Assembly: GCA_045837725.1 (NCBI GenBank)
Contig: JBEWZL010000047.1
Span: 1-64,000 of the forward strand
Source: Vermamoeba vermiformis
Lineage: Eukaryota
Direction: 5' to 3'
DNA length: 64,000 nucleotides
Shown here piece by piece: positions 1 through 64,000 of this stretch; the first letter of the stretch is position 1, and every line of letters starts with the position of its first letter. The notes beneath the pieces were generated by a model, which was not told where the DNA came from, made no database searches, and saw only the letters and a list, made by a program, of their open reading frames with translations. Made by a program: the position numbers and the translations under genes.

Positions 1-57
1 ATATCGCTATAAATTCCACTGCAAAGAGAGTAAAGTAAAAAGTTTACTATTTTAATG

Positions 58-497
58 TTACATTACGAGAGAAATAATAGGGACAAAGACACCAACGATG
101 ACACTAATGACAACAACAGTGGCATCAGACGATTTTCCAGCAGTGCATTGAGCATCGGTGCAGCCAATCTGCTTGCACGAGGAAACTTGAGCCGAGTACA
201 AAGTACCGTTACCTTCAGAGCACTTAGCTTGATCCTTCAAGCAAGTGAAGTAAGAAGGATAGCACGGGCACGTCTGAGAATAGTCGGTCATGTTGCTGGA
301 TTGACAGGCGTAGATCTTGCTCAAACAGTTGTTAGCGGCGTTTGCGTCTTGGCAACCGGTGCCCGATTGGCAAGAAACATAAGCGAGAATAGCAGCTGAT
401 TATAAGAAGCGTTAGCGTTTTTTTCTGCAGAAAAATACGGGATGGCCAACGGCATCCACGACTTACCAAAGATAGCGAGGTAGATAATAGATTTCAT
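58..497 (-). CDS. Small secreted Cys-rich protein, probably GPI- or membrane-anchored (2 exons)
   Basis: ATG at 497 (MKSIIYLAIF), then a GTAAGT...CAG intron, then AAILAYVSCQSGTGCQDANAANNCLSKIYAC... in frame with ORF 58..324. Hydrophobic N- and C-termini and many Cys. Confidence 0.75.
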
Positions 498-672
498 TAT
501 GTAGTTAGAGCAGTAGTATTGCTTGACGTATGGTACTGGCTTGATGGCACTAAATTATAATCATAAAAAGAAAAAATTCAAATTTATCGTTGGCGACTTA
601 AATTTATTACTTTAATTGACCAATAAAATGATTATTAAGCCTATTTAATGTCTATTATTAGATTTTATGGCT

Positions 673-3600
673 TTACTGATTCGGATCGCTCCGACCAGCG
701 GCGTTTGAAGAAAGTGACTAACTGTGGCTTGGATCCATTGAGTTGTCATTATTTTATTTACATTTTTAATCGCAAGACCGATAAGACGTCTAAATGGTTC
801 TTAACGTTACCTTTGAATACTGCGCAATTACGAGTGAATTTGTCTCGATTGTCACGTGTCAGGTTCGGATCAACTTGTTGCGTCAACATTTCAAACTGGA
901 TCTTCAACAGATCTTGCAACTGTTCGTTCGGTTGAGACGCGATCATCTTCGTAGCAATCGCTTGATATGCCTATAATATATAATTAGCATCATATAGCAA
1001 AAAACAACTTTTGATTCAAAGCTTAAGGTCGGAAAGACGGGCCGGCATTTGCAAAGAATAAATTGAATTTAATTGTAATTACCTGATTAAATAAGACCAA
1101 CATAGGCAATAGACACCTAGAGATATGCCACGACGATGTTTCGTTTTCTTCTAACATGAAAGCAATCATGATCCACAAGAACTCAGCTTCCATGTTAACC
1201 TAATTAGGAAACAACGGCATTTAATCAATGATTCAATTGTTGTTAAAATTAACTAGAAAAAACATACCTTTTGCAAGAAATTAATGGCTTGGTACTGCTG
1301 CGCTGTTTTTTCAGCAATATTTTGTTGTCGTCTTTCACGGTTACTGAGGTAAGGTCCGCCAGGTGCCACAGGGAAATTTGACGTGTTTTGTGCCTCACTC
1401 TGCGCTTGTCTAGCCGCGTTGAGTTCATTATAACACAACGTTAATAACGAGTCCAAAGCTGAGGTCGCGGCCTTGATCAGATCTTGGTTCGTTGAAGACA
1501 AGCCGCGGATGAGGATTTTGATCGATTGGTTCGATATGAACTGCACGGCGCTGTTCGGGTACTGCGTGCAAATGACTTCCAAACAGACGTAGATCTTTTG
1601 CTCCAACTTTGGGAACACATCCAAGCACTTGACAGGCAAGATATTAATGAGATTGATCACGCACGAGAGAATCGATTCGGCCGTGTTGTCAGCGAACAAT
1701 TGAAACACGCAGCTGTGAATCTGCACCAAGTTCTTGTTCATTAAGAATAGGAAGGCTTCGAGGACCGGAACCATGTCACGTGCCACCATGTCCAAGCCGT
1801 CGCTGGCCTCGTTGAATGAAATGGCTGCACTCGACATTTGCTGACTCGTGTTGAACCTGTGCAGCGCTGCAATATTCTCTTCGATTCGTTTCGCTGAAAA
1901 CAACACAAAGCCGGCCGTGTCCTTCCAAAATCGGTACAATGACGTCAGTTTGTCGTTGTTGCTCAATTCTCCACCGCGCAGATTGTGATTGTTGGCCATG
2001 ATAGAATTCGTCAATTTTAACACCGTGCGGATCATCTTCTGATAAACTAAAGGAGAAGATAACATTAGAAAATGTGGCTATTAATGCATGGAATGCGTAC
2101 CTTTGAACATTGGCGAATCGATGCCGACGCGTAGTGAGTTCAAGTACATGCACCAATCAAACAACGTGATGATAATTTTGTTGTCGTTGTAGATCCAGTC
2201 GAAAAACAAGTTGTTGTTAAGAACAGTATTGACTGACGTAGCGAAGGCAACCAACTCGACTAACAAATTCCTGACTTCATTCTACGTCACCAATATCACA
2301 TTAGTTTCAGCCAATCAGAACGCAGAATCAAATCTTACCATCATTCGATCGTTAATATTTCCGCTCTTCATCTCATTATCGATGGCATCAATTCGTTGCA
2401 GAAAAGCATTGACAAATCCAGCGAAGTACTTGGTACTAATAGCCGAATCAGAGAACAAAATCTTGCTCATAATCTTCGAGAACATCTTTCGGGACTGTCC
2501 GAGCTCTAACTTCTGATGATGTTCCAACAAATGAATGATCAACGGCGAGTTGAAATTGAATTGGAACTTGGAGCGTGAAGGAATGCTCGTGTTTTGATAA
2601 TCAATCATTTGCAAGAGTAAGTGTTGCGTGGCACTATTGACGTCCTCTTGTTTGCCCCAGTACTGGAAGTTGAACAAACTGCAAAAAAAAAAATCGAGCG
2701 TGAGACATTAGGTCCTATGTAAAATAAAAATTAAATGACACTTACATTTTCGACAAAATGGCGTCAAAGAACTCGTTAAATCCACCGAGATCATACGTGA
2801 ACTCGTTGTTATTCTTGAACTCAGTCAATACTTCACCGACATATTCTTCTGAAAATTGATAACGACCAGGCATCAGTCTGTTCAAGAAGAATGAAAAGAA
2901 GTTGATAAATGCAAGCTCCAAGATGTGCGTGCACGGCGTGATTGGCGTCACTGGATTGGCACCACGTGACACCGTTCGAATTTCATGAATGCGTTCAGTT
3001 GTAACAGCTGTCACGGCCTATCAAATGACATGTTAGCTATCATATTAGAGTCCTTACTTATCGACTTACGAGGTGAACGTCAATCTGCTTCATCGAGGCC
3101 CAATTCACGGCCGCCGTTGCAGCAGCAAGTTCAGTGCTGAAACGACCATCGCGCTCCTTGAGAACGCAGCCGCAAATTTGAATTAACCACGCCAATTGAC
3201 CTATTTACATGAGGTTACGACTATCATATGAAGCATCTATGTACTTACGTTCGATGGTGGCTATGCGAGAAATGTCATAGGCGACTTTTCCGCCCACAAT
3301 GTCCTTGTAGACAGCCATAATCTCGCGCAAGTTGGTCAATAAATAAGTGCCAATAGAGCTGTACTCGCATCGTCCCAACAAACACAAGCTCTCGTAGAAT
3401 GATTGATATTGTCCTCCGTCATTCGAATCTGCGTTACTTCTGACAACAAGATCCAATAAGATCTCTTCACCTTGTTCAGAACTCATTTGTTCCATCAAGA
3501 ACTTGACAAAATTTTTGAAGATCTACGAGGGAAGGGGTCAGTTTTGCGGATCTTGACAACGAAAGTGAAGCTTACCTCCGGTACAATGCTCTCTAAGTAC

Positions 3601-5716
3601 GTAGGAGGTTGTGCGCTAGGACTAATAAATGTCCTGCTGTGCACTAGCCTAGCCCAGAAATTGAACAAATAAATGAGTGAGTTGATAGCGCCGTCGAACG
3701 AGGTTCGCAGCTTAGCAAAATTGTTGATGGTGAATGTAGCAATGCTGTGGATCCAGTCCTTGTAACAAGGAATGGCCGAGAGTTGTCGGATGGAGTAGTT
3801 CGTCTTTAGCCGTACTAACAAACGAACAAACTCGTGCACATTGGCCTCGACCTCAAACCCTACAAAATGGCACGTGTCAGAAATACCGAGCTTTTTTCAT
3901 GAAATTCCGTACCTCTATTAGAATTGATGATATTGATCATGGCCATGTACATATTATACAAAAACTTGTCACGTGCTTCCGCGTTCGAGAAAATTGAAAT
4001 TCGCAACGAGGCTACTTGGACCATGATTTCCAAAGCCTATTAATAGAGTTAGCTTGGCGTATATATTGTGATATCAACGTACCCTAGTAGAGTGCGGTGC
4101 TCCCATTTTCAAGTAGCACGCCATCAACAAGTCAGGCAATGCTGTCCGTCCTTGCCTCTCTTCAAGTGTCTCGTTCCACGACAAAGGCACGTTGATGATA
4201 TTAGGCTCATCGTTCTCAGACAATAATAAACTGCTATTAGCAAAGCCACTGCCACCATAAGTACCTGAAGAGCTTATTAGAATTGAACTATAGTGAGTTC
4301 ATGAAGACGCACCTAACGCCGAGTAATCGTATTTGAAGATTGTCAGCAACAGTTCTAAAACAATATTAAGCATTTCATTCTGTTGGCTAGCTTCTGCTGG
4401 CTGAGTCATTGGCGGCATTTTCATAATTTGATCAAATACGGTCATAACTTCTTCCAAAATAGGCAATAAAAACACGTCTCTGAAAGTCGTTGTAATCTTT
4501 CTTCCGTTCGCCATACTTCGGGACACACTCGAGGTTGTTTTAACGCACGCACGTGACATCTCGTCAATGACTTGATTGGCCAACGATAACGAGATGATCT
4601 TGTGCGGCATCGAGGGCCACTCGCGCATCCTTCGCATCATCTCAATCAACCAATATTCTTTCTTAGTATCGCCTCCTAATGTCAATGCTATAACAAGTCG
4701 TTAATGACCGTCAATGTGAATAAGAATTGAACTGAGCTTACTGGAAATTAATTGTTCTAGCTTAGCTGTAATGCTCGAGTCTGACGGGATCCATTCTTTA
4801 CTTTCATCCAGCCACGTGCTCGTTGATAAAGCCGCGACTAGTTTGCAAGCACCAGTACGTGCTAAATTGATTTGTTGCTTTGCTTGAATTCCTTGGGTCG
4901 TGCCCCATAACACGTGTACTTTTGAGAATATTATTTCAACAACCTTATTACCTAAAATGATTTGCCTAATTAGTACTCGCGTATAATAATACATATGTAT
5001 ACATGCAGGTAAGGTGGTTTAATATAAAGTATAGCAAATCAACAATGACGGCAAAAATGCAACACAAAAGTAATTCAAAAGAAATTAGCAGAAAATTGGT
5101 GGGAGGTAATTACGTGATCAAAAGCGTGAATAATATGCTATTATAATTATATCAATAAATTGATGACGAATTATTCAGTAGAATTTGAAAACTTTTCACT
5201 TACGCAGACCCAGCTTGTCAGTGAGGCTGAATGACGATGGAAAATTATTAATAATGTTCGTAATATTGAGGCATGCGAAGTGGATTGCAAATGGGTCTTG
5301 AGTGTGGGCTAATAATCCAATGTTCGGGTAAACTATGTCTAAGATCTGGCTAGTTGGTACTGAGTCCAGTTCTTGGGAACCAATAGCACGAGACGGTGGT
5401 ACTAATTGTTTTAAGAAATTGAATGACTGCTGCCTATGAAAATAAATACTATTAAGACCAGATGCTAAAAAATTTAAATAGATCCTTTTCTTTTAAACCA
5501 AAAAAAGCGGTAAAATTATTATAGATAGATTAACGTATACAAATGCATATTATATTATTTCTAATCATAATTTTCAACAAGTAAAATTCTGGAAGCAAAA
5601 AGGCGCCACGCAAAAGACTTGACTTTTCTTCATTCATTAACTCATTACCTTTCCTCATTAGAGTTCGATGAGTAGCATCTGATTACGTGTTTCTCTAAGC
5701 CTGCCAGGTCATTCAT
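673..5716 (-). CDS. XPO7: Exportin-7 / RanBP16-17-like karyopherin (multi-exon)
   Basis: N-term MNDLAGLEKHVIRCY. HEFVRLLVRLKTNY matches XPO7 HEFCRLLARLKSNY; also YLFNFWARLVHS and YWG. C-term LTRDNRDKFTRN matches LLTKNRDRFTQN. Many GT-AG introns. Confidence 0.85.
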
Positions 5717-5933
5717 GGCGAAGAGTACTAAATATTTGATGGAATGAATTTGAAACAAAAAAAATGATTTTTCTTGAAGTTCCGGATCTTGCCTAAATAG
5801 GAACCACGGTGCAGTGACTGCATATCAGTTCTCTATGAGATGAGAGGGTGCGCGTAGTTATTTTAGTGGTTTGGTTTATTTTAACAACATTGCGAAGTTT
5901 TAGACGATTTTTATTACGATATTATTTACTAAA

Positions 5934-8120
5934 TTATTTTTCGGACTTCTTCTTCTTGGAAGATCTGTAAGTGCCACCAACAACGGCGTGATCACGCTCG
6001 TAAGGTTCTAAAGAGATTTGTTCTTTGGGCTTGAATTGAACCTTCTTCAACTCAGCGACTTGTTGGGCAAAGACGACTTCAGGGGCAGCAGTTGAGTCGA
6101 TGCAGTTAGCCTTAATGGAGATCAAGAAGTGACCACCGTTCTTCAAGAAGTGTTGAGCGTTGATAGTCAAAATACGGGCTTGATCGGGTTGAGCAACGTC
6201 TTGGAAGATAACGTCGACCATAGGGACCAACATTCTGTACTTTTGAGGGTATCTATCGGAGAAAAGTTAGCTACTATTCATTCGAGGCATGTAAGTGAGC
6301 TTGTAGCTCGTTAAATAAACTAATTTGAAAGCTGATCGGGATCGGATCAAGACATACCTAGCGTCCTCAATAATGGGGATAACGTTGGTTCTCTTCTTGG
6401 CAACTTCGATAAGATCACGACCGCTACGGTGAGACAACTCAACAGCGTAGACTGTACCTTCCTAGAGACAAAACAAAAGTCAGATCAAGGTCACGATCAG
6501 GTCAGATTCGCAAAACTTACGGGGCCAACAATATCGGCAACGTGAGAAACAGTAGTACCAGAGGCAGCACCCAAGTACAAGACCTTGGATCCAGGCTTAA
6601 TGTAAATTTCTGAGATACCACCAGCAACGGCAGCAGCCAACTTGGATCTACAAGCGAGGTTTAGTAAGGGTTCCGAAAGTAGTTACGAATAGCAACAAAG
6701 TAAAAATATTCATCACCGTAGTAAATACATAAAATCATGGGCTAATCACGTATAGTGTATAATCATAATAAGATACAGATCGCGCATTCTGGATGCGCTT
6801 CGAAAAAGAGTAGTTACCTGAAAGGATTCCATTGTCTGTATTCCTTCTTGACGCCATCGGCTTCAACTGTAACTCTCTTTTCACCGTAAACGGATTCACC
6901 AGTGGCGATGTTCAAAGTGAGCAAGTTGTCCTAAACACGACAGGTTAGCTTGCAGTCGAAGGAATGAAGACCAGTGACGATCTAATATATGATCTCATAG
7001 GGTGTTCCTATTAAGATATGAATACAAAAGACTTACCTGAGTTTTACCACGGGCAACGAAGATACCATCAAGACGATGCTTCTCAACGGTAACCTTTTGA
7101 CCACCTACGCAATTATGTTAATAACCGAGGGATTTGGTATAGTTAAGCAACGCTGATCAAGCGCTGTTTAAATAAATAATTTCTAAAATTAAAGGGAATA
7201 TTTGATATTTTTGGTTGATCGAGATCGAAGCTTACCCTTCATGCCACCTTTGCCGCCACGGCCGCCTCCACGACCACCACGGCCACCGCGACCACCGCGA
7301 TCACCACCGCGACCACCACGGCCACCGAATCCACCGCGACCACGATCGCCGCCGAATCCACCACGACCACCACGATCGCCACCGAATCCTCCTCGGCCAC
7401 CGCGAACACCACCGCCGCGTGGGCCACCAGGGCTACCAAAACCACCGCGGGAAGCACCGCGACCGGGACCACCAAAACCACCTCGTCCTGAAATAAAAAG
7501 CGGATTTAGTAAAGAACAATTAGAACTGACATGGTTAAGCTGTATTTATGATCACGAAGTACGTGGGTAAAAGTAATGATCGTGCACTAATTATTAAATT
7601 ATTGTGATGCACCAAGTAAATTAGTTAATCCATCCTGGATCGGGATTCAAAAATCAGACACAGCGACCAATAGTAAATAGTTAGCAACCAAAAATCGATG
7701 ATACGATTATCGTGTAGCCAATATTTAACTTGGGGGCTGATAACGATTTCTGAATCCTCGATCAAAAAAGGATGCAGATCAGCGATTTAATTTCCAGACG
7801 GCCAAAAAAATAAGCCAAGCTTCCACAATGACCTAAAAATTGTATACGATCGAATGGTAGTGGTAGAGCACGATAAAAATTGCTGGTACCACCTAACCAC
7901 TTTTCGCATTCGAGATGCAAAAAGATTTCGAACCAAATACTCTTTGTTAAATCATTGCGCAAGTCTAGCCATCGTAACAATAATTCAGCTTCTCCAGTCT
8001 CTAATTAATCGAGCCTGTGGAACGTTGCAAAGGGCCATCTGGATTTTGGGTCTCGATGCGGGCGTGATCACAAAATACAACGAAAGAGCTGCGTCGTAAA
8101 AGCTTACCTAAGGAAGACAT
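5934..8120 (-). CDS. FBL: Fibrillarin / Nop1 rRNA 2'-O-methyltransferase
   Basis: GAR/RGG exon 7237-7488. Motifs [54 protein letters not shown]. Tiny first exon MSSL at 8120 followed by a ~620-nt first intron. Confidence 0.97.
7838..7980 (-). ncRNA. Candidate intronic box H/ACA snoRNA
   Basis: On the minus strand: hairpin TTGTTA..TAACAA, H-box AGAGTA, hairpin TCGAATG..GTGGTA..TACCAC..CATTCGA, then ACA+3 nt. About 140 nt, in fibrillarin intron 1, sense to the host gene. Confidence 0.4.
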
Positions 8121-8590
8121 TATATACTGTTGTAACACTCGAAAGGTAACGAAAAAATAGCGACTCTGACAAAAACAAAATACGGCCCAAGCGAGGCCGT
8201 TTGTGATTGGTCCATTTTGTTCGCAATGTCAGGAGCTTACAGAACGTTCCAGTGCATCAAAACGGCATCCGAAACAATTCTTCTAGAAGTGAAGACCATG
8301 TTTGCGGACTTTTGAATAATAATCAGTTTTACCAAGCACGATCTGGATGTCGCGATCTGTGCACGATCGATCACAGGTAACGGTACGAAAAGCGCCAGGC
8401 TAGTGCACAAACGTTTGTTTATTTGTACACGTAAGCTATTTTGATTAATTTTTCTGATGAATAAACATGCTAATGGCTGTTCTCTAATGTACAATGAACT
8501 AACTTTGAACGAGCCAATAATTACAACAAAATTTTAAACACTCGTAAAAGCATCACGTACGAATGCAATGGTGTGGTGGCACTGAACTTT

Positions 8591-10088
8591 TTATACTTCG
8601 TATTTGGTCTGATTGCCCCATGATTTGTTTGAACGCAAGGACTCGCGGTGATCTTGGAAGCCAAGCGAGACATTTTCAATGCCCAGGAGTTCCTTGAGTC
8701 GAGCACTATAGTGACATATCGATTAGTAGGTGTTTTAGAAGATACAATGGTAGATACAAGCGGAGCAAAAGCTTTGTAAAAGATCCAAGAACAGCAAGCG
8801 GGCACGCGTGTTTCAGAGCTTCGCGTGGCTTTACAATTATAGATAATTGATAGCGGTATGCAATATATGATAGTAGGCAACAACTATAACAATAATTTTA
8901 ACTAGCGAGAACTTACCCAATACGTCTCATAGCACCTTCGTCGTCAGAATCAGCAGTCCAAAGGGACAACTTGTCCTGCTGCTTGCGGACACTCATAACG
9001 AGGCCGTTGATCTTGTCGCTGTCAGTGAAGTCTTCTCCAATAACAGCAAGGATCTAAATAGACAGATTAGTTCAAAGTCGGCTTGAAAGCAGCATTGCAA
9101 TCGCAAAACGGAAAATTAAGGAAAAGTCTTAATTCTTGTGAGAATTGTCTTATGAAAGAGTAACTACTGGAATAATTTAATATGTGGCGTGGTAATACCG
9201 TCAATCGACGGCGCTGAAGATTGCTGCTTACTACGTGGTCTTGCGAATCCCACCGTAAAACTAACAACCTTCAAGTAAAATTGAAAATAATACGCATTAT
9301 ATTTTTGAAATATTAACGACGTGGAAAATTCGAATGAGCGAGTACGGAAAAATAATTAGTGAACGGATTCGATCCTTACTGCAAAGAGCCATAATTGGTC
9401 TAGACTCGCGCGCTGTTTAGCAGGGAATTGGACTGTCCACTTGCCTCCATTAGCGTTAGCTACATCTTCCCATTTGGGCTCAATACCGGTCTTAAAGAGA
9501 TGGTAATTGCTGCCCAAAGGTAATTGAGATGCAGGAACGATGTTGTTAAAAAGGCTAAAAATTTACTTAATATTAGTACCGTGTATATATATCATAATTA
9601 CATCGATTTTCTTACCCCCAGAAGTCTTCGACCTACGCCCGAATAAAAAAAGTAATTAATAAATTAATTAATGAATTCATGGATGTACGTCATGACGATA
9701 AGCTGTGGAACAATATCATGTACTTGATATTGATCTAGGTACTTACCGAAGCAAAAGTAAACACTTGCTTCAAGTTCTGACTCCAGTTTTTAGCTGAAAT
9801 TTAGTTGTTTTGTTAGATCTCCATTAAAATGAGAAATTCATCGCGCTGTTATGACTTACAATTAGTCTTATGACCGGGATTGTCGAACCATAATGTCCAA
9901 GAATTTTGGAGTGGATGTTTGATCGCGAAATCCTTCCCGACCGTCATGGGCTCGACTTCTTTCTTTTCGACTTCATTAGGCATAAAAATGATTCTGCTGC
10001 TAGGGGAGCTGCTAGGTTTAGCTTGCTCGTTCATGTGGATGTCGAAGAATGAAGATGTAGTGTTGGGGGATGAGCTTTGGATTTCCAT
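8591..10088 (-). CDS. EIF4E: Translation initiation factor 4E
   Basis: KHPLQNSWTLWFD, EDFW, NYHLFKTGIEPKWED..NANGGKW, GLVMSVRKQQDKLSLWT; last exon ARLKELLG...TKYEV*. Confidence 0.95.
9180..9296 (-). ncRNA. Weak candidate intronic H/ACA-like RNA
   Basis: In an unusually long eIF4E intron: TGCG..CGCA stem, AGACCA (ANANNA), stem CGTAGTAA/TTACCACG topped by CCGTC-GATT-GACGG, then ACA-TAT. Confidence 0.3.
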
Positions 10089-10276
10089 GGCTTGGGTGTG
10101 GTTCTTTGGGTTATATTACAATAAAAGAACAAGTACTTATAAATACAATATAAAATATATACAAGAATAAATAGTCTCGGCGGAGGTGTTGTCGATGGTT
10201 TTGTTTGGGTTTGAAAAATAAAATTTTGCGTCGCTTTCATTTCCGACCAATCCAAATCAGACCCACAGCACAAGGG

Positions 10277-13105
10277 ATGAGTAATTTGACTGAAAAGCAA
10301 CGCGCTGCGTTGGAGGAAAGACATCCTGATGAGCTTGATGATGATCTTATCCATCCTGATGAAATTAAGCCTGTTGAAAAACCCACGCAAGAGATCCAGC
10401 AAAATCTGATCGAAGAAGAGCCCGAAGAGTATGCTAACGAAGATAACGAAGAAGAATATTATGACAGCGAAGAAGACGATGATTATTATTTCTACGATGA
10501 AGAGGATGTCACCGCAACCGGTAATTATTTTGTTTTACTGCATTATGACGAATTAGTGTATTATCACCATTTGTCAATGCACTTATTTTTATTATTTAAT
10601 TTAGTACATTTAATTGTGTGAATTTTGGTTATGTTGGATCGATCCACCCTTTTTCTCAGGCGATCTGGCCGCCGATCCATTTTATATAATTTTGTAACCA
10701 CTCAATAATAATTTTATTATTTTCAGTGGGTCCAAACTCGTCAATTAAAAGATTCCAACCCCAAACAACCACGAGTATGGCTGGATTGGATCGCAAGATC
10801 AACTTGAGCACGTTGCACCTCGAAGAAGAAACAAAGAACCTGCCTAGTGAAGCATCGAGTGCAGTTAAAGAACATCAACGAAAAGATAACGCGAACAGAA
10901 TTCGAGTTACTGAAAAAGCTGATCGAGCGACTACTGAACAAGTCTTGGATCCAAGAACTCGCATGGTCTTATATAAAATGATTAATAAGAAAGTATTTAC
11001 TGAAATTAACGGTTGCGTATCTACCGGTAAAGAAGTAAGTCACTATCTGCTATTCAACTATTACTTAATACGCAAAATCATTCCTTGTTACATGATCTTA
11101 ACGTATATTATTAGGCTAATGTATATCATGCCACTACTGGCGAAGGAGGCGATGAACTTGCAGTCAAGATCTACAAAACTTCAATTCTCGTGTTCAAAGA
11201 TCGCGTACGTTAAGATCATAATAATGACTTCCAATCGAGACCATTAAACTCATATACTTCATAGGACCGCTACGTCACAGGAGAGTTCCGTTTCAGAAAA
11301 GGTTACGCCAAGCACAACCCGAGAAAAATGGTTCGATTGTGGGCCGAGAAAGAAATGCGTAACTTACTGAGGTACGTCCTAATAATCAATATAGCAATAT
11401 CAAGCATGCAATGGTACTTACTTGTTTATTAGATTAAATCAAGCTGGTATTCCGAGTCCTAAGCCTGTTTTATTGAAAATGCACGTGCTCGTAATGACCT
11501 TCATTGGCAAACAAGGCTGGTACGTACAACGAGTCCTATGAGATTGAATAGAGTCTTATATATTATTAGGGCTGCCCCTCGTTTAAAAGACGCTGAATTG
11601 GAGTTGAGCAAGTACGAGGAGTGTTACTTACAAATGGTCCGAATCATGCGCACGCTGTACCATACTTGTCGATTAGTGCACGCAGATTTGTCCGAATATA
11701 ACATTCTGTAAGCATATTAGTTAATACAAAGTCCTATAATTAACATTTGGTAACGCAGGTATTACAAGGGAAAGTGCTACATTATTGACGTTTCGCAATC
11801 CGTGGAACACGACCATCCGCACGCTTTGGAATTTTTGCGTATGGATTGCTATAATATTACAGTATTTTTCCGCAAGAAGGGCGTCACTCCTATGCGCACT
11901 AAAGAGTTGTTTGATTTCGTTACCGATCTGTCGATCACCGACGTTGATGCGTACTTGCAAAAGGTTTGTTTGATAGAATACATTGCACTAAGCTTGAAAT
12001 ATTTACTAATATCATATTAGATGCAAGAGGTTGTCTCTAATCGTGTACATAACCAAGTTGAGGAAGAGGCAGAAGATGAAGTGTTCAGACAGATCTACAT
12101 TCCACGCACGCTCGAAGAAGTTATTGATTACGAGCAAGACATCGAAAAGGCTGGAAGAGGTGACCAGGTAAGTAAATGTATCATATGCACGCGTGATGCA
12201 CAACGATACAAGAGTAGTTTATGTCCTTTGAAACACGTGATTAACAAGACTCTGTTTACACCAGTTGTCGTACTTGAAACTGACGGGAGTCAAGTTGTCG
12301 TCACAAGACAACGAAGAAGAGACACCTAAAAAGGAGGTCAAGGCCACAGAAAAGAAAAAGACAGTCAAAAAGTCAACGACAAGTACCGCTGCTACCACTG
12401 CTGAAAAAGAACCTGCCAAAGCTACAGCGGCACCCAAAAAGACGACCAAGACCAAGTCTAGTGCTACAGCCGAGACTAAGACTACGAGCGACAAGCCGGC
12501 AGTCAAGAAGGATACGATGGACATGAACAGTATCATGGCAATGTTGCCCAAAATCGATACTCAAACTCCTGCCGCCGAACCAGGTTTGTTACAGCATACG
12601 CCAGGAACGATTCATACTAACGAATACAAGCAGATAAGACACCAGAAAAGAAGAAAGTCACAAAAGCACCCAAGGCAGCTAAGGCAGTCAAACCAGTCGA
12701 AGTGGCTGCGAAAGAAGAGTCCGAAGAGAGTGGCGAAGAGTCGAGCGAAGAAGACTCTGAAACTGAAAGTGAGAGCGATGATGAGCTGCGTGAGGGTGAA
12801 GACGAAGAGGGACGCAAGAAGCGCATGTTGAAGAAGGAAGAAGATAAAGCTGAAAAGAAGGTACGTAGCTGGATCCGTTCGAACTTTTCGAAATTATTTG
12901 TTTCGTATTATTTAAATTATCAAACGGATGCTTTGGCAATATTTTGGCCACCAGAATAATATTAATAGACCGTTTATGGATCTGATCTTCGATTCTTTAG
13001 GCTCGTAAGAAAGAAGCCAAGCTTGCTCAACGAGAGCGACGAAAGACGAAGATGCCAAAGCATTTGAAGAAACGAAAACAAAAGATAACGAAACAAAAGA
13101 AGTAA
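10277..13105 (+). CDS. RIO1: RIO1 atypical kinase (40S maturation)
   Basis: [82 protein letters not shown]; Lys-rich C-terminus. The start codon could lie slightly upstream. Confidence 0.95.
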
Positions 13106-13342
13106 AAGCCTGATAAATTATATTTTTGCCTTGTTCAAATTTATTTTCAAGGTCATCTTAATAACCCCAAACAAGCCTCGAATAGATTTTAAATACTCTA
13201 ACTAAGGATGAGTGTTCTATCGACGGTACAATTCAGAAAGATATGGAGAGTAATGAGAAAACCCTTGAGAAAGCTATTGAATTTGGCTGTCACCTGCACG
13301 GTCACTGCTAACTTACCGTGACGATATTGAACCATCACCGAG

Positions 13343-14913
13343 TTACAGAAAATCACCAGTATTATTAACCTTCGATCTTTTGTCTTTGGTGAAGCGCGGC
13401 GAATCTCGTTTTCTCTTTTTTGATGATTCTGGTGAGGTTTGGTGCTGATTAACAGGCTCTGCATCGAAATAGGGATGATTCAACGCTTCTTTCGCGGTTA
13501 TTCGTTGTGTTGGTTCGAATTCAAGAAGTTTGTTGACGAGATCTACCGCTCGTGGGTCTGCATTTGCTTTTTCAAATAGCTCGTCTTTCTTTGCAACGAA
13601 TTCTTCGTATTCCATTTTACTAAATAATCTTGGCTTATCTAACAACTGAAAACATTATAAAAAACGCGGTCAAAAAGTAAATCTAGATTTGACGACCGTC
13701 GATCTGACGTGCATCAATAACGTACCAGCTCCGTTAATATCACACCTACAGACCATACATCATTCGGGAATGGTTTTTGATCGAATGAACAAGCAATGGC
13801 CTCTCCAGGTGGCCTGTAATCGAAAGCGCCGGGCGTCCGAAATTTGTCTTTAAGCACATGAGCTGTATCAGGCGCGTAACCACTGCCGCTAAGGTCTGTC
13901 AAGTATATGTGTGGCTTGTCATTGCGCCATTCCCACACGATGTTTTGTGGAGCTATTGAACGGTGAACAATGAAGTTCTTGTGGAGCACCGACACTGCCT
14001 ACAATGTACTATTATCATAACGTATGTAGTATACGACAATAATAAATCGATATTAATAGTATTATTGATGTATGGAGTTTAATCTAGGGCTCGTATTGTA
14101 ACAGCTTTATTATAGCTATAATATTTGCATTACGATCGAGCAGCTGTTTTAACGATGCCCAAAGTGTATCAATAAGTGCAATGAATATTTGCCAATAATA
14201 TACTGAATGAAAAGTTGGATCTTACCAGCAACAGTTGGTAGGTCACGTCTTTTGGATAGTTCTTGAGGACACCGAGATCAAATGGATTATAATACGGTCT
14301 AATGATATAGTTGTTGAGATTGAGCCACGTAAGGTCCGGCCATGCAGCGGGAAGTTTGATAATATGCGGACAATTGAGCGGATCCAGTCTTTGATGCGTT
14401 GCCATTGCGTGCTCGAAGTGATCGGGTCCAAATAATTCTCCGAAGAATTTTTCACGCGTGTAGTCATTGGCCTTGTTCGGAACACTCATAAGACTGAGAT
14501 ATCGTTTTGTTCGTTTTCGTTTTCGGTTTAGTTTTACTGCTTCTTGAACTACAGTGTAGTTGTTGTAATCTGCTGGCCATTTAAAGCCTGCGAAGCTGGA
14601 AATGGAATTAATAATATTGTGGTGATAATATAATAATAATTAACATGAAATTGGCCACTGTAACGAAGGCTGCAAAAGGCGGCAACAATTACGCGAAATA
14701 ATTTTTAGCTAAAAAATTGAAAATTTTGACCACCTGCTAAATATTTCAGTATACTAAGTGACTTACCGATAGTTTTTTTTGACGTAGATTGGTAACGGCA
14801 CGGGTAAGACACAATCGAAAATAGATGTTGCTTCCCACTCGATCTAAATTGCAATTAGTGTCGTCTGCATTAAAGTACACTATTACATAGTGTTTCGAGA
14901 TTCTTTTCTTCAT
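13343..14913 (-). CDS. Divergent protein-kinase-fold protein (likely pseudokinase), copy 1
   Basis: Spliced model [15 protein letters not shown]..|FAGFKWP..; [69 protein letters not shown]. Confidence 0.8.
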
Positions 14914-14987
14914 TTTTCAACGGAAACTTCTGTTGATCCTACGAGCTGAAAATAATCAGTAAGTTAATTAAAACGCAAGCAGGTCGG

Positions 14988-15657
14988 TAAAAGAACCAAG
15001 TATACCCTTGTATATTTGTCTTTACAAATGATAAATAGTCTCGGCGGAGGTGTTGTCGATGGTTTTGTTTGGGTTTGAAAAATAAAATTTTGCGTCGCTT
15101 TCATTTCCGACCGAACCAAATCAGACCCACAGCACAAGGGATGAGTAATTTGACTGAAAAGCAACGCGCCGCGTTGGAGGAAAGGCATCCTGATGAGCTC
15201 GGTGATGATCTTATCCATCCTGATGAGATTAAGCCTCTTGAAAAACCCATGCAAGAGATCCAGCAAAATCTGATCGAAGACGAGCCCGAAGATAATAAAG
15301 ATATAGCGATGAAGAATATTATGATAGCGATGAAGACGTGATTACTATTGTTCTATGACGAAGAGGCTGTCAGGTAACTATTTATTTTCTTGCAAAGTAT
15401 TGTTATGAATTTTTAATCAACCTATTATTATTCACACAAATTAATATCTCGTGACTGAAATTAATTTATTCTAATTTTTTTTGTTGGGTTGGATCGATCC
15501 GCTTTTCTCAGGCGATCTGCAGCTTGATCCAATTATTAATAAACAGTGTAATAATAGTTTATTTTTAGGTGGTCCGAATTCGGCAATTACAAAATTCCAA
15601 CCTCAGACAACCACGAGTATGGCCGGATTGGATCGCAAGATCAACCTGAGCACGTTG
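14988..15657 (+). pseudogene. Duplicated eIF4E/RIO1 intergenic region plus truncated RIO1 5' fragment
   Basis: Near-identical to ~10122-10815, including the intron. Frameshift near 15300 gives a stop at 15341; similarity ends abruptly after INLSTL at 15657. Confidence 0.9.
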
Positions 15658-15704
15658 ATTACTACAGCCTCGTAGTTGCAACCGAAGAATCATTTGAAGG
15701 TGAT

Positions 15705-16993
15705 TTAACATCTCGGGCATTGAGGGTCAAGCTCAGTAAAGTACTGATGTTTCAGCGCTTCTTTTGCTGTCACCCGTTTTCTTGGATCTCGTACGAAAAG
15801 CTGGTTTACCAAATCTACTGCCAACGGATCTGCCCTTTTAAACAACCGATCCTTCTTTTTCCAAAATCTTTCGTATGCCAGATCCATCTTCGCAAACATT
15901 CTTGGCTTATCTAACAACTTTTCATAAAATCAGCGTCGATCCAAATCCAGCCCGAATTGACACATTTTAAAATCTAAAACTTACCAGCTCTGTTAATATA
16001 ATGCCTACAGCCCACACATCGTTTGGAAATAAGCCGTCATAATCAGCTATGGCCTCTCCAGGTGGTATGTAATCAAAATCGAATCCGGGTTGCATAAACC
16101 AGCCTTCTTTCAGCTCATGTTGTCTGTCAGGCACGTAACCACTGCCACTAAAGTCAGTCAAGTATATGTGTGGCTTGTCATTGCGCCATTCCCACACGAT
16201 GTTTTGTGGAGCTATTGAACGGTGAACAATGAAGTTCTTGTGGAGCACCGACACTGCCTACAATGAACTATTATCATAACGCATATAGTATAAAACAATA
16301 TTAAATCGATATTAATAGTATTATTGATGTATGGAGTTTAATCTAGGGCTCGTATTGTAAACAGTTTTACGTACCTGCAAAAGTTGATAGATCACTTCTC
16401 TTGGATAGTTCTTGAGTACTTCAAAATCGAACTGATTATAACGAGGGGTGATAACAATACTTCTTGGGAAGTTATCGACATTCGGCCATGCAGCGTGAAG
16501 TTTGATAATATGCGGACAATTGAGCGGATCCAATCGTTGATGTGCTGCCATCACACGGTCGTAGAAATCATCCTGGAAACATTCACCAAAAAAATTCATG
16601 CTCGTAAAGCCATTGGTCTCGTTTGGAATGCTTACAAGACTAAGGTATCGTTTTTTTGGATGTGCTGCAAGATCTACCGCGTAATTTTTGTAATCTTCTG
16701 GCCAGTCTAAATGAGCAAATCTGGGAATAAGGTTAACATAACGTTTCAATGTCGGTTCAATAAAACGAGCTGCAAAGGACCGCGAGGATTATATTAAAAT
16801 AGAATTTTCTATTTTCAAACTAATCGGATTTATCCTATTACCTGTAGTGTGATTCTACATATTTTGGTAATGGCATAGGTAAATTACCGCCAGAATATGA
16901 CCTTGCCTCCCATACAATCTAATCAGAATTAATTTAGTCTGTATTTTAAGAAGCACACGTTATTACGTGGTGTTTCAAACGCCTTTTTTCCAT
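15705..16993 (-). CDS. Divergent protein-kinase-fold protein (likely pseudokinase), copy 2
   Basis: Same exon structure as copy 1 (MEKRRLKHH|IVWEAR..|FAHLDWP..); [35 protein letters not shown]. Confidence 0.8.
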
Positions 16994-17217
16994 TTATATA
17001 GCGTACAATCTGCGCAAAGTTTTGTTGTGATTGGACCTTGCCTGGCGTTTAAAAACAACAACAGTGTGTTGCAAAAACAACAAAACGCGCTATCAACACT
17101 TCGACTGCGAAATATTCATTCACGGCCATACTGATTAGTCAATATTAAGGACCATATTTATTGGACTTCTCCACAGACAATTTCCCTCACATGTCAAATC
17201 CGTGATCTAAAACCACA

Positions 17218-18710
17218 ATGAATAGAAGATTGCAAAAACTACTTCTTGCGTGTATATTATCTATATTAATATTTATGTTAATATTTATGTTATTTTCAAA
17301 TGAGCCTGAATCGACATCTGAATCCGAGGATGATTTCACTCTTGTAATTGCCGTAATGTCAACACCTTTCAGTACAAAGAGGCGTGACGAAATTAGGGAG
17401 TCATATGTACAGCAGTATAAAGAGATATATTGTTCATTTTGCAAAGATAATCGAACAGATCCGAAGGTAATTAATTTTATTTATTTTAGCCGGATAATTT
17501 GGAACCTCTTAGACATTAATAATTAACTATTACGTATTGTAAGAGTTAATAATATTATTAATCTACTTTACTTTTCAGGTGCGATTGTATTTTTTCATCG
17601 GATATTTTAAGGACGTCAAAAACGATTCTGTTCGAGAAGAGCAGCAAAAATACAATGACTTAATATATTTGGATCATATGCGAGAGAATATGGAGCGAGG
17701 AAAATCCCTAGAAGTCATGAAATGGCTCAATCGTAATACCCGATCGACATTCGCAATGAAAACTGACGATGATAGCTTTATTATCGTTCCAAATCTATTG
17801 AAAAGATTAGAAAAGTTTAAAAAAGACTATCCTAAACGACGTAAGCACTATAATTCGTCTGCAATACCTCATTAATTAGATGCGTTTCTCCCGGTTGTTC
17901 AAGCAACACTTGACGGTACTAATAATCGATTTGGTTAAGATAGGAGTATTTATTATGGATATCCATTGATCGATGATGCGAAGGACGAAGTAAAAGAGAT
18001 ATTCATGGCCGGTATGGGGTAAGATTCTTTATTTATATCTCGCTCGTAAAAATAATTAACAATTTTAATGCAAGTGCGATAATAACGCTAATATTTAATA
18101 TCTATAGGTACATTATAAGCAGAAATCTTGTCGAGTTTCTCGGATCCATGTCAACAGCGTATACTGCAGGACCAGAAGATCAGGTCATCGCTACTCACGT
18201 TCATAGATATATTTTATACGGTAAGTATTAACTTACCAATATCGACATATTATTTTGATAGCGTATAACTTCGCATACTGAAAGTAAAATTCCAGTACGC
18301 GTTTTTACCAAATTTGGAAGCCATAGTATTAATTGATTATTTTTGATGCAGATAAGCAAAATTGGAACAAACAATTGGTAGTTATCGGCGACACGGTTCA
18401 TTTCCATGATTACCCGCAATTCAAAGGTCCTTCATCTTGGGAGTTAAGTTGCCAAGACATCGTAGTTCATCAGCTCAAGAGTAGTGCTCATTTGCGAAAA
18501 ACGAGCGAATTTTATGCTCAATGTTGTCAATTCGGCGAAAATAAGAAATTAGAAGATCAATCGACGGTTGTGCCTGAGATCTGTTCGTCACCTACACAAA
18601 GCGAAACTACTTGCAACAACGGACAGTCACGTGGCGTTGCTTGTCATAAGCCGAAGCGATTCAAAATTAGTGATAGGAGATACACGTACATTGACGAGTC
18701 TGTTGTGTAA
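17218..18710 (+). CDS. GT31-family galactosyltransferase-like type II membrane protein
   Basis: N-terminal TM helix; IAVMSTP..RRDEIRES, EEQQKYNDLI, ENMERGKS, AMKTDDDSFI (DxD), FMAGMGYIIS, GPEDQVI. Confidence 0.85.
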
Positions 18711-18912
18711 GAAGGTTTCTACTGAGGTCAGATCCAGATTCGATCTGCCGAATAGGAACACATTTTTAAATTTTATATAGAATAATCATAACGGCTTACT
18801 AATAATATGATTATGATCGTACTAACTTTGTGAATCGTAGGTAAATGTGGCATAAAACTCAAACAGGCACTGGAATTCTATTTTCAACCGTAATATTCAT
18901 CATATCAACACT

Positions 18913-19471
18913 ATGAGCACATTTTTAACGCGACAAATTAACGTACCAGTGGCTAACCCATTCACTCACACTAACGTTAGTTGCGATGTCTGCGGCGCTT
19001 CGCCGATCCAAGGAGTTAGATACAAGTGCGCAACCTGCCCTAATTTCGATATGTGTGCAAGTAAGTATAATTTACTGTTTTTAGGATTGTAGTAAATTTT
19101 CTACAAATTAAATATTTATTTTTGATTTTTGTCGTTTTTTTGTGGCCTTAAAATCTATTCAATTCTACCAAGCGATCTTAATTTGTAAATGCGAGGAAAA
19201 ATATTAAATAGAAATATTAGGACATAAGCAGTCACATAATTACGATTCGTTTTGTCAAATCCGTTACTAATCCACCTTCTTTTACATAGATTGCGAATCG
19301 AACGAATCCAATCACGACAACACACACGTGTTCTTAAAGCTCCGTTATCACATTGCCGAAGAGCCGTCTAATGCCTCCGCGCTGTTGCCTCACGTGCGCG
19401 TTCAACCACCACAGCAACGAGCTGTCCCTGTGCCTGTACTCGACCGTCCTTATCCTCACAGAACCGATTAA
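18913..19471 (+). CDS. Small stand-alone ZZ-type zinc finger protein 1 (2 exons; not in ORF track)
   Basis: HTNVSCDVCGASPIQGVRYKCATCPNFDMCA|NCESNESNHDNTHVFLKL. Confidence 0.88.
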
Positions 19472-19793
19472 CACTTGTATTATTATTATTATTGCTGGCA
19501 GTAGTACTAAAGCTAAATTCTTTAAATTACAAGCAAAAGTTTCAGATCAAGATCACCGGTGATAATTTTGACCCACGTCGCAACTTATTCTGCATATTAT
19601 ACTATAACAGTATATACTAGCTGTTTTGTTTTCGAAAACAGGACCGGATTGGAAATCTCAAGTTGTTGTAGGTAAACGTGTCAATTTCCTTTTGACGTTA
19701 AAATCAGATTAAAGCAGGAACGCAAGTTGTGACCTCAACTCGATTTTGTTCATTGCATTACTTATATTCTTATTACTCAACATCATATTTATC

Positions 19794-20310
19794 ATGTTTT
19801 CTGGACGCCGTATGGTCCAACCTGCCAGCACTGTGCCCGTTCACACTTCCGTGGGTTGTGACGTCTGTGGGGCTTCACCGATCCAGGGGATTAGATACAA
19901 ATGCGTTAATTGCCCTAATTTTGACTTATGTGCAAGTAAGAATGCCTTTTTACTAGCACTGCTTTGCTTCGAATCGAATTTATCGGCAGATCTGCTTTAA
20001 AAAAAGTCGATTTTTAACCAATTAATTTACATTCAAATGAACATTATAATTTTATATTAATTTTAAAAAATCCTGGAATAGAGAATCAGTCTTTCGTAAA
20101 CAATTGCGAATCTGATCTTTAACTGCTTGTTTTCCTCTTACAGACTGCGAGGCCAACGTTGATAATCACGACAAGTCACACGTGTTTCTAAAATTACGCA
20201 CTCCGGTAGTCGAGGAGCCCTCGAACGCGTACGCTTTGTTGCCGGGTGTTAGAGTCAAGACAGATGAACCCAGTCTGAACATTCCTCACGATCAAGTACG
20301 CTTTGATTAA
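19794..20310 (+). CDS. Small stand-alone ZZ-type zinc finger protein 2
   Basis: [49 protein letters not shown]; same intron position as copy 1. Confidence 0.88.
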
Positions 20311-20549
20311 AAAAGAACTTAAATCTGTGTCTGTTTGTAACGCTAACTCGGTCTTGTAATAAAATAATGAAACTTTTCGTTAACGGGATCCGGTCGTTAC
20401 ATGCCTGTGCCGAAAATGTTAATAATTAACCTCGACCGACAAATATTATTATTTTCTTAAACGACACAAATAACGCTTACAAAGCGAGTTACGGACGCTT
20501 CTAATATTTGCCGAGTTTGGATCCAAAATTTATTTTATTACGGTTCCGG

Positions 20550-22252
20550 TTACATAGTGCCTCTATTAATTAAATCAACCATAACCAAGTGTTTCATATG
20601 CGCAAACCGTTCCATAACTGCTCCTTTGGTTACATTTCCAGTAAATAGTATTCGGGTCAGGTTGGTTAATGTTGTCAAATAATCGAGGTGGTGTTCGTTT
20701 GCGATGAATCGTAATATCAGCGTGTTCAAGTTTGTTAATTTGGCCATATGCATGAACCATCCAATTGAATTTTGAGCAACGGTGTCTAAGTGTTTTAGAT
20801 TCGTAAATCTGTTTTCGAGATCCGTGCTTGAATCTTTCGGAGGCTGATCAAAAACGAGCCCCGTCAAGTTAGTTAATGTACTAAGACTATCATATAGTTC
20901 ATGTGTCACTTCTGTATTAAGATTGAGATAAACGAGGCCGGTCAGATGCGCAATGTCCAACTGCCCCAAGTCATAGGGCTCTCCATCTCCAAATACGAGT
21001 AACGACTTTAATTTCGTTAATGTTTTGATATAGGTCTCGTCTCTGTCCAAGTTATAGCGAATTTGCAAGTTTGTTAAATTTGTCAAGTGAGATAAATGCT
21101 GTGTTTGTCGGGTGCTTTCAATGATTAACTCTTGCAGTCCAGCCAAGCACGTGATATTTTCAGTGAATTCCACGACTTCGCCGGCAATTGTAAGTTGCGT
21201 CAAATTCGGTGCATTAACATAAGGCCAAAGTTGTGGTCCTATAATATCATCACGGAATGAAAATTCCGCGCTCTCGAGTGCTGTCAATGCTGTCAAAAAT
21301 GTGAAGTTTCCCTGAATGGTCGGACCACCTCCGATGGCAGTCAGTGAGAGGTCTTTCAAGTTCGTTAATGCTGCCAATTGTGAAGTAATCTGCAGTAGAT
21401 CTTCTTCGAATGCAAGTGTCAAACGTGTCAGTTTTGTATTTGCATCTAAGTGGGATATTGACGGGGCGGAGTAATTGAGGTATTCCAAATTAGGCAATAG
21501 ATATTGTGGACATCGATGACGACAGACAAATTTGGTCAAATTTTGGAATCGGCTGATAGTCGTACTGTATTCTTCGTTAAATGCTCCATCTTCGACCAAA
21601 ACCAAGGACAATTCTCGGAGTTTTAAAGGCGCAGGTATTTTTGCCAACAGATCTGCCTCTTCTCTATCCATTAATACTAAGCTCAAACTCTTAAGATTTG
21701 ATATGACTTCAAATGGTTGAGTTTCTCTCCACGAAGCAATTTTCATCTTCAATTTGGTCAAGTTGCGATAATGGGCTAACAGCTTCTCGGGATATTGTGC
21801 TCTAAGTCTGAAATATTGCAGATTTGTTAGGCTGGACAAGTGCATCCACTCGTTTGCGCTTTTCAATGCCAAAAATCGCTCCAGATGTAGACTCGTAGCA
21901 TGAGTAAGACGAGAAAGTTGTAGAATTTGTTGCATATCTCCTCTGAAGTGAGATTTGAGAAAAGTTATGCCGATGGGGTGATTGTATTGCATTAACCGGT
22001 CTATTATCTCCTCTAACGTCGATAGATCGGTCCAATAAAATATAAATGTGTCGTATTGGATTATTCTGAACCATTCTTTCGATGTGGCTCGTGCCAAGCG
22101 CTTTGATCTGTCATCCAAAATTTGTAAAATAATTTTCTTTAATTCCAAAGGCAATGAATCCTATTTTACTCGTTAGAATTTTCTTTTGAAAGCGCATTAA
22201 AATTACAATTATAATATTCTATATCCTGGTACGGTAGTGGAAAGTTTACCAT
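20550..22252 (-). CDS. F-box / leucine-rich repeat protein
   Basis: F-box DSLPLELKKIILQILD..RATSKEW followed by many LxxLTNLxxL repeats. The first coding exon is probably just ATG at 22252 followed by a GTAAAC intron. Confidence 0.85.
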
Positions 22253-22597
22253 TGTGCGCTCGAAATTCTGACAATACAGAGGTATTAATTATAGTCCTTT
22301 TTATAAAGAACTGCTCAGTATTAGTAATATAATAATGGTTAACGGGCTGTCAAGTGTTATAGCTCGTTTGAGATCGGACTGTTTAACACAAGTTTCGAAC
22401 TTGAAAAATTTTCAATACAGCACACAATAATATCAACCAATCATCATCTCGGTAGTAACTGCTCTTGCTTACACAACTTGGCACGTATACCTACTCGCGT
22501 TAAATTAGGAAATAGCCTGATTGACAAATCGAAGTCTTTGACGAGGCACAAAAACAAATTAAACCACGTCGTTTATTGTATAATAATAAGTCTCAAC

Positions 22598-23695
22598 ATG
22601 AGCACGTCAGTACTGTCATTCACTCCTTCCATTAACGACTTGCATCTGAATACAATTAACGGTGTTCTCGGCGATGTAAGTCAAACTGACCTCAACGAAT
22701 TTTCATCGCCTCAGCAACGCGTGCAAGCGCATCTCAAATATGTCTTGAATATCGTAAGTACCAAATTTCGAATTTTAGTATTTTTTGGTGTTTAATTTGA
22801 TTTATTTTCAAGCTCGAATCCGGTCAATTTGCTCCAACAAGCTTGACTGTCTCTCAAATGCACAATAGAAGCAAATGCATAAATATCCTTCGCGATTATA
22901 TGATTGCAGGAGTGTTTCCTCACCAATTTGAGGTATTGTAAATTTGAAAAATTAGTTTTTAAAATACCGTACTTTAGTGCCCAGATCCATCTGCCACACA
23001 TCGCCCATGCTTCAAAGATGACGCAAACAACGTATGCGCAGTTGGTCATTTGATCGAGAAGACCGTAGGCATGGAAGTGGTTGATCAGATCAACAACTCA
23101 TTCAAGTTCGCCTACATCCGCGACATGGACTTGACGCTCATTGAACAATGGAAATTTGAATATGGTTTCAGTTTGATAGAGCTCGCTATGGTACGAATAC
23201 GCTTCAAGAATTAAAACAATCAAGACTAAATTTTTTTTGTTTACAGATTCAGCCGAGTTACTCCTTCGTTCGCCGAGAATTTGACAAATTTGAGAAAAAT
23301 CTACGAGATACATCGCCAAATTCTCACACTGGAGTTCGTTGTGACAATTGTGGTGTTACTCCGATCTACGGTGTCCGCTACAAATGCGTTAATTGCCCCA
23401 ATTATGACTTATGTGCCAGTAAGTATACGCAGCTTATTAACGACCTCAATATTATACTCACAAAAATATTTGTTTTGGATCGGATCCAAAATTTACAGTG
23501 TAAATGCGTGACATTATATTTTACGAAATTTCAAACGGTGTTAGCTGATTGGTTCGTTTTTTAGACTGCGAGACATTGGACACCGGCCACAACAAAAGTC
23601 ACGTGTTCTTAAAGCTGAAATTTGCCATCACCAAAGAGCCTGACAACACTACCCCGCTGTTACCGAACATCACAGTGCAAGCGAACAATAGTTAG
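22598..23695 (+). CDS. Uncharacterised N-terminal domain fused to a C-terminal ZZ zinc finger (5 exons)
   Basis: Spliced: [58 protein letters not shown], then [44 protein letters not shown]. Confidence 0.85.
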
Positions 23696-24164
23696 TCCTT
23701 CAGCAAGTCAATTAGTCCTACTTTACCTAAGCAAAAAACTCGAGTCATTTTTACCAAGGTATTTTGATAGTCGATCGTTGTTGTATTTGCAGTTGGAAAT
23801 TTTTTAAAAATTAAACCCCGACGGAAGCGTTAAAGCTGTAGAAGGCAATACAATTATTACTGCGAGCACGTTGAAATGGCTTTTTGATGAATCTAGAATC
23901 ACGATCGTGAAATCAAATCACAGCAAAATTAAATGGCACGTGCAAAAACCTTTGTAAATTAAATCAGGACTTCTAACCGGTCACAACGTGTCAGAAATAA
24001 ACCAGAATAATGTCATTACTGCCTATGCCGGCATCGTTAACAATTTTAGACGGATTTTCAGTTGAAACACCCCGGAGGTCAAAAACCCTCTGCATCCAGA
24101 TTCACCAAACAATCGGAAACAAAATCGCTCCAGTTGTTACAATAACAATTAATTGATCGCATCA

Positions 24165-27100
24165 ATGAACAATAAATCGCCGGTACGTACTTTTAGTTCT
24201 GAGGAAATTTTAAATCGAATTCTCTTTTAAAAAGAGAGAGAATGATTTAGGAGTGTCTTGTTAATTCATGATTTATTGCATTGTCGTTAATAATATATTA
24301 TTAATTATTTAATTTAGATTTTTACGTTGCGATCTCCCTACGACACTGTTGGACCTCTCGTTCGTGTCCAGAGCCTGAGCGTTGCCCTCAACGATAAAAT
24401 CTATTATTTTGGCGGTTCTATTTCAAGGGACGAAGTAACAACCGATGTGTCTTGTGGCACGATCAGAATATTTGACACGACATCCGGTACTTGGGCTCAG
24501 ATCGAGACAATGCCGCCCCGGCCAAAATGCAAAAGCACTAAATTGCGGGGTGTGGCAGTAGGCACAGATATTTGGGTGTTGGAAGGAGATAACTGGCATG
24601 TTTTTGACACTATCCAAAGCAGATGGCGCGACACTTCAATTCAACTCGACCAGCACGCAGCCGAACATTACGCAATCGCAGTTGTAAAGGATAATATTGT
24701 ATACTACGACAATGCACATGGCTTCGAAGATATGCACGTGGTCATTCTCGATACTACTGCCATGATCTTGCACTCACATCCGGAAAGCTATGGCAATCTC
24801 CCGTATGACCGCCGCAATCCACTTATGATAGCGCTCAATGAGGACATTATGTTCCTATACGCACCTTATGCAAGTTACGAGGACGAAAGAGCCAAGAAGA
24901 ACGGCGAAATGTTCTTCTACGAAATGAAGCAAGGCAAGTGGGCTCGTGCCGACACTTCCAAGAAGCTGAAACGAATGCAAGAATATGTGTTATATATTGG
25001 CCGGATCGAGCACCTACTCTTGTTTATGTCGAAAAGATCCATTCGGACTTTGGACTTGCGCACCTTTGCTTGGAAAGCGCATGCGATCAACGTGGATGGC
25101 ACCGCTAAAGGCCTCGTCATTCGTGTGGCAACCTTGCTAGGCGACAAGATCTACTGTTGCATGAGCAACGGAAAGGTGTGCGTCATTGACATTACGGGCA
25201 TTAAGACTGCACGAAGTCAACAGATCATGACCGGCATCATCGAACGGGCAAAAGTGCTGCTGGCCGCTATTAAGGTAAATCAAGTATTATTAATGTGGGG
25301 CGTAGTTAACACGTAATAGCGCCCTAATACAGCCGTTGATGAGTTCAGTGCCGAGCCAATCCTGGTGGACACAAAGCTAGAAGCTGTCAAGTTGGACGAT
25401 ATTAAAAGCTACAAAGAAATCCCTGCAGACTTCAAGTCATTATTTCCGCTTATCGACCCCAAGACCATCGTGTCCAACACCGTCCCCGAGCCATCAGACA
25501 CAGTGCGCATGCACAAGAACTACCTCCACTACCTCACTCTCGCATGGTCAAATCACTTCTCAGTGGTGTTGTCACCTGACATTATTTTCTTCACGATCTT
25601 GTGCGAGATTGCAGATGTAATCTTGGGTGATCCAGTTTCGTATCGACACTTGTTCACTGACTCGACTGATAAGAAAGAAATTATGTCACTGACTCACGGT
25701 GTTGAGCTCATCGATGTTACTCAGCTAATACACGGTAAGCCATAGTTTTACTTGATAATTGTAGTCAGTAGCAGCCTCTAAGAACACATAATAGGTATCG
25801 CGAAGAACGTGCCAATTGACTCGAGTATTTTCACTGCGAACTTCACGAGCAGTACAGCAGACTCACAACTCGCCATTCAGTCTGCTTTCTGCGAAACAAT
25901 GTCTGCATATTATTACTACGTTTGTGGACTCTGTGGCATTCCGCGCATCAAGGTCCTTGGTACGAAAGAAGACTGGCAAATGATTGAACAAAAAGTTCAT
26001 TGCATGCGTACTGAAGTGTTCAGTCAAGACACCACCACGACCAAGAAACTGAGCACGTATCTTTCAAAGATCGAGTCACAAGTGCGCAAAATTTACACAA
26101 CAAGAGACCCATCGTTCTGGAAAGACATGTTCTACATTGACGACTGTCAGAGCGGTCACGTCGCTGTTGTCACTGGGTGGATTGCAATGTTTTACGTCGA
26201 GCATGAGGCTGTTAGAAAGGACGGGCACACAACGTACTCGGGCAACGACTTTTACAACTACAAGTCACACATCTCAACTGTCAAGTGGAGAAACATCGAA
26301 ACAGAGCGGCAGTTTGAGCTCAAGTGTGGTCTTTTCTCGAGCAGAATTGTTAGTGGCATTAATGAGCTTGACACAAAGTATCCATGGCTTGAACCATCGT
26401 TCAGTCACGTGATCGTCGAGACTGATGGCTCAGGCAAGATGTCGCCCGAACGTTTCAAAACGTACATTGAAACTTTAGACGGAGGAGACCGCTCTCTCAT
26501 GGAATCATTCTACGAGCTGTGGAAAGACAATCCAATGGAGTTCGTGAAAGGCGATAAAGAGCTGTCATTCCGTTATCAGCTTGTTGGTATGCAAATTGAT
26601 GCGTGGAAAGAACAGTACTTGAAGACTGGACAAAGCCTACCAAGCATCGATTTAACGAAAGGAAATTGTGGCCAAGCATTAAGTTCTAAAAGAGGCTACA
26701 AAGACCTGAACAAACCCGCTGCCGAATTACTTGCGAACAAGATCTGCGAGTACTTGGCACTCGATCGACATGTCAAAAGTGTCAAATTATGCAACGGCAG
26801 AGAGGCAGCAGTACCGCTTGAAGAAGCGATAGTCAAGTCACTGATTGGCTATTCAGCACTCGAAGAGCTCAGTCTGGCTTGCATCACCACACAGCTTTAC
26901 GATTTGTTGGCACAGCTGCTAGTGCACCCTGAGTGCAGATTAAAGACGCTCAAGATTGGTGGTGACGACGGCGAAGTATTTCGCTGTCCAACACCCAGTC
27001 TAGTCAACTTTGCCGAGGCGTTATTGCAGACAAAAGCTCCATTAGAAACGCTCTTCATGATTCCATTCTCGGATGTTCGATTAGCACACTCAATCAGCCA

Positions 27101-28073
27101 TTTATGCACCAAGGCTAATGGTCTGAAGAAGTTCAAGTTGGGTTCAAAGTACACTGGGTCACTCGTCAATGTGCCCAGGATGATTTTATTGCATGGAGTT
27201 GTCACATCGAAAACAATAGAGGAAATTACTTTCTTTGATATCGGACAACAAGAGGTGATTCAAGACAATAAGAAGCAGTTTGTTCATGTGCTAGATGACG
27301 AGTTGATGGAGTTCATCGTTACCAATTTGCAGCAAAACCCTTCACTGAAGGTCATTAGCAACCTTCACGTGTTATTCAAAGAAGAACAAATGTCACGAGT
27401 TCTGAGAATTCCAACATTACGAGAGATAGACACATTTTGGACAAAAGACTTGTCGTTCTTAACCGTGACAAGACAGCTCGAAAAAATCAAAGTCACCTTG
27501 ACCGATTGCACTGCCGAGCATGCGGAGTACTTGCGAGAGTTTTTGGCCGATGAAAATTGCACGCTGAAAGAGCTGGATTTATCATGCAGTGAGTTTAATG
27601 CGCACCCTGAAGCTATCACTATTATTGCTCGTGGCTTCTTAAAGAACAAATCACTACAAGCGATCACTTTGGACAGTATCCAAACACACCAAAAAGTTGA
27701 TGATGAATTGTGTGAATTGCTGACACAGTGGATTGAACGAGAAGACTGTACTTTGGTCCAAATTAGCTTTTATGATCGAATTTTTGAACACACTCACGTG
27801 CAAAGAATTCTCACGGCACTGCACTACAACAAAATCATGACCAGCTTTAAGGCGTCAATGAGGATAGCTGCCTTTGGAGAGTGCCAGTATCTCATGGGCC
27901 TTCTTGCCGATAATACGACATTGACTAGTGTAGGAACCTTTTCAATGCCTTGGTCGCGTCAGTCTTTGAACGTCGCTGATGAACAACTGGAGGCTTTGAA
28001 AGCTGCAGTCAAGGCCAGAACTGACTTGAAGTGCACATTTGATTCGGATTTCATTAAGAACCAATACTACTAA
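24165..28073 (+). CDS. Kelch beta-propeller + DUF4419-like domain + RI-type LRR protein, copy A
   Basis: ORFs 24327, 25365 and 25809 join in frame across short GT-AG introns (~25274-25319, ~25735-25793). Kelch: KIYYFGG..IFDTTSGTW. DUF4419: LAWSNHFSVVLSPD, CGIPRIKVLGTKEDW, SGH..VTGWI. LRR: CTLKELDLS, NKSLQAITL. Confidence 0.85.
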
Positions 28074-28279
28074 ATGCAATCAATTACTATTCTTGTTAAA
28101 AAGGTGAGTAGATGTCAATTTAAAGAACCAATCGTTTGTCCCAACAGACCAAGGCTGACATTTTTTAGGTGAAATCTTAGCCATTTGCGATTGCGTAGGA
28201 CTAATGCTCTTTGGATGCGCAGGGATATGACTCACTTTGGCTTAACGCCGCTGTATGAAGAGAACAAGGAGCTACTCGA

Positions 28280-29996
28280 CTATTGATCAAACAGCCTTTG
28301 ATGTTTGATAATAAAGTGAACGATTGTCACTCGTTTGGTTTTATTACGATTCTTGAAGACTACTGCAAATATGACGTGTCAAATTTGATCTCGTATATTT
28401 CATTGCCAGATAGACTGAGGGCTTTGTTGTCATTAATGATGAAAATATCTACTATCAAGTCGTTGATGTAACCAATAATCGTTCGTTTGCTGATCGAAAA
28501 GAAAACTTGACGAGGATTGTGTTTGTGGTAAGTACGCCACGTTATCATGTCTCCATTTAACCAACGAAAAAAGAATGCACGTTCTGGCAAGCTGATCGAG
28601 AGGTAGGGGTCAGGCAAGTGCTCGATTTTGTCTGGCATAGTGTTTGTATCTTCTACGTGGGTAGTCGACAATTCATTGGTCAGTTCACGAACGGTGAATA
28701 CTCCAGATTCTGAGAAAAAAGTTTAGGTTAAAACCGAATACAGTCGTGGTCTTACTTGAAAATGTGCAGTAATATGGTGAGCCTGGGAATACAACAAGAT
28801 TATCCCAAGCTTCAATTTTCACTTCTTTAGGTGGTTGTTGCTGATAGAATTGGCGGTGTACAATTTTCCGCGAATTGACATCGAATATTGCTAGTGCCAT
28901 AATGGGATCCCAAAATATCTTCAAGTAGGACCCATTTTCATTCTCGAATAGCTGCATAATGCCACTGAAACGGTCTGTTGGCTTTTCATTAAGCTGCCCA
29001 TTGTAAAGTTCAATTTTTTTCAGATTGATGCAATCGATCTCGAATATTGAGTAAGTTGCATTCACTAGGTCATGACTAAGGACGTATGCGACAGGTCTTA
29101 ATGACGATGGTACGTAGTCTAAAGGATCTGAAAAATCGAACGTAGCTACGTCGTACGCTGTTGTTATTGATCGGAAATTTAACTTCGCAGAATTATTCTC
29201 TTCGTCTTCCGTCCACAAGATCCAATTATCACCTAGCAAAGTACGTAAGTATTACAAATGAGAGCAGAATTATATTCTACGTACCATATACCATGCGATC
29301 TGTTGGTGGATGGTTACTTAGGCACGTGACATCTCGTTCATGAACCAAAACATCCCCTTCAACGCGGAAATATTTCATGGTACTTTTGTTCGAGGAAAGC
29401 AATCCGATCGTCTGATCTATTAGTATACGGCTTATATTAGACAGTCATAAGAATAATACTATGTAAAGTACTTGCCGGCAAAGTTAAAAACGGGTTAAAA
29501 ACGACTAAACTCGGTAGCCTTGTTGTTATTAACGCTTTTGTTGCGTTGTATACAATCAAATCTTTGGCTAAAAATAAAAATAAATCTTTTCTCCATGGAA
29601 CTTGAAAGCTTCTCAATCGTGTGTTGTGTGGATTCAAATCTGTCATAGCGAAGTAGGAGACTGAATGTCCTTCGTCCACGAGCGAATCTATCACAATAAG
29701 ACGCAGGAATTGTTGGTTCATATCTTCTTTTAATACGTCGGTGTATGACAGTGGGAATGCTGATTGGATGCGTTTAATCCAGGCGAAGCTAAACGGATCA
29801 GACAACCACGAATTGAACGTTTTGCATACTGTCCGCAATATAAATATTCTCTTGATCGACAGAAAAATAGTCACGTTGAGAAACGCGTCTTTGCTGGAGA
29901 ATAAAGCATTTTCAGATCTGCTCGGCAGGAAAAAATTAGAGAAATCTAATTTAGTGGTGGTATTATACTCCTCAATTTTACTTACGTGTGTTCCAT
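28280..29996 (-). CDS. F-box protein with divergent beta-rich C-terminal region (multi-exon; 3' end uncertain)
   Basis: MEHT|SENALFSSKDAFLNVTIFLSIKRIFILRTVCKTFNSW is F-box-like; downstream ORFs are linked by GT-AG introns. Confidence 0.65.
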
Positions 29997-30125
29997 AAAT
30001 CGTGTTGAATCGCTAACTTGTCAGCACCTGAATGGTGCGCTCTGTTGAGGGCGCGTCAGAAAAAAATAAGAAAAAAAATCAAGCCTACATTCTCAATCTA
30101 GATTGTCTAACCAATTATTAATTCA

Positions 30126-31062
30126 ATGGAGACTACAGCAGTTAACGCGTTAACGATTTCGTTAGAGGCACTGCCACGGGAGCTGTTGTCGTATTGTTTT
30201 AGCATGTTATCCTCAGATTATTTCTATGGGGACCTATGGCGCATCGGACTCGTGAGTAAAGTATGTTTAGAGCAGATAAATGATGTCAAGAATCGATTCC
30301 CCCAAAAAATGCGTGGTAAGTCAGAATGGATTTTTTCTTGATCGGATCTCACTTCCATTATTTTTTAATATTATTTTCTTCCTGAAAGTGTATATAAGAT
30401 ATGAAATAACTAAGACTAGTTACATTATTAACTTTGTACGTTAATTATTAATCAATTATTTTTTCAGTCGATCCAAGCGAATTTGAAGCGAGTGTGCTAC
30501 AAATCTTAAGGACTACAATAGCAGTCGATGATATAAAGTGTAAATTGAAAGCACATATGCGGCGTTACAAGTTTCCTGCGCTCACAAAACAATACCAAAA
30601 AGAATGCAACCAGTGTCGAGCTCCAGTGACTTGCTTATTGCAGTGTAGGTGCTATTTATAATTACTAGCGCATTTAAAGCACTTTTTTAATAATACCATA
30701 AGTTTCTTATCGATTGCGTTCAATTTTTTCACGCTTGATTGACTGGGTTACTTTAGTGGAGAACACTTACGAAGAAAAAGGGGATCGATTTGAAATGCGT
30801 ACGTATTAAAAGAGTTGGTGGTCGTTCACTGAATTAAGTTCATGAATCATTTGTAGGCTGGAGACAAGAAGCCATGAACTGGTGTTCCGAGAAACACAGT
30901 TTAGTATTGACTACTTATACTCGGATAAAAGGATACTATATGTGGGAGTATTATGACGATTCGTATAAGAGGCATAAAGTGCTCACCGTCGATGAGGCAA
31001 TCAACGAGATCATTCAACGGCGGACTACGATATTACAGATTCACCCGGAGGGAAAATCCTGA
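30126..31062 (+). CDS. Small F-box protein (multi-exon)
   Basis: LEALPRELLSYCFSML..LWRIGLVSK F-box; a CNQC motif in exon 2. Confidence 0.7.
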
Positions 31063-31976
31063 TAAATTCATGTAGTGATAAATTTAAGTCTTTACTTTTT
31101 TTGGTTTTCACAACCAGTTTCTCGTAATACAAATTTTCAGGAAATAAGATTGTTAGCATTTGTTCAAGCTTATTCTGAAATATTGGTTCGGCATGACTGA
31201 GAGTAACTAGCATACTTTGACTATGTCAGGTCGTTTTAGTGAAGAGCGGTAAATTTGCAAGTTGTATAAAATCAACGAAGGGAATGCTGGTGATTTAATT
31301 CTTTCGGCCAATTCTGAAACAAAATTGTTCTCTTTCTCAAACGTTATGGAGTTGATGTCAAAAGGCTTCGGTATTGCAGGCACTGTTTTTTTAAGGGATT
31401 CCATTACAACGCTCGACCTGGTGCTGCTGTATGGTTCCTATGTGTGATACACTTAAGAAAATGTCGAGTCTAACAATACAATCCGCGGATTTCTCATTTG
31501 CATTTCCAAAAATTCTTCCATTCTTTTAAGCACATTTTGCAAATTTTCTGATTTAAAATTAAGTTAATTGCCCGTGCCAAGATACTAGTCGTACCTGCGA
31601 TGGCTGTATCAACAGTTTGGTTATCTGTTGCACCTTCAACAATAATTTAGCGCTGCTGACAAGGAAACTACAACAAATACGTACGTATACCGAGAGACTT
31701 CTGTACGGCATTCCACAACTTTTTTGTCTTTCCGGTCGGAACTCCGGGAAGAATTGAAATTAGTTCCGATAAACTTGGCACTGGCGGATCAAAAAGGACA
31801 TCGCCGTCGATCTGTTGCTTGATCAGAATTTCGGCGCTCTCTTTAGAGAATTTCAAAACTTTTGTCGCCCACACAGCCACCTGCTTGTGATGCCAATCAG
31901 GCCTTGGTAGGGTGTCTTTAGTTATATTGGCGTGCGCCCATGCCTCAAGTTGCTCCTCAGACCAGTCAAGAGGCAT
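31025..31976 (-). CDS. SAM-like header protein, paralogous to the N-terminus of the 55-57 kb Crinkler-type gene; possibly truncated
   Basis: DWHHKQVAVWA..ILIKQQIDGDVL..GVPTGKTKKL is SAM-like. Short exons follow, ending KRPDIVK; the 3' end overlaps the F-box gene. Confidence 0.55.
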
Positions 31977-32467
31977 ATCTGTCGCAGATTTTAGTTTTGT
32001 ACAAAAAGGACCTTATTTCGGATTTAGCTTTAGTTAATTCGATTTTGGGCATTTGATTATTTAAAATAATATTTCTACGTGAAGGATAGAAGCCAGGATT
32101 TAATTGAAATATGAAAGAAGATTCGGATTCAAATTCTTGGGCAGACAAGTCTAATTTCTCGTCGTAGAAGATGTTGGAGAGATGTGTGACGTACGAAAGT
32201 AATAGAATATTATTATTTGATTTAGTAATTATTGGTAGCCACCAATGGAATTTTGGATCGATAAAATTAATTACCTTGGTCGTTTTGTTCCATTACAAGG
32301 CACTATATATAAGAAAATATGCTTGAAATACTTCTGTGGTATCCAACAACAAAGTGGAGATAGAAACGTTCAAAAAATGGCGCGATTTGATTTAAGCTTT
32401 TGCTTGGACAAATTGTCGCAAATTGCGCAACTTTGTCAAATTTTACTGAAGAAACGTAACAAGCACA

Positions 32468-33883
32468 ATGAATAACAATTCAAGGCCTGCAAATCCTTAT
32501 GACCCGCAGTTACAGCGCGCAATTGCCATGCAAAGGTTCCATGCCTCGCGTGAGATCAAGGTTGTTATTTGGAGCTTGAAAATATAGCTTTAAAACAGAT
32601 CTAGTACCACTGTACATTTATTGTTTTACCTTTTTATTCGACAAAAGGACGCCAATATGGAAGATCTCCTCGAGGAAGTAGAAAAACAGACAAAGATCCC
32701 AGAAGACGAAGACATTGGCGAGAAAATTACTATCGACACTCCCATTTCAAATAATAATATCGGGTATAAATTATTGGTACGTAATAGAATTTTTAGCTAT
32801 TTTTTGAATAGTTTTTTGCGTTTCGTGAAAATTTTCACTACATCTAGCGCAAGGATTTGGACTTTCACGATTCAAATTATACATAGGGACCTCAGGTGAC
32901 GAAGGTGTTAATTTAATACGCCTGAGTTAGCGTCTCGGTTCCCAATATTTTTATTACCTTGGAATTCGGATCTCACAAAAAGACACTGTAATTCCTTACA
33001 TTTTGTTCTGTATTAATATTTCTTGCTGTAATAGATGAAAATGGGCTGGAAAGAAAATACTAGTCTCGGCAAACGATCAGGTATCGTGGAGCCGATCAGA
33101 TACGACTTTAAAGCCGACGCTTGGGGCTTAGGCATGAAAGAAGATATTGATGAGCATACTAATCCTGAGAATATTAAACGGTACGTTATAATGGTCATAT
33201 ATGCATAGTCTATAACGAAAAGGTTTGCGCTTCGTACCGAATCTTCAAAACACGGATTAATTTTTGAATTAGACGTGCTTTAACGGTTGAAATGGACATG
33301 GAAAAACCAGAAAATGTGCAAATTATCCAAAAAAGGCAAGAAGCTATTGAGAAGAAAGAAGAGATTCAGAAGACAGTTCAAGAAATGCTAGATCCGTTCT
33401 ACTGCAAGCTATGTAGCAAAGGTTATAAGCGCATCGATCAATATAACGAACATCTTAGTTCATATGACCATAATCATCGTCAGGTAAGCAAATTACGTAG
33501 GATCCAAATCCGTGATCGATCCCGCTTCTTGCCACGGATCTAACCTTCTTCCCTAGCGATTGCGAGATATGCAAGAAATGACCAATACATACAAGAATAC
33601 GAGCTCTGAAGAGGTCAAGAAGCGAGAAGAAAAGGAGTTACAGAAACTTTTGTCTCGTGCTCAAAAGTTGCAGCAGATGCAGGGTGGAAATTCAACAAAT
33701 TCCGATAATAATAATACAGCGCCTCCTTTACCCGAAGAATTACCGCCACCGTTACCTCCGACACCAGTTAACGCTAGTGGACAGCCTGCGCCAGCAGCGC
33801 AGATGAAATTCAGTTTGAAAGCAGCGCCGAAAAAAGCAGCGCCTAAAATCAACGCATTTAAAGCTTTTAGCGACGATGATTAA
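32468..33883 (+). CDS. G-patch + U1-type C2H2 zinc finger protein (GPATCH8-like)
   Basis: NNIGYKLL|MKMGWKENTSLGK..GIVEPI..GLG; FYCKLCSKGY..QYNEHLSSYDHNHRQ. Confidence 0.9.
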
Positions 33884-34160
33884 GCAAGGACTTTTAACAC
33901 TCAGCAAGCCACGAATTCGAAACAGCGCGCGTCGAAATTTCTATTCGATCTGAAGAGCCAAGCCGATCCTCGAGTTCCCTACACCAACTGGCTTTATTAT
34001 CGATTAACTGTACATAAATAAAGCCGCAGTATGTGGTTCCTAGAACAATTTTGATACTGGCCAGGGGTCGGTACGATTTTTGAGATAAGGTACATATTGG
34101 CAGTTACGATAGCAAGAATTACAAATCTTTTAATTAATACTATATACAATGTTGCTGTAT

Positions 34161-37100
34161 TTAATAATAATCTTCATCATTTTTGGGCGATTTGTTCTCA
34201 TCCGTCGACGTGAAATAACTAACAAATTCAACTAAGTTGTTATTGGCCCTAATTGCCGCTACAAGTGGAGCCTTTTGTTCGGCAGTAAAATTCGTTTGAA
34301 CGCTCAGTAATTTGATGTGCGTTAGGGAAGTGTTTTTGCGAATGAGTTCTGTGAGCAGATCTAGCTCGGGAAGTTCCATCATAACTGCAATCTTTAGCCA
34401 CTTGATCTTATTACTACTCGCTAATGCTGCAAATATATTTCGCAAATTTTCCCCGAAAAAGATTAACCGGTTGCTTTCGTAAATGTCCGAGAGGTCCAAG
34501 TATTCGATATTGCAGCCCGGTTGGCTCAACCAATCAGAAATCGCCTCCATTAGCTCACGCACATTCGAGTCGCCCTTAATGACTGCATGATTAAGATCGA
34601 GCGTTTTGAGCGATGTGTTGTTCCAAAAAGCCTTCGCAAGAGCAGATCCAGCTCCGTACTCCAACTCGGCACGTGGAAGTTCCAACGACTCCAACTTTGA
34701 ATCTTCGCGTGAGATTAAATTTGCTAAGTGTTTCATTTGTTCTGGCGTAATTTGTTTAAGTTCAGCATTCAATTTTTCGAGTTTTGTAGTCACTGCCAAG
34801 AACGACAGATCCGTCAAAGTTATTCGACCGAGATTTCGCAATGAAGGTATACTTAGCATCCTTGACGTTGATAGTGGATCGGTCATATAGCGCCAATGGG
34901 TGATAGTTTGTAACGACGTTTTTTGTGGTAATTTTTGCACGAGAAGTCTGGTCAGATCTCGATCCACCACTTTAACAAACTCCGTACGACCATCATCAGT
35001 AGTGACCCGCTTCATTCCAAGGTCATTTGGGGCTATGGTCTCCAATGTCTTCGATTCTGCAATTCCTCGAAGAATTTCAATTTCGCAATCGGAGGATTCC
35101 GTACCGCGAATAGTTGCAAAGTGTTTCAATCCGTTCTCTTTTCTGCAAAGATGAGAAATTGCTTTAGCCAACTCCAAGTTATCTATTTTGTCGAATATAA
35201 GTGTTTCTAAGGGCACCGTAGTAGTTGTAAGTGCTTTAGCAAGTGGTGTTCGATCCGGATTCCAGTCCTCCAGATCTTTGTTTTGAATATGGATTTTTTG
35301 TAACTGACATTTCGGATGCATTAAAAATATCGCTAGTTTTTCATAAGCATCGGTATAATCTCCAGTAATAATCAACTCTTCAATTCTGCTCGGATCTTCC
35401 ATTTTGGTCAAAAATTCAATTATTCTGCCTTCAATCAATCCTAATCTGCCGCCCAAATTAATACTCTTAATCTCGTTATTGAAATTCAAATATTCTTCGA
35501 TTTTTTGCGCTAACGCATTCAACGCTATTCTATTCTCGTCTCTAATCTCGCTGTAAAATTTCAACGCTAGTCCACTGGCACCAGTTGATAAATCGAGGCT
35601 AGTCATGCCCACGCCTTCTTGCGTATACTTTTTCATCCACGTGTCAATTTGACGGGTGACAAGCTGGAACCGAAAATCAACTTTTTTCGGCCCCTCTGAA
35701 ACTACTTCGATTGGATCGTCTTTCAAAACCTCGTAGAGCTCGTTCATTAATTTTCTGTCTTCTCCTTGCAAAGTTTCATCAATGTACTTCTTGAACTGTT
35801 CAGGTGTCATCTTGCCACTGCCATCAGTCTCAACGATCACGTGACTGAACTGAGGTTCGAGCCACGGATACTTGACGTCATCGTCGCTGTCACCACGCAC
35901 AACATTGCTGTACAACAGTCCGCTCTTGAGTTCAAAGTGTCGTTGAGTCTCGGCATTGTGCCACTTGACCGTTGAAATGTGTGACTTGTAGTTGTAAAAA
36001 TCATTGCCTCCGTACTTCAGCACACCGTGTTCTTTGTACGCACATCCTTCGCGATAAAACATGACGATCCAGCCTTCGACGACATCAGTGTGACCTGACA
36101 TGCATCTATTGATCGAGAACATGTCTTTCCAGAACATCGGATCACGTGTCGTGTGGATCTTGTGCACTTGTGTTTCAGCGCGCTGAAGATAAGCGCTCAT
36201 CTTTTGTGCAGTGGTCGTGTCTTGATTGAACACTTCAGTGCGCATGCGATGAATCTTGTGTTCGAGTGTCTGCCAGTCTTGTTTCGTGCCCAACACTTTC
36301 ACTCGGGGAATGCCACACAGCGTTGAAATGTAATAGAAGTACGCTGACATGGCCTCGCAGAACGCTGCTTGAATGGCCAAACGAGATTCCACTGTGCTGC
36401 TTGAAAAGTTTGCTGTGAAGATACTCGCGTCGATGGGCATATTCTGAGCAATGCCTAAACAATACACGTGTTACAATAAGATCGAATAGTCTTGTAATCG
36501 TATTAGATTGCCGTCTAGTATTGTAATGTAAAGTAAAGTCTATAACTGTATAAGCAAATAACGCACGTGTTACAATTCAAGTAATTCGAATTGATCTCGC
36601 AATCATAAAATAGTGCTGTCTAGCCTTACCTTCAATGACTTGATTAAGATCTATTTTGGTAACGTCGGTTGTAATAGTCATAATTGGCTTCTTTTCTGTT
36701 GAATTAGTGAACAGATGTCGGAACACCTCCGGATCGGACAAAATCTCGTCTGCAATCTCGCAAAGTACCGTATAGAAGATCATATCTGGCGAGATGACCA
36801 CTGAAAAGTGGTTGGACCAAGCGAGCATGAGATAATGCATGAGATTTTGGTGCAAATACGTGGTGTTTGAAGGTTCGGGCACTGCGTTCTCGATGATTTT
36901 TGTTTGTTCGTCAAACTTCGGGAACAACTTCGCAAAAGTAGTTGTCATTTGATAATGAATTTTCACATCATTCAAGTTGACGGGGTCTAAGCCAGCGTCA
37001 ATCGTGATTGGATCCGCTTTGAATTCTTGCGGAACCACAATTGGGCGCTAAAGCCAATTAGTCAATAGTCATATAGTAAGTACTTTGATACTTACTTTAA

Positions 37101-38127
37101 TATAATCTAACGCTGTTTTCGCTACTTCAGCTAATCTTTGATCAATTTGGCTTTGTTCTTCGGGACTCGGAGTTTTAATGTCCAAGACTCCCATTTGACC
37201 GTTTGCCAGCCAACAGTAAATCCTATCACCAATCACCCTTGCACTCGTAATAATCGTATCTTTGTCACATGAGAGCTTGTGTGAGTGCCAGGTCATCTTT
37301 TCGAGATCCAAGATCCGAAGCTTATTTCTTTCGTTGGGGCTAATAGGCACGAATATCATTTGTGCACCTACTTTTCCAGCATAATTATATAAGTCTATAT
37401 TGATTCTATCTTCATTAGCCGATTCTTTTGCACGCGCCCATTTGTCCTCTTTCAAGTCATAGTACAACACTTCACCAAATTCGCTCGCAAGTTTTGTATC
37501 ATAGTATGGATAGGGGGCATAGAGTAGTATAATATTGTCGGATAGTGAGGCCAAAAAAGTCTTTGTACTGCGCTCTTGTGGGTGCTGACCAATCCCTTCT
37601 TCCGCGCTCGTTGAAATTTCATTCGTTGATGTGTTGAACCGATACACTTTCTTTTCGAGTGACGAACTAAAGTTATCATAGTAATATATTGTATCGCCAA
37701 CAATACCAAATGCATGAATATGGTACAGCTTGCTATGAGTTTTAACCTGGATTTGGCGCCATTGTTTTTGAACGGTGTCGAAACAAGACCATTTATCGTC
37801 TGATAGGACCCAAATATTAGTGCCTATCACTGCGCCTTGAATATACTCCGAGTTGTAAGCAAATGGTGGCGTCGTTTGAATGGAGGACCAAGTACTAGAT
37901 TTGGTATCAAAGACTGAAATTACGGCAGAAGCTGTTTCTTTGGTATTTTCTGATATTCCACCAAGGTAATATATATTTTCGCCGATGGTAACGGCAAGAC
38001 ACCTCTTTCGTGGCGATGGCGCAGATCCGTTGGTTTGGATCAGTCGTAAATTAAACTGTAAAATTTTTTAGATTAGTCTCCTAGGTATTTTATATCATTT
38101 GTAAGTACCAACGTAAATAATTAACAT
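34161..38127 (-). CDS. Kelch + DUF4419-like + LRR protein, copy B (start uncertain)
   Basis: Exon from ~38056: APSPRKRCLAVTIGENIYYLGG..VFDTKSSTW. Same intron positions as copy A. LAWSNHFSVVISPD, CGIPRVKVLGTKQDW; LRRs NTSLKTLDL, NIEYLDLS. Confidence 0.85.
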
Positions 38128-38403
38128 TTTTACAATTTTTCTGAGCGAAATTGAATTTAAAGACTAAATCCACGTGCGCGACTACGCGTGGCTTTTTAGT
38201 AATAAAGATATATTAATTGCTTACTAAATCGATTAACTTACTGAAGAAATATTTTCCATTTAATGCATGCAACGCTTGTACACAAATCAGAAAAAAATGA
38301 AAAAACGCTTTTGTGCTGTTGTTCAGGACTTTTTATTTTGCTGTTTATACGTAAAAGCAATAGTAACGCTAACTAGACGAATTGCCGTAAATGATTTAAC
38401 GCA

Positions 38404-40409
38404 ATGTTGTGGACGTTTGTCGGATTCAATTTGATCTTGGGAGCGTTACTCGTTCACTTTCTGAAAAAGGTGATCGATACGGTCACTAAAAATTATTATG
38501 TTTATCCTAGCGAAGCAGTGATTGACCAAACTCTCCCAGCAGTAAGTTTTCCGGGAATATTTGAATTAACTTTTATTTTTGCAATAAAATTAATCATTAA
38601 CGAATGATTACCGGTTTGTAACTAATATTGCTTGATTTAAATTCATTATTTTAGGAAATTATGGAGCACATGATGACTTTTTTGGATCCGGCTGCGTTAA
38701 TCAAATGTCGCTTGGTCAGCAAGTATTGGCGGCATCACGCGACTAAATCTCAAGTAGAAAATTCAATATTAGATGCATATGATCGACAGTGAGTATATTA
38801 TTTTTAGTATCATCGCTTGCTGAATTTTGGCGCAGAATGAAATTAACTAAACTGCCTTATGCTGGCACGAAAAATTTAAGTTACGAGCCCATATGGCTAG
38901 ACGAGGTAAGGTAATATTAATATTTACTATTATACTCCTCAAACTAACTTAATGTTTATAAAGCCAAACTATCCTCAGCGATTTTTGTTACGCGATCGGG
39001 CCTTAGCAACGAAGCACGGCAAACAATTACTGGAAATTTCTCCGAGTTGGTTAAATATTGTACTACAAGCTTTTAATACTGATAACTCTCTTGGCGACAA
39101 TAAGACCGTTGATATGGATAAGTAAGACTTATAATTTTTCTTAAAAAGGAAACTAAAGAATAATTTTCCTTATTTAGGTTCATTATTAAGACATTTGCCA
39201 GTAAAGGCAATCTTAATGAACCTCCCGATAGAATCAGCATTAATGTGGGGCAGAGGCAAGATATTCGATTTGCCGAACACACGGTGCCATATTTAGATTG
39301 GAAGTCGTTGGATTATTACGCCTATCTTGACTGCATGTTTGATTTGGCGGATTGTTTTGATCAAACCAAACGCGATTTGGTACGGCAGAGGGTGTACAGC
39401 GTGCGCGATGCCAATCCCAAAAAATATTTCTGTAAGTACTCGAGGTTTCGGCCATCAATTAGATCAAATGTCCTTTATAATTTAGCGGTAAATTTTGGGT
39501 CTAACGTCTTACGTGGTTAGCCGAAAAGCTTTAATTAGTAATTTAAAAGCGGATCCTCGATAGGCGAAAGTTTGTTCCTTAATTAGAATTTTGAAATATA
39601 ATGCCACGGCCGGACAATTCTATACTATTATATTAAGATCTATTCTTCATACTTGTTTGAAAGCCCTTAGCACAGTTTTAAATATTTTTCACGAGTCAGT
39701 GCGTACTAATGTGAACGATTTAGGGTTCGTGCCGCTCAACTCGGATATCTTAAAGGTGCTTGCATTCATTTTCGTGCCACTGATCGTGCATGATGTGTTA
39801 TATTCGGAGTTCTTAGCGACAGTCAAGATCTGGTTCGGACCAATAATGTTTCTCTTGAACTTAGTTGCGAATGTCATGATGGTCTTAGAGTTCACGGGAT
39901 GGCGAGCTATGGAGCCTATATACAAAAAAGCAGCGGCGATATTTTGGACTGGCTTTGTGGTCTTGTCGCTCTTGGCCTACCCCTACAGTTTGACGTACTA
40001 CGCAGTGGTTGGCATGGTAGCCCTCACAGTTATCTACACGGTGTTGATGTTCGAGTACACTTTCCATTGGAACGCGAAACTCACTTGGAGACGAGCGGCG
40101 CCAGCACTTATTGCCCTCGCGTTAGTGGTCACTTTGAACGATTGGAAGCTTACTGTGGACAGCATTAGAACTGGCGCTATTCTGTTCAGATGGTTCGACA
40201 ACTCGGTCTGCTATGCGTTGATGTGCATTAACATGATTGCGTTGAACTGTATCACGCACATCACCCCGTCAAAGGGATGGGAATGGAAGTACCTCATAGA
40301 GTGGAATCAACAAGTGGCGCATGATAATGAAGGCGTACTTTATTATCGTATTTTTAACATTGTATGCACCTACGTGGAAAGGAAATCACCTATAGCGAAT
40401 TGGTGGTAA
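38404..40409 (+). CDS. Membrane protein with N-terminal TM helix, F-box and multi-pass C-terminal region
   Basis: Spliced TLPA|EIMEHMMTFLDPAALIKCRLVSKYWR is an F-box; the last exon has about six hydrophobic segments. Linkage of the middle exons is inferred. Confidence 0.65.
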
Positions 40410-41064
40410 ATAAATCTATCTGGCCACATATCTTCGATCTGTTTAGGTGCGTAATTGAATATCAGTTTTACCTCATTAATTACCAAATCGTAGGAGTAAT
40501 AATGGCTTGCTTGAAAAGATCCAGCCTCCTACTGAATTAGTAATGGCTCGCGGTCTCCACCAAAGTTCGAACTACTATTCGTTGTACTCTTCTCGGAGCG
40601 CGGTCTATCGCTAACCATTTACTTATTTGGGCCGATTTTATAACTAAAATAGAGAACTCGGAATAAATAATGTAAATGTCCGAGTGAATTTCCAAGGTCT
40701 GAATTTAACTCGAATGCTGGGCCAAAAGGGAAAGTAATTGCTAGCAATTGGAAAAAGGAACAACTGTCTGGCACCGGTTATTAGATCTGCAGTGATTTTC
40801 TTTACGCATTTTTCAAAATTTACCTAGATCCGAGCAAATTCATAACCAACTGATACCGAAAGTGTAACACCGTTTCATATCGAAGATCAGATTGATTCAC
40901 AAATTTGCGTAATAGGCGTAAGAAAGCGTAACTTCGCTCAGATAGGTACCTTGATGTCATGTGATCGTGCGCAGTTTTTCCAAATTTGGAAATCGAAAAA
41001 AACCTTAAATTGTCCGATCAACGCAACATCTTTCAGTTCACAAACAAACACTCCTATGAACACA

Positions 41065-42118
41065 ATGCGTCTTCTAACTTCAATATTTTTATTGGCTGTA
41101 ATCTCAGTCAGCACCGCTCAGTTCACGACTCTGACCCAAGTGATCAAGTCCGATCCAAACTTTTCTACGCTTTATAGCCTGCTTCAAGCTACTGGTTTGG
41201 ACCAGACGTTGGATGGATCCGTTTTATTCACCGTCTTTGCTCCTAACAACAGTGCATTCGATGCTTTGCCTCCCGCCACTCTGAAATATTTGCTCGATCC
41301 CGCCAACGGAAATCTTCTTAGCAGCATTATTGAATACCACGTAAGCAATCTCATATTAAAATGCTCCGTAGTTTTAATTTCAACCTTAGGTCGTCCCTGG
41401 AGCTTTGCCGTCATCTACGCTTGCGAATTACAACGGCAACAGTCTGGTTACGGCTCAAGGCAGCTCTATCAACCTTGATGTAGGCAGTCCCTACAGTAAC
41501 TTCAATCCCTTCTCTATTTCCTTGAACAACGCACGTGTCATCAAGGCCAACGTTGAAGCATCGAACGGAATCTTGCATGCGATCGACAAAGTTTTGCTCA
41601 ACGACCTCAGATTCTTCCAAGCAGCTCCTAATAACCTCTACACCCTTGTCTCTCAGAACCCTAAACTCAAAACTCTGACGGTCTTGTTGGATATGACCGG
41701 TTTGGCTCAAGTGTTGCAGGCTCCTAACGGACAATACACCCTTTTTGCTCCGACCGACGATGCCTTTACTGACCCTGTTTTGACTTCTATCGGTAGCAGC
41801 CAGGCTGTTCTAAAGAGCATTGTTTTGTACCACGCGATCGCAGGGTGAGTACATCCAGAATTTCCGGAAATTCGATTCAGTTCTAACATGTTCATTAGTG
41901 AACCAGTGTACTCAACTAGCCTTTACGATGGATTGCAAGCTTCTTCTATTAACGCTAACAACAACAACAACATTCGTCCTTTAACTTTCAGACGTCTTTC
42001 GTTCCCCGGTGCTGCATCCGTCACTGTGAACGACGCCAACATTTTAACCGCTGATAACCTTGCATCCAACGGTGTCTTGCACATTATCGATCGCGTCCTC
42101 CTGCCCTACTCCACCTAG
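41065..42118 (+). CDS. Secreted fasciclin (two FAS1 domains)
   Basis: Signal peptide; FTVFAPNNSAF..YHV..ASNGILHAIDKVL and YTLFAPTDDAF..YHAI..ASNGVLHIIDRVL. Confidence 0.95.
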
Positions 42119-42738
42119 AACATTGGATAGAATATCTTAATATTATTAAAAATTATACATTGGGTAGAATATTCGATTAAAAGATAGATCATAAAAAGAT
42201 AATAATAAATGTATGTACATTCAGTACTTCAAGATTTCCATTGAGCGTTTAATGCCATACCTGTTTTGTCCACTAGCTAGTTCGAGTTTTAGTATTTTAA
42301 AAAATTGTATTCAGCGCAGCACAAGCAATCACATGGTAACGTTCACAAGCGAGTATCCGCAAGAGCTCGCAAAAGTAAGGATATAAATCGGAGGAAGCGA
42401 GATTCTGTTTATGAATTTAAAATTGAATACAATTAGTGTAATTGAATTCGTCCAAACAATGGATAATTTTTCGTATAATTATTGAATTTTTACGTAATTA
42501 TTTTGAATTATTTCGAAAGAGTTAAACCAAAAAGTTAACTTACCGCTCGATCTGGAGTTTTTACGATATCTACTTTTGTTTAGACATATGATCGTTAAAA
42601 ATTATTTTAGAATATTAAGCGCAAAACGATCGAAGATATTTTTGTTGGCGGGCTCGAGATCCACACAGCGAACTGACACTTTTCACGCGAAACAAATCAC
42701 GTAATCTTACATTTTTGGGCTTCCTTTAGCAAAAAGCA

Positions 42739-45534
42739 ATGAAACGCATCAACGTCGCTCGTTTCACGGTGCTTTTAGTACTTGTTCAAGTGTTACAGAT
42801 CCAGGCTGGTGTTCAATGGACTGGCGTGAACTTGGCTGGCGCTGAATTCGGTAATTTAACGTCAAAAATTCGTTAATATCATAAATAACAAGTATATATT
42901 TATTTAGACGGTAATACGCCGTTTTGGCCCACGACGGCTGACATGGACTATTACATCTCAAAAAATATGAACGTCTTTCGAATCCCTTTCTTATGGGAGC
43001 GATTGCAACCGACTCTTCAACAAGATTTTGATGCTACTTATGTGGCTTCATTAGATGCCGTCGTATCTTACGCAACCGGCAAGGGAATCTGGGTGCTACT
43101 GGACGTTCACAAGTACGTAATGGTGAACAACATATTCTTAACAATAATATTGTTCATATACTTATGATTATCGAGCTAGTTATGCTCGTTATAATGGCGT
43201 AGCTATCGGAGCAGGCATAACTAACGAACAGTTTGCCGATCTATGGACTGGATTGGCCAATCGATACAAATCCTACGACAAAGTGGTACGTAATACTTAT
43301 ATTACTTACCATTTTAAATATAAATTTAATCCTAGATACGTTGATTCAATTTCAAAATTTATTAACATTTCCAATAGTTGTTTGGATTGATGAACGAGCC
43401 CAAAAGTATGCCTAGCCTGTAAGTACATGATACAGCAGTAAATCAGGTGATAGAATTAAATGAATAATTCTTCATAGTGATTGGCGTAACGGAGCTCAAG
43501 CAGCGGTCAATGCGATCCGTTTAGCTGGCGCTACTAATTACATCATGTTGCCTGGTGAGTTATTAGTATTAAATAAGTACTATTTGCAACGTTAATAATG
43601 CTTCTGTTCGATAATCAATTCGCAGCAATTTTATTCATGAATTACCTTTTTAGGCAATGGCTATACTGGGGCATGGGGCTGGTTCCTCGGTGCATGGGAC
43701 AGTGCAGCAACAAATCCTCAAGCGAACTCGCAAATAATGCCGACAGTTTGGGATCCGATCAACAAGATGATCTACGAAGTGCATCAATATTTCGGTAATT
43801 ATAAGAGAAAAATAATATTGAAATATACATAAGCACTAATATTATTGTTAAGACGATGGAAGCAGCGGTACCAGCGCTACATGTTTGAGTCCACCAATCG
43901 GAAATTCGACTTTAGAAGCATTCACTTTTTGGCTCAGAGAAAACAATGCACGTGCTTTCTTGGGCGAGTTTGGTGTGGCTAATAATAGTAACTGCCTTCA
44001 AGCACTTAGAGACGCAGTACAATATATGCACGATAACTCTGATGTCTGGTACGGGACTCGCAACCTACACGTCAACGCGGATCTGACATAGCTATTTTTT
44101 TCTTAGGCTTGGCTGGACTTACTGGGCAGGAGGTTTGTATTAATATTTGTTACTAATAGTCTATATAAATACTAACAGATATCTATTATACATTAGGCAA
44201 CCGTTGGGGCGAATACATTTACACGATCCAACCCACCAACAACTTCACCACTGACCGCGCTCAAATGGCCGTACTTCAGCCCTACTTACACGGTCTAGGC
44301 GCTGTGTCCATTGACATTCCTACACGAAGCACATCATGTGTGAATCAAACGATCTACGATGATAAGTTGCGCAATGGCTGGCAGAACTGGTACGTTGCTT
44401 CTCAAAGGCCGAACTTGTTTCCAGAATGCTAGGGAACTTTTATTCATTTAAAGAGCAGCGGTTAAATGCTGATGCTCAAAAATTGTTGTTGGGCATGGGT
44501 AGCTAAAAGCGACTGTTTTGACATTTTGACACTTTGACACGTTGTCACTCTGAAATTATTTAGCCTTTTGAAGGTTAAAGACACCAAGTAGTATTCAAAA
44601 TGACATTTTGACACGTTGACTTTTTTGACACTTTTTGACACTTTTCTGTCGATAGGAGCTGGGCACCGAGCAATTTGACGAACACAGCACAACACTTCAG
44701 CGGCACTCAATCGATCAGTTTTGATTTCGTCGCGAATGCATACTCAGCCTTGTCTTTGTCGTTGGATCAAGCCACTCTTCTTCCCAACTTGTACTCAGGA
44801 ATTGAGTTCTACATCAACGGTGCTCCTGGTACGTGAAAAATGAAATTTCATCCAAAAATAGATAGTTTGACTAACAGATATGTTTTAGGTGGTCAGAAAC
44901 TTCGGTACGGATACCGCAGAAACAAAGCAGATATTGGCAGCATGGTCAATGTCGCGGACTATTTGGCCAGTGGTACTTCAATCCCGACCACTTGGACTCG
45001 CGTTAGCATCCCTTTAACTTCGAATGGCATTCAAGATGCTTATTCACAGTTGGTCCTTGGAGCTGTAAGAAAAAACTTGTAACTTCTAAAGCAATTTTAA
45101 CGTTATTTTGTGCATTACAGAGCACTGCGTCTGCTCAACCAACAGTCTACGTGGACTCAATCAAGTTAGTTTGTGTTGGTACGTTAATACTAACCAAATT
45201 ATTACTGTACGTGAGTCTCTAATAACACTGGTTATATTGTTGCAGATCAGCCTATGCCTTCAGACGTCGCTTCTTTGCCGCCTTCAATCAGCCCGCAGAG
45301 TCTTTCAAATGGTATTAATCATTCGCTATCAGAATTGGACTAGTACTAACGAGCCTTATAGGACCCTCAAGTGGTCAATCGCCTAATACTCCCAGTTCGA
45401 CAGGTATGTTTTTCTGAATAATATCTAGCAAGATCGAATGCGAGCTAACGATCAAATCCTCAGTGCATTCTTCCGCTAGTCATTTGTGCGCTTTGGCTGC
45501 ATTCGTTTTCAGTGTCATCTTGGCCGCACTCTAA
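42739..45534 (+). CDS. GH5 endoglucanase (GH5_5-like) with C-terminal CBM-like domain and hydrophobic tail
   Basis: GVNLAGAEF, MNVFRIPFLWERLQP, LDVHNYARY, GLMNEP (acid/base), YEVHQYF, FLGEFG (nucleophile), GWTYWA; then IYDDKLRNGWQNWSW..LEFYING-type domain; Ser/Pro linker and C-terminal LCALAAFVFSVILAAL. Confidence 0.9.
44516..44645. repeat. Degenerate TTTTGACA(C) repeat cluster inside a cellulase intron
   Basis: Two runs of TTTGACA-like units, ~44516-44545 and ~44600-44645. Confidence 0.7.
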
Positions 45535-45723
45535 ATTTGAGTTTGCTTTCACTGTCATGTTCATCAATATGTGCTTAATTAGCATAAAAACTGTTTCGCA
45601 AACTAAAAGTGTGCGATCGTCAAAGCCAAATAACTGGCTTAGATGCAGGTAAAACCACTAAACAAATCGCTTTGACTGGTAACGACAATTTACTATGTAC
45701 AATATGATTTACAACTGACTTGC

Positions 45724-46968
45724 TTAATTGTACATGAGCGAGGCGAGATCCGGCTTGATGTACGGCAGAGGCATTCCACCTTCAACGGCAGCAACAGCTT
45801 CTTGAGCATCAGAAGTGCGATGAGCAATGAAGTATTGTTGCAGAGTAGCGGTGCTGACGTTGCGATTAGCAGCTCTGAATTTTCCAACTTTTTCGACGAA
45901 ATCAGCGGTCAGATCTGCACCAGCTTCAGGATAGAATTGCTTGAACATCAATTCGATTTGTTCGTCGGTAATAACTGAAGGGTATTGCAAGTGCATGTCG
46001 ACTCGGCCAGGACGGATCAAGGCAGGATCCAAACGATCAATGTGGTTTGTAGTCAATACGAAGATAGAAGCGTCTTTGCCACCAATGCCGTCCAAAGCAT
46101 TAAGCAAGCCGCTGAAGGACAAAGGAATATTCTCGAGCTTGCTTCGATCGGCGGTAAAAAGCGCATCCACGTCTTCCAAAACAACCACGCAGTTCTTCGG
46201 TACGCGTTGCAAGGCCTTCTTGAGCGCAGAATCGGTCATATGAGGGTCTGAAATATGCAAATAGGCAACGTGGCGGTCAATGTGAGAAGCCAAAGCCGAG
46301 ATCGTGGAAGTCTTGCCGGTACCAGGCGGGCCGTAGAGCAAATAAGATCTCTTGTAGGGAATGCCATGCTTAGCGTACCATCGAGCAGTATCTTTTTCGA
46401 GGAAATTGTTGACGTCGTCGAGAAGCTTTTGTTTGAGAGCGGCAGGCAAAATGACAGTTTCCATATCTCGTTTGCGCTTGACGATAGACTTGGGCCAATA
46501 TTGATTATCAATGTCGTAAGAGTAGATGTTGATGAGGGCCTTATTGACTTTAGTATCCCATTCGCTGACTTTATCGACGAATTTCTTCAGCAGATCTTTC
46601 TTGCGAGTTCCTTCGACGACCAGGACCAAGGTTTGTAGGTAAACTGCGGCACTAAAAGTACCAACGGGCTTGCCGTGCACGGTATGAATCACATGAATAG
46701 TCTCAGATTCATATTCAATTTTGAAAGATCCGAGGCCCAAAACTAATCTGCATCCGTCTTGTTTAGTGTCTTCAACTTCGTCATCGTCGTTGCTTTCTTG
46801 AGCACCCATGCGAAGACTATTATCACAATTGCATACGTCAGTCAAATACTTGCAAACAGCAGCGTAGATCTGCTCGTTAGATTGAATCTCCAACGAAGTG
46901 CAACTGTTGGGATCCAGCTGAAGAGCCTTGACCTCTTCCAAATTGAAAGGATATCTTGTGGTGTTCAT
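45724..46968 (-). CDS. BCS1-like AAA+ ATPase (intronless)
   Basis: WY..HGIPYKRSYLLYGPPGTGKTS, VVLEDVDALF, LSFSGLLNALDG, TTNHIDRLDPALIRPGRVD; first ATG at 46968. Confidence 0.92.
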   Translation of the reverse strand: MNTTRYPFNLEEVKALQLDPNSCTSLEIQSNEQIYAAVCKYLTDVCNCDNSLRMGAQESNDDDEVEDTKQDGCRLVLGLGSFKIEYESETIHVIHTVHGKPVGTFSAAVYLQTLVLVVEGTRKKDLLKKFVDKVSEWDTKVNKALINIYSYDIDNQYWPKSIVKRKRDMETVILPAALKQKLLDDVNNFLEKDTARWYAKHGIPYKRSYLLYGPPGTGKTSTISALASHIDRHVAYLHISDPHMTDSALKKALQRVPKNCVVVLEDVDALFTADRSKLENIPLSFSGLLNALDGIGGKDASIFVLTTNHIDRLDPALIRPGRVDMHLQYPSVITDEQIELMFKQFYPEAGADLTADFVEKVGKFRAANRNVSTATLQQYFIAHRTSDAQEAVAAVEGGMPLPYIKPDLASLMYN

Positions 46969-47513
46969 TGTTGATATCTTGATTTGAATAAACTGTTCTT
47001 TTTCACAGCATTTTATTCCTTTGGCCACAAAATCTATCGCATTTTTTTCTGGCCGGCAGTTAGTGTCTTTACACGAAGAAAATTCGTGCCCACACCGCAA
47101 TGTGTACTGATTCCTATCCTTACAGTATACCGCGTTAGCACGTTCTAACACTTTTCTCTTAATATTAAGCAAATCGAAAGATTTTTCCGTGCTCAGAAAA
47201 TGGATGTAGGATCAGCCAAGCCAAGTTGATTCAATAATTACATGATTAATTTAATTAATATATTTTAGACTATATTACGCTGTTTGACGGAAATTAAATG
47301 TAAGTAAAATTTACATTATATTAAATCCGTTGTAAGGAATGCAAATCAACGCCCTCCCTAAAAAACTCATCGTTATTGTTGACCCGATTCAAGTCATTAA
47401 ATTACTTTAAAATCCAAAATAATTGCTCGATCGAGCGACCGGTTGTCAACAAAAAACACTTGGAATCATGATAAATGTTGTATTATTATAATTATTATTT
47501 TACAATTGAGTAT

Positions 47514-50500
47514 TTAATGCTGTTTCGTTGATTTTTGATCGTTGAAGTTAGTCACGGTCACAGAGCCCTCGCTGTCCACCACGACACTTGTCAAAGGCAC
47601 GTGACTTCGCTTCTTGGCAGTGCCTTTTACACCAGATTCGATGCGCGAGAAAATTCCTTTCTTGGTGCTGCGAATGACTTCAGCACGTGACTTCCAAGTG
47701 GTGACGACCAGCACTGCGATGACGACAAAGGCCAACAAGAAGACTGTTAACAGCTCTCCACGGGCCACTCTGATGGTTTGCAATGGCAAGTCAATTTTAT
47801 CGCTAGGTGAGCCTATAAAACACCGTTAATATTGCACTCAAGCGCGATCTGATCCATCATCGTATCAAACACTGGATACAATTGATCGAGTATTATGACC
47901 AACGACTTACCTTTAGTGCGAGTAACAGTGACTGTATCAAGTTGGGTGTGTCGTGGCACGAGCTTGATCTCAAAAGTGCGGATCTCGGTTGGATGCAGCG
48001 TGATGAACGAGTTGATATCTTCAATCTCTTTGTCCTTTATATCATCAGTCGACGGCGATCGTTTTCTTCGTGCCAAGTTCGCCTCACTGTCAGCTTCTTG
48101 TTTGACCTCTTGTCCAGCCTTCTCCAACGCATCCTTTGAAATGAACACTCCCTCTTCGTCGGTGTTCTGTTTGTCGAGCTGTGCCTCATCGACTTGTACG
48201 TTGCTGAGGTCTGAAACACCTGAGGACTTCCATACTCGACGAGTGGACTCTTGTTCTTCGATCGCTATGAAAAGTGCACGTGTCAATAGGGCTGTAGCCT
48301 CGTGTCAAGTACGTGACACGCTCAATTGAAAACTTACGTTGAGTGATGGTCAGTGACTTCTCGCCAATAAATTGCAGCTTGAATGCGTTGAAAAACTCTT
48401 GGATCTCGAGCTTTGTTTTCCTAAGAGAAAAAACCTGTCAGGTCGCGTGTTATTGGTTAGTAATCGCATCCATCCGACGTACTTTGCCAGATCTGACTTA
48501 ATCTTATCCGATCCCTCGCTGGTGTGCATCAATCGCAATAACAAGCTCTCTTCACCGGCCAAATACTACAACAATTGATTCATTAGCGCTCGTGTTAATT
48601 AAAGGATTATAAGAATATGTGCTTACTCTCAAGGTGGTGATGTGCACGTTCGAAGGCAACGAATCTAAACATGATTATTAGCACAAGTGTAAAAGAACGC
48701 GTTATTACGTACATTTCATGGGTCTGAAGCTGGTCTCAAAGTTTTCTTTCCACGTGGCCACGAGATTTTCTTGATGTTGAGTCAACGAGCTGTCTCTGGC
48801 GATGAATGATCGCATAGGATTGTTCAAAATCAAACTCAATTCTCTACAACGGTAACCCATTAGTACCTGGCACGCGATCAGATTCGAATCCGCATCTTAC
48901 CTAGCGTTTTCATCCGAGACGGCGTTGTTGTTATAAAGAGCCCATAAAGTGGTAGCAACAACTGATCTGTCGTTGTTTGGCTCAGCAAGACCTCTACCGT
49001 CATCACGTGGCAAGTTTCTGTGGATCATCAACTCGAGCGTTCCACCCGCGGGACTAGTCGCACCAATTGAATGACGGTTCAAAATCTATAAAATTGTTAA
49101 CGATATGACACGAGAGAGTGCGTGACTTACAGTAAAGCGCTCATCTGTTTCTTCGCACTTGAGGAAAGACATGGAGATGCAGGGGTAGTAGTTGTGCTCG
49201 GGACGATCGTCTTTACGTTCACGTTGCAATACTTCAACGCCGTTGTCGGTATAGAAATGTCTGCTGTTGGGTGCAATGGCTGTGTGGTACTTGACAACGA
49301 CTTCGGTAGCAGATTCAGCCTTGACTTTGTAATCTTGTTCGATGATCAATTGCGTAGTTGTAGCCTCGGTAGAATACAATTTAATATGCCACTCGAGATC
49401 ATTGCCCAAAATAATCTAGCAAAAGAGCGGTTAGATCGAGAGCAGAAAAAAATAAAAAAGAAATGCCGCGACCCGGGATTGAACCGGGGGCCTCTAGATC
49501 TTCAGTCTAACGCTCTCCCAACTGAGCTATCGCGGCTTGCCTTGTCCGACCGCCAAATTTTTTAGCGACGCGACGTGTACAGAAAACAATAAACTTGTTT
49601 TTCGCTTACCCTTGCTTCTTGAACGTGCTCTCCCTTGTAGATAACCAAAAGGTACTTCTGAATTACAGTCGAAGCAGGACTAGTGGTTCGCATAATGTAA
49701 GCACCACTTCTTTGAGCGTCTCGGTATGCCATCAACTGGTGCACGTGTTAATAAGCACATCCAATACAATTTTGGCTTCATTACTTACGTCTTGGTTTAA
49801 TTGCTGTGTTTTGCCTGTTTTTTTGTTCAGGATCTTGCCCATCAAACCATTTGTCGAAGAGAAAATGATTTGTAAATTGTCGTTTTCAATGAACGCTGCC
49901 TCAGATCCATCAGCGTGAGTGATCGCAGCGAAGGAATAAATACTATCAACTTTAGGGCCATTGTAACCTTCGCGACTCCAAGCTTGTGTGGTCGGCACAG
50001 CAGCTAATGCAGTCGTCTCGGGATCCACCTTCAAGAAGTAGGTTTCGGCTCCAAGTGGAGACACCTCAGCCAAAAAATACAAATAGAATCCAGTATTGTT
50101 TTTCAACGGATCAACGGGAATCATCTAGTCATAATGTTAGAGTTAAAAATAAAACGAAATTAGTATCGCGTACCTCGCTTGGCACGTGATTGCCTGCAGC
50201 ATCTGTGACAATAATCTTGTGCTTGGATTTGACGGTCAAATGTTGGTACTGCTTTCGAGGCCAGCCAAGCGAGTTATGCACGGCAATAACGTAGTCAGTT
50301 TTCTCTTCGAAATCTAACACGCGCAATTCCGATTCAAACTCTGGTGCTGCCTTATCACCAGCCAACAGCACCGACAATGACTTGGCGAGGGCAACTTTCG
50401 ACGCATTGTAGCCCTTGTCGAGCCTGTTCGTGTAATCTTGAGCCACGAATCCACGAGCTGTACCTGTAATGCCGTCGTGGTGTTGAACCAAAGCTGAGTC

Positions 50501-52552
50501 CTTTGCAGAAATCATAATTAATTAAAGCACTAAAATGTGATGTTGTAATTGTGCATAGTCTAATCGTTGCACTAGATCCAGATCTAAGCTTAAGGAAAAA
50601 CACTTACTCGGCGAGCCCATTTGAGATCATAAGCCGTATCAGCAATGTTAAGAATGTTCTTGCCATTAGGCACGTTTCCTTGCACGACCTTGTGATTGGC
50701 GAGTGCAACACCAGTCTCTGCAGACTTGATCATAGCATCCACTTCACGCGAGTGCAACTTCAGTGCAGGACGTGTGGTATAATAGCCCTGTTCATAGTTA
50801 GTATGTGCCCGCTTAGTATAACACTATACGTACTGTCCAATAGCTGTCGCCGTTGTCAGCGTACGGGAAGAAATCTCCGAAGAATGAGGGGAACTCGGCC
50901 TTCGCATTGTTGAGCGCATCAAAATATCGCGAGAGAGTTGAGTATTGAATGTTAACACCAAAGTCAGGGTTGGCATTGATGTATTCTATCAACATATAAG
51001 AAATTGATCGTATGATCAGTTTTTCTGAAGGTACGTACTAATGAGCGGATCCATGTTAGAGAACTGTTTGGTGGCATCAACGAACTTAAAGTCATCGCCC
51101 CACGGTACCAACAAGTTATTAGTACGATAGGCAGTGGCTCTGCCCGTCAAAATATTGACGAGTTCTCGTGCACGCTTTGCTTTGTTCTCTTCTGTCGTGG
51201 TCATCCAAGTCTCTTCGAAATCAAATCCTCTTCAACAATGGAGTTAGCTAATAGTACAATATAACTTCATATTGTTAATGAAATTTTCGATGGAATGGTC
51301 GTATAATTAGTAAATTAGAATTATAACTTACTGAGGAGCAGAATAATGCGTGTGAAGCACGTGGGTCATAATCTTCGAGTCAGCTCTATAATTGATTAAT
51401 TTATAAGTATTCATAGTATCCATTATAGTGTTATTTTCTTACTGGTTCAATCCGTGCCAGATAAATTCCATGTGCTTTGCTGACTTGTACTTGTTCTAGG
51501 AAATATTTTCGTTACATTTCGTTCATAATAATTTTATATAATAGGTCTAGAGTTACCTTCAAATCAAAATGAATTCTATTGATAACAAGTGCATCAAATC
51601 CTGCTTTCGCGAACAAACTTGGAGTCAAAGATGAATGACCGAACGGATCAATCTTAAAAAAATAAATAAGATTAAAATAATTAATGTTAATATTAATGTT
51701 GCTATTTACCTGCCAAGCAACGCGTGGTTTAACTTTGAAGTTTTCCCACAAGTATTGATGACCTTCTGTGACCTGATCTATCACTTGATGATAATGCGCA
51801 TTGGCTTCATCGTTTTGGACCCATCCACCTGCAAATTATAATATAATTATCTTTTCAAACAAGTGCACGAGAAATACGGATTAACGTTGTTCGTTAAACC
51901 GGATTTGACAACAAAAATTGAAAAAAATCAAAATAAATCTTACCAGCGACGAATTCGAATTGCTTGTTATCAATTAACTTCTTTAGCTTCGCTTTGACGT
52001 CATTAGTTTGACTCTCGTACCACCGCTCAAAAAAAGAACTAGTCGTCGGAAAAATTAGAATCACAGCCGGAACTTTGCATGCAAAAAATTGATCGTATAA
52101 TTATGATAAATAGGACTTACATCTCGGCCCAGACAAATGTACGCGAAGGATCTTTGGATAACTCGTTGACTACGTTTGTTAAGATCCGAGTTACGCGCAT
52201 ATTAAAATAACCCTAAAAAAGTTTTGTAGTTTTAGCAGCATTCGATTATAATAATATTAATTCAAGAAGAATATACTAATATGATCATGATATCATTTGA
52301 TAAAAGGAGAATTCATTTTTTTGAATTTTGAAAAATAACGATCTGTTTTGAATTTACACAGAAAATCTTCTAAAATCGTGCTAACATTTAATTAATGGAT
52401 TATTAGCATATAATAATTACCTCGAATGTTTCTAACCAGCCAGGATCGCAATGGGAATGCGGGATCAGATGAACATTCAAAGGCTCTGCAGACGATAGCC
52501 CAGCAAAGAGCACGACAGAACATGCAATAATAAATAAATATATATATCTCAT
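47514..52552 (-). CDS. GH38 alpha-mannosidase with signal peptide and C-terminal TM helix
   Basis: [85 protein letters not shown]. Confidence 0.95.
49464..49536 (-). tRNA. trnF-GAA: tRNA-Phe (GAA), inside a mannosidase intron
   Basis: GCCGCGATAGCTCAGTTGGGAGAGCGTTAGACTGAAGATCTAGAGGCCCCCGGTTCAATCCCGGGTCGCGGCA folds as a cloverleaf with A and B boxes, followed by a T-run terminator. Confidence 0.97.
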
Positions 52553-52710
52553 ATTACACTATTGTACATGGGTTAAGATTTAAATAATGACGAAACAACG
52601 TCAGCAATTTTTTGTCCCATTTTTTTTGAGCCAAATAATTCCAGCCCAGCACGCGTACGACTCTATTGCCTATTATTTCATATTAGTCCATAATACGACA
52701 CACATATAAG

Positions 52711-53727
52711 ATGACGGCAGATAAAAGAAATGATTCAGTAACAATAGGAGTTCGCTCGATCTTCAGTCGGCCATTAGATTTATTATTATGCTTTGTATTT
52801 TTAGTCAAGGCTATTATTGCCGCATATTCCGATATTATGAACGCTATAGGTAATTATTGCCAATCAAATTACGAAGTAACGGTCACCAGACAGATCCGTA
52901 ATAGTTATTACGATGTCTTCTTTCCACAAATATTAATTACATTATTTTCTCCTATAATTATTAAATGCAAATATTAATATTCGACGTAAGGAGCGAAAAT
53001 AAGGCCGTAATTAATTTTTCTCCTTGTCAGGTCCGATCGAAGGCAAAATGTCGCCCGAAACCGTAAAAGATTATGCTTGGCCTCCTAAAATGTGGTGGGA
53101 CTTATTTTGGTGGTGGACTGACTTGGCAGATCCTCATTTACGCGTCAATCCGGTCTGGCTCAAGGTCGGATGCGCCTTGTCGGCTTACGTTTATACTCCT
53201 TTCTATTTCATTGCCATCTACGCATTTGTGAAAGGTAATATAAGCACTCCTAGTTATATAGCATGAAGTCTAACCCTTTTTCGAAAGGACGTAACTGGAT
53301 TCGTGATTGGGTCCTGATGTGGGGCTGGGGCATGATTTTGACTGTCGTAAGTAATATTAATACATTTAATACCACCCTTAAATATAATAATCGATTGTGG
53401 CTTAAACGTGTTCACGAAGATCTGATCCGTTGAGTTGGTCTCGTTACAAAATGATACAATAAGACATATTCGCCTATTACTTATACTTAAGTTAATGATT
53501 TCCATTCATTAGGTGTTTGTTTTGAGCGAATTAACTATGTCTGAGAAACATTACAGCAACAACTTGTTGCTCGCCTACATCGGTACGTAAATATACGGTC
53601 TTGAAACGTTACTTATTATTAATAATATGCTGCTGTAGTCTACGGTGCTTATATTCTATTCCCATTCTTTGCAATGGTTCGCGTGTGGCCGAAAAATGTT
53701 TTTGGCGTAAAAGAGAAAAATGAATAA
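52711..53727 (+). CDS. EXPERA / TMEM97-EBP-like membrane protein
   Basis: SRPLDLL, DPHLRVNPVWLK, TPFYFIAIYAFVKG|RNWIR, YGAYILFPF; about four TM segments. Confidence 0.75.
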
Positions 53728-53821
53728 AACTCGTAGTGCCAGTGGCGCAAATGAATGCAAACAGAATAAATTATAAACAATACACCAAATATAATATTTA
53801 TTGATAGAATCTAAAACGGTA

Positions 53822-54380
53822 TCACCTTTCACGCTTCTTTGTTACCATTACGCTTTGTACCTTCGTACCGATCCAGTTCTTTGATACTAAATCCCGTAAA
53901 ATCTTCAGTCGGCGGGCATAAGCAAGCATACTGTTATCCTTGTAATGATATAAGCATATCAATTTAGCATTAAAAGTAAACTACCTTACTACGGTACTCC
54001 AAAATAGCTTTTTGCAAATCTAGCAGCTCATAATGCAGTTGTTGCAAGTCTTGTGAATCATCGAGTACTTTTTGTTGCGCTTCATTTACAAACGGCAGAA
54101 ATTCATGGTTTGCAACCCGCAACAGATTTTGCATCTCTTTTACCTCATCTGCTATTTCTTGGGTTTTTACCGCAATTATTTTTAATTTTTCTTGTATCCT
54201 TTTTTCAACCTCTTTCTTTTCGTCGTCTGTGTAAATTATGAATGAATTTTTACCAGTAGACGAATTTTGTTTTGCAAGATTCGTTTTTTTTCCTGGTTTT
54301 TCTAGTAGGGTTGGGCCCTCCGAAGTTAATGGTGAAGCCAGTCGTCCTTCAGACCTGCTGGAGTTTTTTTGTTCTGCCAT
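53822..54380 (-). CDS. Hypothetical coiled-coil protein (2 exons)
   Basis: ATG-initiated ORF rich in E/K/Q/L with heptad character; the GT-AG intron after EYRSK gives an in-frame last exon. Confidence 0.55.
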
Positions 54381-54601
54381 TAGTAGACCCGTTGTGTTAT
54401 CTCAGCGAATGAGCGAAGGCAATAAGAGCGAGTATGAAGGGAATTAAAACAAATTTGAATATGACTAAAAAATGCTTCACGTGTTGAGTTCGTATTGTGT
54501 TAGATGTTACAAAAGGATTAAGACAAAAAAAACATCAACCAGTGGTAATTTGCAGATCTGTGCAATGCTTCTTAAATTTTTGATAACACAACCTTCAAAT
54601 T

Positions 54602-54706
54602 CACCACTACACTTGTCAAAGGCACGTGACTTCGTTTCTTGGCAGTGCCTTTCACACCAAACCTAGTACTTGAGCAAGATCTGATCCTATCAAACACTGG
54701 ATACAA
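54602..54706 (-). repeat. Two adjacent fragments copied from the mannosidase 3' exons
   Basis: 54602-54659 matches 47577-47634 and 54678-54706 matches 47846-47881, in the same orientation. Confidence 0.85.
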
Positions 54707-54882
54707 ACAAAGTTAAATTAGTGATGCTGTAATTGTCCTCCAAGGCGCCATCATTAAAAGCTATCTCCAATAACACTGTAGAGCCAAGAAAAAGTGCCAT
54801 TTTGTTGCTTCAAATGCTCTTCAGTCACAAGCAAAGCACTGCCATTGAATGACCTAATCAAAGATTTGATGATGCTGACTGG

Positions 54883-57475
54883 TTAAATTTCCTCTTTGGA
54901 GTCAAAGTTAGCTTCTAAAATGTACTCATCCAAATCTGATTCTTCCTCTTCCAATTCACCCTCCAATTTGAATTCGGTTAGTTGCGCAAATTGTGCCACA
55001 AATGGACCGTAATAGAGTTTAATATTTTCTGAATGTACGATTGCCAAAGAAGCTGGCAAATCCTCAGGTATGTTGGTAATCGTCTTGTTGGTGATGAACA
55101 GATAAATCACAGTGTACTCCTGTTCAAAGATTTGAAGGCACTTTTGCAATGAGTTGAACCAATGCTCGATCTGGATGTAGTTAATTGTAGTAATTTCTTG
55201 TTTGGTGTCTGCCTTTTGCAGGTGCTTCAGCTGCTTGACGAGCATCACTGGCTTTGAACCTTCTGCAGACTTGAAGAATGTGCGGCCATCAACACAGGGA
55301 TTGCCTGTCTTGCAAAGGAAGGTATAGTGGAAAAATTCAATTTTTGGAACCTTTCGGACTTCAGTGACAATGTTCTGACGATTGTTAGTGATTAAAATTT
55401 GTAGCAGGAGACTAACCTCTTCGAGCGCAACTGGTCTCTTTGAATTCTTTTTGATGAACTGCTCCACTTCAGTAGCACACTGTATGGGCTGTAGCTGAAT
55501 TTTGATATTCGCTAGTGTTTGAGACAACTTGGCACCATTCAGAAGCTCACCGACTGTTATTGCTGTGTCTTTCACGTACATCAGTGCTTGAATACGAACA
55601 GGCTACATTTCAGATCCATTAGTTGTTGCTACGATAAATCAAAAAATAGAATACCATCAGTTGGTGATCAAGCAACTCAAACATATGCCAAGTAAATCGC
55701 ACACCAAGAGAGGGCATCAGGCTTGGTGATATCAACGGCAATAAATTTGCACCGTATTCGTCAAGTCCGTAGGTTTCGTTTGCTTGGTGTACCCAATGGT
55801 AGGGCAAGAAAACACCAACATTTCGACGATAAATTATACCTTGAATTTCAAGTTGGTCTATCAATTGTGCTTGTAGAGTCTTGAGGAGAGAAAACGGCGT
55901 TCCAGCCAGAACAAAGTGAAGAAGTTTTCTAAAACCAGAAATTTCCTGAAGTTTTTTCATCATCTGCATGGTAAAGTCAGTGCGGTCAAGATAATAACTC
56001 ATGTTACCTCAGTTGTTTTGTTCAGCAATTCGCTTGTAATTTGACCAGTAATTGCCTCGATAGAGTCTTCAGATGGCTGAGCACTTGACAAATATCTCTG
56101 TATGATTGATATAATAGACTCTAAAACATGAGGTGTAGAGCACATCAAAAACAAAACTCGCTGAAATTTGACGTCTTCAAGCCAAGCCGCGTGGTTGGGT
56201 AAGCAAGCCAGGAAGATTTGTTTGATGCTGTCGAAAGAGAGCGGCGGCAGAGCCATCTTTAACTGCCCAAATCCAGAAGCAACGACAAACTGCTTGTCGA
56301 TGACTTGCTCAACGGTGCCTGCTATGACAGGATATATAACGAAGTTGTCGATTGGAGCTCCAGATTTCATATATGTTCCGATGCATTTGAGAATATCTCG
56401 CGACAGTTGCAGATTCTGAGTGACAACGGTGTTAAACTCATCCAAGACCAGAATCACAGCACAAAGTCCAGGTGGGTAATCCAATCGTAGAGTCGCCATG
56501 ACAGTATCGAAGGTAAAGGTCCGTCGAAGTAAGTCCGGGTAGTCCGCACATGTTGTTAAAAGGGCTGACTTTGTGCAGCCACACAGTGCCTTTGCAGCCA
56601 CTCTCATGCCAAGAATTAACTCGCAATTAGTCTCACCCACAGTTAATTGATCTCTGTTACTGAAATCAATGTAAACAGTTACAACGCTAGTGATCTATTA
56701 TCAATTTGTTAATTATTACCTTAAAATGAAACTTAGTGATTACCTTTGGATTTTGTTTAACAAACTCGGTGCACCATTCTTTCATCTCCTCACAAATGCG
56801 CGATTTTCCGCTTCCGCTGCCAGCTGAGACCGTGCAAAAGAAGTGTCTATTTTTAGTAGTATTTCCGAATGCTGCGAAGTTTGAAGAGAATAATAACTGT
56901 GCAGTTTCTTTGGCTTCTCTCCGGTCAAGCAGTGGCATTTGCATATATGTAACAGGGCCACTTCCAACTTTGAAAGGAATTGCAAGTTCCTTTCGTAAAG
57001 AGCGGATGAATGCAATCTTCTCGTTAATTGTTCGGAGGCGTAAAGTATTGGCATACTCCAACAAATACTTTTGTTCGGTGTCTGCGTTCCGTTAGTTATT
57101 AAAAACTGATTAAGAGGATCAACCAGTACTTACACGTGTCTAAAGTTAAATTTTGTAATTGACTTTCAATGGACAGGGCTGGGTGGGTAGTAGGTTTGTT
57201 TATTTCGATCTCAGCCCACAACTTCCGCAATAACATCTTTGAAATCCTCTTCTGCTCTGTATATTCTTTGAAATCATCTAAAAGGTCTTCGAAGCTTTGG
57301 TACGTAATAAGGGTTTCGACGGAAAAGTTCAAGACTTTTCGCGCCCAAATCGCAACTTGTCTCTGGTGCCAATCAAGCTGCGGTGTGGTGTCTTTAGTTA
57401 TATGGACACGTGCCCATTCCTCCAATTGCTCTTCAGACCACTTTTCAACAGGGAGAGTACAATCAAAAGACGTAT
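54883..57475 (-). CDS. Crinkler/RHS-type effector-like protein: SAM-like header + P-loop NTPase + PD-(D/E)xK nuclease-like domain (5' exon unresolved)
   Basis: Header DWHQRQVAIWA; Walker A SAGSGSGKSR; Walker B VILVLDEFN; C-terminal GNPCVDG..VKQLKH..YLFITNK..AIVHSENIKLYYGPF. Confidence 0.75.
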
Positions 57476-58122
57476 CTGCGATTTTAAAAATATGTTAATT
57501 TGATGCTTATTTGCAGAATACGTAAAACTTTTTTTTAAATTCAACGTTTGAGTTAATTTGATTGCTTATTATTTGCAAATAAACGATATACTATTCTAAA
57601 CATATTAATTATTGCTCCGAGCGGGAATTTAATTAATTGAGACAAAAAATGAGGATTTGGATTCAAATTTTCGGGCAAGTTAATTAAATTTCTTTTGGGT
57701 AGGTATTCAACTACGCGGTAAAGAAAATAAATAATAGAATATAATTATTTTGATTTAGTACTATTTGGTGGCGCGTAATTTAGGCTAAATGCCCAACAAT
57801 GCAGACCAATCGATGTTACCTCTATTTTTCACCTCCATTATATTAATATAAGAAATTGTGCTGAAATACTTCGTCCGTGGTAATCAAACAAAGCAGAGAT
57901 AAAGTTCAAAAAAATGGGCTTCCAATTTTTGACGATGTGCCCGCCTGCACTGACAGTGTTTGGGTGTCTCGAAGTCTAATATTCGTGACGATTAAAAGAA
58001 AGCGAGTTTGGTCCCAAATACGTCAAGATTAATGACATGGAAAGCAAAACGCCCACTGTCATAATGTCAACAAAAAATTTCTGCGAGCATTTTTATCTAT
58101 TTTTGACCACAGGAACCACAGT

Positions 58123-61091
58123 ATGTCTAATATTGGTCATCTTGCTATCTTAGTGCTGCTGAGTACTACCCTGGTGTACTCTCAACAGCTTTCAATCTTC
58201 GTTGCGGTGGACGGATCGGATGCAACTGGTGATGGCTCGATGAATAAACCGTTCCAGACAATTACCGCTGCCAGAGATTATATACGCAGTAATGTCACGA
58301 AAGCGAATTTTAACGGTACGTGAATAAAAGAAATTAAAATGCCTGTTGAAATTAATACTGAATTACGTAATGCAGAGATCAATGTCGAAGTTCGCGGTGG
58401 AATGTATTTCCTTGCCGATACCATTGCATTTACGCAAGAGGACTCTGGCACTAACCAAACATTGGTTCGTTATAGGTAAATATCTTTTTGATTCCATTTT
58501 AAAAATATTGCTAGCGCGGTTAATTTTATTCCGGCTCGCTTTATGAACAATACCAACATAAATCATGTTTTTAATTTTCTACAATTAGGGCATATAATAA
58601 CGAGCAAGTTACTTTGGTTGGAGGTATTTCTCTTGGTGGATGGAGTTCCGTAACAGATTCGGGAGTGCTCAACCGCTTGAAGACCGATGCAAAAACAAAT
58701 GTAAGGCGGTATTACTATAAGCATGTTATGTACGACATTAACAAGTTAAAATTAGGTCAAAGCAGCGTCTTTAGGTGATGCTGATCCGGGTACCTTACAG
58801 AACCGTGGATTTTCCTTCTTTGGAAATTATGCAGCTATGGAATTGTTCTTCAAGACCGATCCAATGACCCTCGCACGATATCCTAATAACGTAAGTATCA
58901 CAATTTGGCTATTTTTAGCTGACAAGCGCAACACAGGATTTTTTGTTGATCTCGGCCGTTACCGGATCAACAGTGCAATTCACTGAAGCCAATAGCAATG
59001 TCGCTAATTGGCAACAAGAAAGCGATCCGTGGGCCTTTGGATACTGGAAGTACGATTGGGCCGATGAGTAAGTATCAACCTATCAAAATGTCAAAAACTT
59101 GATCTTATCCATGAATTGAATCAAACAGCTACGTGAAATTAGATTCATTCAGTGCCAGTGGAAACAACGTGTCATTTCAAGTTGTCGGCGATCAGCCTGG
59201 ATTTGGCATTGGTGCAGATCAGCGATTCTACTTCCAAAACTTCTTGTCTGAACTCGATAGTCCCGGCGAGTACTACATTGACCGTGCTAACAAAAAGATC
59301 TATTTTTGGCCTCCCAGCAACGACTACTCTGACAGCGACTTTATTGTTTCAACCAACGATTACATCTTCAAGTTGAACGACGTGTCATATTTCACTCTCG
59401 AAGGATTTACCATTGAAGCCACTCGCAGATCAGTAAGTTAGTTGGATAAATTACCATAAAAGGAAATAATTGACTTATTAATTTTATTTCTAAGGGCATT
59501 GACGGTCGCGACCTGACTAATGTAAGACCGACGAAATCTCGGCCAAAAATATCCAATTAACATAGGATTTGTACAGGTGACAGTTCGTGGTCTGACTATT
59601 AGAAACACTGGCACTGACGGTGCTGTGTTAGAAGGCCCGAAGAACATTCTTGTCGAGAACTGTGTGGTGAACAATCCAGGTGACCGTGGATTTTCATTCT
59701 ACGGAGGAGACCGTGCCACGTTGACGCGATCAAGTAAGCCTTACGATTACACTGTGATTGCAACCTAACGTGCTTTAGATCATATGGTACGCAATAACAT
59801 TGTGAAAAATTTCAGTCGTTGGTCGAAGACTTACCGACCCGCGTTCAATGTTGATGGCGTTGGTACCACGATTGAGCACAATGAAATGTTCAACGGACCT
59901 CACACTGCGTTGTTGTGGAGCGGCAACTATCACACGATGCAGTACAACATCATTCACGATGTAAGTACGACACTTTTCGAGAGACACTTTTACCTATTGT
60001 ATTTGCAGGTTTGTCGCGAGACTGGTGACGTTGGTGCGTTTTATTCTGGCAGAGATTGGACTCGCCGTGGTAACGTCATCAAGCACAACTTTTTCTAGTA
60101 AGTACAAACGTGTCATCATGGCGTCAAAGTCCTGTACTCACACCGTCGTTACGCACAGCAACATCAATGGTCCTGGTGCTCTTGGTGCCTCAGGCGTTTA
60201 TTTTGACGATCAGTACAGTTCTGGTGACATCATCGGAAACGTCTTTTACAACGTCTATCGCGTACGTAGAAGCTAATTTCTAAATGGCTCTCGTGTTCTC
60301 ATTTTAACTGTCTCGCAGGCGATTCTGATCGGCGGAGGTCGCGACAACAACATCCATTACAATCTGTTCGTTGACTGCCAGACCGGTGTTGCTATTGGTA
60401 AGTCAAAACATGGGTCGAGCGCGGAAATCCAATCCTGAAATTTCGTTTAGACGCTCGTGGATTGGGTCTGTGCGGACCTCAAAATGACGGTACTTTGAAC
60501 ACTAACTTGGACGCCGTGCCCTACAAACAAGAGCCCTGGTTGTCTGCTTTCCCGACTTTAGCAACCATTTTGGATGCAAGTACTGATTGCTTCGAACAAA
60601 CAAATTAATGAAATTGATTCGTGGAATTTAACGCACATTATTTAGAATGAGCCCAACGCGCCTATAGGCAATAACTTTGGTTACAATTTGTTCGTCAACA
60701 TGAGCGACACGTGGAAGTCGTTCTGTCCCGAGGATCAAGTCACGCCGTTCATCAATATGACCGAGAACTGCTTCAATTTGACGCGCGAAGACTTTGTCGA
60801 TGCTAACGGCCTCAACTTTGAGCTCGTGAGTGGTGCGCTGAACAAGTGCTCCAGCTCATTCAGTGCCGTGTACCAGGCCATTCCATTCGATACCATTGGT
60901 GCCCAGAACTTAAGTACGTATTCTATATTATTATATGTTCTGTCTTATTAATCGATGGTGCAGATCAATCGCCTCAAAGCGGATCGGGTCCTTCAGCGTC
61001 TTCAAACACACCGAAAGCAGGTTCATCGGCAGTTAGCAACGCTAGTTCTTTACTCGTTTTTGTAGTTATGCTTGGTATTGGAATGTTTTAA
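58123..61091 (+). CDS. Secreted right-handed beta-helix protein, GH141-like, with hydrophobic (GPI-like) tail
   Basis: FVAVDGSD..GSMNKPFQTI, VRGGMY, EDSG, MTLARYPN, GYWKYDWAD, ELDSPGEYY, GDVGAFYSGRDW..RGNVI, GVYFDD, LIGGGRDN. Confidence 0.85.
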
Positions 61092-61739
61092 AGAAAGTTG
61101 GGTTGAAACAGAAATTTGGTGTATTGTTTTATTCGAGCATTTCGTGACAGCAAATACACATGAAATTTGATACAAACTTCGCTTTAAACCTGGAGGTATG
61201 ACGAGAGTTATAGGCACCTTATCGCGCAAAAATATTTTTTTATTCCGCGGATCGGATCGAGCGATCTTTTTTCCAACTTCTCTTATATGTATATTATTCC
61301 AGCTACAAACAAAAATTAAAATTTGTATTATCTCAGCGTACTTTGGTAGTAATATAGTAATAGCATTTATTTATTATTTTTAAATTGGAATATCCGAAAA
61401 AAAAATTTGCAATTCACTCTTCCGCAACTCATTTTTAGAGCAATTTTCTAATAGAATTTTGATGCAAACGCTGGTTAATTTACAATGGTGAATCTTGGAT
61501 CCACAGATGCGAAGCTATTGACTTGAAGATTTTGGATCAATCTTGATTACAAGTCCAGTGCAGCGAGGGAGAACTGAACAAAGTAACTCATGCCACCGCA
61601 ACAAAACGGCTAGGTCGGCGAAATTAACTCCGCTTTTCTTTCCGCGGCGATTTACTCCTTTTTTGGATTAGAAGAGCTCGCGAACATTGAAGAACCTCGA
61701 GACGCACGGAATTTCCTCTTCGCAATTTCTCCTTGCCAG

Positions 61740-61748
61740 CTATAAAAG
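61740..61748 (+). promoter_or_regulatory. Probable TATA box
   Basis: CTATAAAAG about 70 nt upstream of the ATG at 61813. Confidence 0.5.
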
Positions 61749-61812
61749 TACTTTGCTCGAGCATTAATCATTCATCAAACAAACAAGAACAACAACTCTA
61801 TTCCAACTTAAA

Positions 61813-63024
61813 ATGTCAACTGTATTCCTCATTGGCGCTGGTTACATCGGCAATGCTGTTGCGATTGCATTAAGGTATCTAAAATATAGCATGAAATTAG
61901 CGTATTAATTCTTTGTTCAGACAAGCTGGCCATCACGTCACCGTTTTGGTGAGATCTGCACCCAAAGCAGCAGAGTTGCTCAAACACGAAATTCGCGTCG
62001 TCGAAGGGCAAGTAAATTATCAAATCTATATACCAGTTACTAATATGAGCATTATAGTGATTTAAAGAATATCCAGACCTTTCAGAAGCAGATCGAAGAA
62101 TCAAGCTACATTATTGACGCTTCTGGTGACATGCAAGCCTGCCATACCTTATTAGCTGCCATCGAGAAAGCTTCCGAAAAGTAAGTCGTGCATTTCTATA
62201 ATATCTGGAAATATCTTTATTCAATTGACCTTTTTTTTAGGGCACCGAGATCGAAAACTTTTGTTTACACTTCCGGTGTTCTCGTGTACGGTGATAACCC
62301 CAACAAAATCCTCGATGAAACATCGCCTGTTGCAGCCAATCTTCACCCGTGGTCAAAGGGCAGATACGAATTTGAGCAAAAAGCGTTGCACTCAAGCCTC
62401 GTGCGCACGGTGATTATTCGACCTGGATTTGTTTACGGCAACAGTTCTGGCGGGTAAGTAACGTTGATATCAATTACAGCCGGGACCTTTAACTTATTGT
62501 TGACATTCAGTCTGGGACACATGGCTTTTGGAGCAGTATTGAAGGGTCAACTTACCATTGTTGGCAACCCTCAAAACAGGTACGCAATTCTTGCAAATAA
62601 GACTTAATATTGATATAATGCTATAGATTCGCCTATTCTCATATCGCTGATCTTGCTGATGGTTATCGACGTGTTGTTGAAGCACCAGTAAGCGTCATCG
62701 ACCGAGAAATTTTCAACATTGTTGACTTCTCACATCCAACCAACGATGAGGTACGAATACAGCTAAAGCTCCTGATTTTTGTAATACTGATACTAATACT
62801 GTATTAAGATGTTGAAGGCTGCCGCGAAGGTTGCTGGCTTCACTGGAAAACCCGAGTACCGCGCTGCGGAATCCGATTTTGAAAAGTTCGCTGATGTCAG
62901 CTGTGCCTGCTCACCACTTAAGACCATGAGACTACTCAACTGGACCCCTCGTCACGTTGGCTTCGTTGAAGAAATTGAGCTCTACTTTAAGGCCTACAAA
63001 GCTGCCTATGGAATTCCCCTGTAA
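61813..63024 (+). CDS. NAD-dependent epimerase/dehydratase (atypical SDR)
   Basis: VFLIGAGYIG Rossmann motif, FVYTSGVLVYG, IIRPGFVYG, HIADLADGY, LNWTPRH. Confidence 0.9.
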
Positions 63025-63527
63025 GCAAATAAACTTTAGTTTCATACTAATTGAACAGCAGTCAGAACACTATTCGTCGTCGTTTCGGGTGTATTTAACA
63101 GTGCGTATTCTTTTCGCTTTAAGGGGCGAAGGGGCGAACCGCTTTTCCGCGCGGTGGTGGGTCAGAACAGATCGCGAGATCTGCCACTGTGTCGTGCACG
63201 GGTTTTCACACCACACCGTATCTGTGTCTCTGTTATTTTGTTTTATATACTGATGGATCCATCCGGTTTTTAACGCGCGATCTGGATGGCGCTCCAGGAA
63301 GGTAATTCTATCGTATTTCGCTTTAAGCAGCTCGAATTATGCAAGATTTGTTGGTTTTGTACCTACCTCGTAAATAAGGAACAAAAGTTGGTTTTCATAA
63401 CATAACCTAACATACAAGAGTCCTTTTTGGTTGCAGCGAAGAAAAAATTGATCCAAAAACGGTCTGTTGCGATTTCAATTTTGCTATTTAATCGTGATAT
63501 TGAGACAACACAGAATAGTGAGTTGCA

Positions 63528-64000
63528 ATGAGAGAGCTGCTGTTCATCACCGTTTTGCTTGCAGCGATATTGAACGTGACTGCGCACTCAAGATTCGTTT
63601 GCCCGACGCCCAGAAGCGATAGCTCCGGTATTAAAACAGTAAGTTCCGTGATTAATTTTAAAATTGTATAATCAATGCACTCTTATGATAAATAACGCTA
63701 ATACTGCAGGATATTAAAATAAAATCTTTGTAATTGAGCTGTAATTTCCGTTTAACTGCCCTAGTAGCAATTATAATAGCAAAAATAATATAATTAATCA
63801 ACCAAGGTATTAAAATTAATTTATGAAGGGACCATGCGGAGATCAAACGAACGACTTCAGCGGACCCGTTACTGAGCTTTCTCCCGGCTGGAATACCTTA
63901 GTCATCGAAGAAACCGTTGTTCATAGTGGTGAGTCATAATTATGGAGTTGATATAAGTGCCAGGCAAGCCGAGATTTATTTTGATACTCGCAGGAGCGCC
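63528..64000 (+). CDS. Secreted His-brace (LPMO-like) protein, 5' part; runs off the window
   Basis: Exons 63528-63638, 63829-63928 and 63994- give MRELLFITVLLAAILNVTA-HSRFVCPTPRSDSSGIKTGPCGDQ..LSPGWNTLVIEETVVHSGAP. Confidence 0.75.

Follow-up and report, generated by a model that had tools for sequence, protein, structure and literature searches.

DUF4419 (PF14388) has no assigned function in the literature searched, where it is mentioned merely in passing, and usually stands alone: 130 of the 150 best relatives have 270-480 aa. Both points had been raised in a first-pass annotation of the locus described here, and both hold. At E≤0.001, 2390 representatives of the domain were found in 1.84 billion cluster representatives. 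Stand-alone DUF4419 proteins of protists, bacteria, giant viruses, entomopoxviruses and LbFV have their His, Cys and Gly invariants in common with the core of the proteins studied here, in which, however, the domain is set between a Kelch propeller and an LRR horseshoe. This Kelch-DUF4419-LRR architecture is undescribed.

Two types of multi-domain proteins are similar in layout. The NLR/STAND proteins (NLRP14, NLRP3) are also multi-domain cytosolic proteins with a conserved central module and a C-terminal LRR of the ribonuclease inhibitor class and of similar length, but the proteins investigated here have a Kelch N-terminus and neither a NACHT/NB-ARC P-loop NTPase nor a CARD, PYD, TIR or coiled-coil region. 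The ROCO/LRRK-type proteins, which occur in amoebae and animals, have a conserved core with an enzymatic or regulatory role between an LRR and a beta-propeller. The proteins studied here have the opposite arrangement, starting with the propeller and ending with the LRR, and the core is DUF4419 instead of Roc-COR-kinase; no Roc, COR, GTPase or kinase family was found by Pfam, nor any Walker A motif.

Two spliced genes in Vermamoeba vermiformis

The window analyzed is a 64-kb stretch of contig JBEWZL010000047.1 of V. vermiformis, and tblastn with three full-length relatives as queries found just two loci of the family within it. Each is one open frame once three GT..AG introns are removed, encoding 1222 aa in copy 1 and 1229 aa in copy 2. 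The annotation had read three ORFs per locus as a single protein of ~1200 aa with a Kelch propeller, a DUF4419 domain and LRRs in this order, which the open spliced frames confirm. The ORFs are where it placed them (24318-25316, 25320-25745 and 25782-28073 on the + strand for copy 1; 37069-38067, 36577-37047 and 34161-36470 on the - strand for copy 2), but both genes have four exons, the first one, of 18 nt, preceding the Kelch exon. The copies are 43% identical overall, and their three junctions fall at the shared alignment columns 35, 370 and 511, in phases 0, 0 and 1. By their sequences, they are old paralogs. The layout is convergent, tail to tail, and since the stop codons end at 28073 (copy 1) and 34161 (copy 2), 6087 nt separate them, in agreement with the description of two intact paralogs with common introns facing each other across a 6-kb block.

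In copy 1 (+ strand), exon 1 (24165..24182) consists of the ATG and 5 codons (MNNKSP) followed by the donor GTACGT, and the N-terminus is similar to those of the relatives P0010 and P0047. Exon 2 (24318..25274), with GT..AG intron ends, encodes the Kelch beta-propeller and is flanked by phase-0 introns of 135 nt and 45 nt. Exon 3 (25320..25734) encodes a conserved N-terminal strand/linker and the DUF4419 N-lobe (Pfam DUF4419 positions 7-58), and is followed by a 60-nt phase-1 intron located within the low-confidence inter-lobe linker of the predicted core model. The first part of exon 4 is the DUF4419 C-lobe (25795..26426, end approximate; DUF4419 positions 91-254), with strands and helices to residue ~210 of the exon-4 model. 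A helical connector leads from the core to the LRR (26445..26627, approximate; helices 217-277 of the same model), and the ribonuclease-inhibitor-type LRR occupies 26643..28073, including the stop codon at 28071-28073.

In copy 2 (- strand), the proposed exon 1 (38242..38259) encodes MENISS before the donor GTAAGT, the spliced frame is open and the junction column is the same as in copy 1. The Kelch beta-propeller of exon 2 (37096..38055), 35% identical to that of copy 1, is flanked by phase-0 introns of 186 nt and 48 nt. Exon 3 (36630..37047) contains the linker and the DUF4419 N-lobe (DUF4419 positions 3-73) and is followed by a 175-nt phase-1 intron. Exon 4 (34161..36454) encodes the C-lobe (positions 91-254), the helical connector, the LRR (~34200-35590 when aligned to copy 1) and the stop codon, with 44% identity to copy 1 over 760 residues. 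As for the gene starts, the annotated position 24165 fits copy 1, but for copy 2 the ATG at 38259 is probably a better start than the annotated 38127, since MENISS resembles the N-termini of copy 1, P0010 and P0047, and the locus probably extends to 38259. The start at 38127 is disfavoured because an in-frame reading needs a poor donor.

The block between the two 3' ends (28074..34160) contains unrelated small spliced genes on both strands, outside the family. A G-patch (9.1e-7) and a C2H2 jaz-type zinc finger (1e-4) were found in this block at 33035-33543.

Could each ORF be a gene of its own, or the locus a decayed gene, with the apparent fusion produced by reading across gaps? Three RNA raw-read runs with the same species label gave no junction-spanning read from V. 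vermiformis, only 18-23 mostly partial reads per run aligning. We nevertheless find this explanation hardly credible, because in copies so divergent six canonical introns at homologous sites all preserve the frame and because uninterrupted relatives exist. P0010 (1226 aa) and P0047 (1265 aa) show colinear alignment over all exons of both loci, and the 3738-nt contig of P0010 has no room for introns, as 1226 codons plus the stop take 3681 nt. In the same 90% clusters, members on contigs of 75-498 kb are split ORFs, and the alignments of two split pieces, of 287 and 331 aa, end at residues 337 and 360, exactly the junction 2 of the window. A metagenome locus (L001, 59% identity) has the three-ORF layout again. 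Moreover, intron 3 cuts DUF4419 itself, so exons 3 and 4 cannot function apart. Contigs of run X10, ~97% alike, include parts of copy 1 (from exons 3 and 4) and of copy 2 (from exon 4) and are spliced at four sites in the middle block (30798-30857, 31631-31683, 31978-32275 and 33481-33555); compared with this close relative, the changes are mostly synonymous (9 of 13 changed codons).

Kelch propeller, DUF4419 core and LRR horseshoe

The first ORFs of copies 1 and 2 have Pfam matches to PF24681 (51.3 and 65.8 bits; cut-off 50) and Kelch_1 (24.0 and 33.3 bits; cut-off 20.1), and copy 2 also to Kelch_2 (40.9 bits). The best Pfam family for the propeller, PF24681, is a likeness to Kelch substrate receptors of the KLHDC2/KLHL20 type, but Pfam found no BTB, BACK, F-box or SOCS-type box in the proteins and their relatives. 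The BTB/BACK or F-box of a cullin-RING adaptor was likewise absent from the six ORFs and the full-length relatives. Weak, sub-threshold F-box matches are confined to separate neighbouring ORFs.

The assignment of the core to DUF4419 is well founded. The domain, split over the exon-3 and exon-4 ORFs, scores above the Pfam gathering cut-off of 25 bits in both copies (28.6 and 30.3 bits on exon 3, 74.9 and 76.3 bits on exon 4, for copies 1 and 2), while the uninterrupted relatives have 96-116 bits. In an alignment of 135 sequences including the fused members, H68, P75, C175, G184 and G241 are invariant and H54, E85, D188, W189, C238 and S240 nearly so, and the motifs CGIPR and SGH are invariant in the 11-row family alignment. 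The core model (pLDDT 75.9, pTM 0.77) has two lobes with a low-confidence linker between them. No solved structural relative was found: of at least 500 Foldseek matches none reached E≤0.001 (best TM ~0.1), and sequence profiles likewise gave no solved relative. Giant viruses, entomopoxviruses and LbFV together have 14 proteins that match the predicted fold at E≤0.001, with values down to 1e-19. The database names of poxvirus DUF4419 proteins, "inhibitor of apoptosis" and "eEF-3 like", are unverified labels.

The core is also predicted to self-associate, with a score of 0.54 versus 0.00 for the best of 3 controls, as computed on the stand-alone relative P0092 rather than on a window protein. 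The runs had at least 89% contact agreement and a partner pLDDT of at least 75. The mark was reached by 20 of 30 microbial proteins solved as one-chain pairs versus 1 of 23 solved as single chains, and by 17 of 29 versus 0 of 30 in eukaryotes, counts that are only rough since an own alignment was used. In the predicted dimer of P0092, the C-lobe of one copy (173-316) lies against the N-lobe of the other (1-174), an interface that may be a reassigned intrachain lobe contact or a domain swap.

For the LRR, the ribonuclease inhibitor type given in the annotation agrees with the family profile against PDB, the AlphaFold model and Foldseek. Strands and helices alternate from residue 283 to 748 of the exon-4 model (pLDDT 84.6), forming ~16 strand-helix units. 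Foldseek found 190 matches at E≤0.001 with NLRP14 (2.2e-10) and ribonuclease inhibitors (E 1e-9 to 1e-7, TM 0.60-0.71 of target) on top, and CARMIL at 5.7e-9. Against PDB sequences, the family profile matched NLRP14 (7e-15), ribonuclease inhibitor (2.4e-14), CARMIL/LRRC16A (2.4e-8) and tropomodulin (1.1e-4). Copy 2 alone matched ribonuclease inhibitor (2.1e-5), copy 1 alone had no PDB sequence match at E≤0.01, and in the C-terminal ORFs of both copies the local Pfam copy found no LRR family. Ribonuclease inhibitor is the best structural fit, the superposition spanning the entire target, but it is an LRR alone, of ~457 aa, while in the proteins studied here it makes up the C-terminal third of a far larger chain, with repeats so irregular that the Pfam LRR models miss them. 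The class is common to ribonuclease inhibitor, NLRPs, CARMIL, tropomodulin and flagellar proteins. Among the relatives, 5 of 11 carry the precomputed family PF27087 (Atlas name LRR_TMOD-LMOD).

Family composition and constraint

From 8000 scored candidates, 11 relatives were found at E≤0.001, all of them "hypothetical" or unnamed. Three related clusters have no Kelch (P0034, P0054 and P0069), and the N-termini of two distant long forms, P0079 and P0081, are unrelated to it, which makes the "sensor-core-sensor" layout of the annotation too narrow. The three Kelch-less clusters could partly be incomplete gene calls. With hhalign, the family LRR profile matched the C-termini of P0078 (96.6%), P0077 (93.8%) and P0079 (93.6%, E 2e-7), and weakly that of P0081 (57.8%, E 1e-4). 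The constant unit of the family is DUF4419-LRR, present in 7 of 10 fused rows, those with tested LRR. Kelch is a one-exon add-on in a subset.

In a tree of 86 rows, a single starred group (95) unites the 10 fused rows with 3 long rows and 1 short ORF, and the window copies are within a 5-row clade (99). The phylogeny proposed in the annotation gives the fused forms one starred clade away from the viral rows, in a quick search with SH-aLRT support only and no bootstrap; of its 83 inner branches 36 are unresolved, and three rows sit on long end branches.

The core is the most conserved part of the protein. Four full-length members show 62-75% identity over the core, versus 35-56% over Kelch and 29-58% over the LRR. 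Between orthologues 95-96% identical, the core C-lobe has 2-4 changes in 145-176 residues, the LRR 20-24 in 461-475 and Kelch 5-15 in 273-311. Repeat domains usually change faster, and diversification of partners is not proven by this pattern.

Possible roles

We suggest, with slightly more than even confidence, that these are two real, intact and old paralogous genes of a Kelch-DUF4419-LRR family in which the conserved core would provide a common activity and the repeats would choose the partners. The host is a short-intron microbial eukaryote, and the product of the four exons is a cytosolic protein of ~1220-1230 aa (no transmembrane-like stretch was found in the proteins scanned), in which a Kelch beta-propeller is followed by the DUF4419 core with its two lobes, by the helical connector and by a ribonuclease-inhibitor-type LRR of ~16 units. 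The family is small and lineage-restricted, the DUF4419-LRR unit having arisen once and Kelch having joined it in a subset. While gene structure, domains, family composition and the pattern of constraint are shown by the results above, activity and partners are inferred. The activity of the strongly conserved core would probably be ligand binding or catalysis, in a site lined by His and Cys at the junction of the two lobes, and the core may act as a dimer. The surfaces of LRR and Kelch, which evolve faster, would pick partners or targets, or restrain the core, and the paralogs would then act alike on different partners. DUF4419 is widespread and recurs in viruses, and its permanent linkage to two protein-recognition modules in this family offers a way to study it: whatever LRR and Kelch bind should indicate in which process the core acts, and the invariant His and Cys are direct mutational targets. 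Were this process defence, the family would represent a receptor architecture of protists that lacks an NTPase; otherwise, it would be a tidy case of exon-sized domain accretion, Kelch being one exon between two phase-0 introns.

The resemblance to NLR-type receptors seen by the first-pass annotation is preserved in the layout and in the LRR class, which is that of the NLRPs (NLRP14 being matched in both searches), and not in the absent Walker A motif and NTPase nor in the N-terminus, a propeller. Taken further, the two proteins would be NLR-like immune or signalling receptors in which LRR and Kelch sense non-self and DUF4419 replaces the NTPase as switch or oligomerising hub, with the viral stand-alone DUF4419 proteins as candidate antagonists. 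The several paralog clusters with a conserved core and variable repeats are consistent with it, as are the predicted self-association and the core fold in viral proteins and on 10 large viral contigs. Even so, we consider it unlikely. The motif [GA]xxxxGK[ST] was absent from both spliced proteins, P0010 and P0047, Pfam found no NACHT, NB-ARC or AAA family in the window ORFs and relatives, and since no P-loop was found, these are not NLRs. No CARD, PYD, TIR or coiled coil was found as an effector either. The LRR class is not exclusive to NLRPs, the family is small (11 clusters, no massive expansion), and the viral rows are scattered among the stand-alone rows rather than beside the fused clade (their 9 rows take 8 changes, and 132 of 500 shuffles gave counts as low). 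PADLOC models gave 0 families for 5 proteins scanned, which says little for a eukaryote since the library is prokaryotic. To a broader proposal we give a little less credit still: DUF4419-LRR proteins, with or without Kelch, would be a hitherto unrecognised, NTPase-free cytosolic surveillance class of free-living protists, in which variable LRR and Kelch parts detect viral or bacterial proteins and the self-associating core passes on or carries out the response, the viral DUF4419 proteins being captured blockers that pair with the host core. Since giant viruses and insect DNA viruses also have the core in stand-alone form, a part in host-virus conflict is a candidate at most.

Kelch proteins often bind actin, and a regulator of the cytoskeleton or of trafficking, with Kelch and a tropomodulin/CARMIL-like LRR binding actin or its regulators and DUF4419 as a spacer, would explain PF27087 on the relatives and the matches to CARMIL and tropomodulin. 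These are weaker than those to NLRP and ribonuclease inhibitor, and reflect the LRR class rather than function; moreover, neither a conservation above that of all other parts nor invariant His and Cys would be expected of a spacer, which makes such a role improbable. We give even less weight to the locus being endogenised giant-virus DNA, its genes viral cargo instead of host inventions. Giant-virus contigs often carry DUF4419 by itself (9 of 10 viral contigs of giant-virus size have it in an ORF of 319-386 aa), the nearest Atlas clusters of a neighbouring BCS1-like AAA ORF (45724-47211) are mostly Nucleocytoviricota, and a possible transfer of DUF4419 between an amoeba and Catovirus/Tupanvirus is reported in one paper (PMC7125106). 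On the other hand, a scan with the family alignment found no relative on viral contigs, the cores of the fused proteins group in a clade separate from the viral rows, each gene has three spliceosomal introns, and the G+C content of the loci (0.41-0.45) is near that of the rest of the window (0.36-0.45).

Gene structure and splicing of the two copies

The window is eukaryotic DNA with a G+C content of 0.36-0.45. Three ORFs had been placed at each Kelch-DUF4419-LRR locus by the first-pass annotation, and stop-to-stop ORFs confirm this placement, with three on the + strand within 24318-28073 (copy 1) and three on the - strand within 38067-34161 (copy 2). Exon models were obtained by reading the DNA directly, the candidate splice models being then tested by script. 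Copy 1 (+) has exons at 24165-24182, 24318-25274, 25320-25734 and 25795-28073, separated by introns of 135, 45 and 60 nt, and encodes a product of 1222 aa. Copy 2 (-) has exons at 38259-38242, 38055-37096, 37047-36630 and 36454-34161, introns of 186, 48 and 175 nt, and a product of 1229 aa. All 6 introns are GT..AG, and the three junctions share alignment columns between the copies, with phases 0, 0 and 1. The three ORFs of each locus do join into one protein, as had been proposed, but the number of exons per gene is four. The ATG at 38127, previously taken as the start of copy 2, is in frame only with a weak donor. We infer from the sequence that this copy starts instead at 38259, since this ATG has a GTAAGT donor and gives an N-terminus resembling those of copy 1 and the relatives. 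The genes are convergent, with 6087 nt from stop to stop, in agreement with the description of paralogs facing each other around a ~6-kb block, and no third copy was found within the window by tblastn.

In three raw RNA runs with the same species label (X18, X19 and X20), 22, 23 and 18 reads were matched, mostly partial and 95-99% alike, so that they do not bear on the junctions. Another run, X10, which is RNA only by our guess, is ~97% alike, and its contigs show four splice joints in the block between the copies. Within the two genes, it reaches portions of exon 4 in both copies and of exon 3 in copy 1, and none of the X10 records listed bridges an intron of either gene. Thirteen codons differ between X10 and the window, 9 of them synonymously, which is weak evidence because the contigs are of low depth. 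The comparative evidence for splicing is stronger. The full-length relative P0010 (1226 aa, with Kelch, DUF4419 and PF27087) comes from a contig of only 3738 nt, so introns have no room there; a second one, P0047, has 1265 aa and 60% identity to copy 2. In the same 90% clusters, contigs of 75-498 kb yield fragmentary products. The alignments of two of these products, with 287 and 331 aa, end at residues 337 and 360, exactly at junction 2 of the window, and C-terminal fragments begin downstream of junction 3. The three-ORF layout is found again, with 59% identity, at L001, a metagenome locus.

Domain architecture and its relatives

Pfam found both the Kelch and the central DUF4419 domains of the first-pass annotation in each locus. 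Kelch families are in both exon-2 ORFs. Intron 3 divides DUF4419 (PF14388), one part lying in the exon-3 ORF and the other in the exon-4 ORF, always above the cut-off, so that exons 3 and 4 need joining to form a domain. Despite the absence of an LRR family for either copy in the local Pfam copy, the presence of LRRs is well supported by profile, single-sequence, model and Foldseek matches. A profile of the 11-member family had 78 matches at E<=1 against PDB sequences, the best being NLRP14 (7e-15) and ribonuclease inhibitor (2.4e-14), and none of the 60 matches listed has its best stretch within the DUF4419 part. Against the same sequences, copy 2 alone matched ribonuclease inhibitor (2.1e-5), and copy 1 alone matched nothing at E<=0.01. 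The AlphaFold model of copy 1 exon 4 (pLDDT 84.6, pTM 0.73) contains ~16 strand-helix units in residues 283-748. Its Foldseek search returned 190 matches at E<=0.001, NLRP14 among them (2.2e-10), and it covers ribonuclease inhibitors at TM 0.60-0.71 of the target. The profile, copy 2 alone and the modelled structure thus agree on the ribonuclease-inhibitor type that had been proposed for these repeats. The LRR is further supported by the family PF27087, precomputed for 5 of the 11 relatives; its Atlas name, LRR_TMOD-LMOD, comes from a look-up of P0003, with scores of at most 0.82, a lead used solely for naming.

Both spliced proteins lack a Walker A motif and a membrane-like stretch. NCBIfam gave just two Kelch-type matches, both sub-threshold, and no PADLOC model matched. 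Compared among the two window copies, P0010 and P0047, identity is 62-75% in the DUF4419 core, 35-56% in Kelch, 40-47% in the linker, 41-53% in the connector and 29-58% in the LRR region, and the ranking of regions by constraint is the same among orthologues 95-96% identical.

Only 11 relatives at E<=0.001 were found among 8000 candidates scored, all from JGI or Logan and unnamed or 'hypothetical'. Their clusters occupy large contigs that differ from one another, a sign that genomes of related organisms probably contain several paralogs each. Three clusters are devoid of Kelch (P0034, 924 aa; P0054, 860 aa; P0069, 885 aa), with a Met start just before the linker and contigs of 2.7-4.0 kb. In an exhaustive search with P0034, 2390 representatives passed E<=0.001; the count falls to 638 for E<=1e-10 and to 115 for E<=1e-30. 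Among the best 150 of these 2390, 130 have 270-480 aa, as expected from the earlier statement that DUF4419 usually stands alone, 8 are shorter, one has 555 aa and 11 exceed 600 aa. In the long forms beyond the close family (P0075-P0079 and P0081) Pfam finds DUF4419 only. By hhalign, the C-termini of P0078, P0077, P0079 and P0081 match the family LRR profile at 96.6%, 93.8%, 93.6% and 57.8%, P0075 and P0076 show no such C-terminal match, and the N-termini of P0079 and P0081 have a probability below 1% against the Kelch profile. No relatives were recovered with P0003 among proteins of 1337-3815 aa, or with alignment A2 among proteins of 2215-5000 aa only; likewise, nothing was found in a metagenome scan with P0010 as sole query or in prokaryote genome contigs scanned with alignment A3.

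A quick tree was built from 86 cores, with SH-aLRT as the sole support measure and every second stand-alone match taken. In it, one starred group (95) contains all 10 fused rows, plus 3 long rows and 1 short metagenome ORF. A clade with 99 support unites the two window copies with P0010, P0047 and P0034, and the 9 viral rows fall at various places among the stand-alone ones. Since the fused rows form one starred group, DUF4419-LRR arose once in this sample, an LRR being supported in 7 of these 10 rows (in P0078 and P0079 by hhalign); P0081 reaches just its 57.8%, and P0054 and P0069 are without an LRR call of their own. By the same grouping, Kelch, one exon between phase-0 introns, is an addition in a sub-clade. 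The 353-aa ORF at 1312-2373 of L002, a metagenome contig of 2434 nt, joins the LRR-bearing P0054 with a support of 100 and probably represents a single exon of a fused gene, not a true stand-alone DUF4419.

The DUF4419 core and its viral members

Over 135 sequences, H68, P75, C175, G184 and G241 are invariant, and H54, E85, D188, W189, C238 and S240 nearly so. The model of the stand-alone P0092 (pLDDT 75.9, pTM 0.77) has two lobes with a low-confidence linker between them, to which intron 3 of the window's genes maps. Foldseek gave 0 matches to solved structures at E<=0.001. A 'cytochrome c555 trimer' hit from a PDB profile search with A3 (8.7e-6) was rejected as noise added up over a triplicated chain, since no single stretch passed alone.

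A two-copy prediction of the P0092 core scored 0.54, above the tool's mark, the best of 3 controls scoring 0.00. Of microbial proteins, 20 of 30 with structures solved as pairs of one chain attain this mark, versus 1 of 23 single chains; for eukaryotes, the counts are 17 of 29 versus 0 of 30. All these counts are only rough because our own alignment was the input. At least 89% of the contacts agree between the two-copy runs, with a partner pLDDT of at least 75. The predicted interface sets the C-lobe of one copy against the N-lobe of the other and therefore may reflect the contact of the lobes within one chain, or else a domain swap; the models hint only weakly at self-association of the core. 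In the closest predicted contacts, the strands that follow H68 and C175 lie against each other, and residue 62 lies against residues 235 and 246, near C238. As they fall beside H68, C175 and C238, the invariant His/Cys residues would line the lobe interface in these models.

Among predicted viral structures, Foldseek matched the core to 14, from Pithovirus, Fadolivirus, Marseillevirus, Yasminevirus, Edafosvirus, Tupanvirus, Orpheovirus, two entomopoxviruses and LbFV. DUF4419 was also found on ten viral contigs of 4-416 kb, 7 of them longer than 100 kb, with an ORF of 319-386 aa in 9 of the 10. At L006 (3404-4972) the ORF has 521 aa, on a viral contig of 230 kb with a G+C of 0.65. Scanning viral contigs with the family alignment A1 gave no match. 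The 'apoptosis inhibitor' label of the entomopoxvirus members was traced to no experiment in the source excerpts available, and the phrase in PMC11074647 concerns another protein. Searches for DUF4419 by family name, Pfam accession and InterPro number matched, in the literature text available, only two papers. A table in PMC5381508 gives the domain for LbFV ORF1, and PMC7125106 describes one DUF4419 gene that Vermamoeba and Catovirus/Tupanvirus may have exchanged. The latter paper gives 41.7% GC and 3.5 introns per gene for Vermamoeba, values with which the G+C near 0.40 and the three introns in each of the two genes here would be compatible.

Possible role and neighboring genes

The Kelch-DUF4419-LRR architecture is real and undescribed, and is made of known domains; judging by title and opening lines of the abstract, none of the papers listed on amoeba, LRR, Kelch and NLR-like subjects deals with it. 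The window proteins are most likely modular cytosolic proteins. Judging from anatomy and constraint, the conserved DUF4419 core would perform an act common to the family, and the LRR and Kelch parts would choose its partners or regulate it. The analogy with NLRs drawn in the first-pass annotation holds for the repeat-flanked regulatory layout. ROCO/LRRK proteins are also repeat-flanked regulatory proteins, and the window proteins are somewhat alike in layout. However, they lack the NTPase that defines both groups and thus belong to neither. The first-pass observation stands, with small corrections, and its interpretation is partly supported, in that the architecture is real and undescribed. 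An NLR-like immune role would be no more than a possibility.

Other genes were observed in the window. A 495-aa ORF at 45724-47211 (-) has BCS1_N, AAA and BCS1 lid domains; its nearest Atlas clusters (scores of 0.97-0.99) are mostly of Nucleocytoviricota, one being haptophyte-rich, and it may have been exchanged with giant viruses. Around and between the copies, ORFs at 20550-22160 (-), 29437-30012 (-) and 30111-30341 (+) have weak F-box matches (E of 0.0059, 0.023 and 0.03-0.035), none of which attains the gathering score; they may represent a diverged F-box family beside the pair or noise. A small spliced gene at 33035-33883 (+) has G-patch (9.1e-7) and jaz-type C2H2 zinc finger (1e-4) matches, with a 73-nt GT..AG intron at 33482-33554 whose joint is visible in X10. 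At 40846-41848 (+), two ORFs in overlapping frames each contain a Fasciclin domain (1e-14 and 2.5e-22) and probably belong to a single multi-Fasciclin gene interrupted by an intron.
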